This document shows, in pieces, positions 1 to 64,000 of a stretch of 64,000 nucleotides of DNA (within the stretch, counting starts at the first letter, position 1; each line of letters opens with the position of its first letter). The position numbers and the translations under genes were made by a program. Where the stretch lies: assembly GCA_027923505.1 (NCBI GenBank), contig BROI01000013.1, positions 806,001-870,000 on the forward strand, in the 5' to 3' direction. The notes under the pieces are model-generated. The model saw only the letters and a list, made by a program, of their open reading frames with translations, was not told the DNA's origin and made no database searches. The DNA comes from Mayamaea pseudoterrestris (lineage: Eukaryota).

Positions 1-3000
1 GCAACTTATCTCATTGTCTTGCTCATCGTCTACTGTGGATTGATCAGCGGGTACCGTGGATCTTAGAAGGCTGTTTCTTACAACCTTTTCGCCATCAACC
101 ACCTGTATTTCGAGCGGTACGCCATGATGCGTCAAACAATGGGCATCTGTACCCACAGCAATCATCGTTGGGACAGCTGAGGTCATCCGACTTTCCGACT
201 CAATGGTCGATGGATCCCAAGCGGTTTTCTCGTCGCCGTATCCGTTCCGAATTCTTGATTGTGAGCGTTTGGAACGCGAAGACTTGCCCCTACACTCGTT
301 CACTTCATCGCAGTTTTCGAATCGATCTTTGGACGCTGAACCCCTGCTAGAAGCATCTTCTCGCGACATATTACGGACTCTGCCGCGCTGAATTGCCTGG
401 GATATTGAATCATGTGACATTCCTTCCGATTGACTTATCGTCTCGTTATCCGTAAAGACTGACTGACCTGCGCCTGCAAGTTTCTGTCGCAAGGAATCCT
501 CGTGAATACGCAATCTTCTTTCAAGGGCGTCTTTCGTGACTATATCATTTGGAGGACAAGTCGAACCACACGGACTGAGCGGAGCGGCCGCTCGAGCAGT
601 TTCTTGAAGTGACTCCACCATTGCTGATGGACCAGTCCACATACGTTCAATATTTTTAGACGCCATGTGCTGCGACGTTGCAGTAAATGGAGATATGAGA
701 TCTGACGGACTGTCACTTCCACAGAACAATCGACCCCACGTTGAGCCTAATACTGGCTCGTCTCGGCCCTCATCTAAGTTCTTTTTCTGAATATCAACTT
801 GCAAGGATTCTTCCGGACCGCTCACTTCCACTCGGTTCACTCCAATGAGGGACATCTTACCGTCCATTGACGCCGGACTAATCGAGGCAGATCGCTCAGC
901 GCGCGATGTAGCGTCATCTGAAAGAGCCAAATGAAGAAAGAAGTCCTTGTTTTCACGTGCCATTGCATCTTCATCATTAGATATAACCAAGGAGAGAGTG
1001 TTGTTGTCGCTTACTGTTGACGCTGGCGATATGTGCTTGACGAGGCCTGGAGGATCCGCAGGCGTGCCTTCCGGAGAATTCGTGGAAAAGTTATTGATTG
1101 GTGTGCCCATAATGACGGGCCGATCTTGTCCTGATACATGAATGGATTTGTCGACGCCTGCTGGAATGGCATTAAGACAATGAAGATCAATAGCGTTCGC
1201 TACGCTGGTAACTTCACCTGTTGCGGCTTCCTGCTCAGCGTCGAGACTTTCAGATTCTTGTAGAGATACTTCAATACCTTGGACAATCTTGATATCCGAT
1301 GCATATACTGTGACATCGGTTCCGCGGACGACGAGTGAACCCGGCAGTGTTATCTTACTTGATTGACCATCGTGCTGTGACGATGCACTGATCCTATTGT
1401 CGCACTGCTGACTTAGCTTCGTTGTATCCAAGATTTGAGTGACTCTTGAATCTTTTTCAGATTGAGAGGAGCTAGACTGGCTTCGATGCGTCAGAACTGG
1501 AATCCTTGCAACACTTTCCGTCCTCGGACATTGTGAGGAGTGTGATGAGGACGAATGCAAACGCTGCTTCAGGCAAATATTTTCACCCTGGGGAGAGTCA
1601 TCGCCGTCCGATCGGCTGTAACTAAAAAAATCTCGCCTGCCATGGATCGAGTTAGAAAATTCATTTCTCCCGGCAACAACTGAAGCTTTATGATGTGGAT
1701 CATCGTCCAGCATAGACTCGAGCTCGTTCCCAACAAATCTCCCGGAAGTAACAATGAGAGGTTCCATCGAGTCGCATCCTGGCTTTGGCTTTCTTCGCCT
1801 CAAAGCTCCCAGCATCTGGATGCCAGGATCAATATCGCGTCCTTTAAGGATAGTCACGTGGCCAATATCCTCGCCTTGTACGACTGGAGCAACGACTAGT
1901 CGCGTTAGCGACAGAAGCTCCTCTGGCGTCGGTCCAAACATTGGTCTTTTCAGAACCATGCCGGCAACGTCATGTGATGTATTCACAGCAAGATAAGATG
2001 AGTCACTTCCTAGCAGTTCATCAGCTTCAGATTTGGAACCAATTGAATGCAAGTAGTCTTTCATTCGATGGAGCATAGCTTCGCGAGTTTCGTGCAATAC
2101 TTGCTGATTCTCCTCCAGCTGGTCTCGGATCAAGCCTTCAGGAACTGGTGCATGCTGTCGTCTCCAAAAGCGTCTCTCATGTAAGCAAGTTGACGCGTCT
2201 GGAAAATGTGCATCATTTGGATTAGCGTTTGGTGCGCTGGGGGAACATGAGACTGAATGTAACTGATCTTCTTCATCATCGTGTACAGGCTCAATTGAAA
2301 ATGAATCAGCGACAATGCCACGGCCACCCGTAGCTCTAGGCATGTAATCCTCAGGCCGAGGACCCAACAGATGTTTTGATAAAAGCATTCCATCTTCGAT
2401 TCTTTCATAGCTTCCAACTGATTCAGTTTCTTCGTCCTCTGGCTTCGCGCTGACCGCATGATTCGTTTGTACTTCATTGTATATCTCACCCAGTTCCTTG
2501 TAGATACTTTGAAGAGCTTCATGCTCAGAGTTATTCCGCAAGTCGTCCGCGAAAGGCACCGGCATATCTTCGGAGTCATGACTCGTGGGATCAGCGGTGA
2601 ATACTGATTCGTCGTTCGATGTGCACTCAAGACCCTTGTTATCTGATACTTCGAAATGCCTTCCAGATGCGTACAATCGAGAATTTATATCATTCGCTTG
2701 CTTCCTTACATCAATGTCGTCATCCTCATCGTCAGAGAAAAGTGCGTCGCGGTTTGTTTCATGCTCAAAACCGCCTTTTTCGAGGACGTCAGTTGTCTGC
2801 CCACAAAGCATAGACTCTGCGTTGTCACAAAGAAAATCAAGAAGATCGTTACCTGTATTCGAAAGCTCTTTTGGGCCAGTGGAATGTCGACGCTCTTCCA
2901 AAGACTCGTTATTTTTAGTTTTCTTTACCACAGAGCCAGAAGTTTGGCACATCAAGGTCGCAAATAGCCCAGCTGGCGAGAAAGTAGCACCTGCAGGAGA

Positions 3001-6000
3001 GGCATCATTAGATCGAGTTTCATTTTCTTGAGTATACTTTGCTTTTGTGCCCCTCATGAGTCGCTTCTGTTTTCGCCATGCTCGTTTCATGGCGAGCAGA
3101 TCTTCCGGCGTAGGTGCTTTTCGTCCAGGTCCATCAGGTGCATCATCGACCAATCGTTGCTTCATTGAAGTTACCGCTGCTTTATTGTCAGTCATCGTAG
3201 CTCGCCAATCAAATAGACGTATGGGCGGTTCAATTACGACGTGTTCAACTATGTCTTCGCCGTCAGTGTCGTCGTCATCCGTAGCGGATAATGATGACTC
3301 GTGCGATGCTTCGTGCAGGGGACAGGGTAAACTGCCTGAGAGTTTCATTTGATGGGCATCAGAATCCTCTAGCGACATTTCAACTCCATTAGTATACTTT
3401 TCTGGAAGGCTATGCGTTCGTGAAACATCGGCATCCGCATCTACCAGCACTCGCTCTGTAAACTTCGCCGAGCGATTCGATAGAAATCCTTGTATAGCAC
3501 TCGAATCGACATGGGAAATTTCAAGTTCACAATTTCCGACGGTGACTGAAGCTTTGGAAGTCAGCTCACTTGGAATGCTTGTCATTTGATCCTCAGCGGA
3601 TAAAACGTCAGCGTCAACGCAAATGTCGTCACTTGATTTGTCGGCGTCAAAGACTGCTTTAGGCTTTCTCTGATTATTCTTTAACGACGAGGTCGATACA
3701 ATTTCTATCTCTTCATTTTCGCTGTCAGTAGCTACAGCTTGAACTTCTAAGTGTAAATTGCTCTGGCTTTCCGCAAATGGAGCACCATGCGGTTCAACAC
3801 CATTTTGATCATCACTCTGGAAGTCTTGCTCGAAATCTCGGTTACCCTGGTTTTCTGTCTCTTCTTTCTCATTGGATTCTGTTTCCTTTTCAGCTGATTC
3901 ATCCAAAGCCCCGGCTTCAACCGCGTACCTATCATGTGTCTCACTGATCATGCTTAGAGTCTGCAAAAATGCACAGGGTTGATTCTGCGCCAATCGGGAG
4001 CGCGTGTTTCGAACTTTTTCAGTGTCGAATGAAGAGTAATCTTTCAATGGTACACTTGTTTGCGACGTAGATTCGCTGCAGGGCGAGGCACTTTCAACAG
4101 TCACATTGTGAACTGGTAATGGTGCCACTTCAACATCCTGGCCTTTAACGACGATGAGGGGGTCCTGGAGTTCCTCATTCTGTTCGCTTTCAGCTGAATT
4201 CTTATGCAAGGACGCAGGATCAGCCGCCAAATGGAAAACATCATCTAGCTTTGTTCCATGGACTTGCTTGGATGATCCAGTTCCTTCAAAATACCACACA
4301 TCTTCACTAACCGCCTTTGATTCGTTGTCATCAAACGATGCGAAGCCTGTAAGGTCAATGATGTCGTCGGGAGCCGATACGTCTTCTTCACTCTGGTCTT
4401 CTTCTTCCTCGACCGCCTCAAGATTTTCGACAACGCGTGACGTGGTTGTCGAGAAGGCCCCTGCCCTAGAGCTCAGCGTACTGTTGTCCATCTTCGAGCT
4501 CGCCACACTCTCATCAAGTCCAGGCACAATAGCAGCATCATTAAGTCGATCGCTCTCTGACGAATCACTCATCGACGCGTTAAGAGTTAATTTGGTGGCA
4601 TCTGCCGATTTCGCTTTTTCAATTGATTTCTCTAGAATGCCCTTTGACTTGGGACTGAGAGCCTCTATCTTGCTAGCCAATTCGCCTTGTTTAGTCGGAC
4701 TTAGTCCCAGAAAGTTGTGACCAAAGGCCAGGAGATTACTGACGAAAGCTGATTTGCTGTCGCACCCCTGTTGTTCGCCTGTCGCAACGTCGATATTTGT
4801 TTCATCCCGTACGACTTCAGCTGCAGCAGCATACTTGTCGGTGGTGTCATCATCAGAGCTATCATCTGATCCAGTTGTCAGTCCCAAGCTCCTGTATAGG
4901 CTTGCGGCTTCTTGCGACGCATTATTGCCTGCCAATCGATCGTCCAGGCTTGCTCCACCGTCGGTGGCTGAATAAGTTCTATCATTACCAGCTTCTACAT
5001 GTAAATAGCTTTCATTCTTTGTTTCGGACGGCGTAAGTTGTGAGCGATCCGTAGTTAAACAACTTGCTCGAGTCTGCCTGTCGGTGTCGGTGTCTTGACT
5101 GAGGTATGTATCAACGCGAAGCTCGCCACTCGTATTCTTTGTGCCATCATCTCTAGTGGAAGGCCCATCGACTGAATCTTTCAATTGTTGCGAATCATGG
5201 GAAAATTCTTCATTTTCCTCGTCCGTCGCGTGTTCCTGATCGTCGACATCAGTAGCAGCTTCCGCGACATGATATCGATCGCCGTTTTCGTTAACAAACG
5301 CATTCGAGCTGGTTTTGCGGACAATCACCAAACTCATCTCACTTTGCAACGACGGAGAATCAAGGACTGCGACACTAGCAGCGTCGCGGCCGGCAGGATC
5401 GGGGCTCTTCGGACCGCCTTCACGAGCAGCAGTACGACGAATGTCAACCCTCAACATATTCTCGAACTCATCGTCAGAATCATCGACAGCTTGATGATGA
5501 GCCATAGGATCCTTGTGCCGTGAGGGCGAGGCACCTCCTTCTGAAAAGAAGTATGCCGATGACCTGGTTGTCGTATTAGTGATCTTTGGTGTTTCTTTCA
5601 TTGCCGCGACATGTTTGCCGTTTTGCACACTCGACGTGTTTTGATAGCGGTCAACGTTAAATTCGTTAAGGATTTTTTCGGCGTCGTTTGGATAATCAGT
5701 GCTGCTCCAAGGTTTGCTAATTTCGTTCACTAGCATCTTGCCCAATGGTGTTTGATTACATGCATTAAGCATTACTTCCACTGCGACTTGACTGGTTTCC
5801 GCAGAGTCAGTGCCTTCAACACTCCAGGTGACTTTATCCTCTGACAGCGAGTCGGCGAGAGCCTTGCCACTCTTGACCGGAGAGGATATTCGGACAGTTC
5901 TTCTTTCCTTGAAATGTAAAGGCGGGAGAGGTGACAAGAGAGGGGCGTACTTATCGGGGCTCTCAAGAGACCGTGCATAGCGATCTGGATCTTCTTTAGA

Positions 6001-8859
6001 GCTTATTGTCCCATCGTCACGCGTCCGATCGAGAGCTGAGACGTCGACCGATCCATGCGCACGGACCTCTCGCATGGGGAAGTACCGCAACGATTGGTCC
6101 AGATCCGAAACATTTTCATCAGTCGACAATGCAATTTCTCTTGGAAAGCTTGTTTGTCTGTCCTCGTCATGATTGACCTCTGTTTCCTCGACAGCTTCTG
6201 CTTTATAAGCCTGGTCGGTCTTGGCAAGCTTGCGACTGATCAAGCCTTTACGAGTTTTGGCATTATTGATGCGAGGGCTATTTGTAAACCTGGGCGATTC
6301 CATTAAAGGCGAGTTTGGCTGCTGTTTTTTCAACTTGCGAGGTGACTTTGTATTCTTCTTTTTCCTTGCAACTTTGTTCGAGTTTGGCGAAAGAGACAAT
6401 TCAAGTGCCGCCATCATTGCAGATGAATCGACTGCCGGCAGGGGAATGCCGCCATCATCCATTGAGTCCACCGTCTCGACCTTTAACTTGGGCCTGGGAG
6501 CTCGAGCAGCGGATGCGTCGCTCTTACTGACGATGTGCGTCTCCTTTACCCCCTCTTGATTGATATATTCTTTACTATCGTTTGCAACAGGAATGATCAA
6601 TTTCGAGATAGTGTACCGTGGCTTGGGAGCTGTCTGATTTATCGGCTGCTTCCATGATTCGAACACTACATTTTTTTCCTTGTTGCTGTCTTGAACAAAA
6701 TTCGCCGTCGATCCAATTGGATCTTGTGTGGGTCTTGTCTGAGATGGCGCTTCGAGTCCCTGCTTCTTCGATCCAGTCGACCTCTCATCTTTTCCGTTGA
6801 CATATATGGACCCACTCGTAGCAGGAAGTTTATTTGCAAAACTTCTGTGTTGCTCGGCCCCAAGCTTGTCGCGTCTATTAGCCGACGCGTCGTCGTCAAA
6901 TGGATTAGTCAAGTGCAGCTCGTCCAACTTCTTCTCGTCATCACCTTCAACATTATTGAATGGATCCGAAATGTCAAGATCCATCTTTGGCTGCTGCGTG
7001 CGATCATAAAAGTTGTCGTCAAACGGATTAGACGTATGCACTGCTACACATGGCGAGTCATCGGCGCGAGGTGTCATGACGTTAATGACTTCTGGCGTGA
7101 GCCTGGTTTCCACCGCTTGTGGATACTCAGACGCCTTTTCAGACGCCAGGAAATCTGGCTGTTCTTGCTTGGCGCGAGGCGACGGATCCGGCAGCTCATG
7201 GTCATTGGCATCATCCATCAAGTAGGACTCGTGACTGCTGTTCTGTTGAATGTTGAGCGGGTTGCTCATGGCGTACGAATCATCGGCGTCCACTTTATCA
7301 CCACTTTTGCTCGTGTCTTCGTCGTCCTCGTGCTCTTCAACTCGCTTCATGGGTGACGGCGGCGCTTTGCGTCCAATATTGCGCGGTGAGTTGGCATGTT
7401 CGTCGGCAATGACATTCACCGAACTTGCCGCCACCATGGAGGCCGACTCTGGATTCATCCATTCATCCTCCTCCTCGTCACCACCATCCAACGTGACTCC
7501 ATCCGCATCTGGTCTCAGTTGGTCCGGCGGAAGTACATCCGGCGCATCTACTGGAACGCGCTGACCCGGCGACGCCACTCCACGCACCGTACCAGTCTTG
7601 CTCATCTTTGGCGGCGACTGAATCGGTGGAAAGGCCACACGAGGATACGTGCCAATGCTGTGCAACGGCGATGGATCGCGCGTTGTAATGCTTTGGTCAG
7701 CACCATTAGTTATTTGCGAATACATTTGCGCAATGCTGCTGGTGCGCATCGATTCCTGCGTGGAAATGGCCGACGCCGGACTCGTCTTGCTGCTGTTCGT
7801 GCCAGTGTTTGCCGCAGTTGCATTCGATGGCTTGGTGGTGTGGCTCGTCGTCACCACACTCGGCAGCGTACTCGTCGTGCGACTGTTCGTTCCCACCGTG
7901 GTGCCGCCATTGCCCATGCGATTCAGCAATGCTCGAACCTTGTCAAAGGCAATCTTTTTCGACTTGTCATCCTTCTTGGAGTCGGCGGGAGAAGGTTTCG
8001 GCTGCTCCTGTTCTGGCTGCTGCTGTTGATTCGTCAAAGTGTTGCCATTCGTTTCGGTCGGCACAGGTGTAGCTACTACCAATTGCTGCTGATTCATTGC
8101 CAAATCCATCTTGCCCTCTTGCTGCTGCTTTGACGCCATCAGACTCGCATCCACAGGCACTGCATGCGCCAACGTGTGCGCTGGTCGTTGAGTTGTCGGT
8201 GCGTCCTTCTTCTTCATGGCCTGTAGCTTGACCATTGCCTTTTCCTGCTGCTTTTGCACGGCCACCTTGTCGAGCGTAATGGGACTGGGCGCCGAAAGCT
8301 GCATGCCCGCGTGGAGTTGCATGACTTTGCGCGGCGCCGAAACAAAGGTGTGGGCCTGCGTGGAAACCTTGTCGTTGACAATGTGGTAATGGTTGCTACT
8401 TGGATCTGTCGGTGGCAGAACGTTTGCTGCTGCTGGCTTGTGCAACACTGCCTTTGGAACGTTGCTTCGATTGACAACGGGTCTACTCGCTTTTGCCTTG
8501 CTGTTGTTATATCCAGCTGCTGCTCCTCCATTGTTGCGACTCGTTGGACTATTCTGAGGATCAAGCTGGTAAATGATTCCTTCCGGATCACTCAAACTAC
8601 TCATTTTACTCTGCTGATCCTCCTGATCTTGCATATTAATCTTGTTGACTGGTGGAAGCACCGTTTTGTTGGTAAAGGGCACCAGCTTGGTTGCATTCTT
8701 GGTGGACGACTTTGTTTTGCCCAGCAGCGACGGAAAGAGTCCTTTGCGCTCGGCCGGAGGCGTGGCCGGTGGATGGTGATGCTTTTGCGCCGCCGCTGCG
8801 GAAGGACGAGGACGCGTCACCACGGCATGCGCGACTGGCTTTGTTTGCTGCTTCTTCAT
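1..8859 (-). CDS. Giant low-complexity, probably largely disordered protein (>2,950 aa; 3' end lies outside the window)
   Basis: ATG at 8859 (ACC-ATG context, in-frame TGA upstream at 8887-8889) translates MKKQQTKPVAHAVVTRPRPSAAAAQKHHHPPATPP... The ORF track lists no minus-strand ORF in this frame between 1 and 8859, which implies no stop before the window edge. Spot translation at both ends found no stops. S/D/E/K/P/T-rich; no domain recognised. Confidence 0.8.
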   Translation of the reverse strand, partial: MKKQQTKPVAHAVVTRPRPSAAAAQKHHHPPATPPAERKGLFPSLLGKTKSSTKNATKLVPFTNKTVLPPVNKINMQDQEDQQSKMSSLSDPEGIIYQLDPQNSPTSRNNGGAAAGYNNSKAKASRPVVNRSNVPKAVLHKPAAANVLPPTDPSSNHYHIVNDKVSTQAHTFVSAPRKVMQLHAGMQLSAPSPITLDKVAVQKQQEKAMVKLQAMKKKDAPTTQRPAHTLAHAVPVDASLMASKQQQEGKMDLAMNQQQLVVATPVPTETNGNTLTNQQQQPEQEQPKPSPADSKKDDKSKKIAFDKVRALLNRMGNGGTTVGTNSRTTSTLPSVVTTSHTTKPSNATAANTGTNSSKTSPASAISTQESMRTSSIAQMYSQITNGADQSITTRDPSPLHSIGTYPRVAFPPIQSPPKMSKTGTVRGVASPGQRVPVDAPDVLPPDQLRPDADGVTLDGGDEEEDEWMNPESASMVAASSVNVIADEHANSPRNIGRKAPPSPMKRVEEHEDDEDTSKSGDKVDADDSYAMSNPLNIQQNSSHESYLMDDANDHELPDPSPRAKQEQPDFLASEKASEYPQAVETRLTPEVINVMTPRADDSPCVAVHTSNPFDDNFYDRTQQPKMDLDISDPFNNVEGDDEKKLDELHLTNPFDDDASANRRDKLGAEQHRSFANKLPATSGSIYVNGKDERSTGSKKQGLEAPSQTRPTQDPIGSTANFVQDSNKEKNVVFESWKQPINQTAPKPRYTISKLIIPVANDSKEYINQEGVKETHIVSKSDASAARAPRPKLKVETVDSMDDGGIPLPAVDSSAMMAALELSLSPNSNKVARKKKNTKSPRKLKKQQPNSPLMESPRFTNSPRINNAKTRKGLISRKLAKTDQAYKAEAVEETEVNHDEDRQTSFPREIALSTDENVSDLDQSLRYFPMREVRAHGSVDVSALDRTRDDGTISSKEDPDRYARSLESPDKYAPLLSPLPPLHFKERRTVRISSPVKSGKALADSLSEDKVTWSVEGTDSAETSQVAVEVMLNACNQTPLGKMLVNEISKPWSSTDYPNDAEKILNEFNVDRYQNTSSVQNGKHVAAMKETPKITNTTTRSSAYFFSEGGASPSRHKDPMAHHQAVDDSDDEFENMLRVDIRRTAAREGGPKSPDPAGRDAASVAVLDSPSLQSEMSLVIVRKTSSNAFVNENGDRYHVAEAATDVDDQEHATDEENEEFSHDSQQLKDSVDGPSTRDDGTKNTSGELRVDTYLSQDTDTDRQTRASCLTTDRSQLTPSETKNESYLHVEAGNDRTYSATDGGASLDDRLAGNNASQEAASLYRSLGLTTGSDDSSDDDTTDKYAAAAEVVRDETNIDVATGEQQGCDSKSAFVSNLLAFGHNFLGLSPTKQGELASKIEALSPKSKGILEKSIEKAKSADATKLTLNASMSDSSESDRLNDAAIVPGLDESVASSKMDNSTLSSRAGAFSTTTSRVVENLEAVEEEEDQSEEDVSAPDDIIDLTGFASFDDNESKAVSEDVWYFEGTGSSKQVHGTKLDDVFHLAADPASLHKNSAESEQNEELQDPLIVVKGQDVEVAPLPVHNVTVESASPCSESTSQTSVPLKDYSSFDTEKVRNTRSRLAQNQPCAFLQTLSMISETHDRYAVEAGALDESAEKETESNEKEETENQGNRDFEQDFQSDDQNGVEPHGAPFAESQSNLHLEVQAVATDSENEEIEIVSTSSLKNNQRKPKAVFDADKSSDDICVDADVLSAEDQMTSIPSELTSKASVTVGNCELEISHVDSSAIQGFLSNRSAKFTERVLVDADADVSRTHSLPEKYTNGVEMSLEDSDAHQMKLSGSLPCPLHEASHESSLSATDDDDTDGEDIVEHVVIEPPIRLFDWRATMTDNKAAVTSMKQRLVDDAPDGPGRKAPTPEDLLAMKRAWRKQKRLMRGTKAKYTQENETRSNDASPAGATFSPAGLFATLMCQTSGSVVKKTKNNESLEERRHSTGPKELSNTGNDLLDFLCDNAESMLCGQTTDVLEKGGFEHETNRDALFSDDEDDDIDVRKQANDINSRLYASGRHFEVSDNKGLECTSNDESVFTADPTSHDSEDMPVPFADDLRNNSEHEALQSIYKELGEIYNEVQTNHAVSAKPEDEETESVGSYERIEDGMLLSKHLLGPRPEDYMPRATGGRGIVADSFSIEPVHDDEEDQLHSVSCSPSAPNANPNDAHFPDASTCLHERRFWRRQHAPVPEGLIRDQLEENQQVLHETREAMLHRMKDYLHSIGSKSEADELLGSDSSYLAVNTSHDVAGMVLKRPMFGPTPEELLSLTRLVVAPVVQGEDIGHVTILKGRDIDPGIQMLGALRRRKPKPGCDSMEPLIVTSGRFVGNELESMLDDDPHHKASVVAGRNEFSNSIHGRRDFFSYSRSDGDDSPQGENICLKQRLHSSSSHSSQCPRTESVARIPVLTHRSQSSSSQSEKDSRVTQILDTTKLSQQCDNRISASSQHDGQSSKITLPGSLVVRGTDVTVYASDIKIVQGIEVSLQESESLDAEQEAATGEVTSVANAIDLHCLNAIPAGVDKSIHVSGQDRPVIMGTPINNFSTNSPEGTPADPPGLVKHISPASTVSDNNTLSLVISNDEDAMARENKDFFLHLALSDDATSRAERSASISPASMDGKMSLIGVNRVEVSGPEESLQVDIQKKNLDEGRDEPVLGSTWGRLFCGSDSPSDLISPFTATSQHMASKNIERMWTGPSAMVESLQETARAAAPLSPCGSTCPPNDIVTKDALERRLRIHEDSLRQKLAGAGQSVFTDNETISQSEGMSHDSISQAIQRGRVRNMSREDASSRGSASKDRFENCDEVNECRGKSSRSKRSQSRIRNGYGDEKTAWDPSTIESESRMTSAVPTMIAVGTDAHCLTHHGVPLEIQVVDGEKVVRNSLLRSTVPADQSTVDDEQDNEISC

Positions 8860-9218
8860 GGTGATTGAAAGCCTTGCAATACTTGTTCAATGGTGATGTT
8901 CGCTGCAGAATCTTTGCTGGTGCGCTTTTTGCTTTCGCCGATGCAGATTGTATTGTTGCTTTGCCTACTTTGCTAATGCTAACTCCTCTTTCTCAATGCT
9001 TCGTCAACAGAACGTTGCAATGGCACACAGTCACTTTGCAGCAGGTGCTCTCAAAAAGGTGCAGTCGGCTGCGCGCTGGGTGTCGAGGGGCGCCTTGATC
9101 TTGATCGTGTCGCAGCTTGGTTGGAAAAAGGGTTGACGGCGAAGTTTGGCGAACCGCATGTTGTGACAAAGGTATCCTTGATTTCGAATAGAGTATCTTG
9201 CATTATAAATAATCGCTC

Positions 9219-9236
9219 ATGACGTCATTATGACGT
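9219..9236. promoter_or_regulatory. Tandem TGACGT (CRE/bZIP-type) motifs upstream of the giant ORF
   Basis: Palindromic ATGACGTCAT followed by ATGACGT, about 360 bp upstream of the ATG at 8859. Function is inferred only. Confidence 0.25.
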
Positions 9237-10085
9237 ATTTCAAAGCTAAGTTAGCGCCTCATTGCTTCGGCAGTGCGTCACGGGCGCGGCGGAGGAAGAA
9301 ACGGATCGCTCGATATGAAAGATGAGCCGCCACTCTTTTGACGCATTTGAACCTACAAAGCAGAATATATTAGACTCGGATCAGAAATATAACACGGCAA
9401 GCGAAGAATCATACGAAAACTGGCGCAGTCATCGGGGAAGATTCGTCCAAGTCTTTGCCTCGTTTGTCTGAGACATGATGCGTCGTCGGTCGTCGACGTC
9501 GGACGTCGGACACCTTTCGAGCATGCTAGTAGAAACGATAGCCGGAGGACAAGATAATCAGAGTGGACTTGTTCATACCTATTAGAGTCTTGGGGATGTC
9601 AATGATTGCGCGAGGTGGCTACTGGTAGTTCTGTCTTGCCAAGATGAGGGTATGATAGCACGACAGCATCAGTTCAGCTCATAGATGGGCAAGCAGCAAG
9701 CGCAAGCCATTTTCTTAAACAAACAATAACAAGTCCTGCCTCGCTCTGTTTACTTCTCATGAAAATTTTTCAGTGCTGCAGCAAACTCTGTGAGCTTAGC
9801 AGCTGCTCCAGGGGACAAGAAATGATTGTTGCCTTGTGCCTTGCCTCCAGCCTTGCCTCCATTTTTTGTTTGGCGTTTGGCGTGGACGGACCTGCGTTTC
9901 CCAAGATCAACGACTTAGTCAAGTACGCGCAGTAATAACTAAAAAGACAGCATACAACACGTTCAACTATCGATTACTATGAACTTTGTCCGCGGATGTT
10001 GCAGAGAACCATAGCTCACATGACCAGCTCAATAGCTCAAAGCTTACAAAACCTATGTGTATTGCAGCAACGCCTGCAACCATTA

Positions 10086-11914
10086 CTATACATCAGCATC
10101 CTTGAATTCCTCATCGACTGACCCCAATGAACTGGACGTCAATAGCAAACTTGCCTGTTCCGTCGACGCATCCATTCCCGAGCTTGCCTCGCGTCGCTTC
10201 ATGAGCACATACTGCAGCACCGACGCCGTTCCAAGCATGATGCAGTTGAGCGCAAACGATTGCCGTGGCGTCAAGTCGGTCAACAAGCTAAACAGCACAA
10301 TAAAATTGAGTGGAATCCGAAATAAATTGTAAATTGCCGCGCGCTTTGACTCTGGCACAATCATTCCCTTCATTGTGCCCATGAGCGGCCAGTACATGCC
10401 CACTGTCATTTCAAACACGTTCATGGCCAGAAACTTGGTCGTCTTGCTCGTTGAAACGGCGACACTTCCCATGGCCAAGGCTGCCAAGCCAAAGACTGCC
10501 ACGGCCAGTGACTCGCCCTTGACGCGCTCCGTGGCAATGCCAAACAGGCTGGCGCCGCACATGCAGCATACCATGAATGTCGCAAAGATTTGTCCAAACG
10601 GAAGAGGCGCATCCTTGCTGCCGCTGCCTCCGGATGATAAGGCTGGTGTCCACATGAAAACGAAAATGTACATGGATCTTTAAGTGGTGAAGAAAGGTGC
10701 GAGTATATGAGCAACGAGAGAATGAATGAAACAAACGAATCAAGCATTGCGCCATTCTACAAGCAACGGACGGTGCATGATACACAATACACATTATCAT
10801 TCGCAACATACCCTTCAAAGAGACTCGATATCAATCCACACAGCAGCACATCCATGTTGCGCGTCGTTGTGACAAAGGCGCTCCGTAAGCCATCGTACCA
10901 CTTGGCGTTTGTCGTCTTGGAGGTGTCGGTAACGTCCTGCTGCTGCTCGGTTTGATCCACCGTTCCAAAGTTTTCCTCCCACGTCAGATAGCAAACGGCG
11001 CCACAAATCAACAAACACGTTAACGCAATGTCAAAGGGATTCAAGTATCCTCCCGTGTAGAATATGGAATCAGCACTAGTCGCCGTCATTTTGCTTTTCG
11101 AGGCTGCTCCGTTCGCCACCAAGCCCGCCGCAATGGCAATCACCGAGTTGCCGTACGAGGCCCAGGCAAAGCTCTTGCCGAGGCAGTGTTTGAGTCGTAG
11201 ATTGGAGTGCGAGCGAATCAGCCAGGCCTCAAAGACGCTGAACAGCAGCGACGTGGCAATGCCGCCCAGCAAGCGGCCGAGCATGAGAATCTTGAAATTG
11301 CGAAAGTCTGAGTGTAAAAGATAGACGAGCTGTGTTAGAAAACATGCATTTAATCATCAAACAGAGTATCCCAAGCTCTCTCTCTCTCATTCATTCATAT
11401 ATCATATATTATACATCAAACAGAGTTTCCATGATCTCTCTCAATCACTCATATTTACTCTCTCACAGTATTATACTTAACGCTTGGTCATGCAGCTCGC
11501 CGCATACACTAGACAAAACACCAATACGAATCGCTTGCGCCCACCCCAGTCGGCCATGCCCCCCACGAACGAACCAAACACCATGCTGCTGCCAAATCCC
11601 GCGACAAACAGTACGGCAATCTCGTGCTGCGAGTAGCCATAGTCGCTGTACAAGGCGTAAACGTAGGGGCCCTGCAGCCAGTCACTGGCCGTGGCGAGTA
11701 AATAAACAACTAAATACTTGCGCAAGAGTGAATTGTATTCGCGCGTTTCGTCAATCGTTAGTGTGTTCGAGTCAATGTTGTTTGCCTTATTCTTGCTACC
11801 TGCAAACTTTGATTTGTAGAGCTCCGAGCTGCGAAAGGTGGCGAGTGCGTTGCATATCAAGGCGCCGACGAAAATGGCGGTGAATGGCACTGGCGATATA
11901 ACTGCTGCCGACAT
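10086..11914 (-). CDS. MFS transporter, molybdate-anion transporter (MFSD5/MOT2, MFS_5) family; 3 exons 11914-11482, 11307-10812, 10677-10086
   Basis: Family motifs YLVVYLLATASDWLQGPYVYALY, GRLLGGIATSLLFSVFEAW and SLFEGSMYIFVFMWTP. Two GT-AG introns restore the frame (TK-H-FRNF; FE-G-SMY). Confidence 0.9.
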
Positions 11915-12318
11915 GATTCGCTATAGAGTGATTGATGTATAGTATAGTAATTAGGGTAGCTCCTGCCTTGTGCACCTTCGACGACTGGAGCAGCAACAGA
12001 CGAGGGCCAAATGCCTTGCAGCAGGTTTCGAATGGATCGAAATATATGCGTCATGAAAAGGGTGCACGTGCCGGAAGCAACTTATTGTACTCATGAGAAT
12101 CTGTATTGTTTGCAATTACTATGTCATGTCTCGCATTATCGATCGCTTAAGAACAAATTAGTCATTTTGGCGACGGTCATTTTATCAGTCGGCGCGCCCA
12201 AATTATACCGGTGCGACACGGACAAATCCGGCATGGCGCGACATGAACCATCGAATCTTTCGACCAAAACTGCCGATTTACGACAACTTGGACTACTCAT
12301 CTTGCTCCAAAGACTATC

Positions 12319-13284
12319 ATGTCAGATTCCGATGACAGCAGCAGCACCAACTCCAGCAACTATAACAACAATTACTGGATCGACTTTGTTTCCGGCTGGT
12401 GCGCGGGAGCGGTAGGCGTTTTGTTGGTGCAGCCGGTCGATACCTTGCTGACGCGCCACCAGGCTGGACTGCATACTAATGGCAATGGTTTAATGAGAGC
12501 GGCAACCAAAACCACTCCATCACTACTCTATAAAGGCGCCTGGCCCATGATTTGGACCGTGCCGCTGCAGAATACCTTGCTCATGGGTGGTTACGGCATT
12601 GGACAATCCTACTACAATTCCGAAGATGCATCAAGGTGGCAACAGTATGCGGCAATTTTGGTGAGTGGAACGTTGGGAGGCATTGCGCAATCCTTTTTAA
12701 TGAGTCCAGTCGAACTGGTCAAGATTCAAAGGCAGTGTGCGCCAATGGTGGCAGCGAGCAGTGCTGGTGGTGCAATGGCAGCGTCTACCACCACAACAGC
12801 ATTCTCTACTATACCAATGTCATCAGCATTGCAACAATCACCACCACTAACCGTTTGGAAGGTGCCACTCCGCGGCCTCGGAGCAACGCTGCTCCGCGAC
12901 GGCATTCCGCACGGCGTGTGGTTCGTCGCCTACCAGTGGTGCAAGGACGAAATGGAGTCACAATATGATGATTCAACACCCACATCAGCAGCAGTGACAA
13001 TTCCACTCGTTTCGGGCGCCTTTGCCGCGACCGTCGCCTGGGGCGTGGGATATCCCGCCGATATAATTAAGACCAAGATTCAGTACGCGTCTTCGTCGCA
13101 GCAGTCAACAACCAATGTGTCCATATTCCAAACGGTGCAACATATCATGCGCGCCCATCCACATGTTTGGCACCGCGGCCTGTACGCAGGGTTCGGCTGG
13201 AAGCTGGTGCGCGCCATTCCTTCCAGCATGGTGGGATTTGGTGTCTATGAAGTCGTCAAGCAGCAAATTGTGCAGCGATTGTAG
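12319..13284 (+). CDS. Mitochondrial carrier (SLC25) family protein, carnitine/basic amino acid carrier-like
   Basis: Three Px[DE]xx[KR]x[RK]-type signatures (QPVDTLLTRHQ, SPVELVKIQRQ, YPADIIKTKIQ), plus GLGATLLRDGIP and LVRAIP; 321 aa, single exon. Confidence 0.9.
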   Translation: MSDSDDSSSTNSSNYNNNYWIDFVSGWCAGAVGVLLVQPVDTLLTRHQAGLHTNGNGLMRAATKTTPSLLYKGAWPMIWTVPLQNTLLMGGYGIGQSYYNSEDASRWQQYAAILVSGTLGGIAQSFLMSPVELVKIQRQCAPMVAASSAGGAMAASTTTTAFSTIPMSSALQQSPPLTVWKVPLRGLGATLLRDGIPHGVWFVAYQWCKDEMESQYDDSTPTSAAVTIPLVSGAFAATVAWGVGYPADIIKTKIQYASSSQQSTTNVSIFQTVQHIMRAHPHVWHRGLYAGFGWKLVRAIPSSMVGFGVYEVVKQQIVQRL

Positions 13285-13947
13285 GAGTATTGCATAAAAT
13301 ATACAGTGGTGGCGGTGGTGCATTCGCACGTTGCTCTGCAGTACACTGGAGGACGCATTCGCTCTGCGCCCTGCTGGGCCACAATATGAGGCGCACTTTG
13401 TGCTTCGCTTGGCATATGAGCTTGTTTTCGACAGTGCTCTTGTACATATTTTCCATTCTGCTACTTACGCACAAATTGTAGATAACAATAATAGCATTTG
13501 CAAAAAGTCACTGCCACTCATGAGTATACTATAACATCATTACACTCGTAAAGTATCTATTGAAGCAATCGTATTAGCGCAATAGCTACACGAGAACGTG
13601 TTTGCAATCTGCTGTCCAGTTGAGATTGAGTGTCTGCGGTGTTAGCGTGTCTTGCGTTTCGACTTCTCGTCATTGTTATGATTGCAGTGGACTCGCTGCT
13701 TCTGCTGACCTTGCTCGACTTCTGGCAGCTGTTTCTTGAATCCACGCCCATAACTTTGGCGTAGTGGGTGTCATTTTTTGTCCATGCTGTCTTCGTGGAG
13801 AAGACTAATTGCTAGGGCAAAGAATGAGCTGTTTTTTTGCGGCTCAAGTCAAAATGTTGCGGATTGTAACCAAGCTTTCCCGCCACAATGAAGCTCAAAC
13901 TTACGAAAAGGCAAGCAGAGTTCGTTGTTTCACTAAACACAACTGCT

Positions 13948-15378
13948 TCAAGCATGACTGCCAATATTCTCAATCGCCGCTTCAACGACACCATTCACTT
14001 CACAGTCATGCCACAGGACGGCACACCGCGGCTGCGGCGGCAACCACATGGCCATGCGCGAAAACTTGCTCGGCAATCCATGCTTGGTGCCAGTGCTCAT
14101 GACAATGCAGGTGCAATCCACCAGTAGCTTCAAGTCAACCCACACTTGCAGCAAGGCGGCCTTGGGGTGGTGCAGCCGACTTGGAACGGTCCGGTCAATG
14201 TGGTATATCTCGGCGTCGCTGGATGTTGTCACGACGGAAGTATCCAGTTTCTGCAAGGCAAGCTTGACCTCGTTCGTGTCGGCCGTCACAAAGATTGGCA
14301 GCAACGTTGACGGCTCGCGAGTCGCATTCGTCGAAACAAACCGCTGACTGTATAGCCGCTGCATTTTCTGCGCACACTTCAAATACACTTGCCACGCTTT
14401 TTCCTCACTGCTTTCGGTGAATGGATCATGAAAGCTGGCGCCGCGTCCGGTGCGCACGTGCAGCGCCAAGTAGTTTTTGTTCGAAAGGGATGATTGACGA
14501 AATAACTGCGTCGCACGCTCCACCGCTGGCGACCACTGAAAGAGCGTCCAAAAGGCAGTTCGATAGAGCGAGCTGCTTATGTCAACGTGCCGCAAACACG
14601 TATACGTTTCGCGCATGAACGATTCCTCCAGCCAAACGTTAATGAGCAAGTCAATGTTTCCATCGGGCAGCAAGGAGGGATTCACCATGTACTTGCTGTT
14701 TGCTTGATCAATGAGATCCACCAGAGTCGCTTCTCTCGACGCTTCCTCTTGCGTCGCAATCCAATCAATGCAGTTTGGCGTTAAATAGTCCTGCAGCGGC
14801 GCCGGACTGTACCATTCAATCAGTATGCGTCGATTCGTGCACACGCCCATGTAAAAGGCTTGCAGTATACCGGAAATGCGATCGCCCACGCCGCCGCAGT
14901 TTCCGGATCGCGGACATACGTAGCGAATGTATGGAACGCTCCTGTTACGATTGAGCAGTATGTAGTCTTTGAGCCATTCTGGAGTGCTTTCTGCAATCGG
15001 TTTATGCGTTCGAATAGCAATCGCATCGCTGCTTTGAACGAAAGAATTCCTCGCCTCGATCAGCGATTCCAATTGAGATACATACATTGGCTTTGTAATC
15101 ATTTGACCCGCAAAGTCGTTTCGTGGAACATATTTGGAAGCTGCAAAGTGATTCATTGACAAGGAATCGTAGCTACTTGTCCATGCTAAAACGAGGACGA
15201 GCAGGCAGGCGACAGAGGCCAAAATGATGTAGCGGCGCAAGCGTCTCTTTCTTGTTACATACTGGCGACATTTGTACAGCCAACGTAGATACATGGCTTT
15301 TTCGCAGTTCCAACATGATAATCGAGAAGAAAAACAGCCCAGCGGACGCGTCGTTTGTTGCTCGTCCTCCATGGCCAT
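13948..15378 (-). CDS. Type II membrane GT-B glycosyltransferase, fucosyltransferase-like
   Basis: N-terminal TM anchor after a basic stretch. GGVGDRISGI, LALHVRTG, IFVTADT and SKFS resemble GDP-fucose-binding motifs of inverting fucosyltransferases. Confidence 0.65.
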   Translation of the reverse strand: MAMEDEQQTTRPLGCFSSRLSCWNCEKAMYLRWLYKCRQYVTRKRRLRRYIILASVACLLVLVLAWTSSYDSLSMNHFAASKYVPRNDFAGQMITKPMYVSQLESLIEARNSFVQSSDAIAIRTHKPIAESTPEWLKDYILLNRNRSVPYIRYVCPRSGNCGGVGDRISGILQAFYMGVCTNRRILIEWYSPAPLQDYLTPNCIDWIATQEEASREATLVDLIDQANSKYMVNPSLLPDGNIDLLINVWLEESFMRETYTCLRHVDISSSLYRTAFWTLFQWSPAVERATQLFRQSSLSNKNYLALHVRTGRGASFHDPFTESSEEKAWQVYLKCAQKMQRLYSQRFVSTNATREPSTLLPIFVTADTNEVKLALQKLDTSVVTTSSDAEIYHIDRTVPSRLHHPKAALLQVWVDLKLLVDCTCIVMSTGTKHGLPSKFSRMAMWLPPQPRCAVLWHDCEVNGVVEAAIENIGSHA

Positions 15379-16312
15379 CGCTAATCGGAATGGCTCCTTG
15401 TCGCACCGTTATAAAATAAGTTCAGGCGGATGTGCTCCAAGATGGACGTGAAAGTCGCCATGCGACATGCACATTTCACTCGCCAGCGCTCCATCCATCA
15501 CCATGGCGGAATTCTTTTGCTTCTACAAACACCGATTGTACGCTCCTGCACCAAAAAATCACGACAAAGATGAAAGAGAAAGTCTCTATATATTCGACGA
15601 ATGGATCGATCGATTTTACAACTTAAGGCTACTGCCTATCACAACGGATAAAACGGAAGCACATCGAACGGAAGCCGGAGCAACATGAGCTGCGTGCGGA
15701 AGCAGCGAAGCAGCCGAACGTATGCCGCCATTTAGTCGGTCACGAAATATTGTTTTCCTCGCAGGAGATGAAACAACTTTGACCTGCAACGAAACATGGA
15801 TCCATCTACCAGTGCCTGCTGCTAAACTTGTATAATGAGCAAAACCACCAAAAGACTGTTTCGCCCGTTTCGCAAGACTGCGTTTCACACATGCAGTGCA
15901 TGTCACGGAGCCGGAACGGCGAAAGGCGCTCGGAGTTGGAAGGTCATTATTCCTTTGTTCCGGCCAATTGTCGTTTGGAGTATAGCTTGGCCGCATTGAC
16001 GAGCAGTCTCTCTCAGCCGTGCATTGAAGTGGCGCCACTCCAACGAGTCATTGTGCATCACATTATAGAACGCCTCGACTGCTACGACTGCAGCTCAAGA
16101 GTCACGGGGCAAGTGTACATGCATACGATTCCCCTCTTCAATGACCTTCTGGACGGAACTGCCAAATAGTCCCATGGGACTCGCAGGTCAAGCGCCTCTT
16201 GACGAACAAGAGACACCCTCACAATTCACTGAATAGGAGAGGACGCCGGCGCAGTGCAGTGCAGTCGATCACTTTATATATCTTGTTGACGACTAACCAT
16301 CAGCTATTTATT

Positions 16313-17861
16313 ATGAAGCTCCCTCATTCCACTCGATGCAGCATGGCGCTTTGCCTTTTCATGTCCTCCTCCATTGCCGCTGACGCCACCGTTCGATACG
16401 ACCACGCCAATGCAACCGCCACCACGAATCAACTGCCAACACTACAAGTAGTCACTGGCGGAACCAGCAACGAGTTACTAACGACGCCACTAAACGCGTC
16501 CCTTGGAGACACGGATAGCTTTATAGTCGGTGGAACGCTGGCACGACAGGGCGACTTTCGAAAGTAAGTTGTTTAGTAATATATAGTGATGGTTGAGAAG
16601 TGATTGGTTGACTTGTTGGAACAATGAGTATCGGCAATGGCTTGCGTAATAAGCACCGAGGATTGTGTTCACTCGTCGTTGCACAGTCTACTCACGCAGT
16701 ACCTCTATTGTAACACATCTTGCAGTTTCGTACAAGGCAACGGCTGCGGCGGCACCTTGATTGCACCCGACATTGTCCTCACGGCCGCTCACTGTCGCAA
16801 CGCCTTTTCCGGTCAAGTTCTAGTCAGCGCCATGGTGTACGACTCGCCCAACGAGGGGGCGCAGTGGCGCAACGTTCGCAGCAGCATGCATGTACATCCC
16901 GCATTCGTTGGACCAGGCTCGGGCTACGACTTTATGCTCTTCAAGATTGATGCCATTTACAACGTGAGACCTGCTCCCATTAATCGAAACATGAACTATC
17001 CCAACAATCGCCAAAAGCTGCAAGTGTGCGGGTTTGGAGCCCGCCACTCGGGCGGCTACGGCACGAACCGCTTGCGCAAGGTCAACGTTGAATTGGTGTC
17101 AAAAAAGAAGTGCAACGTCAACTACGGACAAGGCCGCATCAAGGGACGCACCATGCTTTGCGCGGGTAATCCCACGACGGGAGGAAGGGATAGCTGTCAG
17201 GGTGACTCGGGCGGTCCGCTGTATGATGCGTACGGCAAGCTTGTGGGAATCGTTTCGTGGGGTGATGGTTGTGGGTTGGCCAACAAGCCGGTATGTGATT
17301 GTGACAGGCATGTTTCTGAAATAAAGCGAAGAGAATCACTCGTCTCACTTTATTTGTATCTTATACCAGGGCGTTTACGCACGAGTATCGGGAGCCGCGG
17401 CATGGATCGAAAGCACTGCATGTGCGCTCGGAAGTCAAGCGAGCTGGTGCAGAAACAAGTCTGCCGCTAGAGTCGCAACAACCGCTGCAACAGCAGCACC
17501 AGCAGCTACCGTGACCTTGCCGAAAGCAGCTGCCAGCGCGACTGTCAGTGCGACCGTCACTGTTCAGTATGATGCGCATCCGGAGGAATTTGGCTGGAGC
17601 ATTGTTGACGAAAACACTGGAGCTACCAAGGCGTCGTATCCGTCAAACACGTTTTACGAGCCACAAAAGCTTCTATCTGGTGTTATTGATCTGGAGCGGG
17701 GTCATACGTACACTTTAATCACCAACGATACCTTTGGAGATGGCATTTGCTGTCAAAACGGCAATGGTTACTTGGAGATTAGCTTGGACGGCCAATCACT
17801 CGTCAATCACTGGGGTGACATCGGCGCGGCATGGAACACGAGCTTTACCGTGCCCATATAG
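16313..17861 (+). CDS. Secreted trypsin-like S1 serine protease with C-terminal extension; exons 16313-16563, 16726-17290, 17370-17861
   Basis: Signal peptide, IVGG activation site, triad motifs LTAAHC / YDFML / GDSGGP, Asp in the S1 pocket (RDSCQ). PGVYARVS is restored by splicing. C-terminal domain contains DTFGDGICC. Confidence 0.92.
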
Positions 17862-18161
17862 CAGTAGGGATGCAAGTTACGAAAATTGTTAACATTACTG
17901 TTCTGATTCGTTACTTGTAACGATACGCTCATCGCTAGATTGTCAGCATCGTAGCAACACAGTAGCATGGCTATAACTGAACTACAGTAAAGACTGTTGT
18001 AGTAAAGACTCGTCCACAAATAAAAATCACTAATTACTAATATTCGTCCTTTTTACTAATACTTCTTCATTTCACGCAACAACTAAACACCACAAAACAA
18101 TTTCATCACACCTCGTTCGACACCTTGCACTTTCAATTTTTCACTCCTACTGCAACCTATT

Positions 18162-18800
18162 TCAAACAACGACATCCGTATTCGTATTCGCCTGACCAGA
18201 AACATTGGACGTTGGCTCCGTCATGGTGCTCATGGGTGTAACTGGTTCTGCAGTACTATTCGTCGCCGTTGGAGCTGGCGCCGGAGCGTCGGCATACACT
18301 GGATCCGGCACTGTAGCCAGCGGCATGGCGGCCGCCGCCGACGTGGACATGGCCGCCAATCCAGCCGTACCGGCGGCGGTGTCGGCTGGGTTCGTAGTGC
18401 CAGAAGTAGTATTTCCAGTAGTTCCAGTACCAGCAGACGTTGGTTTCACTTGAATCTTGCGCTCCGTCTCGCGATGAATGCGTTCAATTTCCTCCTGCAG
18501 CTCGTCAATCTCGCGCTGCTCCTGCATGAGTTCGTTCTTGCACTGCTCGACGATTGCTTGTAGTTCGCTGTCAGTCGCGTCGTTCTCCAGGACGCGCGTC
18601 ATGTAGTCGACGCCAAACTGCTTTTTGCGATTCGCAATCTTCATTTCCTTGACTTTGATTTTGGCGCGCTCGTCCGTCGACTGCACTTGGCCGCTGCAGC
18701 GAGTGAAGCAATTCTTGGTGGCGCGCAGCAAATGCTGCATGAAAGACTCGTGATGATTGTCACTGTTGCTAGTAGTGGAAGCTGGTGATGACGACGCCAT
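18162..18800 (-). CDS. Hypothetical protein with coiled-coil core and A/T/P-rich tail
   Basis: ATG at 18800; heptad-like E/Q/K region (CKNELMQEQREIDELQEEIERIHRE); low-complexity C-terminus. Confidence 0.65.
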   Translation of the reverse strand: MASSSPASTTSNSDNHHESFMQHLLRATKNCFTRCSGQVQSTDERAKIKVKEMKIANRKKQFGVDYMTRVLENDATDSELQAIVEQCKNELMQEQREIDELQEEIERIHRETERKIQVKPTSAGTGTTGNTTSGTTNPADTAAGTAGLAAMSTSAAAAMPLATVPDPVYADAPAPAPTATNSTAEPVTPMSTMTEPTSNVSGQANTNTDVVV

Positions 18801-18901
18801 GGTGAGAAGCAAGGATCGAGTGGAGAGTTTTCTAGTATCAGCAGCTCAATCAAGCCAGCAAGCTTTGTCAAGCTATATGCAAGCGCTTAATATGATAGTC
18901 T

Positions 18902-19206
18902 TGTTGCGCGCACAAGATCAATATTCTTGAAAGCTCGGAACAAGACGATGCGAAGAGGTGCTTCTCCGCAAGATCTTGGTGCGCTTGGCCGAAAATGGCC
19001 ATGTCACGCATGTCACGCGTTCGGAAGAAAGATGACGTGGCATGTAACGATGCGAGGCAAGTGGCAGAACGGGCGGACAGGAAAGGAAGAAGAAGGTGGC
19101 GAGAGATCACTTCTTGGAGAAAATAAGTAAAGTGGTTTTATTGACCTGTTCTGCTTAATCATTAGTGTCGCTTCAAGGGCGCGCAAGATATATTCTAGAT
19201 CCAACA
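18902..19206 (+). repeat. 5' LTR of Copia A (start uncertain; 19105-19206 shared with the 3' LTR)
   Basis: TGTTG at 18902 and CCAACA at 19206; the last 102 bp match 24102-24204 apart from one indel. Confidence 0.7.
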
Positions 19207-19233
19207 TTTTCTCCAAGAAGCGAGTGAAAAGAC

Positions 19234-22200
19234 ATGTCTTCGACGAGCAATACCCGACGACAGGAGCGGCGTGAGCGGTGGAGGTGCACCTCCCGCCCGC
19301 CAGCAAGCGAAGGAAACCGACGCAACGTCATTATCGTCGTGGGAATCGTGCTGGGAATCGTTCCGGGAATCAAGGCAACGGTAACAGACTCAACGGACCG
19401 AGTCGTGCGCCGAGTGGAAATTTCAGCGAAGCGAGCCGACGCTCGCTGGATTCATCTACGACTATAACGGTTCGCGCGATCCCGATGGATTCATCCGTAC
19501 GACGAACGAGATCATCACTTTCGTCGGGCGCTCCTACAAGAAATATACCAAGGAGCTGCTCAAGGGCATGCGCAACGTGGAACTGGAGATTCCTGACGAG
19601 CCTGCACGTCCAACGAAGGATGCCGACACGACGGACTCGGACTGGTCCATAATGCTCGAGGAATACAAGGCCGACAAGAAAGAGCATGTCGAGCGCGTGC
19701 GTGTATACCCGACTTCCTCGCTGGTCTCTACGCCGTGTTGCATGGACAATGCACGAGCGTATGAAGGATCGTGTCAAGTCGCACGCCAAGTTCCGAGACG
19801 CCGAGGAGGACACGGACGGAATTAAGTTGCTGGCGATTATCAAGGAGATCTCGCATACGTACGAAGGGCGCTGCAAACTTGTGGATCAAGTCGTGGACAT
19901 TCAAGCTGAGTTGTTCGACGTACTCAAGGAGCGCGCGAAAGCCTGCAGAAATATTACGAAAGCATGGTCACGCTGGCAGACGTGGCGAAGGCGGTTGGCG
20001 TCACGATGCACAACGAGATTGTGGCGTTATGTGTAGATCTCGGTGGTCGCCGTATCATTAAAAAAAAGGAGGATATCAAGGCCGCCGAAGAGCTCGAGCT
20101 TGCGATGCTTTTCGTGCGTGGCGCAACGGGCGAATACGCTGGGTATTGCAAGCACTTGCGCAACTGCTACCTCGACGGGCACGACAACTTCCCGTTGACG
20201 ATCCACGATGCATACAACATCATGCAGCGTCGTGAGCATGCGGATGGAGAAGCCACGTTGCCAACGAACGAGGGCGTGGCGTTTCACACGACTGGTACAG
20301 CGCGTGACCCTCCCAGATGCTGGACCTGTCAACAGGTTGGTCATGTGCAGCGAGACTGTCCTACGAGAACGGAGTCTACGGAGAGTGCGCCGGCTGCAGA
20401 GGCTAGTGGGGCGCAGCACTTCACGCTGGGTAGCGAGGAAGAAAGCGATGACGACGATGAGGTCGGATACATGTTCGCGCAGCCGCCGAAGGTGAACATC
20501 TCGAAGAAGGCTGTGCTCTTGGACAATCAGTCGACAGTGGATCTGTTCTGCAACGCCAAGATGCTGACGAACATTCGCCCGGTGCCAACGTGGATGGTGA
20601 CGGCGCAACGCTGGTACAGTAAGACGAACATGATGGGCGACCTGAGGGCTATGGTCCGGTGTGGTGGTATCCGCAGGGACTGGCGAACATTTTGAGTTTG
20701 GCGCAAGTCCGCAAGAAGTTTACCGTGGAGTATCTCATGCACGGCGTGGATCGTCCAATGTTCGTTGTGGAGAAGCCGGATGGTAAGCAGCGAGAGTTTG
20801 TCGAGACTGACTCTGGGCTGTATGTTTGCGAGAGCTTTTCGAAGGGCAAGCGCAGCGATGTCAAGGATGGAGTGGCGATGTTGACTACGGTAGACGATAA
20901 CCGTACTAACTACACCAATGATGACTATTTACGCGCTGTTAGAGCTAGGGAACTGCAAATCAAAATTGGACGGCCAAGCCTCAAGGATTACCTGCGCATC
21001 GTTACTAGCAATCAGTTGCCGAACTGTCCTGTGACGAAGGCCGACATCCTGGCTGCTGAGCACATCTTTGGACCAGATGTTGGCTCGTTAAAAGGAAAGA
21101 CGACGCGTCGCGCGTCGCATCTGGTGAAGCCTGCGATTGTTGAGCAGCTTCCACCGGCTATCACGAGTCGCTATCGAGACGTTACCTTTGTGCTGACATC
21201 ATGTATATCAACAAAGTCCCTATGTTGGTGACGTTCTCCCGCAGCATTCGTTTTGCTACGGTTGAGGTGATTCAAAACCGTACGCTTCCGGTTATGTTGA
21301 AGGCAATCGAGTCTGTGTTGAAGATTTACGCACGCGGTGGGTTCCGTGTCGTCGCGGCTCTGATGGATGGGGAGTTCGCTCCAATGCTTGGCGCGTTGGC
21401 TGATCTCGGAGTGGCGCTCAATGCGACATCTGAGGATGAACACGTTGGCGAAATTGAACGTTTTATCCGTGTCGTGAAAGAACGGGTGCGCGCGACATAC
21501 AACACGTTGCCATTTAAGCACGTGCCGGCACGCTTGGTTATCGAAATGACGAAGTCTGCCGTGTTTTGCTGAATGCGTTTTCCGAACGAGCGTGGCATTT
21601 CGAAGGATCTCAGTCCACGCACTATTGTGACTGGTCAGACAGTTGACTTTAATCGGCATTGCAAGTATGAATTTGGTCAGTATGTGCAAACGCATGAGTC
21701 GCACAGCAATGACATGCAGGCGCGCACGATCGGTGCGCTGGCTCTGCGCCCGACTGGTAATGTGCAGGGTGGGTTTTATTTCCTCAGTTTGTCTTCGGGC
21801 AAAGTTCTGAATCGTGGGCACGCTACGCCTTTGCCCATGCCTGATGATGTCATTGAGCGCGTGCATCGTCTCGCTCGTCAACAGAAGGCCAATCCGGGCA
21901 TCGTGTTCATGGACCGCCACCGTGTTGCGGAGGCTGCTGAGCCAGTCATGTGGCACGAAGATGACGCCGAGGATGATGATGACTCTGATTATGATGACGA
22001 CGCTTCGCGGTGACGACGACTCTGCCGGCGGAAGCGAAGGAGTGAATGCGACCGATGACGACGACGACGACGACGATGGTGCTGACGGCGCAATCGAAGG
22101 AGTGCCGAACGACGAGGATGGTGAGGCCATTGACGGCGAACTTGACGACGCGCCAGCCGTGGATGATGGCGAAATTGAAGGAGTGCCCGATGAAGGCGAA

Positions 22201-24064
22201 ATTGAAGGAGTGCCAGCTGCTGCAGACGAAGAGGATTTCGATGCGCGCTATGGCCCACGCACTGGTCGGTATGGCCTGCGTGCGCGCAAACCTCGCTCGT
22301 TCGCTCATTTGTTCACGCTCGACGCTGCAGAGGAAGTGTCGGAGCCACTCGTCACGGCACAGATGAATATGCGACAAGGTTTAAAGGCTTTTGGCGATGC
22401 TGGAGTGGAGGCAGTGCGCAAGGAAATGCAGCAGCTACACGACAGGCACGTCATGAAGGCAGTCCCCAATGCACTCTGACTCCGCAGCAGCGCAAGGACG
22501 CTCTGGCGTATTTGATGTTTCTCAAGCGCAAGAGATGCGGGACTGTGAAGGGACGCGGATGCGCGGATGGACGCAAGCAACGAGCATACACTGCAAAGGA
22601 AGACGCAGCATCTCCAACGATAGCGACAGAGGCCATCTTTCTGACAGCTATCATTGACGCTATGGAAGGGCGCGAGGTTGCTGTGGTTGATGTACCGGGT
22701 GCTTTCATGCAAGCGGAAATGGATGAGTTGGTGCACGTTCGTTTCACTGGGAAGATGGTGGAGCTACTGTTGGAAATTGATCGCGAGATGTACGAGCCTT
22801 GCGTCACAATGGAGAATGGCGAGAAAGTCATGTATGTTGAATTACTCATGGCGCTTTATGGTACGCTTCGAGCAGCGCGACTATTCTGGGAGAAGTTGTC
22901 CGCAAAATTGCTTGAGTGGGGCTTCGAGAAGAACCCGTACGATCCGTGTGTGTGCAACAAGATTGTCAATGGGAAGCAAATCACCGGTTGATGTCACGTG
23001 GACGATTTTAATATTTCGCACGTCGACGTGAGCGTAGTGGATGAGTTCATCGCGCAGATGGATGAGGAGTTTGGCAAGGAGACTCCAATGAATAAGTCAC
23101 GCGGAAAAGTGCACGACTACCTCGGCATGGTATTGACTATACTAAGCCTGGAGAAGTAGCAATCAACATGGTTGACTATGTGAAGAACATCCTGCATCAT
23201 GCGCCAGACGACATGGATGGAACGGCAGCTACTCCGGCAGCCAGTCACTTGTTTCAGATATCGGAAAATCCTGTCATGTTGAGCGAAGCGAAGAAGCAGA
23301 TTTTTGTGACGATTGTGATGCAGTGTCTGTATCTGAGTCAGCGAGCGCGACCGGATATTCGCACAGCGATTTCTTTCTTGAGCACGAGGCTGCAGCAGCC
23401 TGACGAAGACGACTATAAGAAGGCTGCAAGAGTGATTAAATATTTACGCGGAAGCGTGGACATGGTGTTGACGCTGAAGGCGGACCAGTCCGGGATAGTC
23501 CAGTGGTGGGTGGATGCGTCGTACGCGGTGCACCCAGACATGAAGGGTCACACTGGTGGAACAATGACACTTGGCCAAGGATCAGTGTACAGTACGTCGG
23601 CTAAACAGAAGTTGGTAACAAGAAGCTCGACGGAGAGCGAAGTTGTGGGAGTTCATGATGTGCTACCGCAGTTGCTGTGGACAGGATATTTTCTGAAGGC
23701 GCAAGGTTTCGGGGTCAAAGACACGAAATTGTATCAAGACAATATGAGTTCAATGCTGTTGGAAAAGAATGGCAGAAGCTCAAGTACAAAGCGCACGCGA
23801 CACATGAATGTTCGGTACTTCTTTGTGAAAGATCGCGTGGCAGCTGGTGAAGTCAACATTGAGCATTGTCCGACCGGAGACATGGTCGCGGATTTCTTCA
23901 CGAAACCATTGCAGGGAGCCCAGTTTGGCAAGCTCCGCAACCTGGTTATGAATCTGGCCTCGAGCAGTAAGTACTACTCGGCCCAAAGGAGTGTGTTGAG
24001 CATGGATGAGAACCCAAACCGAAGCGGCAGCGGTGACGTCACGAAGACGGTCACATTTAAGTAA
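19234..24064 (+). pseudogene. Copia A gag-pol, broken by several frameshifts/stops (decay or sequencing error)
   Basis: Homologous segments are spread over ORFs 19234-, 19686-, 19964-, 20659-, 21201-, 21573-, 21814-, 22512- and 23168-24064; in-frame TGA at 21570-21572. Confidence 0.8.
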
Positions 24065-24204
24065 GCGCGGTAAGCGGCAACCGAAGGAGTGGATCGAGGA
24101 CGATCACTTCTTGGAGAAAATAAGTAAAGTGGTTTTATTGACTCTGTTCTGCTTAATCATTAGTGTCGCTTCAAGGGCGCGCAAGATATATTCTAGATCC
24201 AACA
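23994..24204 (+). repeat. 3' LTR of Copia A
   Basis: TGTTG follows the purine tract and the repeat ends CCAACA; the pol ORF runs into it (stop at 24064). Confidence 0.85.
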
Positions 24205-24341
24205 TACCACACGATGCTTTGCTCGACCATGGAGATTTTGGCAATGCGCAAGGCGCACCATTTTCGAAACGATTTTTACCAGTATAGTCGCTTGTTTGAA
24301 GTCAACATCAAACTAAACATCTGGAACCAAATTCATGTATT

Positions 24342-24545
24342 ATGAGAATATTCCAATTTCACTGCTGCTGCTTGTCGCCCAAGCATGTACTTCCGCTCGT
24401 CTTTATGTTTGCCTGGATGACGTTGCTTTATAAACAAGCCGACCGTCATTCCAGATTCATGGAAAATACAGCGTTAATATCCATGAAGGAATTTGCGTCG
24501 AATCCGTCAATGCTGAATAATGGTGCAGTCGCAAGAATAGACAGA
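24342..24545 (+). pseudogene. Possible 5' remnant of a type II membrane protein gene cut off by the Copia B junction
   Basis: MRIFQFHCCCLSPKHVLPLVFMFAWMTLLYKQADRHSRF has a hydrophobic anchor plus stem, then reads directly into LTR sequence at 24546. Confidence 0.3.
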
Positions 24546-27500
24546 GAGTGCCGCTGTGTCACCCTATCGGTTATTCGGTGTGACTTGCCCGATTTTCGCT
24601 GTTTTTGTTCGCATCCTGCAACTCTCAAGTCATACCACAAATAGTTGGGATTGAAGAGCAGGTTCTTTAAGTGGCACTTGCCGTAGCCCGTGGAAGAAAC
24701 TTGGTAAGTACATCCGCCGGGTTTGTCGTTCCCATGGTGGTTGAAATTAATTCCGCCGCAATCGCCCGCGTACGGTGAAATGCCAGTGCATTGTGTGTCG
24801 CTTCGTCAGACTAGAGAGTGCGGTAAGTTGCTGCTTTGCGTTACCGACTTGTTGTCTCAAACATCCATGAAGGTCGTCGGCGGAACTCCCAACATCGTGG
24901 CGTGAAGCGGAGATCCATGATCTGTGCTCCGTGCTCACTCGCTGCTACAAACTCCGAGCCGTACGTCGCCGTCTTGACCGTTTGGCGTTTCGAAAACCAA
25001 TCAGCGACTGTTCCATTCAACATGTGTAGCATGCCCCATCGCTGCCGTCCGTCGTGTATCGTGGTACAGGTTTGCATCTTCAAGCGTTGACATTCGCACC
25101 GCCTTGCCGCCGGGCGCATTCCACGGAAGCTCTTCGCAGATCTTGCCGTACCTGTAATCCCAATCCATCTTGTCAACTGTCGCGTATAAGCTCGTCCGTT
25201 GGAATCGAAGCGTTGGGTCCGAGATCGCTCCATCCGGGTAAGTGTGGTATCCGCCGATATGCTTCAGCCGTTCCAAGTGGCTCGTGGCGCAGCTCGGAAT
25301 CTCCCCATAGTCATGACAGCGCAGTGAATGTCGAATCGACATGCGGCACTGCCCATTGCACGCCCAATTATCGTTGTGCACTTCCGTGGTCGTCAAGTTC
25401 TTTCGTTTCGTCGAGTTCCGGATGATCGCCGTCGCGTAGTGGACTTGTCTGCGGTCGCGCGGTTCCTCGCCGAACATTTCTTTGTAGTTCGCTAGTAGTC
25501 TTTGTGACGTACTTCTTCGCTCCGGCGTCCCTCGTCGTTCGCCAAGCGTCTGCGCCCAAATGATATGCCAATGGACCGGCGCCCCTTCAGCTTCGTGTTG
25601 TGTTTCTCAATTAAAAAGATTCGTTGGTTCCTTCCAGTTCTTCATTCTCTCCTTCATCGTCGACATACACACAAGCGTTTCGTGGTGCGTGCCTTTATCG
25701 CGCATCCCACGTCCGGTTCTGCGTCCGCGTGAAGCCAATGTCGCGGACGTGTCTGCAAAGTGCTCGTGCCAGCGTCGCGCCCTGGCGTCGCGAGCCGTAT
25801 AGTGCCTTCCACGATCGTGAGCGTCGTGCCGAGCTCCCGCTCCGGCCGCGTCTCTCTCTTTCGTTTTCGCTAAGTTCGTTGCCGCGTCAGCTGCCCGCAT
25901 TCCAGCCGGGTTCCGCTAACATCGCTGATTCTGCTCCCATTGACCCAGCGCCCCGAGTAAACTGGATCGCTTCGGCGGCTCTGTCTTGTCTCCCTCTGCA
26001 CGAGTCGTGCTTTCCGTCGCACTGACTCGATTTGTGGTTTTTCGTTTCCGGCGCCGCATACTTCCGTTTCGCTCGTATCATTTATCTGTTTTTCCGTTCG
26101 TCGCGTCCGTCCACCGTGTTACCGTTGTCTCGTCGAGCTTTCGCATCTTTACGGCAGCCTTGCGCCGAATTTGTGCGTCGCCCGTTTGCTTTCGTTTTCG
26201 TTTCGCTGCTGTTACCATCTGTCGAAACTTCTTTCGCTTCCAGTGTAATGTTCCAGCTGCTTCCATCCTGGCTTGTCGTTCAGCCGTGCCCGTCATACTC
26301 TACGCGCGGTTTATCGGATGTCCTTCTTCATGTCGCGAAGGCTCCCGCGTCGTCGTTCCGTCCAGTCCTCGGCGAGCGTTACTGAACTTCGCTTTGTATG
26401 TCGGATCGTTCGGTTTTTCAAATTATCGTGTCCGATTACCTTCGTGAATACCCACTGAGTACGCCGGATCGTTTCGTATATCTTCGTCTCCATCTGTCGT
26501 TCGATTAAATCCGACAGTTCGTTGTAACTTATTAAGTCTTTCGCTGGCTCTTCTCCCATTTGGATCTAGGAAACCTTTCGTGTTTGGTAGCTCGTTATCG
26601 GCGTGCTTCGATATGTTCCATACAGTCGCTCGCATTTTCTGACCCGTTTTCGTGTTCCCTTCACGAGCGTGCGTCCGATGAGTTCGCTTGGAGAGAACAG
26701 GGCTTCCCTGATTCTTGCTCAGCCCTTCTGAAGAACCGGCTGGTACGTTGGCGTGGTTCGCCATGTCGGGTTTCGTCGTCGTTTCCTTCGTGGTTTGCGT
26801 GACTACTTTCTGTCGCATGCGTGCTATGGTAGCGTTCTGTCGCGGATCTGGAGTTTTCAAATTTCGTTCGCGCGTGTAGCACTTCTCTTCAGAAATCTTA
26901 GACTCAGGAAAGGAAGGCAGCTCGTGGTAACAAGTAGCTCGCGAGACCACGTTAGCGCCATGGAATAAACAGCGTGTGCGTCGTCAGAGCGAGGAGAAAA
27001 GATCATGTGCGGACCGCTTTCTTCTCTGCGATGCCGCACGATGCGGCCGTTGCCAGATCGTACCACAACTCCCTCGCCTCAGCGGACCGGTTCCCACCAC
27101 TTGAAATGTAACAAAGGCGAAATATCCGGCAAATTTCCGAACGCAACTTCCGTTGGAGTGCGCCATCCCAGCGATTTTGTCGCGAGGACATTCAGAATCA
27201 TGATTACGAATTTAATCAGCAAAACCCAGCAATGACCTGGCGAACCCGAATCTCGTTGGAGGTTCTCCATCATTGGCTTAATGTGCGACGTGTGGCGTTC
27301 GCATGGATTTTGTTCTGGGTGACCCGGTTCGGTGGTCACTTGAGGAATGTGTACATCCGACGAGAGATCCCCTCACAGCCTTGCCAGTCTCCGACTTGGC
27401 ATTGTCGCTGAGCAGTCCGTTAGGAGCGCCCACTTCGCGGATAAAATCCTCTAACGCGTTTGACATTTCGCTTTCCGACTTCATCGGGTAGCCGCGCGTG

Positions 27501-30500
27501 TAAAAACTTTCTCGGCCAACAAAGAGCTGCATCTGAGTAGCTCCCCCATGCCCTAGAATTCCATCATCCAAAGCTGGCGTGTCAGAGTGTATCGTGTCCG
27601 TGGCGAATAGTTCGCGCAACCGCTGAACGTTCGCGGCCGGAAATCTCGATTTCGTGAGGTGTCGAAATGGTAATCGCGGATGTTCGCTGAGATGATACCA
27701 TGCTTCCGTGTGACGTAAAGTCTGTTGAACTCGCTCAGTCGGTACCCATCCGAGGTACGGCCGAAGAGCATTATAGTCCGGTTCCTTGCTTCGTAGCTTC
27801 CGCAAATTAACGCGTGAAAACTGAGCGTGTCGCACGCACCGATTGATCAGTACGTCAAGTTCGTCGCCAGTGCGTGTCGGCGTGTGACGATTGCGGTGCG
27901 TGATACCGTCATCGTCGAATCGTTCGTCAAAAGATCCATAATCGTGATCTCGTTCGTCGAAATCGTCGTGCGCGTGCTCGACATCGTAAACAGTCGGGTC
28001 CCACGGCACGTCCGACGTCATGATGACAGTCGGATACTTATCCAAATCATCGAACGTGGGTTTCGTCACGTCCAAGTATACCAGGCCATCGCGAATCGCC
28101 AATGGCAAAACGTAGCCTCCAATGTGTTCGTATTCGTTGCGTTCCGCCAAACATGGTCGGAATATCGTCGACACGATGTCCCATTGCGCGCAATTGATTC
28201 GGGCAATGAATCGTCGGTCCGTCTCGCTTTAAAGCATACTGGTGACACAAAAGCAGAATGGTTTCGCCACTAAGGGTCTTTGCCAGTCCAGCTGCAGTGC
28301 CAATCTTGAGAGCTGGGACAATATGATCGTCAATACCAGTCACATCCACCTCGGCGTTCGTTTCGAACGACGAGCATGTCTCCCTCCGCATAAGCCTCCG
28401 TTCGCGCCGCTGTCGATGAGCGCGCCTTCGTTGATCCGCTCGTAGTGTGCGCGATTGACGCGCATACGACGATGCATGTTGAAGCTGAATGTACCTCGTC
28501 CGGTGTTATCAGTCGTCAACGATCCTGTCACTTGCTGAGTTGTAGTACTCGCATTATTTGCTTGCAGAACCGATCGTGCAGCCGTTTGGACTGACATTCC
28601 ACTATTGCCTGGCTGAATATTAATCGTGCCAGGAACCCTTGCGTGATCGTTCGCTACAGATTCCGTCGCGTGACGCTCTTGATGCGCCGCGTTGACTTGC
28701 GTCTGCGTCGTAGCCGTGCCTCGTTGGTGGCGCGGTCGCCATCCGTTGGGTGTCTTGGGCCGTCGCACGCCTTGTCCTTCAACTGCTTTCGCTGATCGAA
28801 CTTCATCTCCAACCAGACTTCATCCTTCACGCTCGCGTGAGGTTTCTTCATGATCGCTGCAAATCGTTCCGCCGATAAGCCGCTTTGGAGTCCTTGGCCG
28901 CCATTGCCGCCGCCGCCTCCTTTCGTTCCACTAGACTGCGCTTGATTGATTGTGCGCTTAGTCTTCGTCGTCGATGGGTGCTTCTTGTCATACTTGATGC
29001 AGCACTCTTCTAAGTGCGCGTACAACTGCGCGAAATTATCTTCCGAGTCGTGTTGCCCCATGTGTTTCTTGATGGCAATCATTCCGTCAAAACCTGCTAG
29101 CGAGGCGCTGAATCCAGTGTGCTCAGAGAAAGCGTCGCGTAGCATGTCGTATCGTTGTAAACCTGTCAGAGCTTCTGCGTCCATTTTGAGCAGCCAGATG
29201 ACTTTCTTGTAGAACAGTGCGAGAAATTCGATCGTTGGCCTCGACCACTTCTCGGTCAGCCGCATTCCCTGCAGTTCCGTTCGCGCGCGTTCCTTCTCGA
29301 TGTGAGCAGTAGCGCCTTCTTCGTATCGCGTTCGCAATCGTTGGTAGACTTCGCGTCCGTCCATCGTCTTCTTGAACTGCTGTACTGCGAGTGATGCAGA
29401 CGGAGTTCGACAGTGCGTGAGAAAGATTCTGTATACAAACACATTCTTCTTTGCATACGCCTTCTGTTCCTTCGGTCCCTTTTCCTTCGGGTCATAATCG
29501 TCGTCAAAGACTTCGTGGAAGTCGTGCAATGTAGCGATGACTTTCAACTCGGAAATCCACTGTTTCCACGAGGAATCCAGCTTCATTTCTTTACAATCCT
29601 TCGCCAAGAACTTGATAGACTTTGTAAATTGGTCTGAATACTTCTCATCGTTTTCGTCGTCGCCGAGGTCCAATACGGATGTCGGTGACTGCTTCGTGTC
29701 CACGTACACGCTCGTCGGTGGCACCTTGTCAGCCGAGTCGAGCTTCGACTCGTCGCCTTCGTTCCTTAGTGTGGAGTCCGTCGATTCGTCCTTCTTAGAT
29801 TCCGTTTCGCTTTCGCTTCGCTGGAGGCTTCGCCCCTTCCGCTGCCCACGCCAATGTTGCGCGCTCGGACTCGTTCCTTTTCGCTCGTGCTGTGACGAAC
29901 GTCGCCAGCGTTTCGGTGGTCAGTTGCGACCATGTCTTGATGTCCGGCGACTCTTGCGCCAAATACCATTCGATCGCGTTCGTGATCGTGCGTTGTTTCA
30001 TCTTCGTTAGCGAGTGTTCGCTCGTTTCCTGTGTGACATTGTCGCCATCGTCAGTCGTCGTCGTTGTCGTCGTCGTGACGTTCCACTTCGTCGCGAAATC
30101 GTCGTACTCCATCTCGATCAATTGCGTAAGCGATTCTACTCCGAGTTTGTCGAATAACTCCTTGAACTGAGGATCTTGGAAAACGCCTACGTTCTCTTCG
30201 TAAACATGCGCAAACGCCGCGTCTTTCTGCGCGCGAGTTTCCGCCATCGTTGTCGTCGTGACAATGTTCTTGCTATCACCTGCGGAACTTTCCGGGCCAA
30301 GAACCAACGTGCGTCCACGTTACTTCGTAAATCAATAGTACTCTTCGTCGATAAAGTCTCTATGCCGAGGCAATGAGTCTCAAGACAGTGTTAATCTTGT
30401 AACTTGTAAATCAAATCGTTGCACCTTTCGCTTGTAGCTGTCCTTGGATGGCCAATCCAAGCTTGCAGTTGCTACAATACGAGAGACGAATAAATCGCTT

Positions 30501-30649
30501 TCTTAACTCTTCAAGCTTAGTAAGTCTGCTTGTTTCTACTCTATATCGCACTAGTTTCAGCAATATACTCGTTGAATCGCTTCGAAGCAGTCGCTGCCAC
30601 GCATCACGCGATTGTGTGCGATTTTCGCTGTTTTCGTTCGCATCCTGCA
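24546..30649 (-). mobile_element. Copia family B, degraded copy (5' LTR 30398-30649 with internal deletion; 3' LTR only 24546-24620)
   Basis: Collinear with and nearly identical to 49689-56270 in gag; many small deletions across pol. Confidence 0.92.
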
Positions 30650-33590
30650 ACCCATGTAGTCTCGAAGTTCTGCAAGTGGGACTGCCCGAATTTTGTGGCC
30701 CCAGGCTTGTCCATAATAGCAGGCTCCCGTGACCCACTCCAACAGGCAAAAATGTGTACATTGATGGCTGGCAGCTGACAGGCATTGCTTCATGATGTAG
30801 AACGTGCAATGCATTCATCTATAGCCCATGTAGTCTCCAAGTTCTGCGAGTGGGACTGCCTAAATTTTGTGGCCCCAGAATTTGTCCATAGCAGCAGGCT
30901 CCCGTGACCCACTCCAACGGCCAATAATGTGCCCATTGATGGCTGGCAGCCGACAAGCATTGTTTTATGATGTAGAAAGTGCAATGCATTCAATTATAGC
31001 CCATGTAGTCTCCAACTTCTGCGAGTGGGACTGCCTGAATTTTGTGGCCGCAGGCTTTGTCCATAGTAGCAGGCTTCCGTGACCCACTCCAACGGCCAAT
31101 AATGTGTACATTGATGGCTGGCAGCTGACAGGCATTGTTTTATGATGTAGAAAGTGCAATGCATTCATCTATAGCCCATGTAGTCTCCAAGTTCTGCAGG
31201 TCGTACTCAACGCCCTAATGTGCCCAGGCTGGTCCAATAGTACAGCAGTCATGAGTGGCTAACCCACAGCTTGACAACAGGCAAAAATGTGTACATTGAT
31301 GGCTGGCAGCTGACAGGCATTGTTTCATGATGTAGAAAGTGCAATGCATTCATCTATAGCCCATGTAGTCTCCAAGTTCTGCGAGTGGGACTGCCTGAAT
31401 TTTGTGGCCCCAGGCTTGTCCATAGTAGCAGGCTCCCGTGACCCACTCCAACAGGCAAAAATGTGTACATTGTTGGCTGGCAGCTGACAAGCCTTAACTT
31501 ATGATGTAGAAAGTGCAATGCATTCATCTATAGCCCATGTTGTCACCAAGTTCTGCGAGTGGGACTGCATGAATTTTGTGGCCCCAGGCTTGTCCATAGT
31601 AGCAGGCTCCCGTGACCCACTCCAACAGGCAAAATGTGTACATTGTTGGCTGGCAGCTGACAGGCATTGTTTCATGATGTAGAAAAGGCAATGCATTCAT
31701 CTATAGCCCATGTAGTCTCCAAGTTCTGCGAGTGGGACTGCCCAAATTCTGTGGCCCCAGGCTTGTCAATAGTAGCAGGCTCCTGCAGGACATTGATGGC
31801 TGGCAGCTAGGCATTGTCTTGATGTAGAAAGTGCAATGCATTCATCTTTAGACCATGTAGTCTCCAAGTTCTGTGAGTGGGACTTGTCCATAGTAGCAGG
31901 CTCCCGTGACCCACTCCAACAGGCAAAAATGTGCCCATTGTTGGCTGGCAGCTGACAGGCATTGTTATATGATGAAGAAAGTGCAATGCATTCATCTATA
32001 GCCCATGTAGTCTCGAAGTTCTGTGAGTGGGACTGCCCAAATTTTGTGGCCCCAGGCTTGTCCATCCCGTGACCCTCAATGAGCCACTAATGTGCCCATT
32101 GATGGCTGGCAGCCGACAAGCATTGTTTCATGATGTAGAACGTGCAATGCATTCATCTATAGCCCATGTAGTCTCCAAGTTCTGCGAGTGGGACTGCCTG
32201 AATTTTGTGGCCCCAGGCTTGTCAATAGTAGCAGGCTCCCATGACCCACTCCAACAGCCACTAATGTGCCCATTGATGGCTGGCAGCTGACAGGCATTGT
32301 ATCTTGATGTAGAAAGTGCAATGCATTCATCTTTAGACCATGTAGTCTCCAAGTTCTGTGAGTGGGACTGCCTTTATTGCAGGCTCGTGACCCTCTAACA
32401 GCCAAAAATGTGCCCATTGTTGGCTGGCAGCTGACAGGCATTGTTTAATGATGAAGAAAGTGCAATGCATTCATCTACAGCCCATGTAGTCTCGACTGTG
32501 GGAGGCCCGATGGCCCCAGGCTTGTGTCGATTCCCCAACCACTAATGTGCCCTTTGATGGCTGGCAGCTGCCAGGCATTGTATCGATGTAGAGTCATTAC
32601 TATAGCCCATGTAGTCCCCGAAGGTTCTGCGAGTGGGACTGCTTGAATTTTGTGGCCCCAGGCTTGTCCATAATAGCAGGCTTGACCCACTCCAACAGGC
32701 AAAAATGTGCCCATTGATGGCTGGCAGCTGACAGGCATTGTTTCATGATGTGAAAAGTGCAATGCATTCATCTATAGCCCATGTAGATCTCCAAGTTCTG
32801 CAAATGGGACTGCCCGAATTTTGTGGCCCCAGGCTTGTCCACAGCAGCAGGCTCCCATGACCCACTCCAACAGCCACTAATGTGAATGTGCCCTTTGATG
32901 GCTGGCAGCTGCCAGGCATTGTATCGATGTAGAGTCATTACTATAGCCCATGTAGTCCCCGAAGGTTCTGCGAGTGGGACTGCTTGAATTTTGTGGCCCC
33001 AGGCTTGTCCATAATAGCAGGCTTGACCCACTCCAACAGGCAAAAATGTGCCCATTGATGGCTGGCAGCTGACAGGCATTGTTTCATGATGTGAAAAGTG
33101 CAATGCATTCATCTATAGCCCATGTAGATCTCCAAGTTCTGCAAATGGGACTGCCCGAATTTTGTGGCCCCAGGCTTGTCCACAGCAGCAGGCTCCCATG
33201 ACCCACTCCAACAGCCACTAATGTGTACATTGATGGCTGGCAGCTGACAGGCATTGTTTCATGATGTAGAAAGTGCAATGCATTCATCTATAGCCCATGT
33301 AGTCTCCAAGTTCTGTGAGTGGGACTGCCTGAATTTTGTGGCCCCAGGCTTGTCCATAGTGCACCCTGTGACCCACTCCAACAGGCACTAATGTGTCCAT
33401 TGATTGGCTGGCAGTTGACAGGCATTGTTTCGCATGATGTAGAAAGTGCAATGCATTCATCACTAGCCCACGTAGTGTCCCAATTCTGTGAGTGGGACTG
33501 CCTGAATTTTGTGGCCCCAGGCTTGTCCATAGTAGCAGCTCCCCTGACCCACTCCAACAGCAGCCAGCCAACCATTGATGGCTGGGCAGC
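30650..33590. repeat. Satellite 1: ~174-175 bp unit, about 17 diverged copies
   Basis: CCCATGTAGTCTC recurs at 30651, 30825, 31000, 31175 and onward; unit contains GATGGCTGGCAGCTGACAGGCATTG and AGTGCAATGCATTCATC. Confidence 0.92.
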
Positions 33591-33999
33591 TGACAGATTT
33601 CTGTATTACTGTTCATCTTGGAGTCTGTCTGACTTTGTGAGAGGTGCGCGCCAAACACCAGGCTTTGTAGCCATTGTACCAACAAGCTTGTGCCACCTCC
33701 CGCCCACAACGTATTTGTATCGAATGCTTCACAACATTAATGAAAGACTATGACATGTTACCTATCCCAACACATTGTTTTACTTAGAATTTGTCAGAGG
33801 TTTCACACCAGTTCACTCAATTACTGCACCCTAGTCCTTCTGTTCCATATTTGGCACTGACTTTAAATTGTTGCTTTGAAGGCCAGTGTTGTTCTTACCA
33901 TGTTTGTGTGCACGGAGTACAAAAGTCTCTGAGGCGGGGAAACCATTGATCCTACCACCCCACCTCCCGCCCCGTGGAATATGTTTCTAAAGTGTGACG

Positions 34000-35040
34000 T
34001 CTGCCCTCCCAAACAACTGATGCTACATGTGAGCTGGGAGTGACTGTTATGCACCAATCTCACCGCATACTTGTCCTGCCAAGGATAGCCAGAACAGACT
34101 TCATGGAACAAGACTATTGGGGTAGTCTAGTTCACACACTGTAAGCACCGTGTAGCTGGCTACTGTGGTGTGGATCTTCTGCCCTCCCCAACAACTGATG
34201 CTACACGTGTGCCAGGTATGATTTTTATCCACCAATCTCATTTCAAATGTATCCCCAAGGATAGCCACATCAGAATTCATGGATCAAGACTATTGGGGGT
34301 AGTCGTTGAAGGCCACCACATGTAGCACCGTCTAGGTGGTTACTGTGTGGATCTTTTGCACTCCCAAACAACTGATGCTACACGTGAGCTGGGAGTGACT
34401 GTTATGCACCAATCTCACCGCACAATGTGTTTTCTGGCGATAGCCAGAAACAGACTTCATGGAACAAGACTACATAATTGGGGGTAGCGTTGAAGGCCCG
34501 CACACTGTAGCACCGTGTAGCTGGTTAATGTGTGGATCTTTTGCCCTCCCAAACAACTGATGCTACACATGAGCTGGGAATGACTGTTATGCACCCAATC
34601 TCATGACCTACGTGTTCTTAACATAGCCCAAAGAATTTCATGGAACAATACTTTTAAGGGTAGTCCTTGAAGGCCACACACTGTAAGCACCATGGAGCTG
34701 GTTACTGTGTGGACTCTGCTCCCTCCCAAACAAGTGATGCTACACGTGAGCTGGGAGTGACTGGTTTGACCAATCTCACCGCATATGTGGCTTCAAGGAT
34801 AGCCAGAACAGGATTCATGGAACAAGACTATTGGAGGTAGTCTTTGAAGGCCACACACTGTAGCACCAAGGAGCTGGTTACTGTGATGATCTTTGCCCTT
34901 CCCAACAACTGATGCTACATGTGAGCCAGAATGATTGTTATGCACCAATCTTATTGAATATGTGTCCTTAAGCATAGCCAGAACAGAACTCATTGGAACA
35001 AGATTAGTGGGGGTAGTTGTTGAAGGCCCACACTGTAATC
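34000..35040. repeat. Satellite 2: ~177 bp unit, about 6 diverged copies
   Basis: CAACTGATGCTAC (one copy CAAGTG...) recurs at 34014, 34192, 34369, 34554, 34731 and 34906. Confidence 0.9.
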
Positions 35041-35267
35041 CCACAATGGAGTAGGTTGCAGCAGGATATATCCGGACATATCTCACGACAATACTTGGAC
35101 TGCAGCTGCGACTTAGATGATGTCATGGTTGTGGTGCATGCAATGACCCTAATTATATAAACATGTTAGCTATCCCAAACACATTGCTATACTTTAAGAG
35201 TATGCTCTCAGAGAGCCATCACTTACCTCCTTAATTGTTGGCACAACTGTTCGACAGTCTATGTGTG

Positions 35268-38200
35268 AACTTGTCACCAATCTCAGCCCACCAATGCCAT
35301 GACCTTCAAACACACCTACAGCAGGCCCTGTAGGTGCCCAAAAAACATCAGAATGGCGCCAGCATCATTATTGTTGAGGCTGCGCTACAAGATGGTAAAC
35401 TTGGCTGGTGTCTCAGGGGATGGCAATGTATTTGGTGACAACTTGTCACCAATCTCAGCCCGCAGATGCCATGACATTCAAACGCCCCTACAGCAAGCCC
35501 TGTAGGTGCCCAAAATACACCAGAATGGTGCCAACATCATTATTCAGGCTGCGCTACAAGATGGTAGGCTTGGCTGGTGTCTCAGTGGATGGCAATGTAT
35601 TTGGTGACAACTTGTCACCAGTCTCAGCCCGCAGATGCCGTGACATTCAAACGCCCCTACCAGCTATCAAGCCCGGTAGGTGCCAAAATACACCAGAATG
35701 GTGCCAACATCATTATTCAGGCTGCGCTACAAGATGGTAGGCTTGGCTGGTGTCTCAGGGGATGGCAATGTATTTGGTGACAACTTGTCACCAGTCTCAG
35801 CCCGCAGATGCCGTGACATTCAAACGCCCCTACAGCAAGCCCTGTAGGTGCCCAAAATACACCAGAATGGTGCCAACATCATTATTCAGGCTGCGCTACA
35901 AGATGGTAGGCTTGGCTGGTGTCTCAGGGGATGGCAATGTATTTGGTGACAACTTGTCACCAGTCTCAGCCCGCAGATGCCGTGACATTCAAACGCCCCT
36001 ACAGCAAGCCCTGTAGGTGCCCAAATTTACACCAGAATGGTGCCAACATCATTATTCAGGCTGCGCTACAAGATGGTAGGCTTGGCTGGTGTCTCAGGGG
36101 ATGGCAATGTATTTGGTGACAACTTGTCACCAGCCTCAGCCCGCAGATGCTGTGACATTCAAACGCCCCTACAGCAAGCCCTGTAGGTGCCCAAAATTAC
36201 ACCAGAATGGTGCCAACATCATATTTCAGGCTGCGCTACAAGATGGTAGGCTTGGCTGGTGTCTCAGGGGATGGCAATGTATTTGGTGACAACTTGTCAC
36301 CAGTCTCAGCCCGCAGATGCCGTGACATTCAAACGCCCCTACAGCAAGCCCTGTAGGTGCCCAAATTACACCAGAATGGTGCCAACATCATTATTCCGGC
36401 TGCGCTACAAGATGGTAGGCTTGGCTGGTGTCTCAGGGGATGGCAATGTATTTGGTGACAACTTGTCACCAGTCTCAGCCCGCAGATGCCGTGACATTCA
36501 AACGCCCCTACAGCAAGCCCTGTAGGTGCCCAAAATACACCAGAATGGTGCCAACATCATTATTCAGGCTGCGCTACAAGATGGTAGGCTTGGCTGGTGT
36601 CTCAGGGGATGGCAATGTATTTGGTGACAACTTGTCACCAGTCTCAGCCCGCAGATGCCGTGACATTCAAACGCCCCTACAGCAAGCCCTGTAGGTGCCC
36701 AAAATACACCAGAATGGTGCCAACATCATTATTCAGGCTGCGCTACAAGATGGTAGGCTTGGCTGGTGTCTCAGGGGATGGCAATGTATTTGGTGACAAC
36801 TTGTCACCAGTCTCAGCCCGCAGATGCCGTGACATTCAAACGCCCCTACAGCAAGCCCTGTAGGTGCCCAAAATACACCAGAATGGTGCCAACATCATTA
36901 TTCAGGCTGCGCTACAAGATGGTAGGCTTGGCTGGTGTCTCAGGGGATGGCAATGTATTTGGTGACAACTTGTCACCAGTCTCAGCCCGCAGATGCCGTG
37001 ACATTCAAACGCCCCTACAGCAAGCCCTGTAGGTGCCCAAATTACACCAGAATGGTGCCAACATCATTATTCAGGCTGCGCTACAAGATGGTAGGCTTGG
37101 CTGGTGTCTCAGGGGATGGCAATGTATTTGGTGACAACTTGTCACCAGTCTCAGCCCGCAGATGCCGTGACATTCAAACGCCCCTACAGCAAGCCCTGTA
37201 GGTGCCCAAAATACACCAGAATGGTGCCAACATCATTATTCGGGCTGCGCTACAAGATGGTAGGCTTGGCTGGTGTCTCAGGGGATGGCAATGTATTTGG
37301 TGACAACTTGTCACCAGTCTCAGCCCGCAGATGCCGTGACATTCAAACGCCCCTACAGCAAGCCCTGTAGGTGCCCAAAATACACCAGAATGGTGCCAAC
37401 ATCATTATTCAGGCTGCGCTACAAGATGGTAGGCTTGGCTGGTGTCTCAGGGGATGGCAATGTATTTGGTGACAACTTGTCACCAGTCTCAGCCCGCAGA
37501 TGCCGTGACATTCAAACGCCCCTACAGCAAGCCCTGTAGGTGCCCAAATACACCAGAATGGTGCCAACATCATTATTCAGGCTGCGCTACAAGATGGTAG
37601 GCTTGGCTGGTGTCTCAGGGGATGGCAATGTATTTGGTGACAACTTGTCACCAGTCTCAGCCCGCAGATGCCGTGACATTCAAACGCCCCTACAGCAAGC
37701 CCTGTAGGTGCCCAAAATACACCAGAATGGTGCCAACATCATTATTCAGGCTGCGCTACAAGATGGTAGGCTTGGCTGGTGTCTCAGGGGATGGCAATGT
37801 ATTTGGTGACAACTTGTCACCAGTCTCAGCCCGCAGATGCTGTGACATTCAAACGCCCCTACAGCAAGCCCTGTAGGTGCCCAAAATACACCAGAATGGT
37901 GCCAACATCATTATTCAGGCTGCGCTACAAGATGGTAGGCTTGGCTGGTGTCTCAGGGGATGGCAATGTATTTGGTGACAACTTGTCACCAGTCTCAGCC
38001 CGCAGATGCCGTGACATTCAAACGCCCCTACAGCAAGCCCTGTAGGTGCCCAAAATACACCAGAATGGTGCCAACATCATTATTCAGGCTGCGCTACAAG
38101 ATGGTAGGCTTGGCTGGTGTCTCAGGGGATGGCAATGTATTTGGTGACAACTTGTCACCAGTCTCAGCCCGCAGATGCCGTGACATTCAAACGCCCCTAC

Positions 38201-41200
38201 AGCAAGCCCTGTAGGTGCCCAAAATACACCAGAATGGTGCCAACATCATTATTCAGGCTGCGCTACAAGATGGTAGGCTTGGCTGGTGTCTCAGGGGATG
38301 GCAATGTATTTGGTGACAACTTGTCACCAGTCTCACCCCCCTACAGCAAGCCCTGTAGGTGCCCAAATTACACCAGAATGGTGCCAACATCATTATTCAG
38401 GCTGCGCTACAAGATGGTAGGCTTGGCTGGTGTCTCAGGGGATGGCAATGTATTTGGTGACAACTTGTCACCAGTCTCAGCCCGCAGATGCCGTGACATT
38501 CAAACGCCCCTACAGCAAGCCCTGTAGGTGCCCAAAATACACCAGAATGGTGCCAACATCATTATTCAGGCTGCGCTACAAGATGGTAGGCTTGGCTGGT
38601 GTCTCAGGGGATGGCAATGTATTTGGTGACAACTTGTCACCAGTCTCAGCCCCCAGATGCCGCGACATTTAAACGCCCCTACAGCAGGCCCTGTAGGTGC
38701 CCAAAATACATCAGAATGGGTGCCAACATCATTATTCAGGCTGCGCTACAAGATGGTAGGCTTGGCTGATGTCTCAGGGGATGGCAATGTATTTGGTGAC
38801 AACTTGTCACCAGTCTCAGCCCGCAGATGCCGTGACATTCAAACGCCCCTACAGCAAGCCCTGTAGGTGCCCAAAATACACCAGAATGGTGCCAACATCA
38901 TTATTCAGGCTGCGCTACAAGATGGTAGGCTTGGCTGGTGTCTCAGGGGATGGCAATGTATTTGGTGACAACTTGTCACCAGTCTCAGCCCGCAGATGTC
39001 GTGACATTCAAACGCCCCTACAGCAAGCCCTGTAGGTGCCCAAAATACACCAGAATGGTGCCAACATCATTATTCAGGCTGCGCTACAAGATGGTAGGCT
39101 TGGCTGGTGTCTCAGGGGATGGCAATGTATTTGGTGACAACTTGTCACCAGTCTCAGCCCGCAGATGCCGTGACATTCAAACGCCCCTACAGCAAGCCCT
39201 GTAGGTGCCCAAAATACACCAGAATGGTGCCAACATCATTATTCAGGCTGCGCTACAAGATGGTAGGCTTGGCTGGTGTCTCAGGGGATGGCAATGTATT
39301 TGGTGACAACTTGTCACCAGTCTCAGCCTGCAGATGCCGTGACATTCAAACGCCCCTACAGCAAGCCCTGTAGGTGCCCAAAATACACCAGAATGGTGCC
39401 AACATCATTATTCAGGCTGCGCTACAAGATGGTAGGCTTGGCTGGTGTCTCAGGGGATGGCAATGTATTTGGTGACAACTTGTCACCAGTCTCAGCCCGC
39501 AGATGCCGTGACATTCAAACGCCCCTACAGCAAGCCCTGTAGGTGCCCAAAATACACCAGAATGGTGCCAACATCATTATTCAGGCTGCGCTACAAGATG
39601 GTAGGCTTGGCTGGTGTCTCAGGGGATGGCAATGTATTTGGTGACAACTTGTCACCAGTCTCAGCCCGCAGATGCCGTGACATTCAAACGCCCCTACAGC
39701 AAGCCCTGTAGGTGCCCAAAATACACCAGAATGGTGCCAACATCATTATTCAGGCTGCGCTACAAGATGGTAGGCTTGGCTGGTGTCTCAGGGGATGGCA
39801 ATGTATTTGGTGACAACTTGTCACCAGTCTCAGCCCGCAGATGCCGTGACATTCAAACGCCCCTACAGCAAGCCCTGTAGGTGCCCAAAATACACCAGAA
39901 TGGTGCCAACATCATTATTCAGGCTGCGCTACAAGATGGTAGGCTTGGCTGGTGTCTCAGGGGATGGCAATGTATTTGGTGACAACTTGTCACCAGTCTC
40001 AGCCCGCAGATGCCTGACATTCAAACGCCCCTACAGCAAGCCCTGTAGGTGCCCAAAATACACCAGAATGGTGCCAACATCATTATTCAGGCTGCGCTAC
40101 AAGATGGTAGGCTTGGCTGGTGTCTCAGGGGATGGCAATGTATTTGGTGACAACTTGTCACCAGTCTCAGCCCGCAGATGCCGTGACATTCAAACGCCCC
40201 TACAGCAAGCCCTGTAGGTGCCCAAAATACACCAGAATGGTGCCAACATCATTATTCAGGCTGCGCTACAAGATGGTAGGCTTGGCTGGTGTCTCAGGGG
40301 ATGGCAATGTATTTGGTGACAACTTGTCACCAGTCTCAGCCCGCAGATGCCGCGACATTCAAACGCCCCTACAGCAAGCCCTGTAGGTGCCCAAAATACA
40401 CCAGAATGGTGCCAACATCATTATTCAGGCTGCGCTACAAGATGGTAGGCTTGGCTGGTGTCTCAGGGGATGGCAATGTATTTGGTGACAACTTGTCACC
40501 AGTCTCAGCCCGCAGATGCCATGACATTCAAACGCCCCTACAGCAAGCCCTGTAGGTGCCCAAATTACACCAGAATGGTGCCAACATCATTATTCAGGCT
40601 GCGCTACAAGATGGTAGGCTTGGCTGGTGTCTCAGGGGATGGCAATGTATTTGGTGACAACTTGTCACCAGTCTCAGCCCGCAGATGCCGTGACATTCAA
40701 ACGCCCCTACAGCAAGCCCTGTAGGTGCCCAAATTACACCAGAATGGTGCCAACATCATTATTCAGGCTGCGCTACAAGATGGTAGGCTTGGCTGGTGTC
40801 TCAGGGGATGGCAATGTATTTGGTGACAACTTGTCACCAGTCTCAGCCCGCAGATGCCGTGACATTCAAACGCCCCTACAGCAAGCCCTGTAGGTGCCCA
40901 AAATACACCAGAATGGTGCCAACATCATTATTCAGGCTGCGCTACAAGATGGTAGGCTTGGCTGGTGTCTCAGGGGATGGCAATGTATTTGGTGACAACT
41001 TGTCACCAGTCTCAGCCCGCAGATGCCGTGACATTCAAACGCCCCTACAGCAAGCCCTGTAGGTGCCCAAATTACACCAGAATGGTGCCAACATCATTAT
41101 TCAGGCTGCGCTACAAGATGGTAGGCTTGGCTGGTGTCTCAGGGGATGGCAATGTATTTGGTGACAACTTGTCACCAGTCTCAGCCCGCAGATGCCGTGA

Positions 41201-44200
41201 CATTCAAACGCCCCTACAGCAAGCCCTGTAGGTGCCCAAATTACACCAGAATGGTGCCAACATCATTATTCAGGCTGCGCTACAAGATGGTAGGCTTGGC
41301 TGGTGTCTCAGGGGATGGCAATGTATTTGGTGACAACTTGTCACCAGTCTCAGCCCGCAGATGCCGTGACATTCAAACGCCCCTACAGCAAGCCCTGTAG
41401 GTGCCCAAATTACACCAGAATGGTGCCAACATCATTATTCAGGCTGCGCTACAAGATGGTAGGCTTGGCTGGTGTCTCAGGGGATGGCAATGTATTTGGT
41501 GACAACTTGTCACCAGTCTCAGCCCGCAGATGCCGTGACATTCAAACGCCCCTACAGCAAGCCCTGTAGGTGCCCAAATTACACCAGAATGGTGCCAACA
41601 TCATTATTCAGGCTGCGCTACAAGATGGTAGGCTTGGCTGGTGTCTCAGGGGATGGCAATGTATTTGGTGACAACTTGTCACCAGTCTCAGCCCGCAGAT
41701 GCCGTGACATTCAAATGCCCCTACAGCAAGCCCTGTAGGTGCCCAAAATACACCAGAATGGTGCCAACATCATTATTCAGGCTGCGCTACAAGATGGTAG
41801 GCTTGGCTGGTGTCTCAGGGGATGGCAATGTATTTGGTGACAACTTGTCACCAGTCTCAGCCCGCAGATGCCGTGACATTCAAACGCCCCTACAGCAAGC
41901 CCTGTAGGTGCCCAAAATACACCAGAATGGTGCCAACATCATTATTCAGGCTGCGCTACAAGATGGTAGGCTTGGCTGGTGTCTCAGGGGATGGCAATGT
42001 ATTTGGTGACAACTTGTCACCAGTCTCAGCCCGCAGATGCCATGACATTCAAACGCCCCTACAGCAAGCCCTGTAGGTGCCCAAATTACACCAGAATGGT
42101 GCCAACATCATTATTCAGGCTGCGCTACAAGATGGTAGGCTTGGCTGGTGTCTCAGGGGATGGCAATGTATTTGGTGACAACTTGTCACCAGTCTCAGCC
42201 CGCAGATGCCGTGACATTCAAACGCCCCTACAGCAAGCCCTGTAGGTGCCCAAATTACACCAGAATGGTGCCAACATCATTATTCAGGCTGCGCTACAAG
42301 ATGGTAGGCTTGGCTGGTGTCTCAGGGGATGGCAATGTATTTGGTGACAACTTGTCACCAGTCTCAGCCCGCAGATGCCGCTGACAAACGCCCCTACAGC
42401 AAGCCCTGTAGGTGCCCAAATTACACCAGAATGGTGCCAACATCATTATTCAGGCTGCGCTACAAGATGGTAGGCTTGGCTGGTGTCTCAGGGGATGGCA
42501 ATGTATTTGGTGACAACTTGTCACCAGTCTCAGCCCGCAGATGCCGTGACATTCAAACGCCCCTACAGCAAGCCCTGTAGGTGCCCAAAATACACCAGAA
42601 TGGTGCCAACATCATTATTCAGGCTGCGCTACAAGATGGTAGGCTTGGCTGGTGTCTCAGGGGATGGCAATGTATTTGGTGACAACTTGTCACCAGTCTC
42701 AGCCCGCAGATGCCGTGACATTCAAACGCCCCTACAGCAAGCCCTGTAGGTGCCCAAATTACACCAGAATGGTGCCAACATCATTATTCAGGCTGCGCTA
42801 CAAGATGGTAGGCTTGGCTGGTGTCTCAGGGGATGGCAATGTATTTGGTGACAACTTGTCACCAGTCTCAGCCCGCAGATGCCGTGACATTCAAACGCCC
42901 CTACAGCAAGCCCTGTAGGTGCCCAAATTACACCAGAATGGTGCCAACATCATTATTCAGGCTGCGCTACAAGATGGTAGGCTTGGCTGGTGTCTCAGGG
43001 GATGGCAATGTATTTGGTGACAACTTGTCACCAGTCTCAGCCCGCAGATGCCGTGACATTCAAACGCCGCCTACAGCAAGCCAGGTGCCCAATACCAGAA
43101 TGGTGCCAACATCATTATTCCGGCTGCGCCTTCAAGATGGTAGGCTTGGCTGGTGTCTCAGGGGATGGCAATGTATTTGGTGACAACTTGTCACCAGTCT
43201 CAGCCCGCAGATGCCATGACATTCAAACGCCCCTACAGCAAGCCCTGTAGGTGCCCAAATTACACCAGAATGGTGCCAACATCATTATTCAGGCTGCGCT
43301 ACAAGATGGTAGGCTTGGCTGGTGTCTCAGGGGATGGCAATGTATTTGGTGACAACTTGTCACCAGTCTCAGCCCGCAGATGCCGTGACATTCAAACGCC
43401 CCTACAGCAAGCCCTGTAGGTGCCCAAATTACACCAGAATGGTGCCAACATCATTATTCAGGCTGCGCTACAAGATGGTAGGCTTGGCTGGTGTCTCAGG
43501 GGATGGCAATGTATTTGGTGACAACTTGTCACCAGTCTCAGCCCGCAGATGCCGTGACATTCAAACGCCCCGACAGCAAGCCCCTGTAGGTGCCCAAATC
43601 ACACCACAATGGTGCCAACATCATTATTTAGGATGTGCTACAAGATGGTAGGCTTGGCTGGTGTCTCAGGGGATGGCAATGTATTTGGTGACAACTTGTC
43701 ACCAGTCTCAGCCCGCAGATGCCGTGACATTCAAACGCCCCTACAGCAAGCCCTGTAGGTGCCCAAAATACACCAGAATGGTGCCAACATCATTATTCAG
43801 GCTGCGCTACAGGATGGTAGGCTTGGCTGGTGTCTCAGGGGATGGCAATGTATTTGGTGACAACTTGTCACCAGTCTCAGCCCGCAGATGCCGTGACATT
43901 CAAACGCCCCTACAGCAAGCCCTGTAGGTGCCCAAATTACACCAGAATGGTGCCAACATCATTATTCCGGCTGCGCTACAAGATGGTAGGCTTGGCTGGT
44001 GTCTCAGGGGATGGCAATGTATTTGGTGACAACTTGTCACCAGTCTCAGCCCGCAGATGCCGTGACATTCAAACGCCCCTACAGCAAGCCCTGTAGGTGC
44101 CCAAATTACACCAGAATGGTGCCAACATCATTATTCGGGCTGCGCTACAAGATGGTAGGCTTGGCTGGTGTCTCAGGGGATGGCAATGTATTTGGTGACA

Positions 44201-47200
44201 ACCGTTGACACGAATGGTGCCCTTCGCTTGGCTGGTGTCTCAGGGGTGGAAGTTTGGGGAACTGGTCACCAGTCTCAGCCCGCAGATGCCGTGACATTCA
44301 AACGCCCCTACAGCAAGCCCTGTAGGTGCCCAAATTACACCAGAATGGTGCCAACATCATTTTCCAGGCTGCGCTACAAGATGGTAGGCTTGGCTGGTGT
44401 CTCAGGGGATGGCAATGTATTTGGTGACAACTTGTCACCAGTCTCAGCCCGCAGATGCCGTGACATTCAAACGCCCCTACAGCAAGCCCTGTAGGTGCCC
44501 AAATTACACCAGAATGGTGCCAACATCATTATTCAGGCTGCGCTACAGGATGGTAGGCTTGGCTGGTGTCTCAGGGGATGGCAATGTATTTGGTGACAAC
44601 TTGTCACCAGTCTCAGCCCGCAGATGCCATGACATTCAAACGCCCCTACAGCAAGCCCTGTAGGTGCCCAAATTACACCAGAATGGTGCCAACATCTTTT
44701 TTTGGGCTGCGCTACAGGATGGTAGGCTTGGTTGGTGTCTCAGGGGATGGCAATGTATTTGGTGACAACTTGTCACCAGTCTCAGCCCGCAGATGCCATG
44801 ACATTCAAACGCCCCTACAGCAAGCCCTGTAGGTGCCCAAATTACACCAGAATGGTGCCAACATCATTATTCCGGCTGCGCTACAGGATGGTAGGCTTGG
44901 CTGGTGTCTCAGGGGATGGCAATGTATTTGGTGACAACTTGTCACCAGTCTCAGCCCGCAGATGCCGTGACATTCAAACGCCCCTACAGCAAGCCCTGTA
45001 GGTGCCCAAATTACACCAGAATGGTGCCAACATCATTATTCAGGCTGCGCTACAGGATGGTAGGCTTGGCTGGTGTCTCAGGGGATGGCAATGTATTTGG
45101 TGACAACTTGTCACCAGTCTCAGCCCGCAGATGCCGTGACATTCAAACGCCCCTACAGCAAGCCCTGTAGGTGCCCAAATTACACCAGAATGGTGCCAAC
45201 ATCATTATTTCCAGCTGCGCTACAAGATGGTAGGCTTGGCTGGTGTCTCAGGGGATGGCAATGTATTTGGTGACAACTTGTCACCAGTCTCAGCCTGCAG
45301 ATGCCATGACATTCAAACGCCCCTACAGCAAGCCCTGTAGGTGCCCAAATTACACCAGAATGGTGCCAACATCATTATTCCGGCTGCGCTACAAGATGGT
45401 AGGCTTGGCTGGTGTCTCAGGGGATGGCAATGTATTTGGTGACAACTTGTCACCAGTCTCAGCCCGCAGATGCCATGACATTCAAACGCCCCTACAGCAA
45501 GCCCTGTAGGTGCCCAAATTACACCAGAATGGTGCCAACATCATTATTCAGGCTGCGCTACAAGATGGTAGGCTTGGCTGGTGTCTCAGGGGATGGCAAT
45601 GTATTTGGTGACAACTTGTCACCAGTCTCAGCCCGCAGATGCCATGACATTCAAACGCCCCTACAGCAAGCCCTGTAGGTGCCCAAATTACACCAGAATG
45701 GTGCCAACATCATTATTCCAGCTGCGCTACAAGATGGTAGGCTTGGTTGGTGTCTCAGGGGATGGCAATGTATTTGGTGACAACTTGTCACCAGTCTCAG
45801 CCCGCAGATGCCATGACATTCAAACGCCCCTACAGCAAGCCCTGTAGGTGCCCAAATTACACCAGAATGGTGCCAACATCATTATTCAGGCTGCGCTACA
45901 AGATGGTAGGCTTGGCTGGTGTCTCAGGGGATGGCAATGTATTTGGTGACAACTTGTCACCAGTCTCAGCCCGCAGATGCCATGACATTCAAACGCCCCT
46001 ACAGCAAGCCCTGTAGGTGCCCAAATTACACCAGAATGGTGCCAACATCATTATTCGGGCTGCGCTACAAGATGGTAGGCTTGGCTGGTGTCTCAGGGGA
46101 TGGCAATGTATTTGGTGACAACTTGTCACCAGTCTCAGCCCGCAGATGCCATGACATTCAAACGCCCCTACAGCAAGCCCTGTAGGTGCCCAAATTACAC
46201 CAGAATGGTGCCAACATCATTATTCAGGCTGCGCTACAGGATGGTAGGCTTGGCTGGTGTCTCAGGGGATGGCAATGTATTTGGTGACAACTTGTCACCA
46301 GTCTCAGCCCGCAGATGCCATGACATTCAAACGCCCCTACAGCAAGCCCTGTAGGTGCCCAAATTACACCAGAATGGTGCCAACATCATTATTCGGGCTG
46401 CGCTACAAGATGGTAGGCTTGGCTGGTGTCTCAGGGGATGGCAATGTATTTGGTGACAACTTGTCACCAGTCTCAGCCCGCAGATGCCATGACATTCAAA
46501 CGCCCCTACAGCAAGCCCTGTAGGTGCCCAAATTACACCAGAATGGTGCCAACATCATTATTCCAGCTGCGCTACAAGATGGTAGGCTTGGCTGGTGTCT
46601 CAGGGGATGGCAATGTATTTGGTGACAACTTGTCACCAGTCTCAGCCCGCAGATGCCATGACATTCAAACGCCCCTACAGCAAGCCCTGTAAGTGCCCAA
46701 ATTACACCAGAATGGTGCCAACATCATTATTCTAGCTGCGCTACAAGATGGTAGGCTTGGCTGGTGTCTCAGGGGATGGCAATGTATTTGGTGACAACTT
46801 GTCACCAGTCTCAGCCCGCAGATGCCATGACATTCAAACGCCCCTACAGCAAGCCCTGTAGGTGCCCAAATTACACCAGAATGGTGCCAACATCATTTTT
46901 CGGGCTGCGCTACAAGATGGTAGGCTTGGCTGGTGTCTCAGGGGATGGCAATGTATTTGGTGACAACTTGTCACCAGTCTCAGCCCGCAGATGCCATGAC
47001 ATTCAAACGCCCCTACAGCAAGCCCTGTAGGTGCCCAAATTACACCAGAATGGTGCCAACATCATTATCCAGGCTGCGCTACAAGATGGTAGGCTTGGCT
47101 GGTGTCTCAGGGGATGGCAATGTATTTGGTGACAACTTGTCACCAGTCTCAGCCCGCAGATGCCATGACATTCAAACGCCCCTACAGCAAGCCCTGTAGG

Positions 47201-49688
47201 TGCCCAAATTACACCAGAATGGTGCCAACATCATTTATGGGCTGCGCTACAAGATGGTAGGCTTGGCTGGTGTCTCAGGGGATGGCAATGTATTTGGTGA
47301 CAACTTGTCACCAGTCTCAGCCCGCAGATGCCATGACATTCAAACGCCCCTACAGCAAGCCCTGTAGGTGCCCAAATTACACCAGAATGGTGCCAACATC
47401 ATTATTTCGGCTGCGCTACAAGATGGTAGGCTTGGCTGGTGTCTCAGGGGATGGCAATGTATTTGGTGACAACTTGTCACCAGTCTCAGCCCGCAGATGC
47501 CATGACATTCAAACGCCCCTACAGCAAGCCCTGTAGGTGCCCAAATTACACCAGAATGGTGCCAACATCATTTTTTGGGCTGCGCTACAAGATGGTAGGC
47601 TTGGCTGGTGTCTCAGGGGATGGCAATGTATTTGGTGACAACTTGTCACCAGTCTCAGCCTGCAGATGCCATGACATTCAAACGCCCCTACAGCAAGCCC
47701 TATAGGTGCCCAAATTACACCAGAATGGTGCCAACATCATTATTCCAGCTGCGCTACAGGATGGTAGGCTTGGTTGGTGTCTCAGGGGATGGCAATGTAT
47801 TTGGTGACAACTTGTCACCAGTCTCAGCCCGCAGATGCCATGACATTCAAACGCCCCTACAGCAAGCCCTGTAGGTGCCCAAATTACACCAGAATGGTGC
47901 CAACATCATTTTTGGGGCTGCGCTACAAGATGGTAGGCTTGGTTGGTGTCTCAGGGGATGGCAATGTATTTGGTGACAACTTGTCACCAGTCTCAGCCTG
48001 CAGATGCCATGACATTCAAACGCCCCTACAGCAAGCCCTGTAGGTGCCCAAATTACACCAGAATGGTGCCAACATCATTATTCAGGCTGCGCTACAAGAT
48101 GGTAGGCTTGGCTGGTGTCTCAGGGGATGGCAATGTATTTGGTGACAACTTGTCACCAGTCTCAGCCCGCAGATGCCATGACATTCAAACGCCCCTACAG
48201 CAAGCCCTGTAGGTGCCCAAATTACACCAGAATGGTGTCAACATCATTATTCCAGCTGCGCTACAGGAAGGTAGGCTTGGTTGGTGTCTCAGAGGATAGA
48301 AATGTATTTGGTGACAACTTGTCACCAGTCTCAGCCCGCAGATGCCATGACATTCAAACGCCCCTACAGCAAGCCCTGTAGGTGCCCAAATTACACCAGA
48401 ATGGTGCCATCATCATTATTCCAGCTGCGCTACAAGATGGTAGGCTTGGCTGGTGTGTCAGGGGGATGCGATTTGGTGACAGACAGTCTCGGCAGATGTA
48501 CATTCACGCCCTACAACTTGTTGCACCAGATGCCAACATCAGCCTGCAGATGCTCATCGACATTCAGCATGGCCAATAACCCCCTCAAGTGATACAGCAA
48601 GCCCTATAGGTGTCCAAATTGCACCATAATGGTGCCAACATCATTATTCCAGCTGCGCTACCAGATGGTAGGCTTGGTTGGTGTCTCAGGGTTGGCAATG
48701 TATTTGGTGACAACTTGTCACCAGTCTCAGCCCGTAGATGCCATGACATTCAAACGCCCCTACAGCAAGCCCTATAGGTGCCCAAATTACAATAGAATGG
48801 TGCCAATATCATTATTTCAGCTATGCTACAGGAAGGTAGGCTTGGTTGGTGTCTCAGAGGATAGAAATGTATTTGGTGACAACTTGTCACCAGTCTCAGC
48901 CCGCAGATGCCATGACATTCAAACGCCCCTACAGCATGCCCTGTAGGTGCCCAAATTACACCAGAATGGTGACAACATTATTTATTGGGCTGCGCTACAA
49001 GATGGTAGGCTTGGCTGGTGTCTCAGGGGATGGCAATGTATTTGGTGACAACTTGTCACCAGTCTCAGCCCGCAGATGCCATGAGATTCAAACGCCCCTA
49101 CAGCAAGCCCTGTAAGTGCCCAAATTACACCAGAATGGTGCCAACATCATTTTTCAGGCTGCGCTACAAGATGGTAGGCTTGGCTGGTGTCTCAGGGGAT
49201 GGCAATGTATTTGGTGACAACTTGTCACCAGTCTCAGCCCGCAGATGCCATGACATTCAAATGCCCCTACAGCAAGCCCTGTAGGTGCCCAAAGTACACC
49301 AGAATGGTGACAACATCCTTTTTTGGGCTGCGCTACAAGTTGGTTGGCTTGGCTGGTGTCTCAGGGGATGGCAATGTATTTGGTGACAACTTGTCACCAG
49401 TCTCAGCCCACAGATGCCATGACATTCAAACGCTATTACAGCAAGCCCTGTAGGTGCCCAAATTACACGAGAATGGTGCCAACATCATTTTTCCAGCTGC
49501 GCTACAAGATGACAGGCTTGGCTAGTGTCTCAGGGGATAGCAATGTATTTGGTGACAACTTGTCACCAGTCTCAGCCCGCAGATGCCTTGACATTCAAAT
49601 GCCCCTACAGCATGCCCTATAGGTGCCCAAATTACACCAGAATGGTGGCAACATCATTTTTTAGGCTGCGCTACAAGATGGTATGCTT
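35268..49688. repeat. Satellite 3: 169 bp unit, about 85 highly homogeneous head-to-tail copies
   Basis: Unit GGTGTCTCAGGGGATGGCAATGTATTTGGTGACAACTTGTCACCAG...CAAGATGGTAGGCTTGGCT repeats every 169 bp (ORF-track starts 36259, 36428, 36597, 36766...). Confidence 0.98.
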
Positions 49689-49999
49689 TGTAACTTGTAA
49701 ATCAAATCGTTGCACCTTTCGCTTGTAGCTGTCCTTGGATGGCCAATCCAAGCTTGCAGTTGCTACAATACGAGAGACGAATAAATCGCTTTCTTAACTC
49801 TTCAAGCTTAGTAAGTCTGCTTGTTTCTACTCTATATCGCACTAGTTTCAGCAATATACTTGTTGAATCGCTTCGAAGCCGTCGCTGCCACGCATCACGC
49901 GATCGTGAGGCTGTGGTGAGCCGCGAGTGCCGCTGTGTCACCCTATCGGACATTCGGTGTGACTTGCCCGATTTTCGCTGTTTTCGTTCGCATCCTGCA
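49689..49999 (-). repeat. 3' LTR of intact Copia B (311 bp)
   Basis: Identical by eye to 55960-56270. Confidence 0.93.
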
Positions 50000-50017
50000 A
50001 CTCCCCTCAAGTCATAC

Positions 50018-53000
50018 CTAATAGTTAGATTCCTTGAAGAGCAGGTTCTTTAAGTGCTTGCTTGCCGTAGCCCGTGGAAGAAACTTGGTAAGTACATCCG
50101 CCGGGTTTGTCGTTCCCATGATGTGGTTGAAATTAATAATTCCCGCCGCAATCGCTTCGCGTACACGGTGAAATGCCAGTGCATTGTGTCGCTTCGTCAG
50201 ACTAGAGTGCGGTAGGTTGCTGCTTTGCGTTACCGACTTGTTGTCTCCAAACATCCATGAAGGTCCGTCGAGCGGAACTCCCAACATGCGTAGCGTGAAG
50301 CGAAGATCCATGATCTGCTCCGTGCTCACTCTCGCTGCTACAAACTCCGAGCCGTACGTCGCCGTCTCGACCGTCGCTTGGCGTTTCGAAAACCAATCGA
50401 CGACTGTTCCATTCAACATGTGTAGCATGCCCATCGCTGCCCGTCCCGTCGTGTAATCGTGGTACAGGTTCGCATCTTCGAACGTTGACATTCGCACCGC
50501 CTTGCCGCGCGGCGTGGGCATGTTCCACGGAAGCTCTTCGCAGATCTTGCCGTACACACTGTAATCCCAATCCATCTTGTCAACTGTCGCGTATCGCTCG
50601 TCCGTTGGAATCGAAACGTTGAATCGAATCGCTCCATCCGGGTATCTTCGTAAGTATCCGCAAATATGCTTCAACCGTTCCAAGTGCCCCGCTCGTGGCG
50701 CAGCTCGGAATCTCCCCATAGTCATGACAGCACAGTGAATGTCGAATCGACATAAACTTACTGCCCATTGCAACGCACCAATTATCGATTGATACTTCGC
50801 AATTCCGTCGTCGTCAAGTTCTTTCGTTTCGTCGAGTTCCGGATGATCGCCGTCGCGTAGTGGACTTGTCTGCGGTCGCGGTTCCTCGCCGAACATTTCT
50901 TTGTAGTTCGCTAGTAGTCTTGTGACGTACTTCTTCGCTCCGAAGCAGAGTACGCCGTCGTCGTCTCGCCAAACGTCTGCGCCCAAATGATATGCCAATG
51001 GACCGACGCCCTTCAACTTGTAGTTGTAGTTCTCAATTAAAAGATCCGTTAGTTCCTTCGGATTCTTCATCGCTATCGCTAAATCGTCGACATACACACA
51101 AACGTATTCGTAGTGCGTGCCTTTATCGCGCATCCACACGTCCGGTTCTGCGATACACGGCATGAAGCCAATGTCGCGGAGCGTGTCTGCAAAGTGCTCG
51201 TGCCAGCGTGCGCCTGACGTGCGAAGACCGTATAATGCCTTCACGATCGTGAGCGTGTGACCCTCGAGCTCCCCGAACTCCGGACCTGCCACGATATAAA
51301 CCTTCTCTTTCGTTTTCGCTTCCAAGTATGCGTTGCCGACGTCAGCTGCCCACAGTTCCAGACCGTTGAGTTCCGCTAACATCGCTACCATTCGTAGACT
51401 TCGCAATGACACAACGCCCGAGTAAACTGAATCCTTCGGCGGCTCTGTCATATGTCCTCCTGCGACGAGTCGTGCTTTCCGTCGCAAATCGTGCTTGACA
51501 TCGAATATCATGTGCACGTTTATTCGTTTCCACGGCGCCGGCATAACCTTACCGACTCCTTGATCTGCGAACGTGTCGTAATCATTTATCTGATTTAATT
51601 CCGTTCGAATCGCATCCGTCCACAGCGTGTTGCCGTTGATCTCGTCGAGAGCTTTCGCATCTTTATAATTGCGCGGCAACCTTACGCCGAATTTGTAGCG
51701 TACGCCGTTTGCTTTCGATTTTCGTTTCGCCGCTGTTACCATCTGTCGAAACTTCTTTCGCTTCCGAGTGTAATGCTCCAGCTGCTTCCATCCTGGCTTG
51801 TCGAGTAAGCCGTGCTTGAGTCCATACTCTGCGATCGTTATCGGATCGTCCTTCTTCATGATCGCGAGAGGCTCCCACGTCGTCGTTCCGTCAGTCCATT
51901 CGACGAGAACGTTACTTGAACTTCCTTTGTATGTCGGATCGTTCGGTTTCAAATTAAGCTCGTGTCCGATTACCTTCGTGAATACCCACTGAGTCGCCGG
52001 ATCGTTTCGTATATCTTCGTCCATCTGTCGTTCGATTAAATCCGACAGTTCGTTGTAACTTATTAAGTCTTTCGCTGGCTCCTCTCCCATTTGGATTAGG
52101 AAACCTTTCGTCGTTTCGAGTAGCTCGTTATCGCGTACTTCGATATATTCGCATACAGTCGCTCGCATTTTCTGACCGTTTTCGTGTTCCCTTACGAACG
52201 TGCGTCCGATGAGTTCGCTTGGAGAGAACAGAGGGCATTTATTCCCTGATTCTTGCTCAGCCCTTCTGAAGAACTTCGCTGGTACGTTGGCGTGGTTCGC
52301 CATCGGAATTCGTTTCGTCGACGTTTCCTTCGTAGTTGTCGTGACTACTTTCTGTCGCATGCGTGCTATGGTAGCGTCCTGTCGCGAGATCTGGAGTTTC
52401 AAAATTTCGCTCGCTTGCGCGTGTAGCTTCTTCAGAAATCTCCCTCCAGACTCAGGGAAGGAAGGCAACTCTCGTGGTAACAAGTAGCTGCGCGAGACCA
52501 CGTTGGAGCGCGGAATCGCCTGAAGCGTGTCGTCCGTCAGAACGAGAAAAGTCATGTGCGGACCGCTATTCTCTGCGATGCCCACGAATCGGCCGTTGCC
52601 AGATCGTACCGCCGAGGGAAAACTGCCCTGCGCCTCAAACGTGACCGGTTCCCACCACTTGAAATGTAACAAAGGCGAAATATCCGGCAGATTTCCGAAC
52701 GCAACTTCCGTTGGCGTGCGCCATCCCAGCGATTTCGTCGCGAGGACGTTCAGTATCATGATTACGAATTTAATCAGCAAAACCCAGCAATGGCCTGGCG
52801 AACCCGAATCTCGTTGGAGGTTCTCCATCATTGGCTTAATGTGCGACGTGTGACGTTCGCATGGATTTTGTTCTGGATGACCCGGTTCTGTGGTCACTTG
52901 AGGAATATTGTACATCCGACAGAGATCCTCACAGCCTTGCCAGTCTCCGACTTGGCATTGTCGCTGAGCAGTCCGTTAGGAGCGCCCACTTCGCGGATAA

Positions 53001-55809
53001 AATCCTCTAACGCGTTTGACATTTCGCTCTCCGACTTCATCGGGTAGCCGCGCGTGTAAAAACTTTCTCGTCCAACAAAGAGCTGCATCTTAGTAGCGCC
53101 CCCATGCCCTAGAATTCCATCATCCAAAGCTGGCGTGTCAGAGTGTATCGTGTCCGTGGCGAATAGTTCGCGCAACCGCTGAACGTTCGCGGCCGGAAAT
53201 CGTGATTTCGTGAGGTGTCGAAATGGTAATCGCGGGTGTGCGCTGAGATGATACCATGCTTCCGTGTGACGTAAAGTCTGTTGAACGCGCTCAGTCGGGA
53301 CCCATCCGAGGTACGGCCGAAGAGCATTATAGTCCGGTTCCTTGCTTCTTAGCTTCCGCAAATTAACGCGTGAAAACTGAGCGTGTCGCACGCACCGATT
53401 GATCAGTACGTCAAGTTCGTCGCCAGTGCGTGTCGGCGTGTGACGATTGCGGTGCGTGATACCGTCATCATCGAATCGTTCGTCGAAAGATCCATAATCG
53501 TGATCTCGTTCGTCGAAATCGTCGTGCGCGTGCTCGACATCGTAAACAGTCGAGTCCCACGGCACGTCCGACGTCATGATGACAGTCGGATACTTATCCA
53601 AATCATCGAACGTGGGTTTCGTCACGTCCAAGTACACCAGGCCATCGCGAATTGCCAATGGCAAAACGTAGCCTCCAATGTTCGTCGTAATTCGTTGCGT
53701 TCCGCCAAACATGGTCGGAATATCGTCGACGCGATGTCCCATTGCGCGCAATTGATTCGGGCAATGAATCGTCGGTCCGTCTCGCTTTAAAGCATACTGG
53801 TGACACAGAAGCAGAATGGTTTCGCCACTAAGGGTCTTTGCCAGTCCAGCTGCAGTGCCAATCTTGAGAGCTGGGACAATATGATCGTCAATACCAGTCA
53901 CATCCACCTCGGCGTTCGTTTCCGAAACGACGAGCATGTCTCCTCCGCATAAGCCTCCGTTCGCGCCGCTGTCGATGAGCGCGCCTTCGTTGATCCGCTC
54001 GTAGTGTGCGCGATTGACGCGCATACGACGATGCATGTTGAAGCTGAATGTACCTCGTCCGGTGTTATCAGTCGTCAACGATCCTGTCACTTGCTGAGTT
54101 GTAGTACTCGCATTGTTCGCTTGCAGAACCGATCGTGCAGCCGTTTGGACTGACATTCCACTATTGCCGGGCTGAATATTAATCGTGCCAGGAACGCTTG
54201 CGTGATCGTTCGCTACAGATTCCGTCGCGTGACGCTCTTGATGCGCCGCGTTGACTTGCGTCTGCGTCGTAGCCGTGCCTCGTTGGTTGCGCGGTCGCCA
54301 TCCGTTTTCGGGTGTCTTGGGCGCCGTCGCACGCTTGTCCTTCAACTGCTTTCGCTGATCAAACTTCATCTCCAACCAGACTTCATCCTTCACGCTCGCG
54401 TGAGGTTTCTTCATGATCGCTGCAAATCGTTCCGCCGATAAGCCGCTTGGAGTCGCGCCGCCATTGCCGCCGCCGCCTCCTTTCGTTCCACTAGACTGCG
54501 CTTGATTGATTGTGCGCTTAGTCTTCGTCGTCGATGGGTGTTTCTTGTCATACTTGATGCAGCACTCTTCTAAGTGCGCGTACAACTGCGCGAAATTGTC
54601 TTCCGAGTCGTGTTGCCCCATGTGTTTCTTGATGGCAATCATTCCGTCAAAACCTGCTAGTGATGCGCTGAATCCTGTGTGCTCGGAGAAAGCGTCGCGT
54701 AGCATGTCGTATCGTTGTAAACCTGTCAGAGCTTCTGCGTCCATTTCGAGCAGCCAGATGACTTTCTTGTAGAACAGTGCGAGAAATTCGATCGTCGGCC
54801 GTGACCACTTCTCGGTCAGCCGCATTCCCTGCAGTTCCGTTCGCGCGCGTTCCTTCTCGATGTGAGCAGTAGCGCCTTCTTCGTATCGCGTTCGCAATCG
54901 TTGGTAGACTTCGCGTCCGTCCATCGTCTTCTTGAACTGCTGTACTGCGAGTGATGCAGACGGAGTTCGACAGTGCGTGAGAAAGATCCTGTATACAAAC
55001 ACATTCTTCTTTGCATACGCCTTCTGTTCTTTCGGTCCCTTTTCCTTCGGGTCATAATCGTCGTCAAAGACTTCGTGGAAGTCATGCAATGTAGCGATGA
55101 CTTTCAACTCGGAAATCCACTGTTTCCACGAGGAATCCAGCTTCATTTCTTTACAATCCCTCGCCGAGAACTTGATAGACTTCGTAAATTGGTCTGAATA
55201 CTTCTCGTCGTCTTCGTCGTCGCCGAGGTCCAGTACGGATGTCGGTGACTGCTTCGTGTCCACGTTCACGCTCGTCGGTGGCACCTTGTCGGCCGAGTCG
55301 GGCTTCGACTCGTTGCCTTCGTTCGTTAGCGTGGAGTCCTTGGATTCGTCCTTCTTGGATTCCGTTTCGCTTTCCTTCGCTGGAGGTTTCGCTCCGCTTC
55401 CGCTGCCCACGCTCGCAATGTTGCGCGCTTGGACTCGTTCCTTCGCTCGTGCTGTGACGAACGTCGCCAGCGTTTCGGTGGTCAGTTGCGACCATGTCTT
55501 GATGTCCGGCGACTCTTGCGCCAAATACCATTCGATCGCGTTCGTGATCGTGCGTTGTTTCATCTTCGTTAGCGAGTGTTCGCTCGTTTCCTGCGTGACA
55601 TTGTCGCCATCGTCAGTCGTCGTCGTTGTCGTCGTCGTGACGTTCCACTTCGTCGCGAAATCGTCGTACTCCATCTCGATCAGTTGCGTAAGCGATTCTA
55701 CTCCGAGTTCGTCGAATAACTCCTTGAACTGAGGATCTTGGAAAACGCCTACGTTCTCTTCGTAAACATGCGCAAACGCCGCGTCTTTCTGCGCGCGAGT
55801 TTCCGCCAT
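50018..55809 (-). CDS. Copia B gag-pol polyprotein (~1,930 aa; one apparent 1-bp frameshift near 52925)
   Basis: ORFs 55869-52894 and 52915-50018 join inside integrase; first ATG at 55809 (MAETRAQ). Confidence 0.88.
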
Positions 55810-55959
55810 CGTTGTCGTCGTGACAATGTTCTTGCTATCACCTGCGGAACTTTCCGGGCCAAGAACCAACGTGCGTCCACGTTACTTCGTAAATCAATAG
55901 TACTCTTCGTCGATAAAGTCTCTATGCCGAGGCAATGAGTCTCAAGACAGTGTTAATCT

Positions 55960-56270
55960 TGTAACTTGTAAATCAAATCGTTGCACCTTTCGCTTGTAGC
56001 TGTCCTTGGATGGCCAATCCAAGCTTGCAGTTGCTACAATACGAGAGACGAATAAATCGCTTTCTTAACTCTTCAAGCTTAGTAAGTCTGCTTGTTTCTA
56101 CTCTATATCGCACTAGTTTCAGCAATATACTTGTTGAATCGCTTCGAAGCCGTCGCTGCCACGCATCACGCGATCGTGAGGCTGTGGTGAGCCGCGAGTG
56201 CCGCTGTGTCACCCTATCGGACATTCGGTGTGACTTGCCCGATTTTCGCTGTTTTCGTTCGCATCCTGCA
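55960..56270 (-). repeat. 5' LTR of intact Copia B (311 bp)
   Basis: Begins TGCAGGATG and ends AAGTTACA on the minus strand. Confidence 0.93.
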
Positions 56271-57977
56271 AAAGGAGCAACCGGGAAGGTCGAGTTGGAC
56301 TGTATGAGTTGAATGCATTGTTGTTCCGTTGGGAACGTGGACTGTAAGACTTGGATTGGCCAATTGCTTGTCGGTGTATGGCAAGTGGCACGAGATGTAG
56401 TGTCCAGTACATCCGGTATCTGCTATGGCTAGAGGTATAGGCGGGGAGGAGACATCAAGTTCATTTAACTCAAGCTTATTAAATGAACTACTTGTAGATG
56501 CCGTCCCTCCGGCCTATTCTCCTTGCGCGCGACTGCGTTGGTTGCGGTAGACGAAATTGGTTTCGTTGCCGCCCATCTTGTTGGCACTGGTGGCTGCCTC
56601 TTGGTGGCCTGGACTGCGACGGTTGCACTGCATGCTTGTATGTCCACAGTAGCCATGAGAATGACAGTACTTCTTGACGCGAGGAGCGTTGTTGCCGTTG
56701 TTGTTGTTGCCTTGGTTGTTGTTGTTGCCATGGTTGTTGTTTGGCGGTGGCGGCGGATTTGCCGGCGCACGGTGTGTCGCAGCGATTTGCTCTCGGACAG
56801 CAGCTGCGACAGCGGATGCAAAGTTTGCCTGCGCCAAAAATCCAGCGTCTGCAACAGTCTTCTCTTGGCGGCGAGCTTTGTCCACACGCTTGAGCCAAGA
56901 GACAAAGGCTGGCCAGGTTTCAGCAGCTTGCCCTGGGATCTGTTGCTCAATGGCGCGAGCGTGCAAGTCGGCTTTGAACTGGCCAGTTGCAGCCATGGCG
57001 GCCACGGCAAAACGGATGGAGGCGGCGTCCAACATCGGGTCGTTGGTTGCTGCAGCAAGGCAACGAATGCGCTCCATCTTGCCAGTGTACGTTTCGACAG
57101 AGTCACTGAGGTTGAACGGGTCGCTCGCCATGGCGTAGTTCGCCTCGATTTGCTGCGGCGTGGCGGTGCCGTACTCGTCCTTGATGTGCTGGCAAAGCTG
57201 AAGAATGGTGACTTCCTCCATACCCGTGGCGGGATCCTCCAAAGACTGAAGATAGATGGAAGGAATCGCCTTGACGACTTGCGCGATCAAAGCCGTGGCG
57301 ACCAAGTTGTTCTTGTTGAAAGCAGTGAGGTCGGCGTTGAACGCGCGGTTGGCCTCGGCGATCTGGGCGCCAGTAGCTCCTGCTGGAATGTCGAGCACTG
57401 GGAATGCCACAGGAGCATAAACTTGCGCAGAGCGTAGAGCGTACTCAGCTGGTGTGACTACCAAGTGAACGTGGCCAGCGCTGCCGTTGCCGTACTGACT
57501 GGTGACGGAGCGCGCGTTCTGGAGGAGCTCCTTGTCGAACTGGAGCGCCTCATCGAAGGTAATGGTGCCAGTAGAGCCAAGAACGGTGAGAGTTTCCAGC
57601 GGAAAGACAATCTTGGGGCTGCTTGAATCCGTCATGGTGACGAAGGGAAGAAGAGCGGAGGATCACACTCGGAGGGAAGAGCTGTGGTGGCTCGATTCGT
57701 TCAGTCGCTGGATGCAAAAGACGAAGGTGGTAACGTGAGTGCTCTTTAGATTGTTAAACGAAAGAGTCAATGATGTTACTTGCCGGATATTATCATATAA
57801 TTCACGTCTGTTGATGCCTCTATGGGGAGACACTAGGAATGATCAAAACGATTGACGTGAATTATTATGAGCGGCAATTGTCGCACTGCCTGCCGAGTTC
57901 TATCGCTACTTGTGACCGGTGGGAACCTCGGTTGGCTCGCTGATCTAACCGGCTGTCGCTGAGGCATAACTAAAACA
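56271..57977 (-). mobile_element. 5' fragment of a third Copia-like element (family C): putative LTR 57752-57977, gag and start of protease, interrupted by Copia B
   Basis: TGTT...AACA-bounded segment upstream of gag; protease motif AIADTGCTGHY at about 56400-56429; the frame ends at the Copia B LTR. Confidence 0.75.
56514..57635 (-). CDS. Retrotransposon Gag (family C), 373 aa
   Basis: ARSVTSQYGNGSAGHVHLVVTPAEY N-terminal motif and YCHSHGYCGHTSMQC...GHQEAATSANKMGG Cys/His knuckle resemble diatom Copia Gag; protease follows in frame. Confidence 0.8.
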   Translation of the reverse strand: MTDSSSPKIVFPLETLTVLGSTGTITFDEALQFDKELLQNARSVTSQYGNGSAGHVHLVVTPAEYALRSAQVYAPVAFPVLDIPAGATGAQIAEANRAFNADLTAFNKNNLVATALIAQVVKAIPSIYLQSLEDPATGMEEVTILQLCQHIKDEYGTATPQQIEANYAMASDPFNLSDSVETYTGKMERIRCLAAATNDPMLDAASIRFAVAAMAATGQFKADLHARAIEQQIPGQAAETWPAFVSWLKRVDKARRQEKTVADAGFLAQANFASAVAAAVREQIAATHRAPANPPPPPNNNHGNNNNQGNNNNGNNAPRVKKYCHSHGYCGHTSMQCNRRSPGHQEAATSANKMGGNETNFVYRNQRSRAQGE

Positions 57978-58199
57978 CATGTGCTAGGCAACGGTGGAGG
58001 CTTCACTTAGGTGGAAGCCGAGCCAGTGCAGCTTCCTTGGATACCGGATAAGGAACCCGGAAGTGGAGTATCAACATCAACACAATCGCGACAATCCGCG
58101 ACAGCTGTCAATCAGCACGATGGAGCGAGTGTGGCGTTTTAGGCAACATCTAACCGCACTACGTGACATAGACAACGACATGAAACATCAATCATAATC

Positions 58200-59582
58200 A
58201 TGTATATTCTTGGCTTGATTCTCTTGCTTTCCACCACGTTTTGCGTGCGCTCCAAACTGCGGAACGTCGCACAAGCTGATGGAGCCCTCGTCGGGGCCAA
58301 CGACGACTCTACCGACATATCATGTCCTCATCATTGTCTACAACAACATAGTTCGAACCATTCGACCAAAAAGCAAAACGGCTGTCGTATTTTCTATCTC
58401 ATTGTGGTTCACAACAACAGGACGCTCCATGACGCAGTGCATTTATTGCGTGCGATTCGAGATCCAAGAAACATCGTTGTTATACACGTCGACCAGAAAG
58501 CGAACGATCTGATAAAGAACAACGATTCCATTTTGCACAAGGAAGTAAAAGAATGTAGTTGCGGAAGCATCATGCGTTTGGAGTCTGTCTACAATGTCAA
58601 GTGGAGTGAGTGGAGCATGAATTTGCCGACTCTATGGGGGTTGCAGTTGGCAGTGACAGAGTACAAGGATCAGTGGGACGTCTTTATCAACTTGTCTGGT
58701 GACACTGTACCAGTATACTCGACTGAAATTACGGCGACGATGCTTTCCGACCTTCCTTACAACTTTGTCACGAGCAGCTCTTGCGAGACTGGCCTGCTGC
58801 CGACAAACGTTTATACCTTTCCTTCCTACTGGCATAAGCGCGCGCATTACACGCATTCAGACACATTGGCCGATCCAATCATCGAGCACATCCACCGAGT
58901 AGATAAATCCTGGCGGAACACGACGATACAGACATATTTTGGCAGCCAGTGGATGATTCTCCAACGCGACTTTTGTTCATGGGTGGTACAGCAACTTGGC
59001 GACCCGCAGAGCCTAGCTTCGCAGTATCGAGAATATTTGGTTAGTTCTGGGTTTTTAATGACAGACGAAACCTTTTTTCCATCGCTACTCATGCAGGTCG
59101 ATGAATTCTCACAGTCCCTGCCGCAGTTGGGTGTGGAGGGTCATCTTTTGTGGCGGAATGGATCGTCGTCGCAGATCAAGGCGGTGCGCTACGAACGCAT
59201 GGATGAACATGTACCATCCGCTTTTGGTCGCGTTCCATTGAACCAACGATATGAAGTGCCGAATGACACGAATGTCGATCAGCCTCGCCCATGGGGACCA
59301 TACTTTCTTGGTGTGTACGACCTGGCTGGTGTTCGTGATTCTGGTGCCTTGTTTCTACGCAAAGTCTCGAGCCTCGTCGACCATAACATGGTTAACCTTT
59401 TCCCCGTCAAGCATTCGAGTCTGATCCCGAATATTTCTTGGCCATTCCATGTGGAGCTAAGTGGCAAGCCTAACTGGGAACGGATCAAGGCGAAAATGAT
59501 GTTAGCACAGCGACAAGCGGCTGCCCATGACTTGAGCGAGCAGGATGAAATTGCTGAGGACATCGATGAAGAGGAATTGTAA
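58200..59582 (+). CDS. GT14 (Core-2/I-branching / xylosyltransferase-like) glycosyltransferase
   Basis: Signal anchor; IFYLIVVH, RNIVVIHVD, VKWSEWSM, WDVFINLSGDTVP, YFGSQW and DETFF are GT14 motifs. Confidence 0.85.
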   Translation: MYILGLILLLSTTFCVRSKLRNVAQADGALVGANDDSTDISCPHHCLQQHSSNHSTKKQNGCRIFYLIVVHNNRTLHDAVHLLRAIRDPRNIVVIHVDQKANDLIKNNDSILHKEVKECSCGSIMRLESVYNVKWSEWSMNLPTLWGLQLAVTEYKDQWDVFINLSGDTVPVYSTEITATMLSDLPYNFVTSSSCETGLLPTNVYTFPSYWHKRAHYTHSDTLADPIIEHIHRVDKSWRNTTIQTYFGSQWMILQRDFCSWVVQQLGDPQSLASQYREYLVSSGFLMTDETFFPSLLMQVDEFSQSLPQLGVEGHLLWRNGSSSQIKAVRYERMDEHVPSAFGRVPLNQRYEVPNDTNVDQPRPWGPYFLGVYDLAGVRDSGALFLRKVSSLVDHNMVNLFPVKHSSLIPNISWPFHVELSGKPNWERIKAKMMLAQRQAAAHDLSEQDEIAEDIDEEEL

Positions 59583-60306
59583 GCAAACGAATTATTATAA
59601 CCTTAATGCAAGCCTGCTGGTCTAGGAGATTGCTCGTCAAGGAAGCAAGAGTGATGCTTAAACGAGTTGCAGTGCGTCGGGTCGCGGCGATTATTCAAAC
59701 GAGTTGGAAATACAACCTGCCGTAAAGGCTTACTCAATTTATTAAGTGCTTTGCGCGGTCTCTTCAGAGTGCTTTGTTCTAAAGCACGTTGGGGGCACAA
59801 CGAAGCAGCGTGCTTTGTTACCGTTCTTCCGGCAACTGCTTTCCCAGCTTTAAGAGAGCTACTGGAGGGTTGGGCGTGTGTCACACTTGTCCCGACTGAT
59901 GTACCATCAAGCAGTCCATATCTTTCAAAACATATACGCCTGGTAAACAAGTGGATGATATATTGGGAGGCGCAGCTGCATGGGAGATGTGGATCGTACC
60001 GCAGCTGTGTGTCCCTCCTGCGATAACCGAGATGCATACTTAATGCAAATACAAATTCGGAGTGCCCACGAGCCCATGAGCAAATTCTACAAGTAAGTTT
60101 TGCAGCTGCGGAAATCAATGGAATGACAAGTAATGATGCATTTCTTAAGGAATAGCGATGAAATACATTAAAGTACAGTGCAAAAAACTTTTGTAGTGGA
60201 CTGCGCGGCACCGCTGCACCCTTGGGCATTCTTCAAATTCACTCCCTGGTTGTCAACCCATCTCCAACGACCATGAGCTCCGTAAAACATGAGAAGTGTC
60301 GTCTCA

Positions 60307-61212
60307 TTAAGCGACTAATGAATCGACAATGCCCAGCGAAGGGAAACGTTCGCCAACACCCTGCACGCGTTCGTCCTTTGGCTCCATCGTTTCAACTTCG
60401 TCGTTTTCCACAGGAATGAGAGTCGGTCCTCCGGTAAGTTGTGGCAAATCGTCCTTTGACCCGTCAAACAGTATGATGGGATCGTTATCGCTTAATCGTT
60501 TGACTCCGCAGTAGACTCCACTGTCAATCTGGATATCGTCGTGGCAGAGTGCTTTCTCTGCCTCCAATCGACTCTCATACTGCAACGCCAACCAGTTTTG
60601 CCGACTCTCACCACTTGGACTCTTGTAATCAACGACGCGACCGTAGCTACTAAACTCGTTGAGCAAGGTTTTGAATTGCTCATGGGTAGTGTAGCCGTAT
60701 ACAAGGATCCAACAACCACTCGTGCCGACGATATCGCTTGAAGCAGAACCCAACAGGAGAAGATTGCTCTTGCTAGGCTTAACATTCTGATAAATGATGA
60801 AAAGGAGCTGCTGAGTCGTTCTTGCTACGATTGCAAAAATACAACAAGAGAGTTACTTTGCATCGCGACTCACCTCATTTGTGCCTGCATTAATGCTTCC
60901 AAAGTCACCACCATTTCCTAGGTAAATACTCGACTTTGGCGGCACAGATTTCTGATGGATGTTCTTCCGGTTGCGTAGTTCATTGGTTGGCGCAATCTTG
61001 AGTGGCATTTGGAGCGATTGAGGAGTCGAGATGGGGCTGCTGACAGGGCTGTTGCTTTCGCCCTTGCTCGTCCGAACCAGGGGAAGTCCACGAGCCAGGA
61101 ACGGATTCTCGAGTGAATTAACATCTTTCTTCTCGGACGAGGCCAACGGGGACTTGGAACGCTGCTTGAACAGAGCCGATGGCGGCGGCGAGGAGAAGGA
61201 TGTGGACGCCAT
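60307..61212 (-). CDS. Nup35/Nup53-like nucleoporin (MPPN-type RRM); exons 61212-60874 and 60786-60307
   Basis: Disordered S/P-rich N-terminus with PPKSSI, then WILVYGY...LLNEFSSYGRVV...NWLALQYESRLEAEKAL. An 87-bp GTGAGT...TATCAG intron keeps the frame. Confidence 0.75.
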
Positions 61213-61507
61213 GGCGAAAAATAAAGTGCTGCCCCTCTCACTGTCAGTCCGTTAAGTCGGACGGCTGTCGCACAGTCACTTGAGACAACTGTATGAAAAA
61301 GAGTGGCGTCAAATGACTTTAAATACATATGCCTAGCTCTTTGACATTCGCCTTTGAATGACCGATCCAACCATCCGGCAGATTGGGCACCATGATGATG
61401 TCGGATCGAACAACCTGTATCGGTAGCTCCGCATTCTATAACAACCGACAAGAGTATCGAAAGGAGTGCTTGTAGCAAAAGTGTGACTGGATCTCCACCA
61501 ACTAAAC

Positions 61508-64000
61508 ATGTCATTCCCGTCCCCACATTCGACCGCACTGGACGCAACAGTAGCAACCGAACCAACAGGGTTGCGTAGCTCAGCGGGGAGCAATCGAATT
61601 ATCAACATGTTTCGACGGACAGCTCCTCCGCGACGTCAAGCATCCAATAACACTGCGGTCAGCAACTCTGCAACAGTGAGGACTACGCGAGAAGGCGACT
61701 ATCAGCCGGGCCCAGAAACGTCCAGTGCTTTGGCTCGACGGAACATGTGCGCCTTGTTTTGGTACTATTCCATCTATCCAGGGGATGATCGCAAAACGTT
61801 CTTGCAACATGTTTTAGACAATTGCATATGGAGGACACTGCTTATCGTATTGACGTTTATATTACTCTTTGGTGCACAGATTCGCGATATTGCCATACCT
61901 CCTGACGGTGATGCAGCTTGCGACGGAATCTTCATGACCACATTTGTTTTATTGGTTATTGACATGCTTATGCGCATCGACTGTGAGCCTACCTACTTTG
62001 TGTGTCGCTGTGGAGACAATGGGCACGATGGTGCAGAACGAACTTGGTTTAACAGCATACAAGTCGGTAGTTTTCTCTTTTGGTGCGATATACTTTCGAC
62101 AATGACGCTTCTTACGGAAATATCTTTCATTAACAAAAGCGGCTTTGCGGCGGCATCGATTACTATTTACTTGGACCAATTCGGAATTCCGGTGAGTACG
62201 ACCTGTATATCAACGCTTGTCGAGCGCAACATAGTCATGTGCACTGATTCTTTGATGCGCAATGTCGACAGTCGGATGGTCTCGACGAAGTAAATCAAGC
62301 AGTGCCGGTGGAAGCAGATCTTGTTCTCCTAGTTGCCATTTGCAAGACGGCTCGGGTCGCGCGGTTTATTCGGTCCAATACGGCTCTCACAATTTCCAGC
62401 AAGGTTAATTGGTTCGCCTTGGTCAATCTCCTCAACCCATGTTGGTATTTGAGGGCCGTGATCCGGGCAATGGTGCTTGTCTGTGACTCCTGCGTCTCGT
62501 CGCGACGCAAAAATCGCAATGACCGACAGTCATCGGCGATGGACGATTTTTCGTCCAACGGTCTGGGAAAAGAGGACGAATCCCGCTTTCGACGCTCATC
62601 TTGGGGTGCGCTGGGGCTTGGAGCTCTGGCTGCCATACGCGAAAAGAATAGCACACTGGCAGATGTCCAGGTTGGTGTTAAATCTTGGCCGATCAGGGCG
62701 ATGCGATTTATTGGATTGGCTCCTGCCAGTGATGAACAGTGGAGGCGCCATGTGGCTGCGACTAAAATTCAGCGTCTATGGCGACGGTACAAAGGAATGG
62801 ATCCTGACTACCTTCTCGAGAGTGGCACAGGCTGGAAGCCTCTTGGTCGCGCGTCAAAGACAACGGATCAGGCATTACAGAAGAAATCGTCCATAATGCA
62901 CTTCTCTATCTCACGCGCTTTACCTGGTAGACGAGGCACTACCACAGCATCAGCTGCTGCAACGAAACCCTTAAATAGAAGTGGACGAAAGACTGTCAAC
63001 CGGGAGTCCCAGGTTGGTACGGCTATGCGCGAGCTGACTGGACAGAGAGTCGCCATTGGCATCATTATTGGTTTGCTTTTGACTGTGCTGTTTACCTACA
63101 CGGAGGTTGATGCGACACGCCCAGCAACAATGATCGTTCTGCATAATCAGACGTCTTATCCTGCGTTTGCCAACCGCTCGCTCGAGGCGGCTATGAGCAG
63201 CTCCATTCCAGATCTTTACACGTACGTATTGGCCAACGGTCAGATCAAGAATTTTTCTATTTCCGAAATGCAGGCTGGAGAACGAGCCTTGCGCCCAAGA
63301 GAAACTTTAATTGTGACTATTCAAGGATATGACGGAAGCGCGACGACTGGCAAATTTGCGTTAAAGGACGAGCGACAGGAAGAAGCCCTTGTCGCGCTAC
63401 TATCAACCATTTTTATTCTTGTCGTTTGGTTTTTCGGGGTAACGGCGTTTGCAGGCCCAGTCATGGTACTCGTCGTCATTCCCATAGAGCGCATGGTTCG
63501 ACTCCTTGGGATGCTGATGGTGGATCCGCTTGGTTATGAAAATTCGCCGCGTTATAAGAACTTTATGAAAGAGGAGGATCAAATAACAAAAAACACTCGT
63601 TGGACTAAAGAAGTTTTGAAAGGAATGGAAACGTCGTTCCTTATGTCAACGATTCTGCGCATCGGATCACTCATGAAGGTCGGCTTTGGTAGCGCCGGCG
63701 TCGAAATTATTCGGAACAATCTTGAGAAGGGACAAAACAAGAACAATCTGGCCTTGAATTCGCAGGGTTCAAGTGTTTCTTGTATTTTCCTCTTTTGTGA
63801 TATTCGTCAGTTCACTGACGCGACTGTTCTTGCACGAAGAGGTTTTCGTTTTTACAAATAGAATGCCGCCGTAGTGCATTCAATCGTCACTGCATATGGT
63901 GGTTCTGCGAATAAAAATATTGGCGACGCATTTCTTTTGGCTGGCGACTGGACAAGCTGACCAGGACAACACTTTTGGCGGCGACGAGGAGACATACACA
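61508..64000 (+). CDS. Membrane class III adenylate cyclase with ion-channel-like TM region; intron 62192-62271; continues beyond the window
   Basis: Multiple TM helices, KTARVARFIR basic helix, ESQVGTAMRELT, LVVIPIERM, VGFGSAGVEII and catalytic FCDIRQFT...ANKNIGDAFLL. Apparent indels after about 63825. Confidence 0.85.

Follow-up and report, generated by a model that had tools for sequence, protein, structure and literature searches.

A Ty1/Copia LTR retrotransposon of the diatom Mayamaea pseudoterrestris, together with a large clade of related elements, probably primes its reverse transcription with the 5' end of its own RNA, as Tf1 does; we assign this reading a probability of roughly 80%. 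The element is located in the 64-kb stretch of DNA analyzed here (the window) and contains two complementary arms, one inside the LTR and one at the primer-binding site (PBS) position. The complementarity of the arms, their position, their conservation by compensatory change, and the limits of the LTR can be read directly from the sequences. An earlier note on this DNA had proposed a Tf1-like, tRNA-independent Copia element, and this proposal is strongly supported by the covariation of the arms in 52 related loci and also supported by the geometry of the duplex, which is placed at the U5/PBS junction and next to a conserved TCA.

Identity and coding region of the element

Judged by its domains, the element is a Ty1/Copia LTR retrotransposon. 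Pfam searches detected a CCHC zinc knuckle (zf-CCHC) and the Copia-type reverse transcriptase domain RVT_2 between the two LTR repeats, the latter with an E value of 2.2e-8 in a coding piece of the window. The top protein match of the element is a 1477-aa protein of Mayamaea pseudoterrestris (P0001), in which RVT_2 occupies residues 968 to 1191 (E value of 2.8e-16) and follows the N-terminally located CCHC knuckle at a distance of about 730 aa. Since five of the six matched pieces are 96 to 99% identical to P0001 (73% in the N-terminal piece), this protein is, by its sequence, a second, more intact copy of the element in Mayamaea pseudoterrestris. A further protein relative is labeled Nitzschia sp.; together, these two matches make the host a raphid diatom. 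The best 120 protein matches listed carry diatom names or are unnamed, with nothing else among them. Within the window, no further copy was found.

The positions of the CCHC knuckle and of RVT_2 point to the Copia gene order gag-PR-IN-RT-RH. An rve integrase domain was not found by Pfam in the window pieces or in P0001, and a profile search of PDB sequences for it gave no match; conserved D, D, and E-like motifs in the interval between CCHC and RVT_2 may belong to the integrase. The final open reading frame, which follows RVT_2 and comprises 322 aa (23096 to 24064), matched no Pfam family and is taken to be the putative C-terminal part of the polyprotein, including RNase H.

The CCHC and RVT_2 coding sequences of the window copy are scattered across several reading frames (Table 1). 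Contigs from public sequencing runs contain one or two extra letters compared to the window at 12 listed places within the coding region and at a further 12 that are not listed, the listed ones being 19272, 19296, 19325, 19708, 19754, 19916, 20600 to 20601, 20622, 20643, 22004, and 23134. The extra letters are present in every aligned contig at 5 of the 12 listed places and in most contigs at the others, and the shorter form of the window also has depth in runs X6 and X8 at several of these places. The frameshifts are decay common to a minority of copies, an assembly error in a repeat, or both.

The presumed integrase is separated from the reverse transcriptase by an acidic, repetitive stretch (22012 to 22215) composed of 27-nt repeats that code for (D/E)GEIEGVP-like units; relatives have an Asp-rich linker at this place. 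The frame of the polyprotein extends 71 nt into the 3' LTR (23994 to 24064, approximately the last 23 codons), and the polypurine tract (PPT) and the start of the LTR (AGGAGTG, then TGTTG) double as conserved (H/Q)RSVL codons throughout the clade. Run X2, which bears another organism label, contains a 5045-nt contig matching 19146 to 24143 in circularly permuted form, with the joint leading from 24143 to 19146. This contig differs from the window by 34 other letters and 21 gaps, and the upstream flank is essentially uncovered; the element family is therefore present, in nearly identical form, outside this locus and this label.

Table 1. Positions of the features of the Copia element within the window
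Feature	Position	Strand	Remarks
Purine-rich left-junction segment	19056..19104	+	49 nt, in inserted block, not LTR sequence
Truncated 5' LTR	19105..19206	+	last 5 nt of U3 (GATCA) and R-U5; ends CCAACA
TCACT initiator-like motif	19107..19111	+	fits diatom TCAH+1W; predicted +1 is C19110
Arm 1, candidate self-primer	19110..19124	+	opening 15 nt of predicted RNA, where R starts
Small bulged hairpin in U5	19165..19184	+	in MFE and centroid structures; similar hairpins in many loci
Arm 2, candidate primer-binding site	19206..19220	+	perfect complement of arm 1; starts at last A of LTR
gag-pol coding region, Copia element	19235..24064	+	CCHC at about 20315-20362; RVT_2 at about 22533-22943; at least 6 frames in window copy
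Polypurine-tract-like AAAGGAGTG	23985..23993	+	directly 5' of 3' LTR; overlaps conserved C-terminal (Q/H)RSVL codons
Complete 3' LTR	23994..24204	+	211 nt, TGTTGAG...CCAACA; U3 23994-24106, R-U5 24107-24204
Arm 1 copy, 3' LTR	24107..24121	+	LTR positions 114-128; GATCA directly before

LTR limits and structure of the insertion

The limits of the LTR were drawn from contigs of four public runs only. A unitig of run X8 covers exactly 23994 to 24204, a unitig of run X6 covers 23994 to 24185, and contigs of run X1 lose their resemblance before 23993 as well as after 24202 and 24208. The LTR of the family is therefore 211 nt long. At the matching PPT/LTR boundary, the relatives have CAGGAGTG followed by TGTTGA.

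The two LTRs of the window copy form a direct repeat (19105 to 19207 and 24102 to 24205) with 99% identity over 104 columns and one indel, of which the T at 19207/24205 belongs to the flank, as shown by the joint of an empty site in X1. In this empty-site form, position 19055 of an X1 contig is linked to 24205 by 25 other letters, which replace a block of 5149 nt, so that the inserted block corresponds to 19056 to 24204; a second contig skips from 19044 to 24253. The insertion in the window is polymorphic and noncanonical. The TGTTG...CAACA ends and the PPT are present in this copy, which has a truncated 5' LTR and lacks the 5-bp target-site duplication (TGCGA versus TACCA at the two sides). 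Because its 5' LTR has no U3, a target-site duplication is missing, and the frame is broken as assembled, the window copy is probably a dead relic. The earlier note had regarded the segment from 19105 onward as the only block conserved between the two LTRs. The homology does begin at 19105, just 5' of the TCA at 19107 to 19109, but this boundary turned out to be that of a truncated LTR in a noncanonical insertion, and the real U3 comprises 113 nt.

The purine-rich segment at the left junction is possibly filler, and no second copy of it was found in the window or in the related loci. Its interpretation as a diverged U3 was rejected, as the local alignment score of 13 was below the mean of 14.4 obtained with shuffled sequences. 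In the flank, variant letters at about half depth (18639 to 18690 and 18995) suggest two haplotypes.

Complementary arms at the primer-binding position

The 5' LTR ends with ...GATCCAACA at 19206 (...TCCAACA) and is followed by TTTTCTCCAAGAAGCGAGTG; the same 3' stretch is also given as TTTTCTCCAAGAAGCGA. As claimed previously, the LTR thus ends with CCAACA at 19206 and no TGG-type tRNA PBS follows, and the perfect reverse complementarity between 19206 to 19220 and 19110 to 19124 was borne out by an inverted-repeat search. If one mismatch is allowed, 18 nt can pair (19107 to 19124 with 19206 to 19223). When the 15-mer was searched in the 64-kb window with up to two mismatches, three matches were obtained compared to 0.16 expected, namely, both LTR copies on the plus strand and the PBS position on the minus strand. 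Among the 310 AACA sites of the window, all of which were covered by an anchored scan, this pair was the only one. tRNA genes were found neither in the window nor in the 23 related loci scanned.

The many private one-base gaps of the window copy are possible assembly errors and might make one suspect an artefact, yet the explanation of the arms as a chance inverted repeat or a product of assembly is effectively refuted: none of 100 shuffled sequences reached three matches, the same layout recurs in 52 independent contigs (see below), and in four public runs no variant letters are listed at either arm, a missing entry being no proof of identity.

Occurrence of the arms in related elements

When metagenome contigs were scanned with 31 aligned polyproteins, 78 loci were obtained, with 34 to 59% amino acid identity in the best segment. 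Fifty-two of these loci have the same layout, consisting of TCA, an arm of 14 to 16 nt, about 100 nt, (T)CAACA, and the reverse complement of the arm. This number is composed of 47 loci in which both arms were seen and 5 loci (L004, L007, L060, L068, and L071) in which the contig begins within the 5' LTR, so that arm 1 is visible in the 3' LTR copy only. In the 47 loci, one arm follows (T)CA and its perfect reverse complement is located right after (T)CAACA, with a distance between the arms of mostly 86 to 112 nt (range, 34 to 151 nt); one locus, L070, contains two such pairs. No pair was found in the remaining 26 loci, 25 of which are on contigs that do not include the element's 5' end (match to the first 165 residues of P0001 missing, or no match at all). 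The contig of locus L059 starts within the end of the LTR, at TCAAC, and has the same PBS as L048, with no LTR on the contig. Locus L020 has a short, atypical pair of 11 nt and L066 one of 12 nt; both were left out of the counts as probable chance matches, since shuffled sequences give pairs of up to 12 nt. Overall, 3364 AACA sites in the loci gave 50 matches, 48 of them 14 to 16 nt long, whereas 16169 AACA sites in five dinucleotide shuffles gave 5 matches, all of 12 nt or less.

Covariation of the two arms

Including the window, the survey comprised 49 different pairs of 20-nt arms and 37 different 14-mers of arm 1, which differ from each other on average at 7.7 of 14 positions. For the analysis of the duplex, the last A of the LTR was defined as position 0 and the duplex positions were counted from 1 to 14. 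At these positions, 685 of the 686 base pairs of the 49 distinct pairs are of the Watson-Crick type and one is G-U, with no mismatch; this figure is partly circular, as the pairs were found by a search for complementarity, and the independent controls are the shuffles, the slid registers, and RNAalifold. When arms were paired across different loci, they matched at only 6.3 of 14 positions. In a MAFFT alignment of 40 sequences, the arm helix was 98.3% paired compared to 59.6% in shuffles, none of 500 of which reached the observed value, and 211 cells were changed on both sides compared to 52 in the shuffles. Slid registers of the helix were 40 to 51% paired. RNAalifold, without being aided, returned the same 14 pairs, each with compensatory changes. 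Position 0 pairs in 37 of the 49 cases. Position 15 is occupied by a conserved A (46 of 49), for which pairing is possible in only 7; beyond it, pairing is at chance level. The compensatory changes for which the earlier note had recommended looking in relatives were thus found, with 37 variants of arm 1, and complementarity was not lost.

These data bear directly on the possibility that a host tRNA, a half-tRNA, or another small host RNA binds to 19207 to 19224 and that the match to the LTR is secondary. Such a primer would be in line with most Copia elements, which use tRNA-Met, and with some that use half-tRNAs (PMC6317226). A shared host primer would, however, keep the PBS constant, whereas the 37 arm sequences differ at about half of their positions and each is perfectly complementary to its own LTR; furthermore, 44 distinct PBS sequences were listed, and not one begins with TGG. 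The 37 PBS variants therefore cannot be explained by a single host tRNA, and we regard this alternative as extremely unlikely. Self-priming of the Tf1 type can explain them.

Proposed mechanism of self-priming

From this arrangement we infer a transcription start, RNase H cleavage, priming, and primer copying. Transcription would start at about C19110 (+1), from an initiator-like TCA within the LTR, and the first 14 to 16 nt of the RNA (arm 1) would fold back over approximately 100 nt of R-U5 to pair with the PBS (arm 2). The RNase H of the element would, by analogy with Tf1, cut at the 3' end of arm 1, and the freed 3'-OH would prime minus-strand strong-stop DNA from the last base or bases of U5. 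Later, the primer would be copied into the plus strand, thereby regenerating the PBS, and as a consequence the PBS would track arm 1 over generations. Minus-strand synthesis begins at the 3' boundary of the LTR. Since arm 2 starts at this boundary or one base further in every distinct element (last LTR base in 37 of 49, next base in 12 of 49), the 3' end of a cut arm 1 would sit where a primer must.

The type of base pairing is informative as well. In retroviruses, the PBS is rebuilt by copying the tRNA primer into the plus strand, and a primer copied into the PBS in this manner would leave a strict Watson-Crick match without selection on RNA pairing. The arm duplex of the 40 aligned sequences has a single G-U among 590 paired cells, compared to 30 of 179 in a U5 hairpin of the same sequences described below. 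The near-lack of G-U in the arm duplex thus fits templated copying of the primer into the PBS. As an alternative, the arms might form a conserved long-range RNA stem that lies in the 5' leader or joins the PBS region to the R copy at the 3' end and that serves packaging, dimerization, translation control, or cyclization, with another primer being used. The duplex is conserved and closes a structured R-U5 domain holding a recurrent hairpin, and pairing between the 5' and 3' ends would be possible because arm 1 is also present in the 3' LTR. Nevertheless, a purely structural stem should tolerate G-U to the extent that the U5 hairpin does, all 49 distinct elements have arm 2 exactly at the primer position, with 0 to 1 nt to the LTR end, and no further PBS candidate is seen in these sequences; on balance, this explanation appears unlikely. 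A role at the DNA level, such as a hairpin of the strong-stop DNA that aids strand transfer or a signal for recombination or integration, would likewise require strict Watson-Crick pairing. However, arm 1 is internal to the LTR rather than at its ends, and the position at the U5/PBS junction is more simply explained by priming. We know of no precedent for such a role of this kind of complementarity and consider it very unlikely. Self-priming as in Tf1 accordingly remains the reading preferred here.

Predicted transcription start

An initiator-like motif of diatoms, TCAH+1W, has been proposed from Phaeodactylum promoters (PMC4686930). Among the 49 distinct elements, the bases preceding the arm are TCA in 39 and YCA in 44, and TCAHW is present in 39 in the same register. 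The duplex ends exactly at the conserved A of TCA. By its match to the motif, transcription of the window element is predicted to start at about C19110, adjacent to position 19109 named in the earlier note. In the window family, arm 1 begins 113 nt into the 211-nt LTR, that is, at LTR position 114. In the relatives, where the LTR begins with TGTTG after the purine-rich CAGGAGTG, arm 1 is found 89 to 393 nt further in (37 of 54 rows). Both locations fit the place at which R should begin.

In the window copy, homology to the 3' LTR sets in 5 nt before the predicted +1; this does not fix the start site. The use of 19105 as evidence for the start site, on the grounds that conservation begins there, was rejected because this boundary belongs to the truncated LTR. 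Among the contigs, which cannot show RNA starts, there were no poly(A) or poly(T) ends, and none started at the predicted +1.

Folding of the leader and a hairpin in U5

When the RNA from 19109 to 19240 was folded, the arms formed the closing stem in both the minimum free energy and the centroid structure, with an energy of -34.5 kcal/mol and a z score of -2.67; 3 of 200 shuffled sequences folded as well. The small hairpin in U5 has a one-base bulge and is located about 20 to 40 nt upstream of the PBS in many relatives, corresponding to alignment columns 105 to 124. Its cells are paired in 69.6% of cases compared to 28.7 to 45.7% for slid registers, in an alignment that is imperfect and in which one subgroup misfits. 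For Tf1, a U5-IR-like stem-loop is needed according to a title cited in PMC4600332, and the U5 hairpin of the diatom elements may be the counterpart of this U5-IR stem-loop.

Relation to known retrotransposons

To our knowledge, the Tf1 group of Ty3/Gypsy elements is the only one shown to prime itself; within Copia there is no more than a prediction, for one plant lineage. In Tf1, the initial 11 RNA bases anneal to the PBS, and RNase H cleaves between bases 11 and 12 (PMC7175516); Tj1 is drawn with the same arrangement (PMC4600332). The diatom elements share with Tf1/Tf2 of Schizosaccharomyces pombe and the Tf1/sushi group a PBS immediately after the 5' LTR that is complementary to the start of their own RNA, which is predicted in the present case. 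They differ from the Tf1/sushi elements, which are Ty3/Gypsy chromoviruses with a chromodomain and with the integrase downstream of the reverse transcriptase, in that the reverse transcriptase is of the RVT_2 and not of the Ty3/Gypsy type and in that the duplex comprises 14 to 16 bp instead of 11, and unlike in Tf1, self-priming is predicted here from sequence. The element would thus work like Tf1 yet is placed outside the Tf1/sushi family by its reverse transcriptase.

Within the Copia superfamily, two plant families, Houba and Osr-1, have been proposed to prime themselves, and the same is predicted for the TAR lineage, which includes them (PMC6317226). The premise of the earlier note that Copia elements are primed by tRNAs or tRNA halves consequently holds for most of them, but would be too strong if "only" were meant (PMC6317226). 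The diatom elements resemble the TAR lineage in being Copia elements with no predicted tRNA PBS and with predicted self-priming (PMC6317226), although the hosts of TAR are land plants and those of the present elements are diatoms. Elements primed by tRNAs or half-tRNAs, such as Ty1, copia, Osser, and Bianca, share the plan LTR-PBS-gag-pol-PPT-LTR; in these, the PBS corresponds to the 3' end of a host tRNA or to an internal half (PMC6317226), whereas here it varies with the LTR of the element itself. The fungal Copia element GalEa also has no tRNA-type PBS and possesses at this position a self-complementary Conserved Hairpin Site; its authors found no complementary LTR sequence and stated that the Tf1 model does not fit (PMC5445492). 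In contrast to this local palindrome or hairpin, the partner of the diatom arm is located about 100 nt upstream, inside the LTR.

The CoDi elements of Phaeodactylum and Thalassiosira are Copia elements of diatoms, too. Their LTRs have TG/CA ends in 23 of 26 families and lengths of 153 to 844 bp, a range that includes the 211 bp found here, and haplotype-specific insertions have been reported for them (PMC2806351). The main text of that paper mentions neither a tRNA nor a primer-binding site, and its supplements may hold PBS tables. A full-text literature search, which covered main texts, found no report of self-priming in diatom retrotransposons.

In its kind, the diatom Copia clade would therefore be a new lineage of an already known type of self-primer. 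If the reading is true, a large and diverse clade of diatom Copia elements represents a third self-priming lineage, for which the comparative evidence is unusually clean, with 37 primers each matched to its own PBS. In LTRdigest, recognition of the PBS rests on a match to tRNAs; if PBS recognition means a tRNA match, annotation pipelines could discard or misread such elements. A pipeline keeping only LTR candidates with a recognized PBS has been used on a diatom genome (PMC7466962). The clade is also relevant to the old view that self-priming was the original mode of LTR elements (PMC3601003). As the elements are frequent in environmental contigs, the prediction is directly testable in a cultured diatom.

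Truncated and tandem copies

The contigs of L004, L060, and L068 begin 0 to 2 nt after the 3' end of arm 1, as judged by their own 3' LTR copies. These starts may reflect a recurrent left end of 5'-truncated copies or may be the ends of molecules at the predicted RNase H cut. Integrase-independent insertions of HIV-1 mostly show LTR truncations and no target duplications, and truncation has been proposed for the corresponding insertions of Tf1 (PMC11042837). One may speculate, with considerable doubt, that the window copy and these three loci are footprints of self-priming, i.e., cDNAs that extended to the end of an intact or an RNase H-cleaved RNA and were captured without integrase. If so, the missing left U3, the missing target duplication, and the filler DNA of the window copy would be accounted for, and the left ends would show where cleavage occurs in vivo. 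That G-U is almost missing would then mean that the PBS is recopied in each cycle with the LTR arm as the master copy, and self-priming would be old, self-maintaining, and clade-wide in diatom Copia elements, independently of Tf1 and of the plant TAR lineage.

Tandem Tf elements have been described as products of integrase-independent insertion (PMC11042837). Among the related loci, L053 (7240 to 16237) and L070 (1 to 8209) contain tandem element units that share a single LTR. The units of L053 are 92% alike, and those of L070 are only 66% alike yet have the same 14-nt primer/PBS pair.
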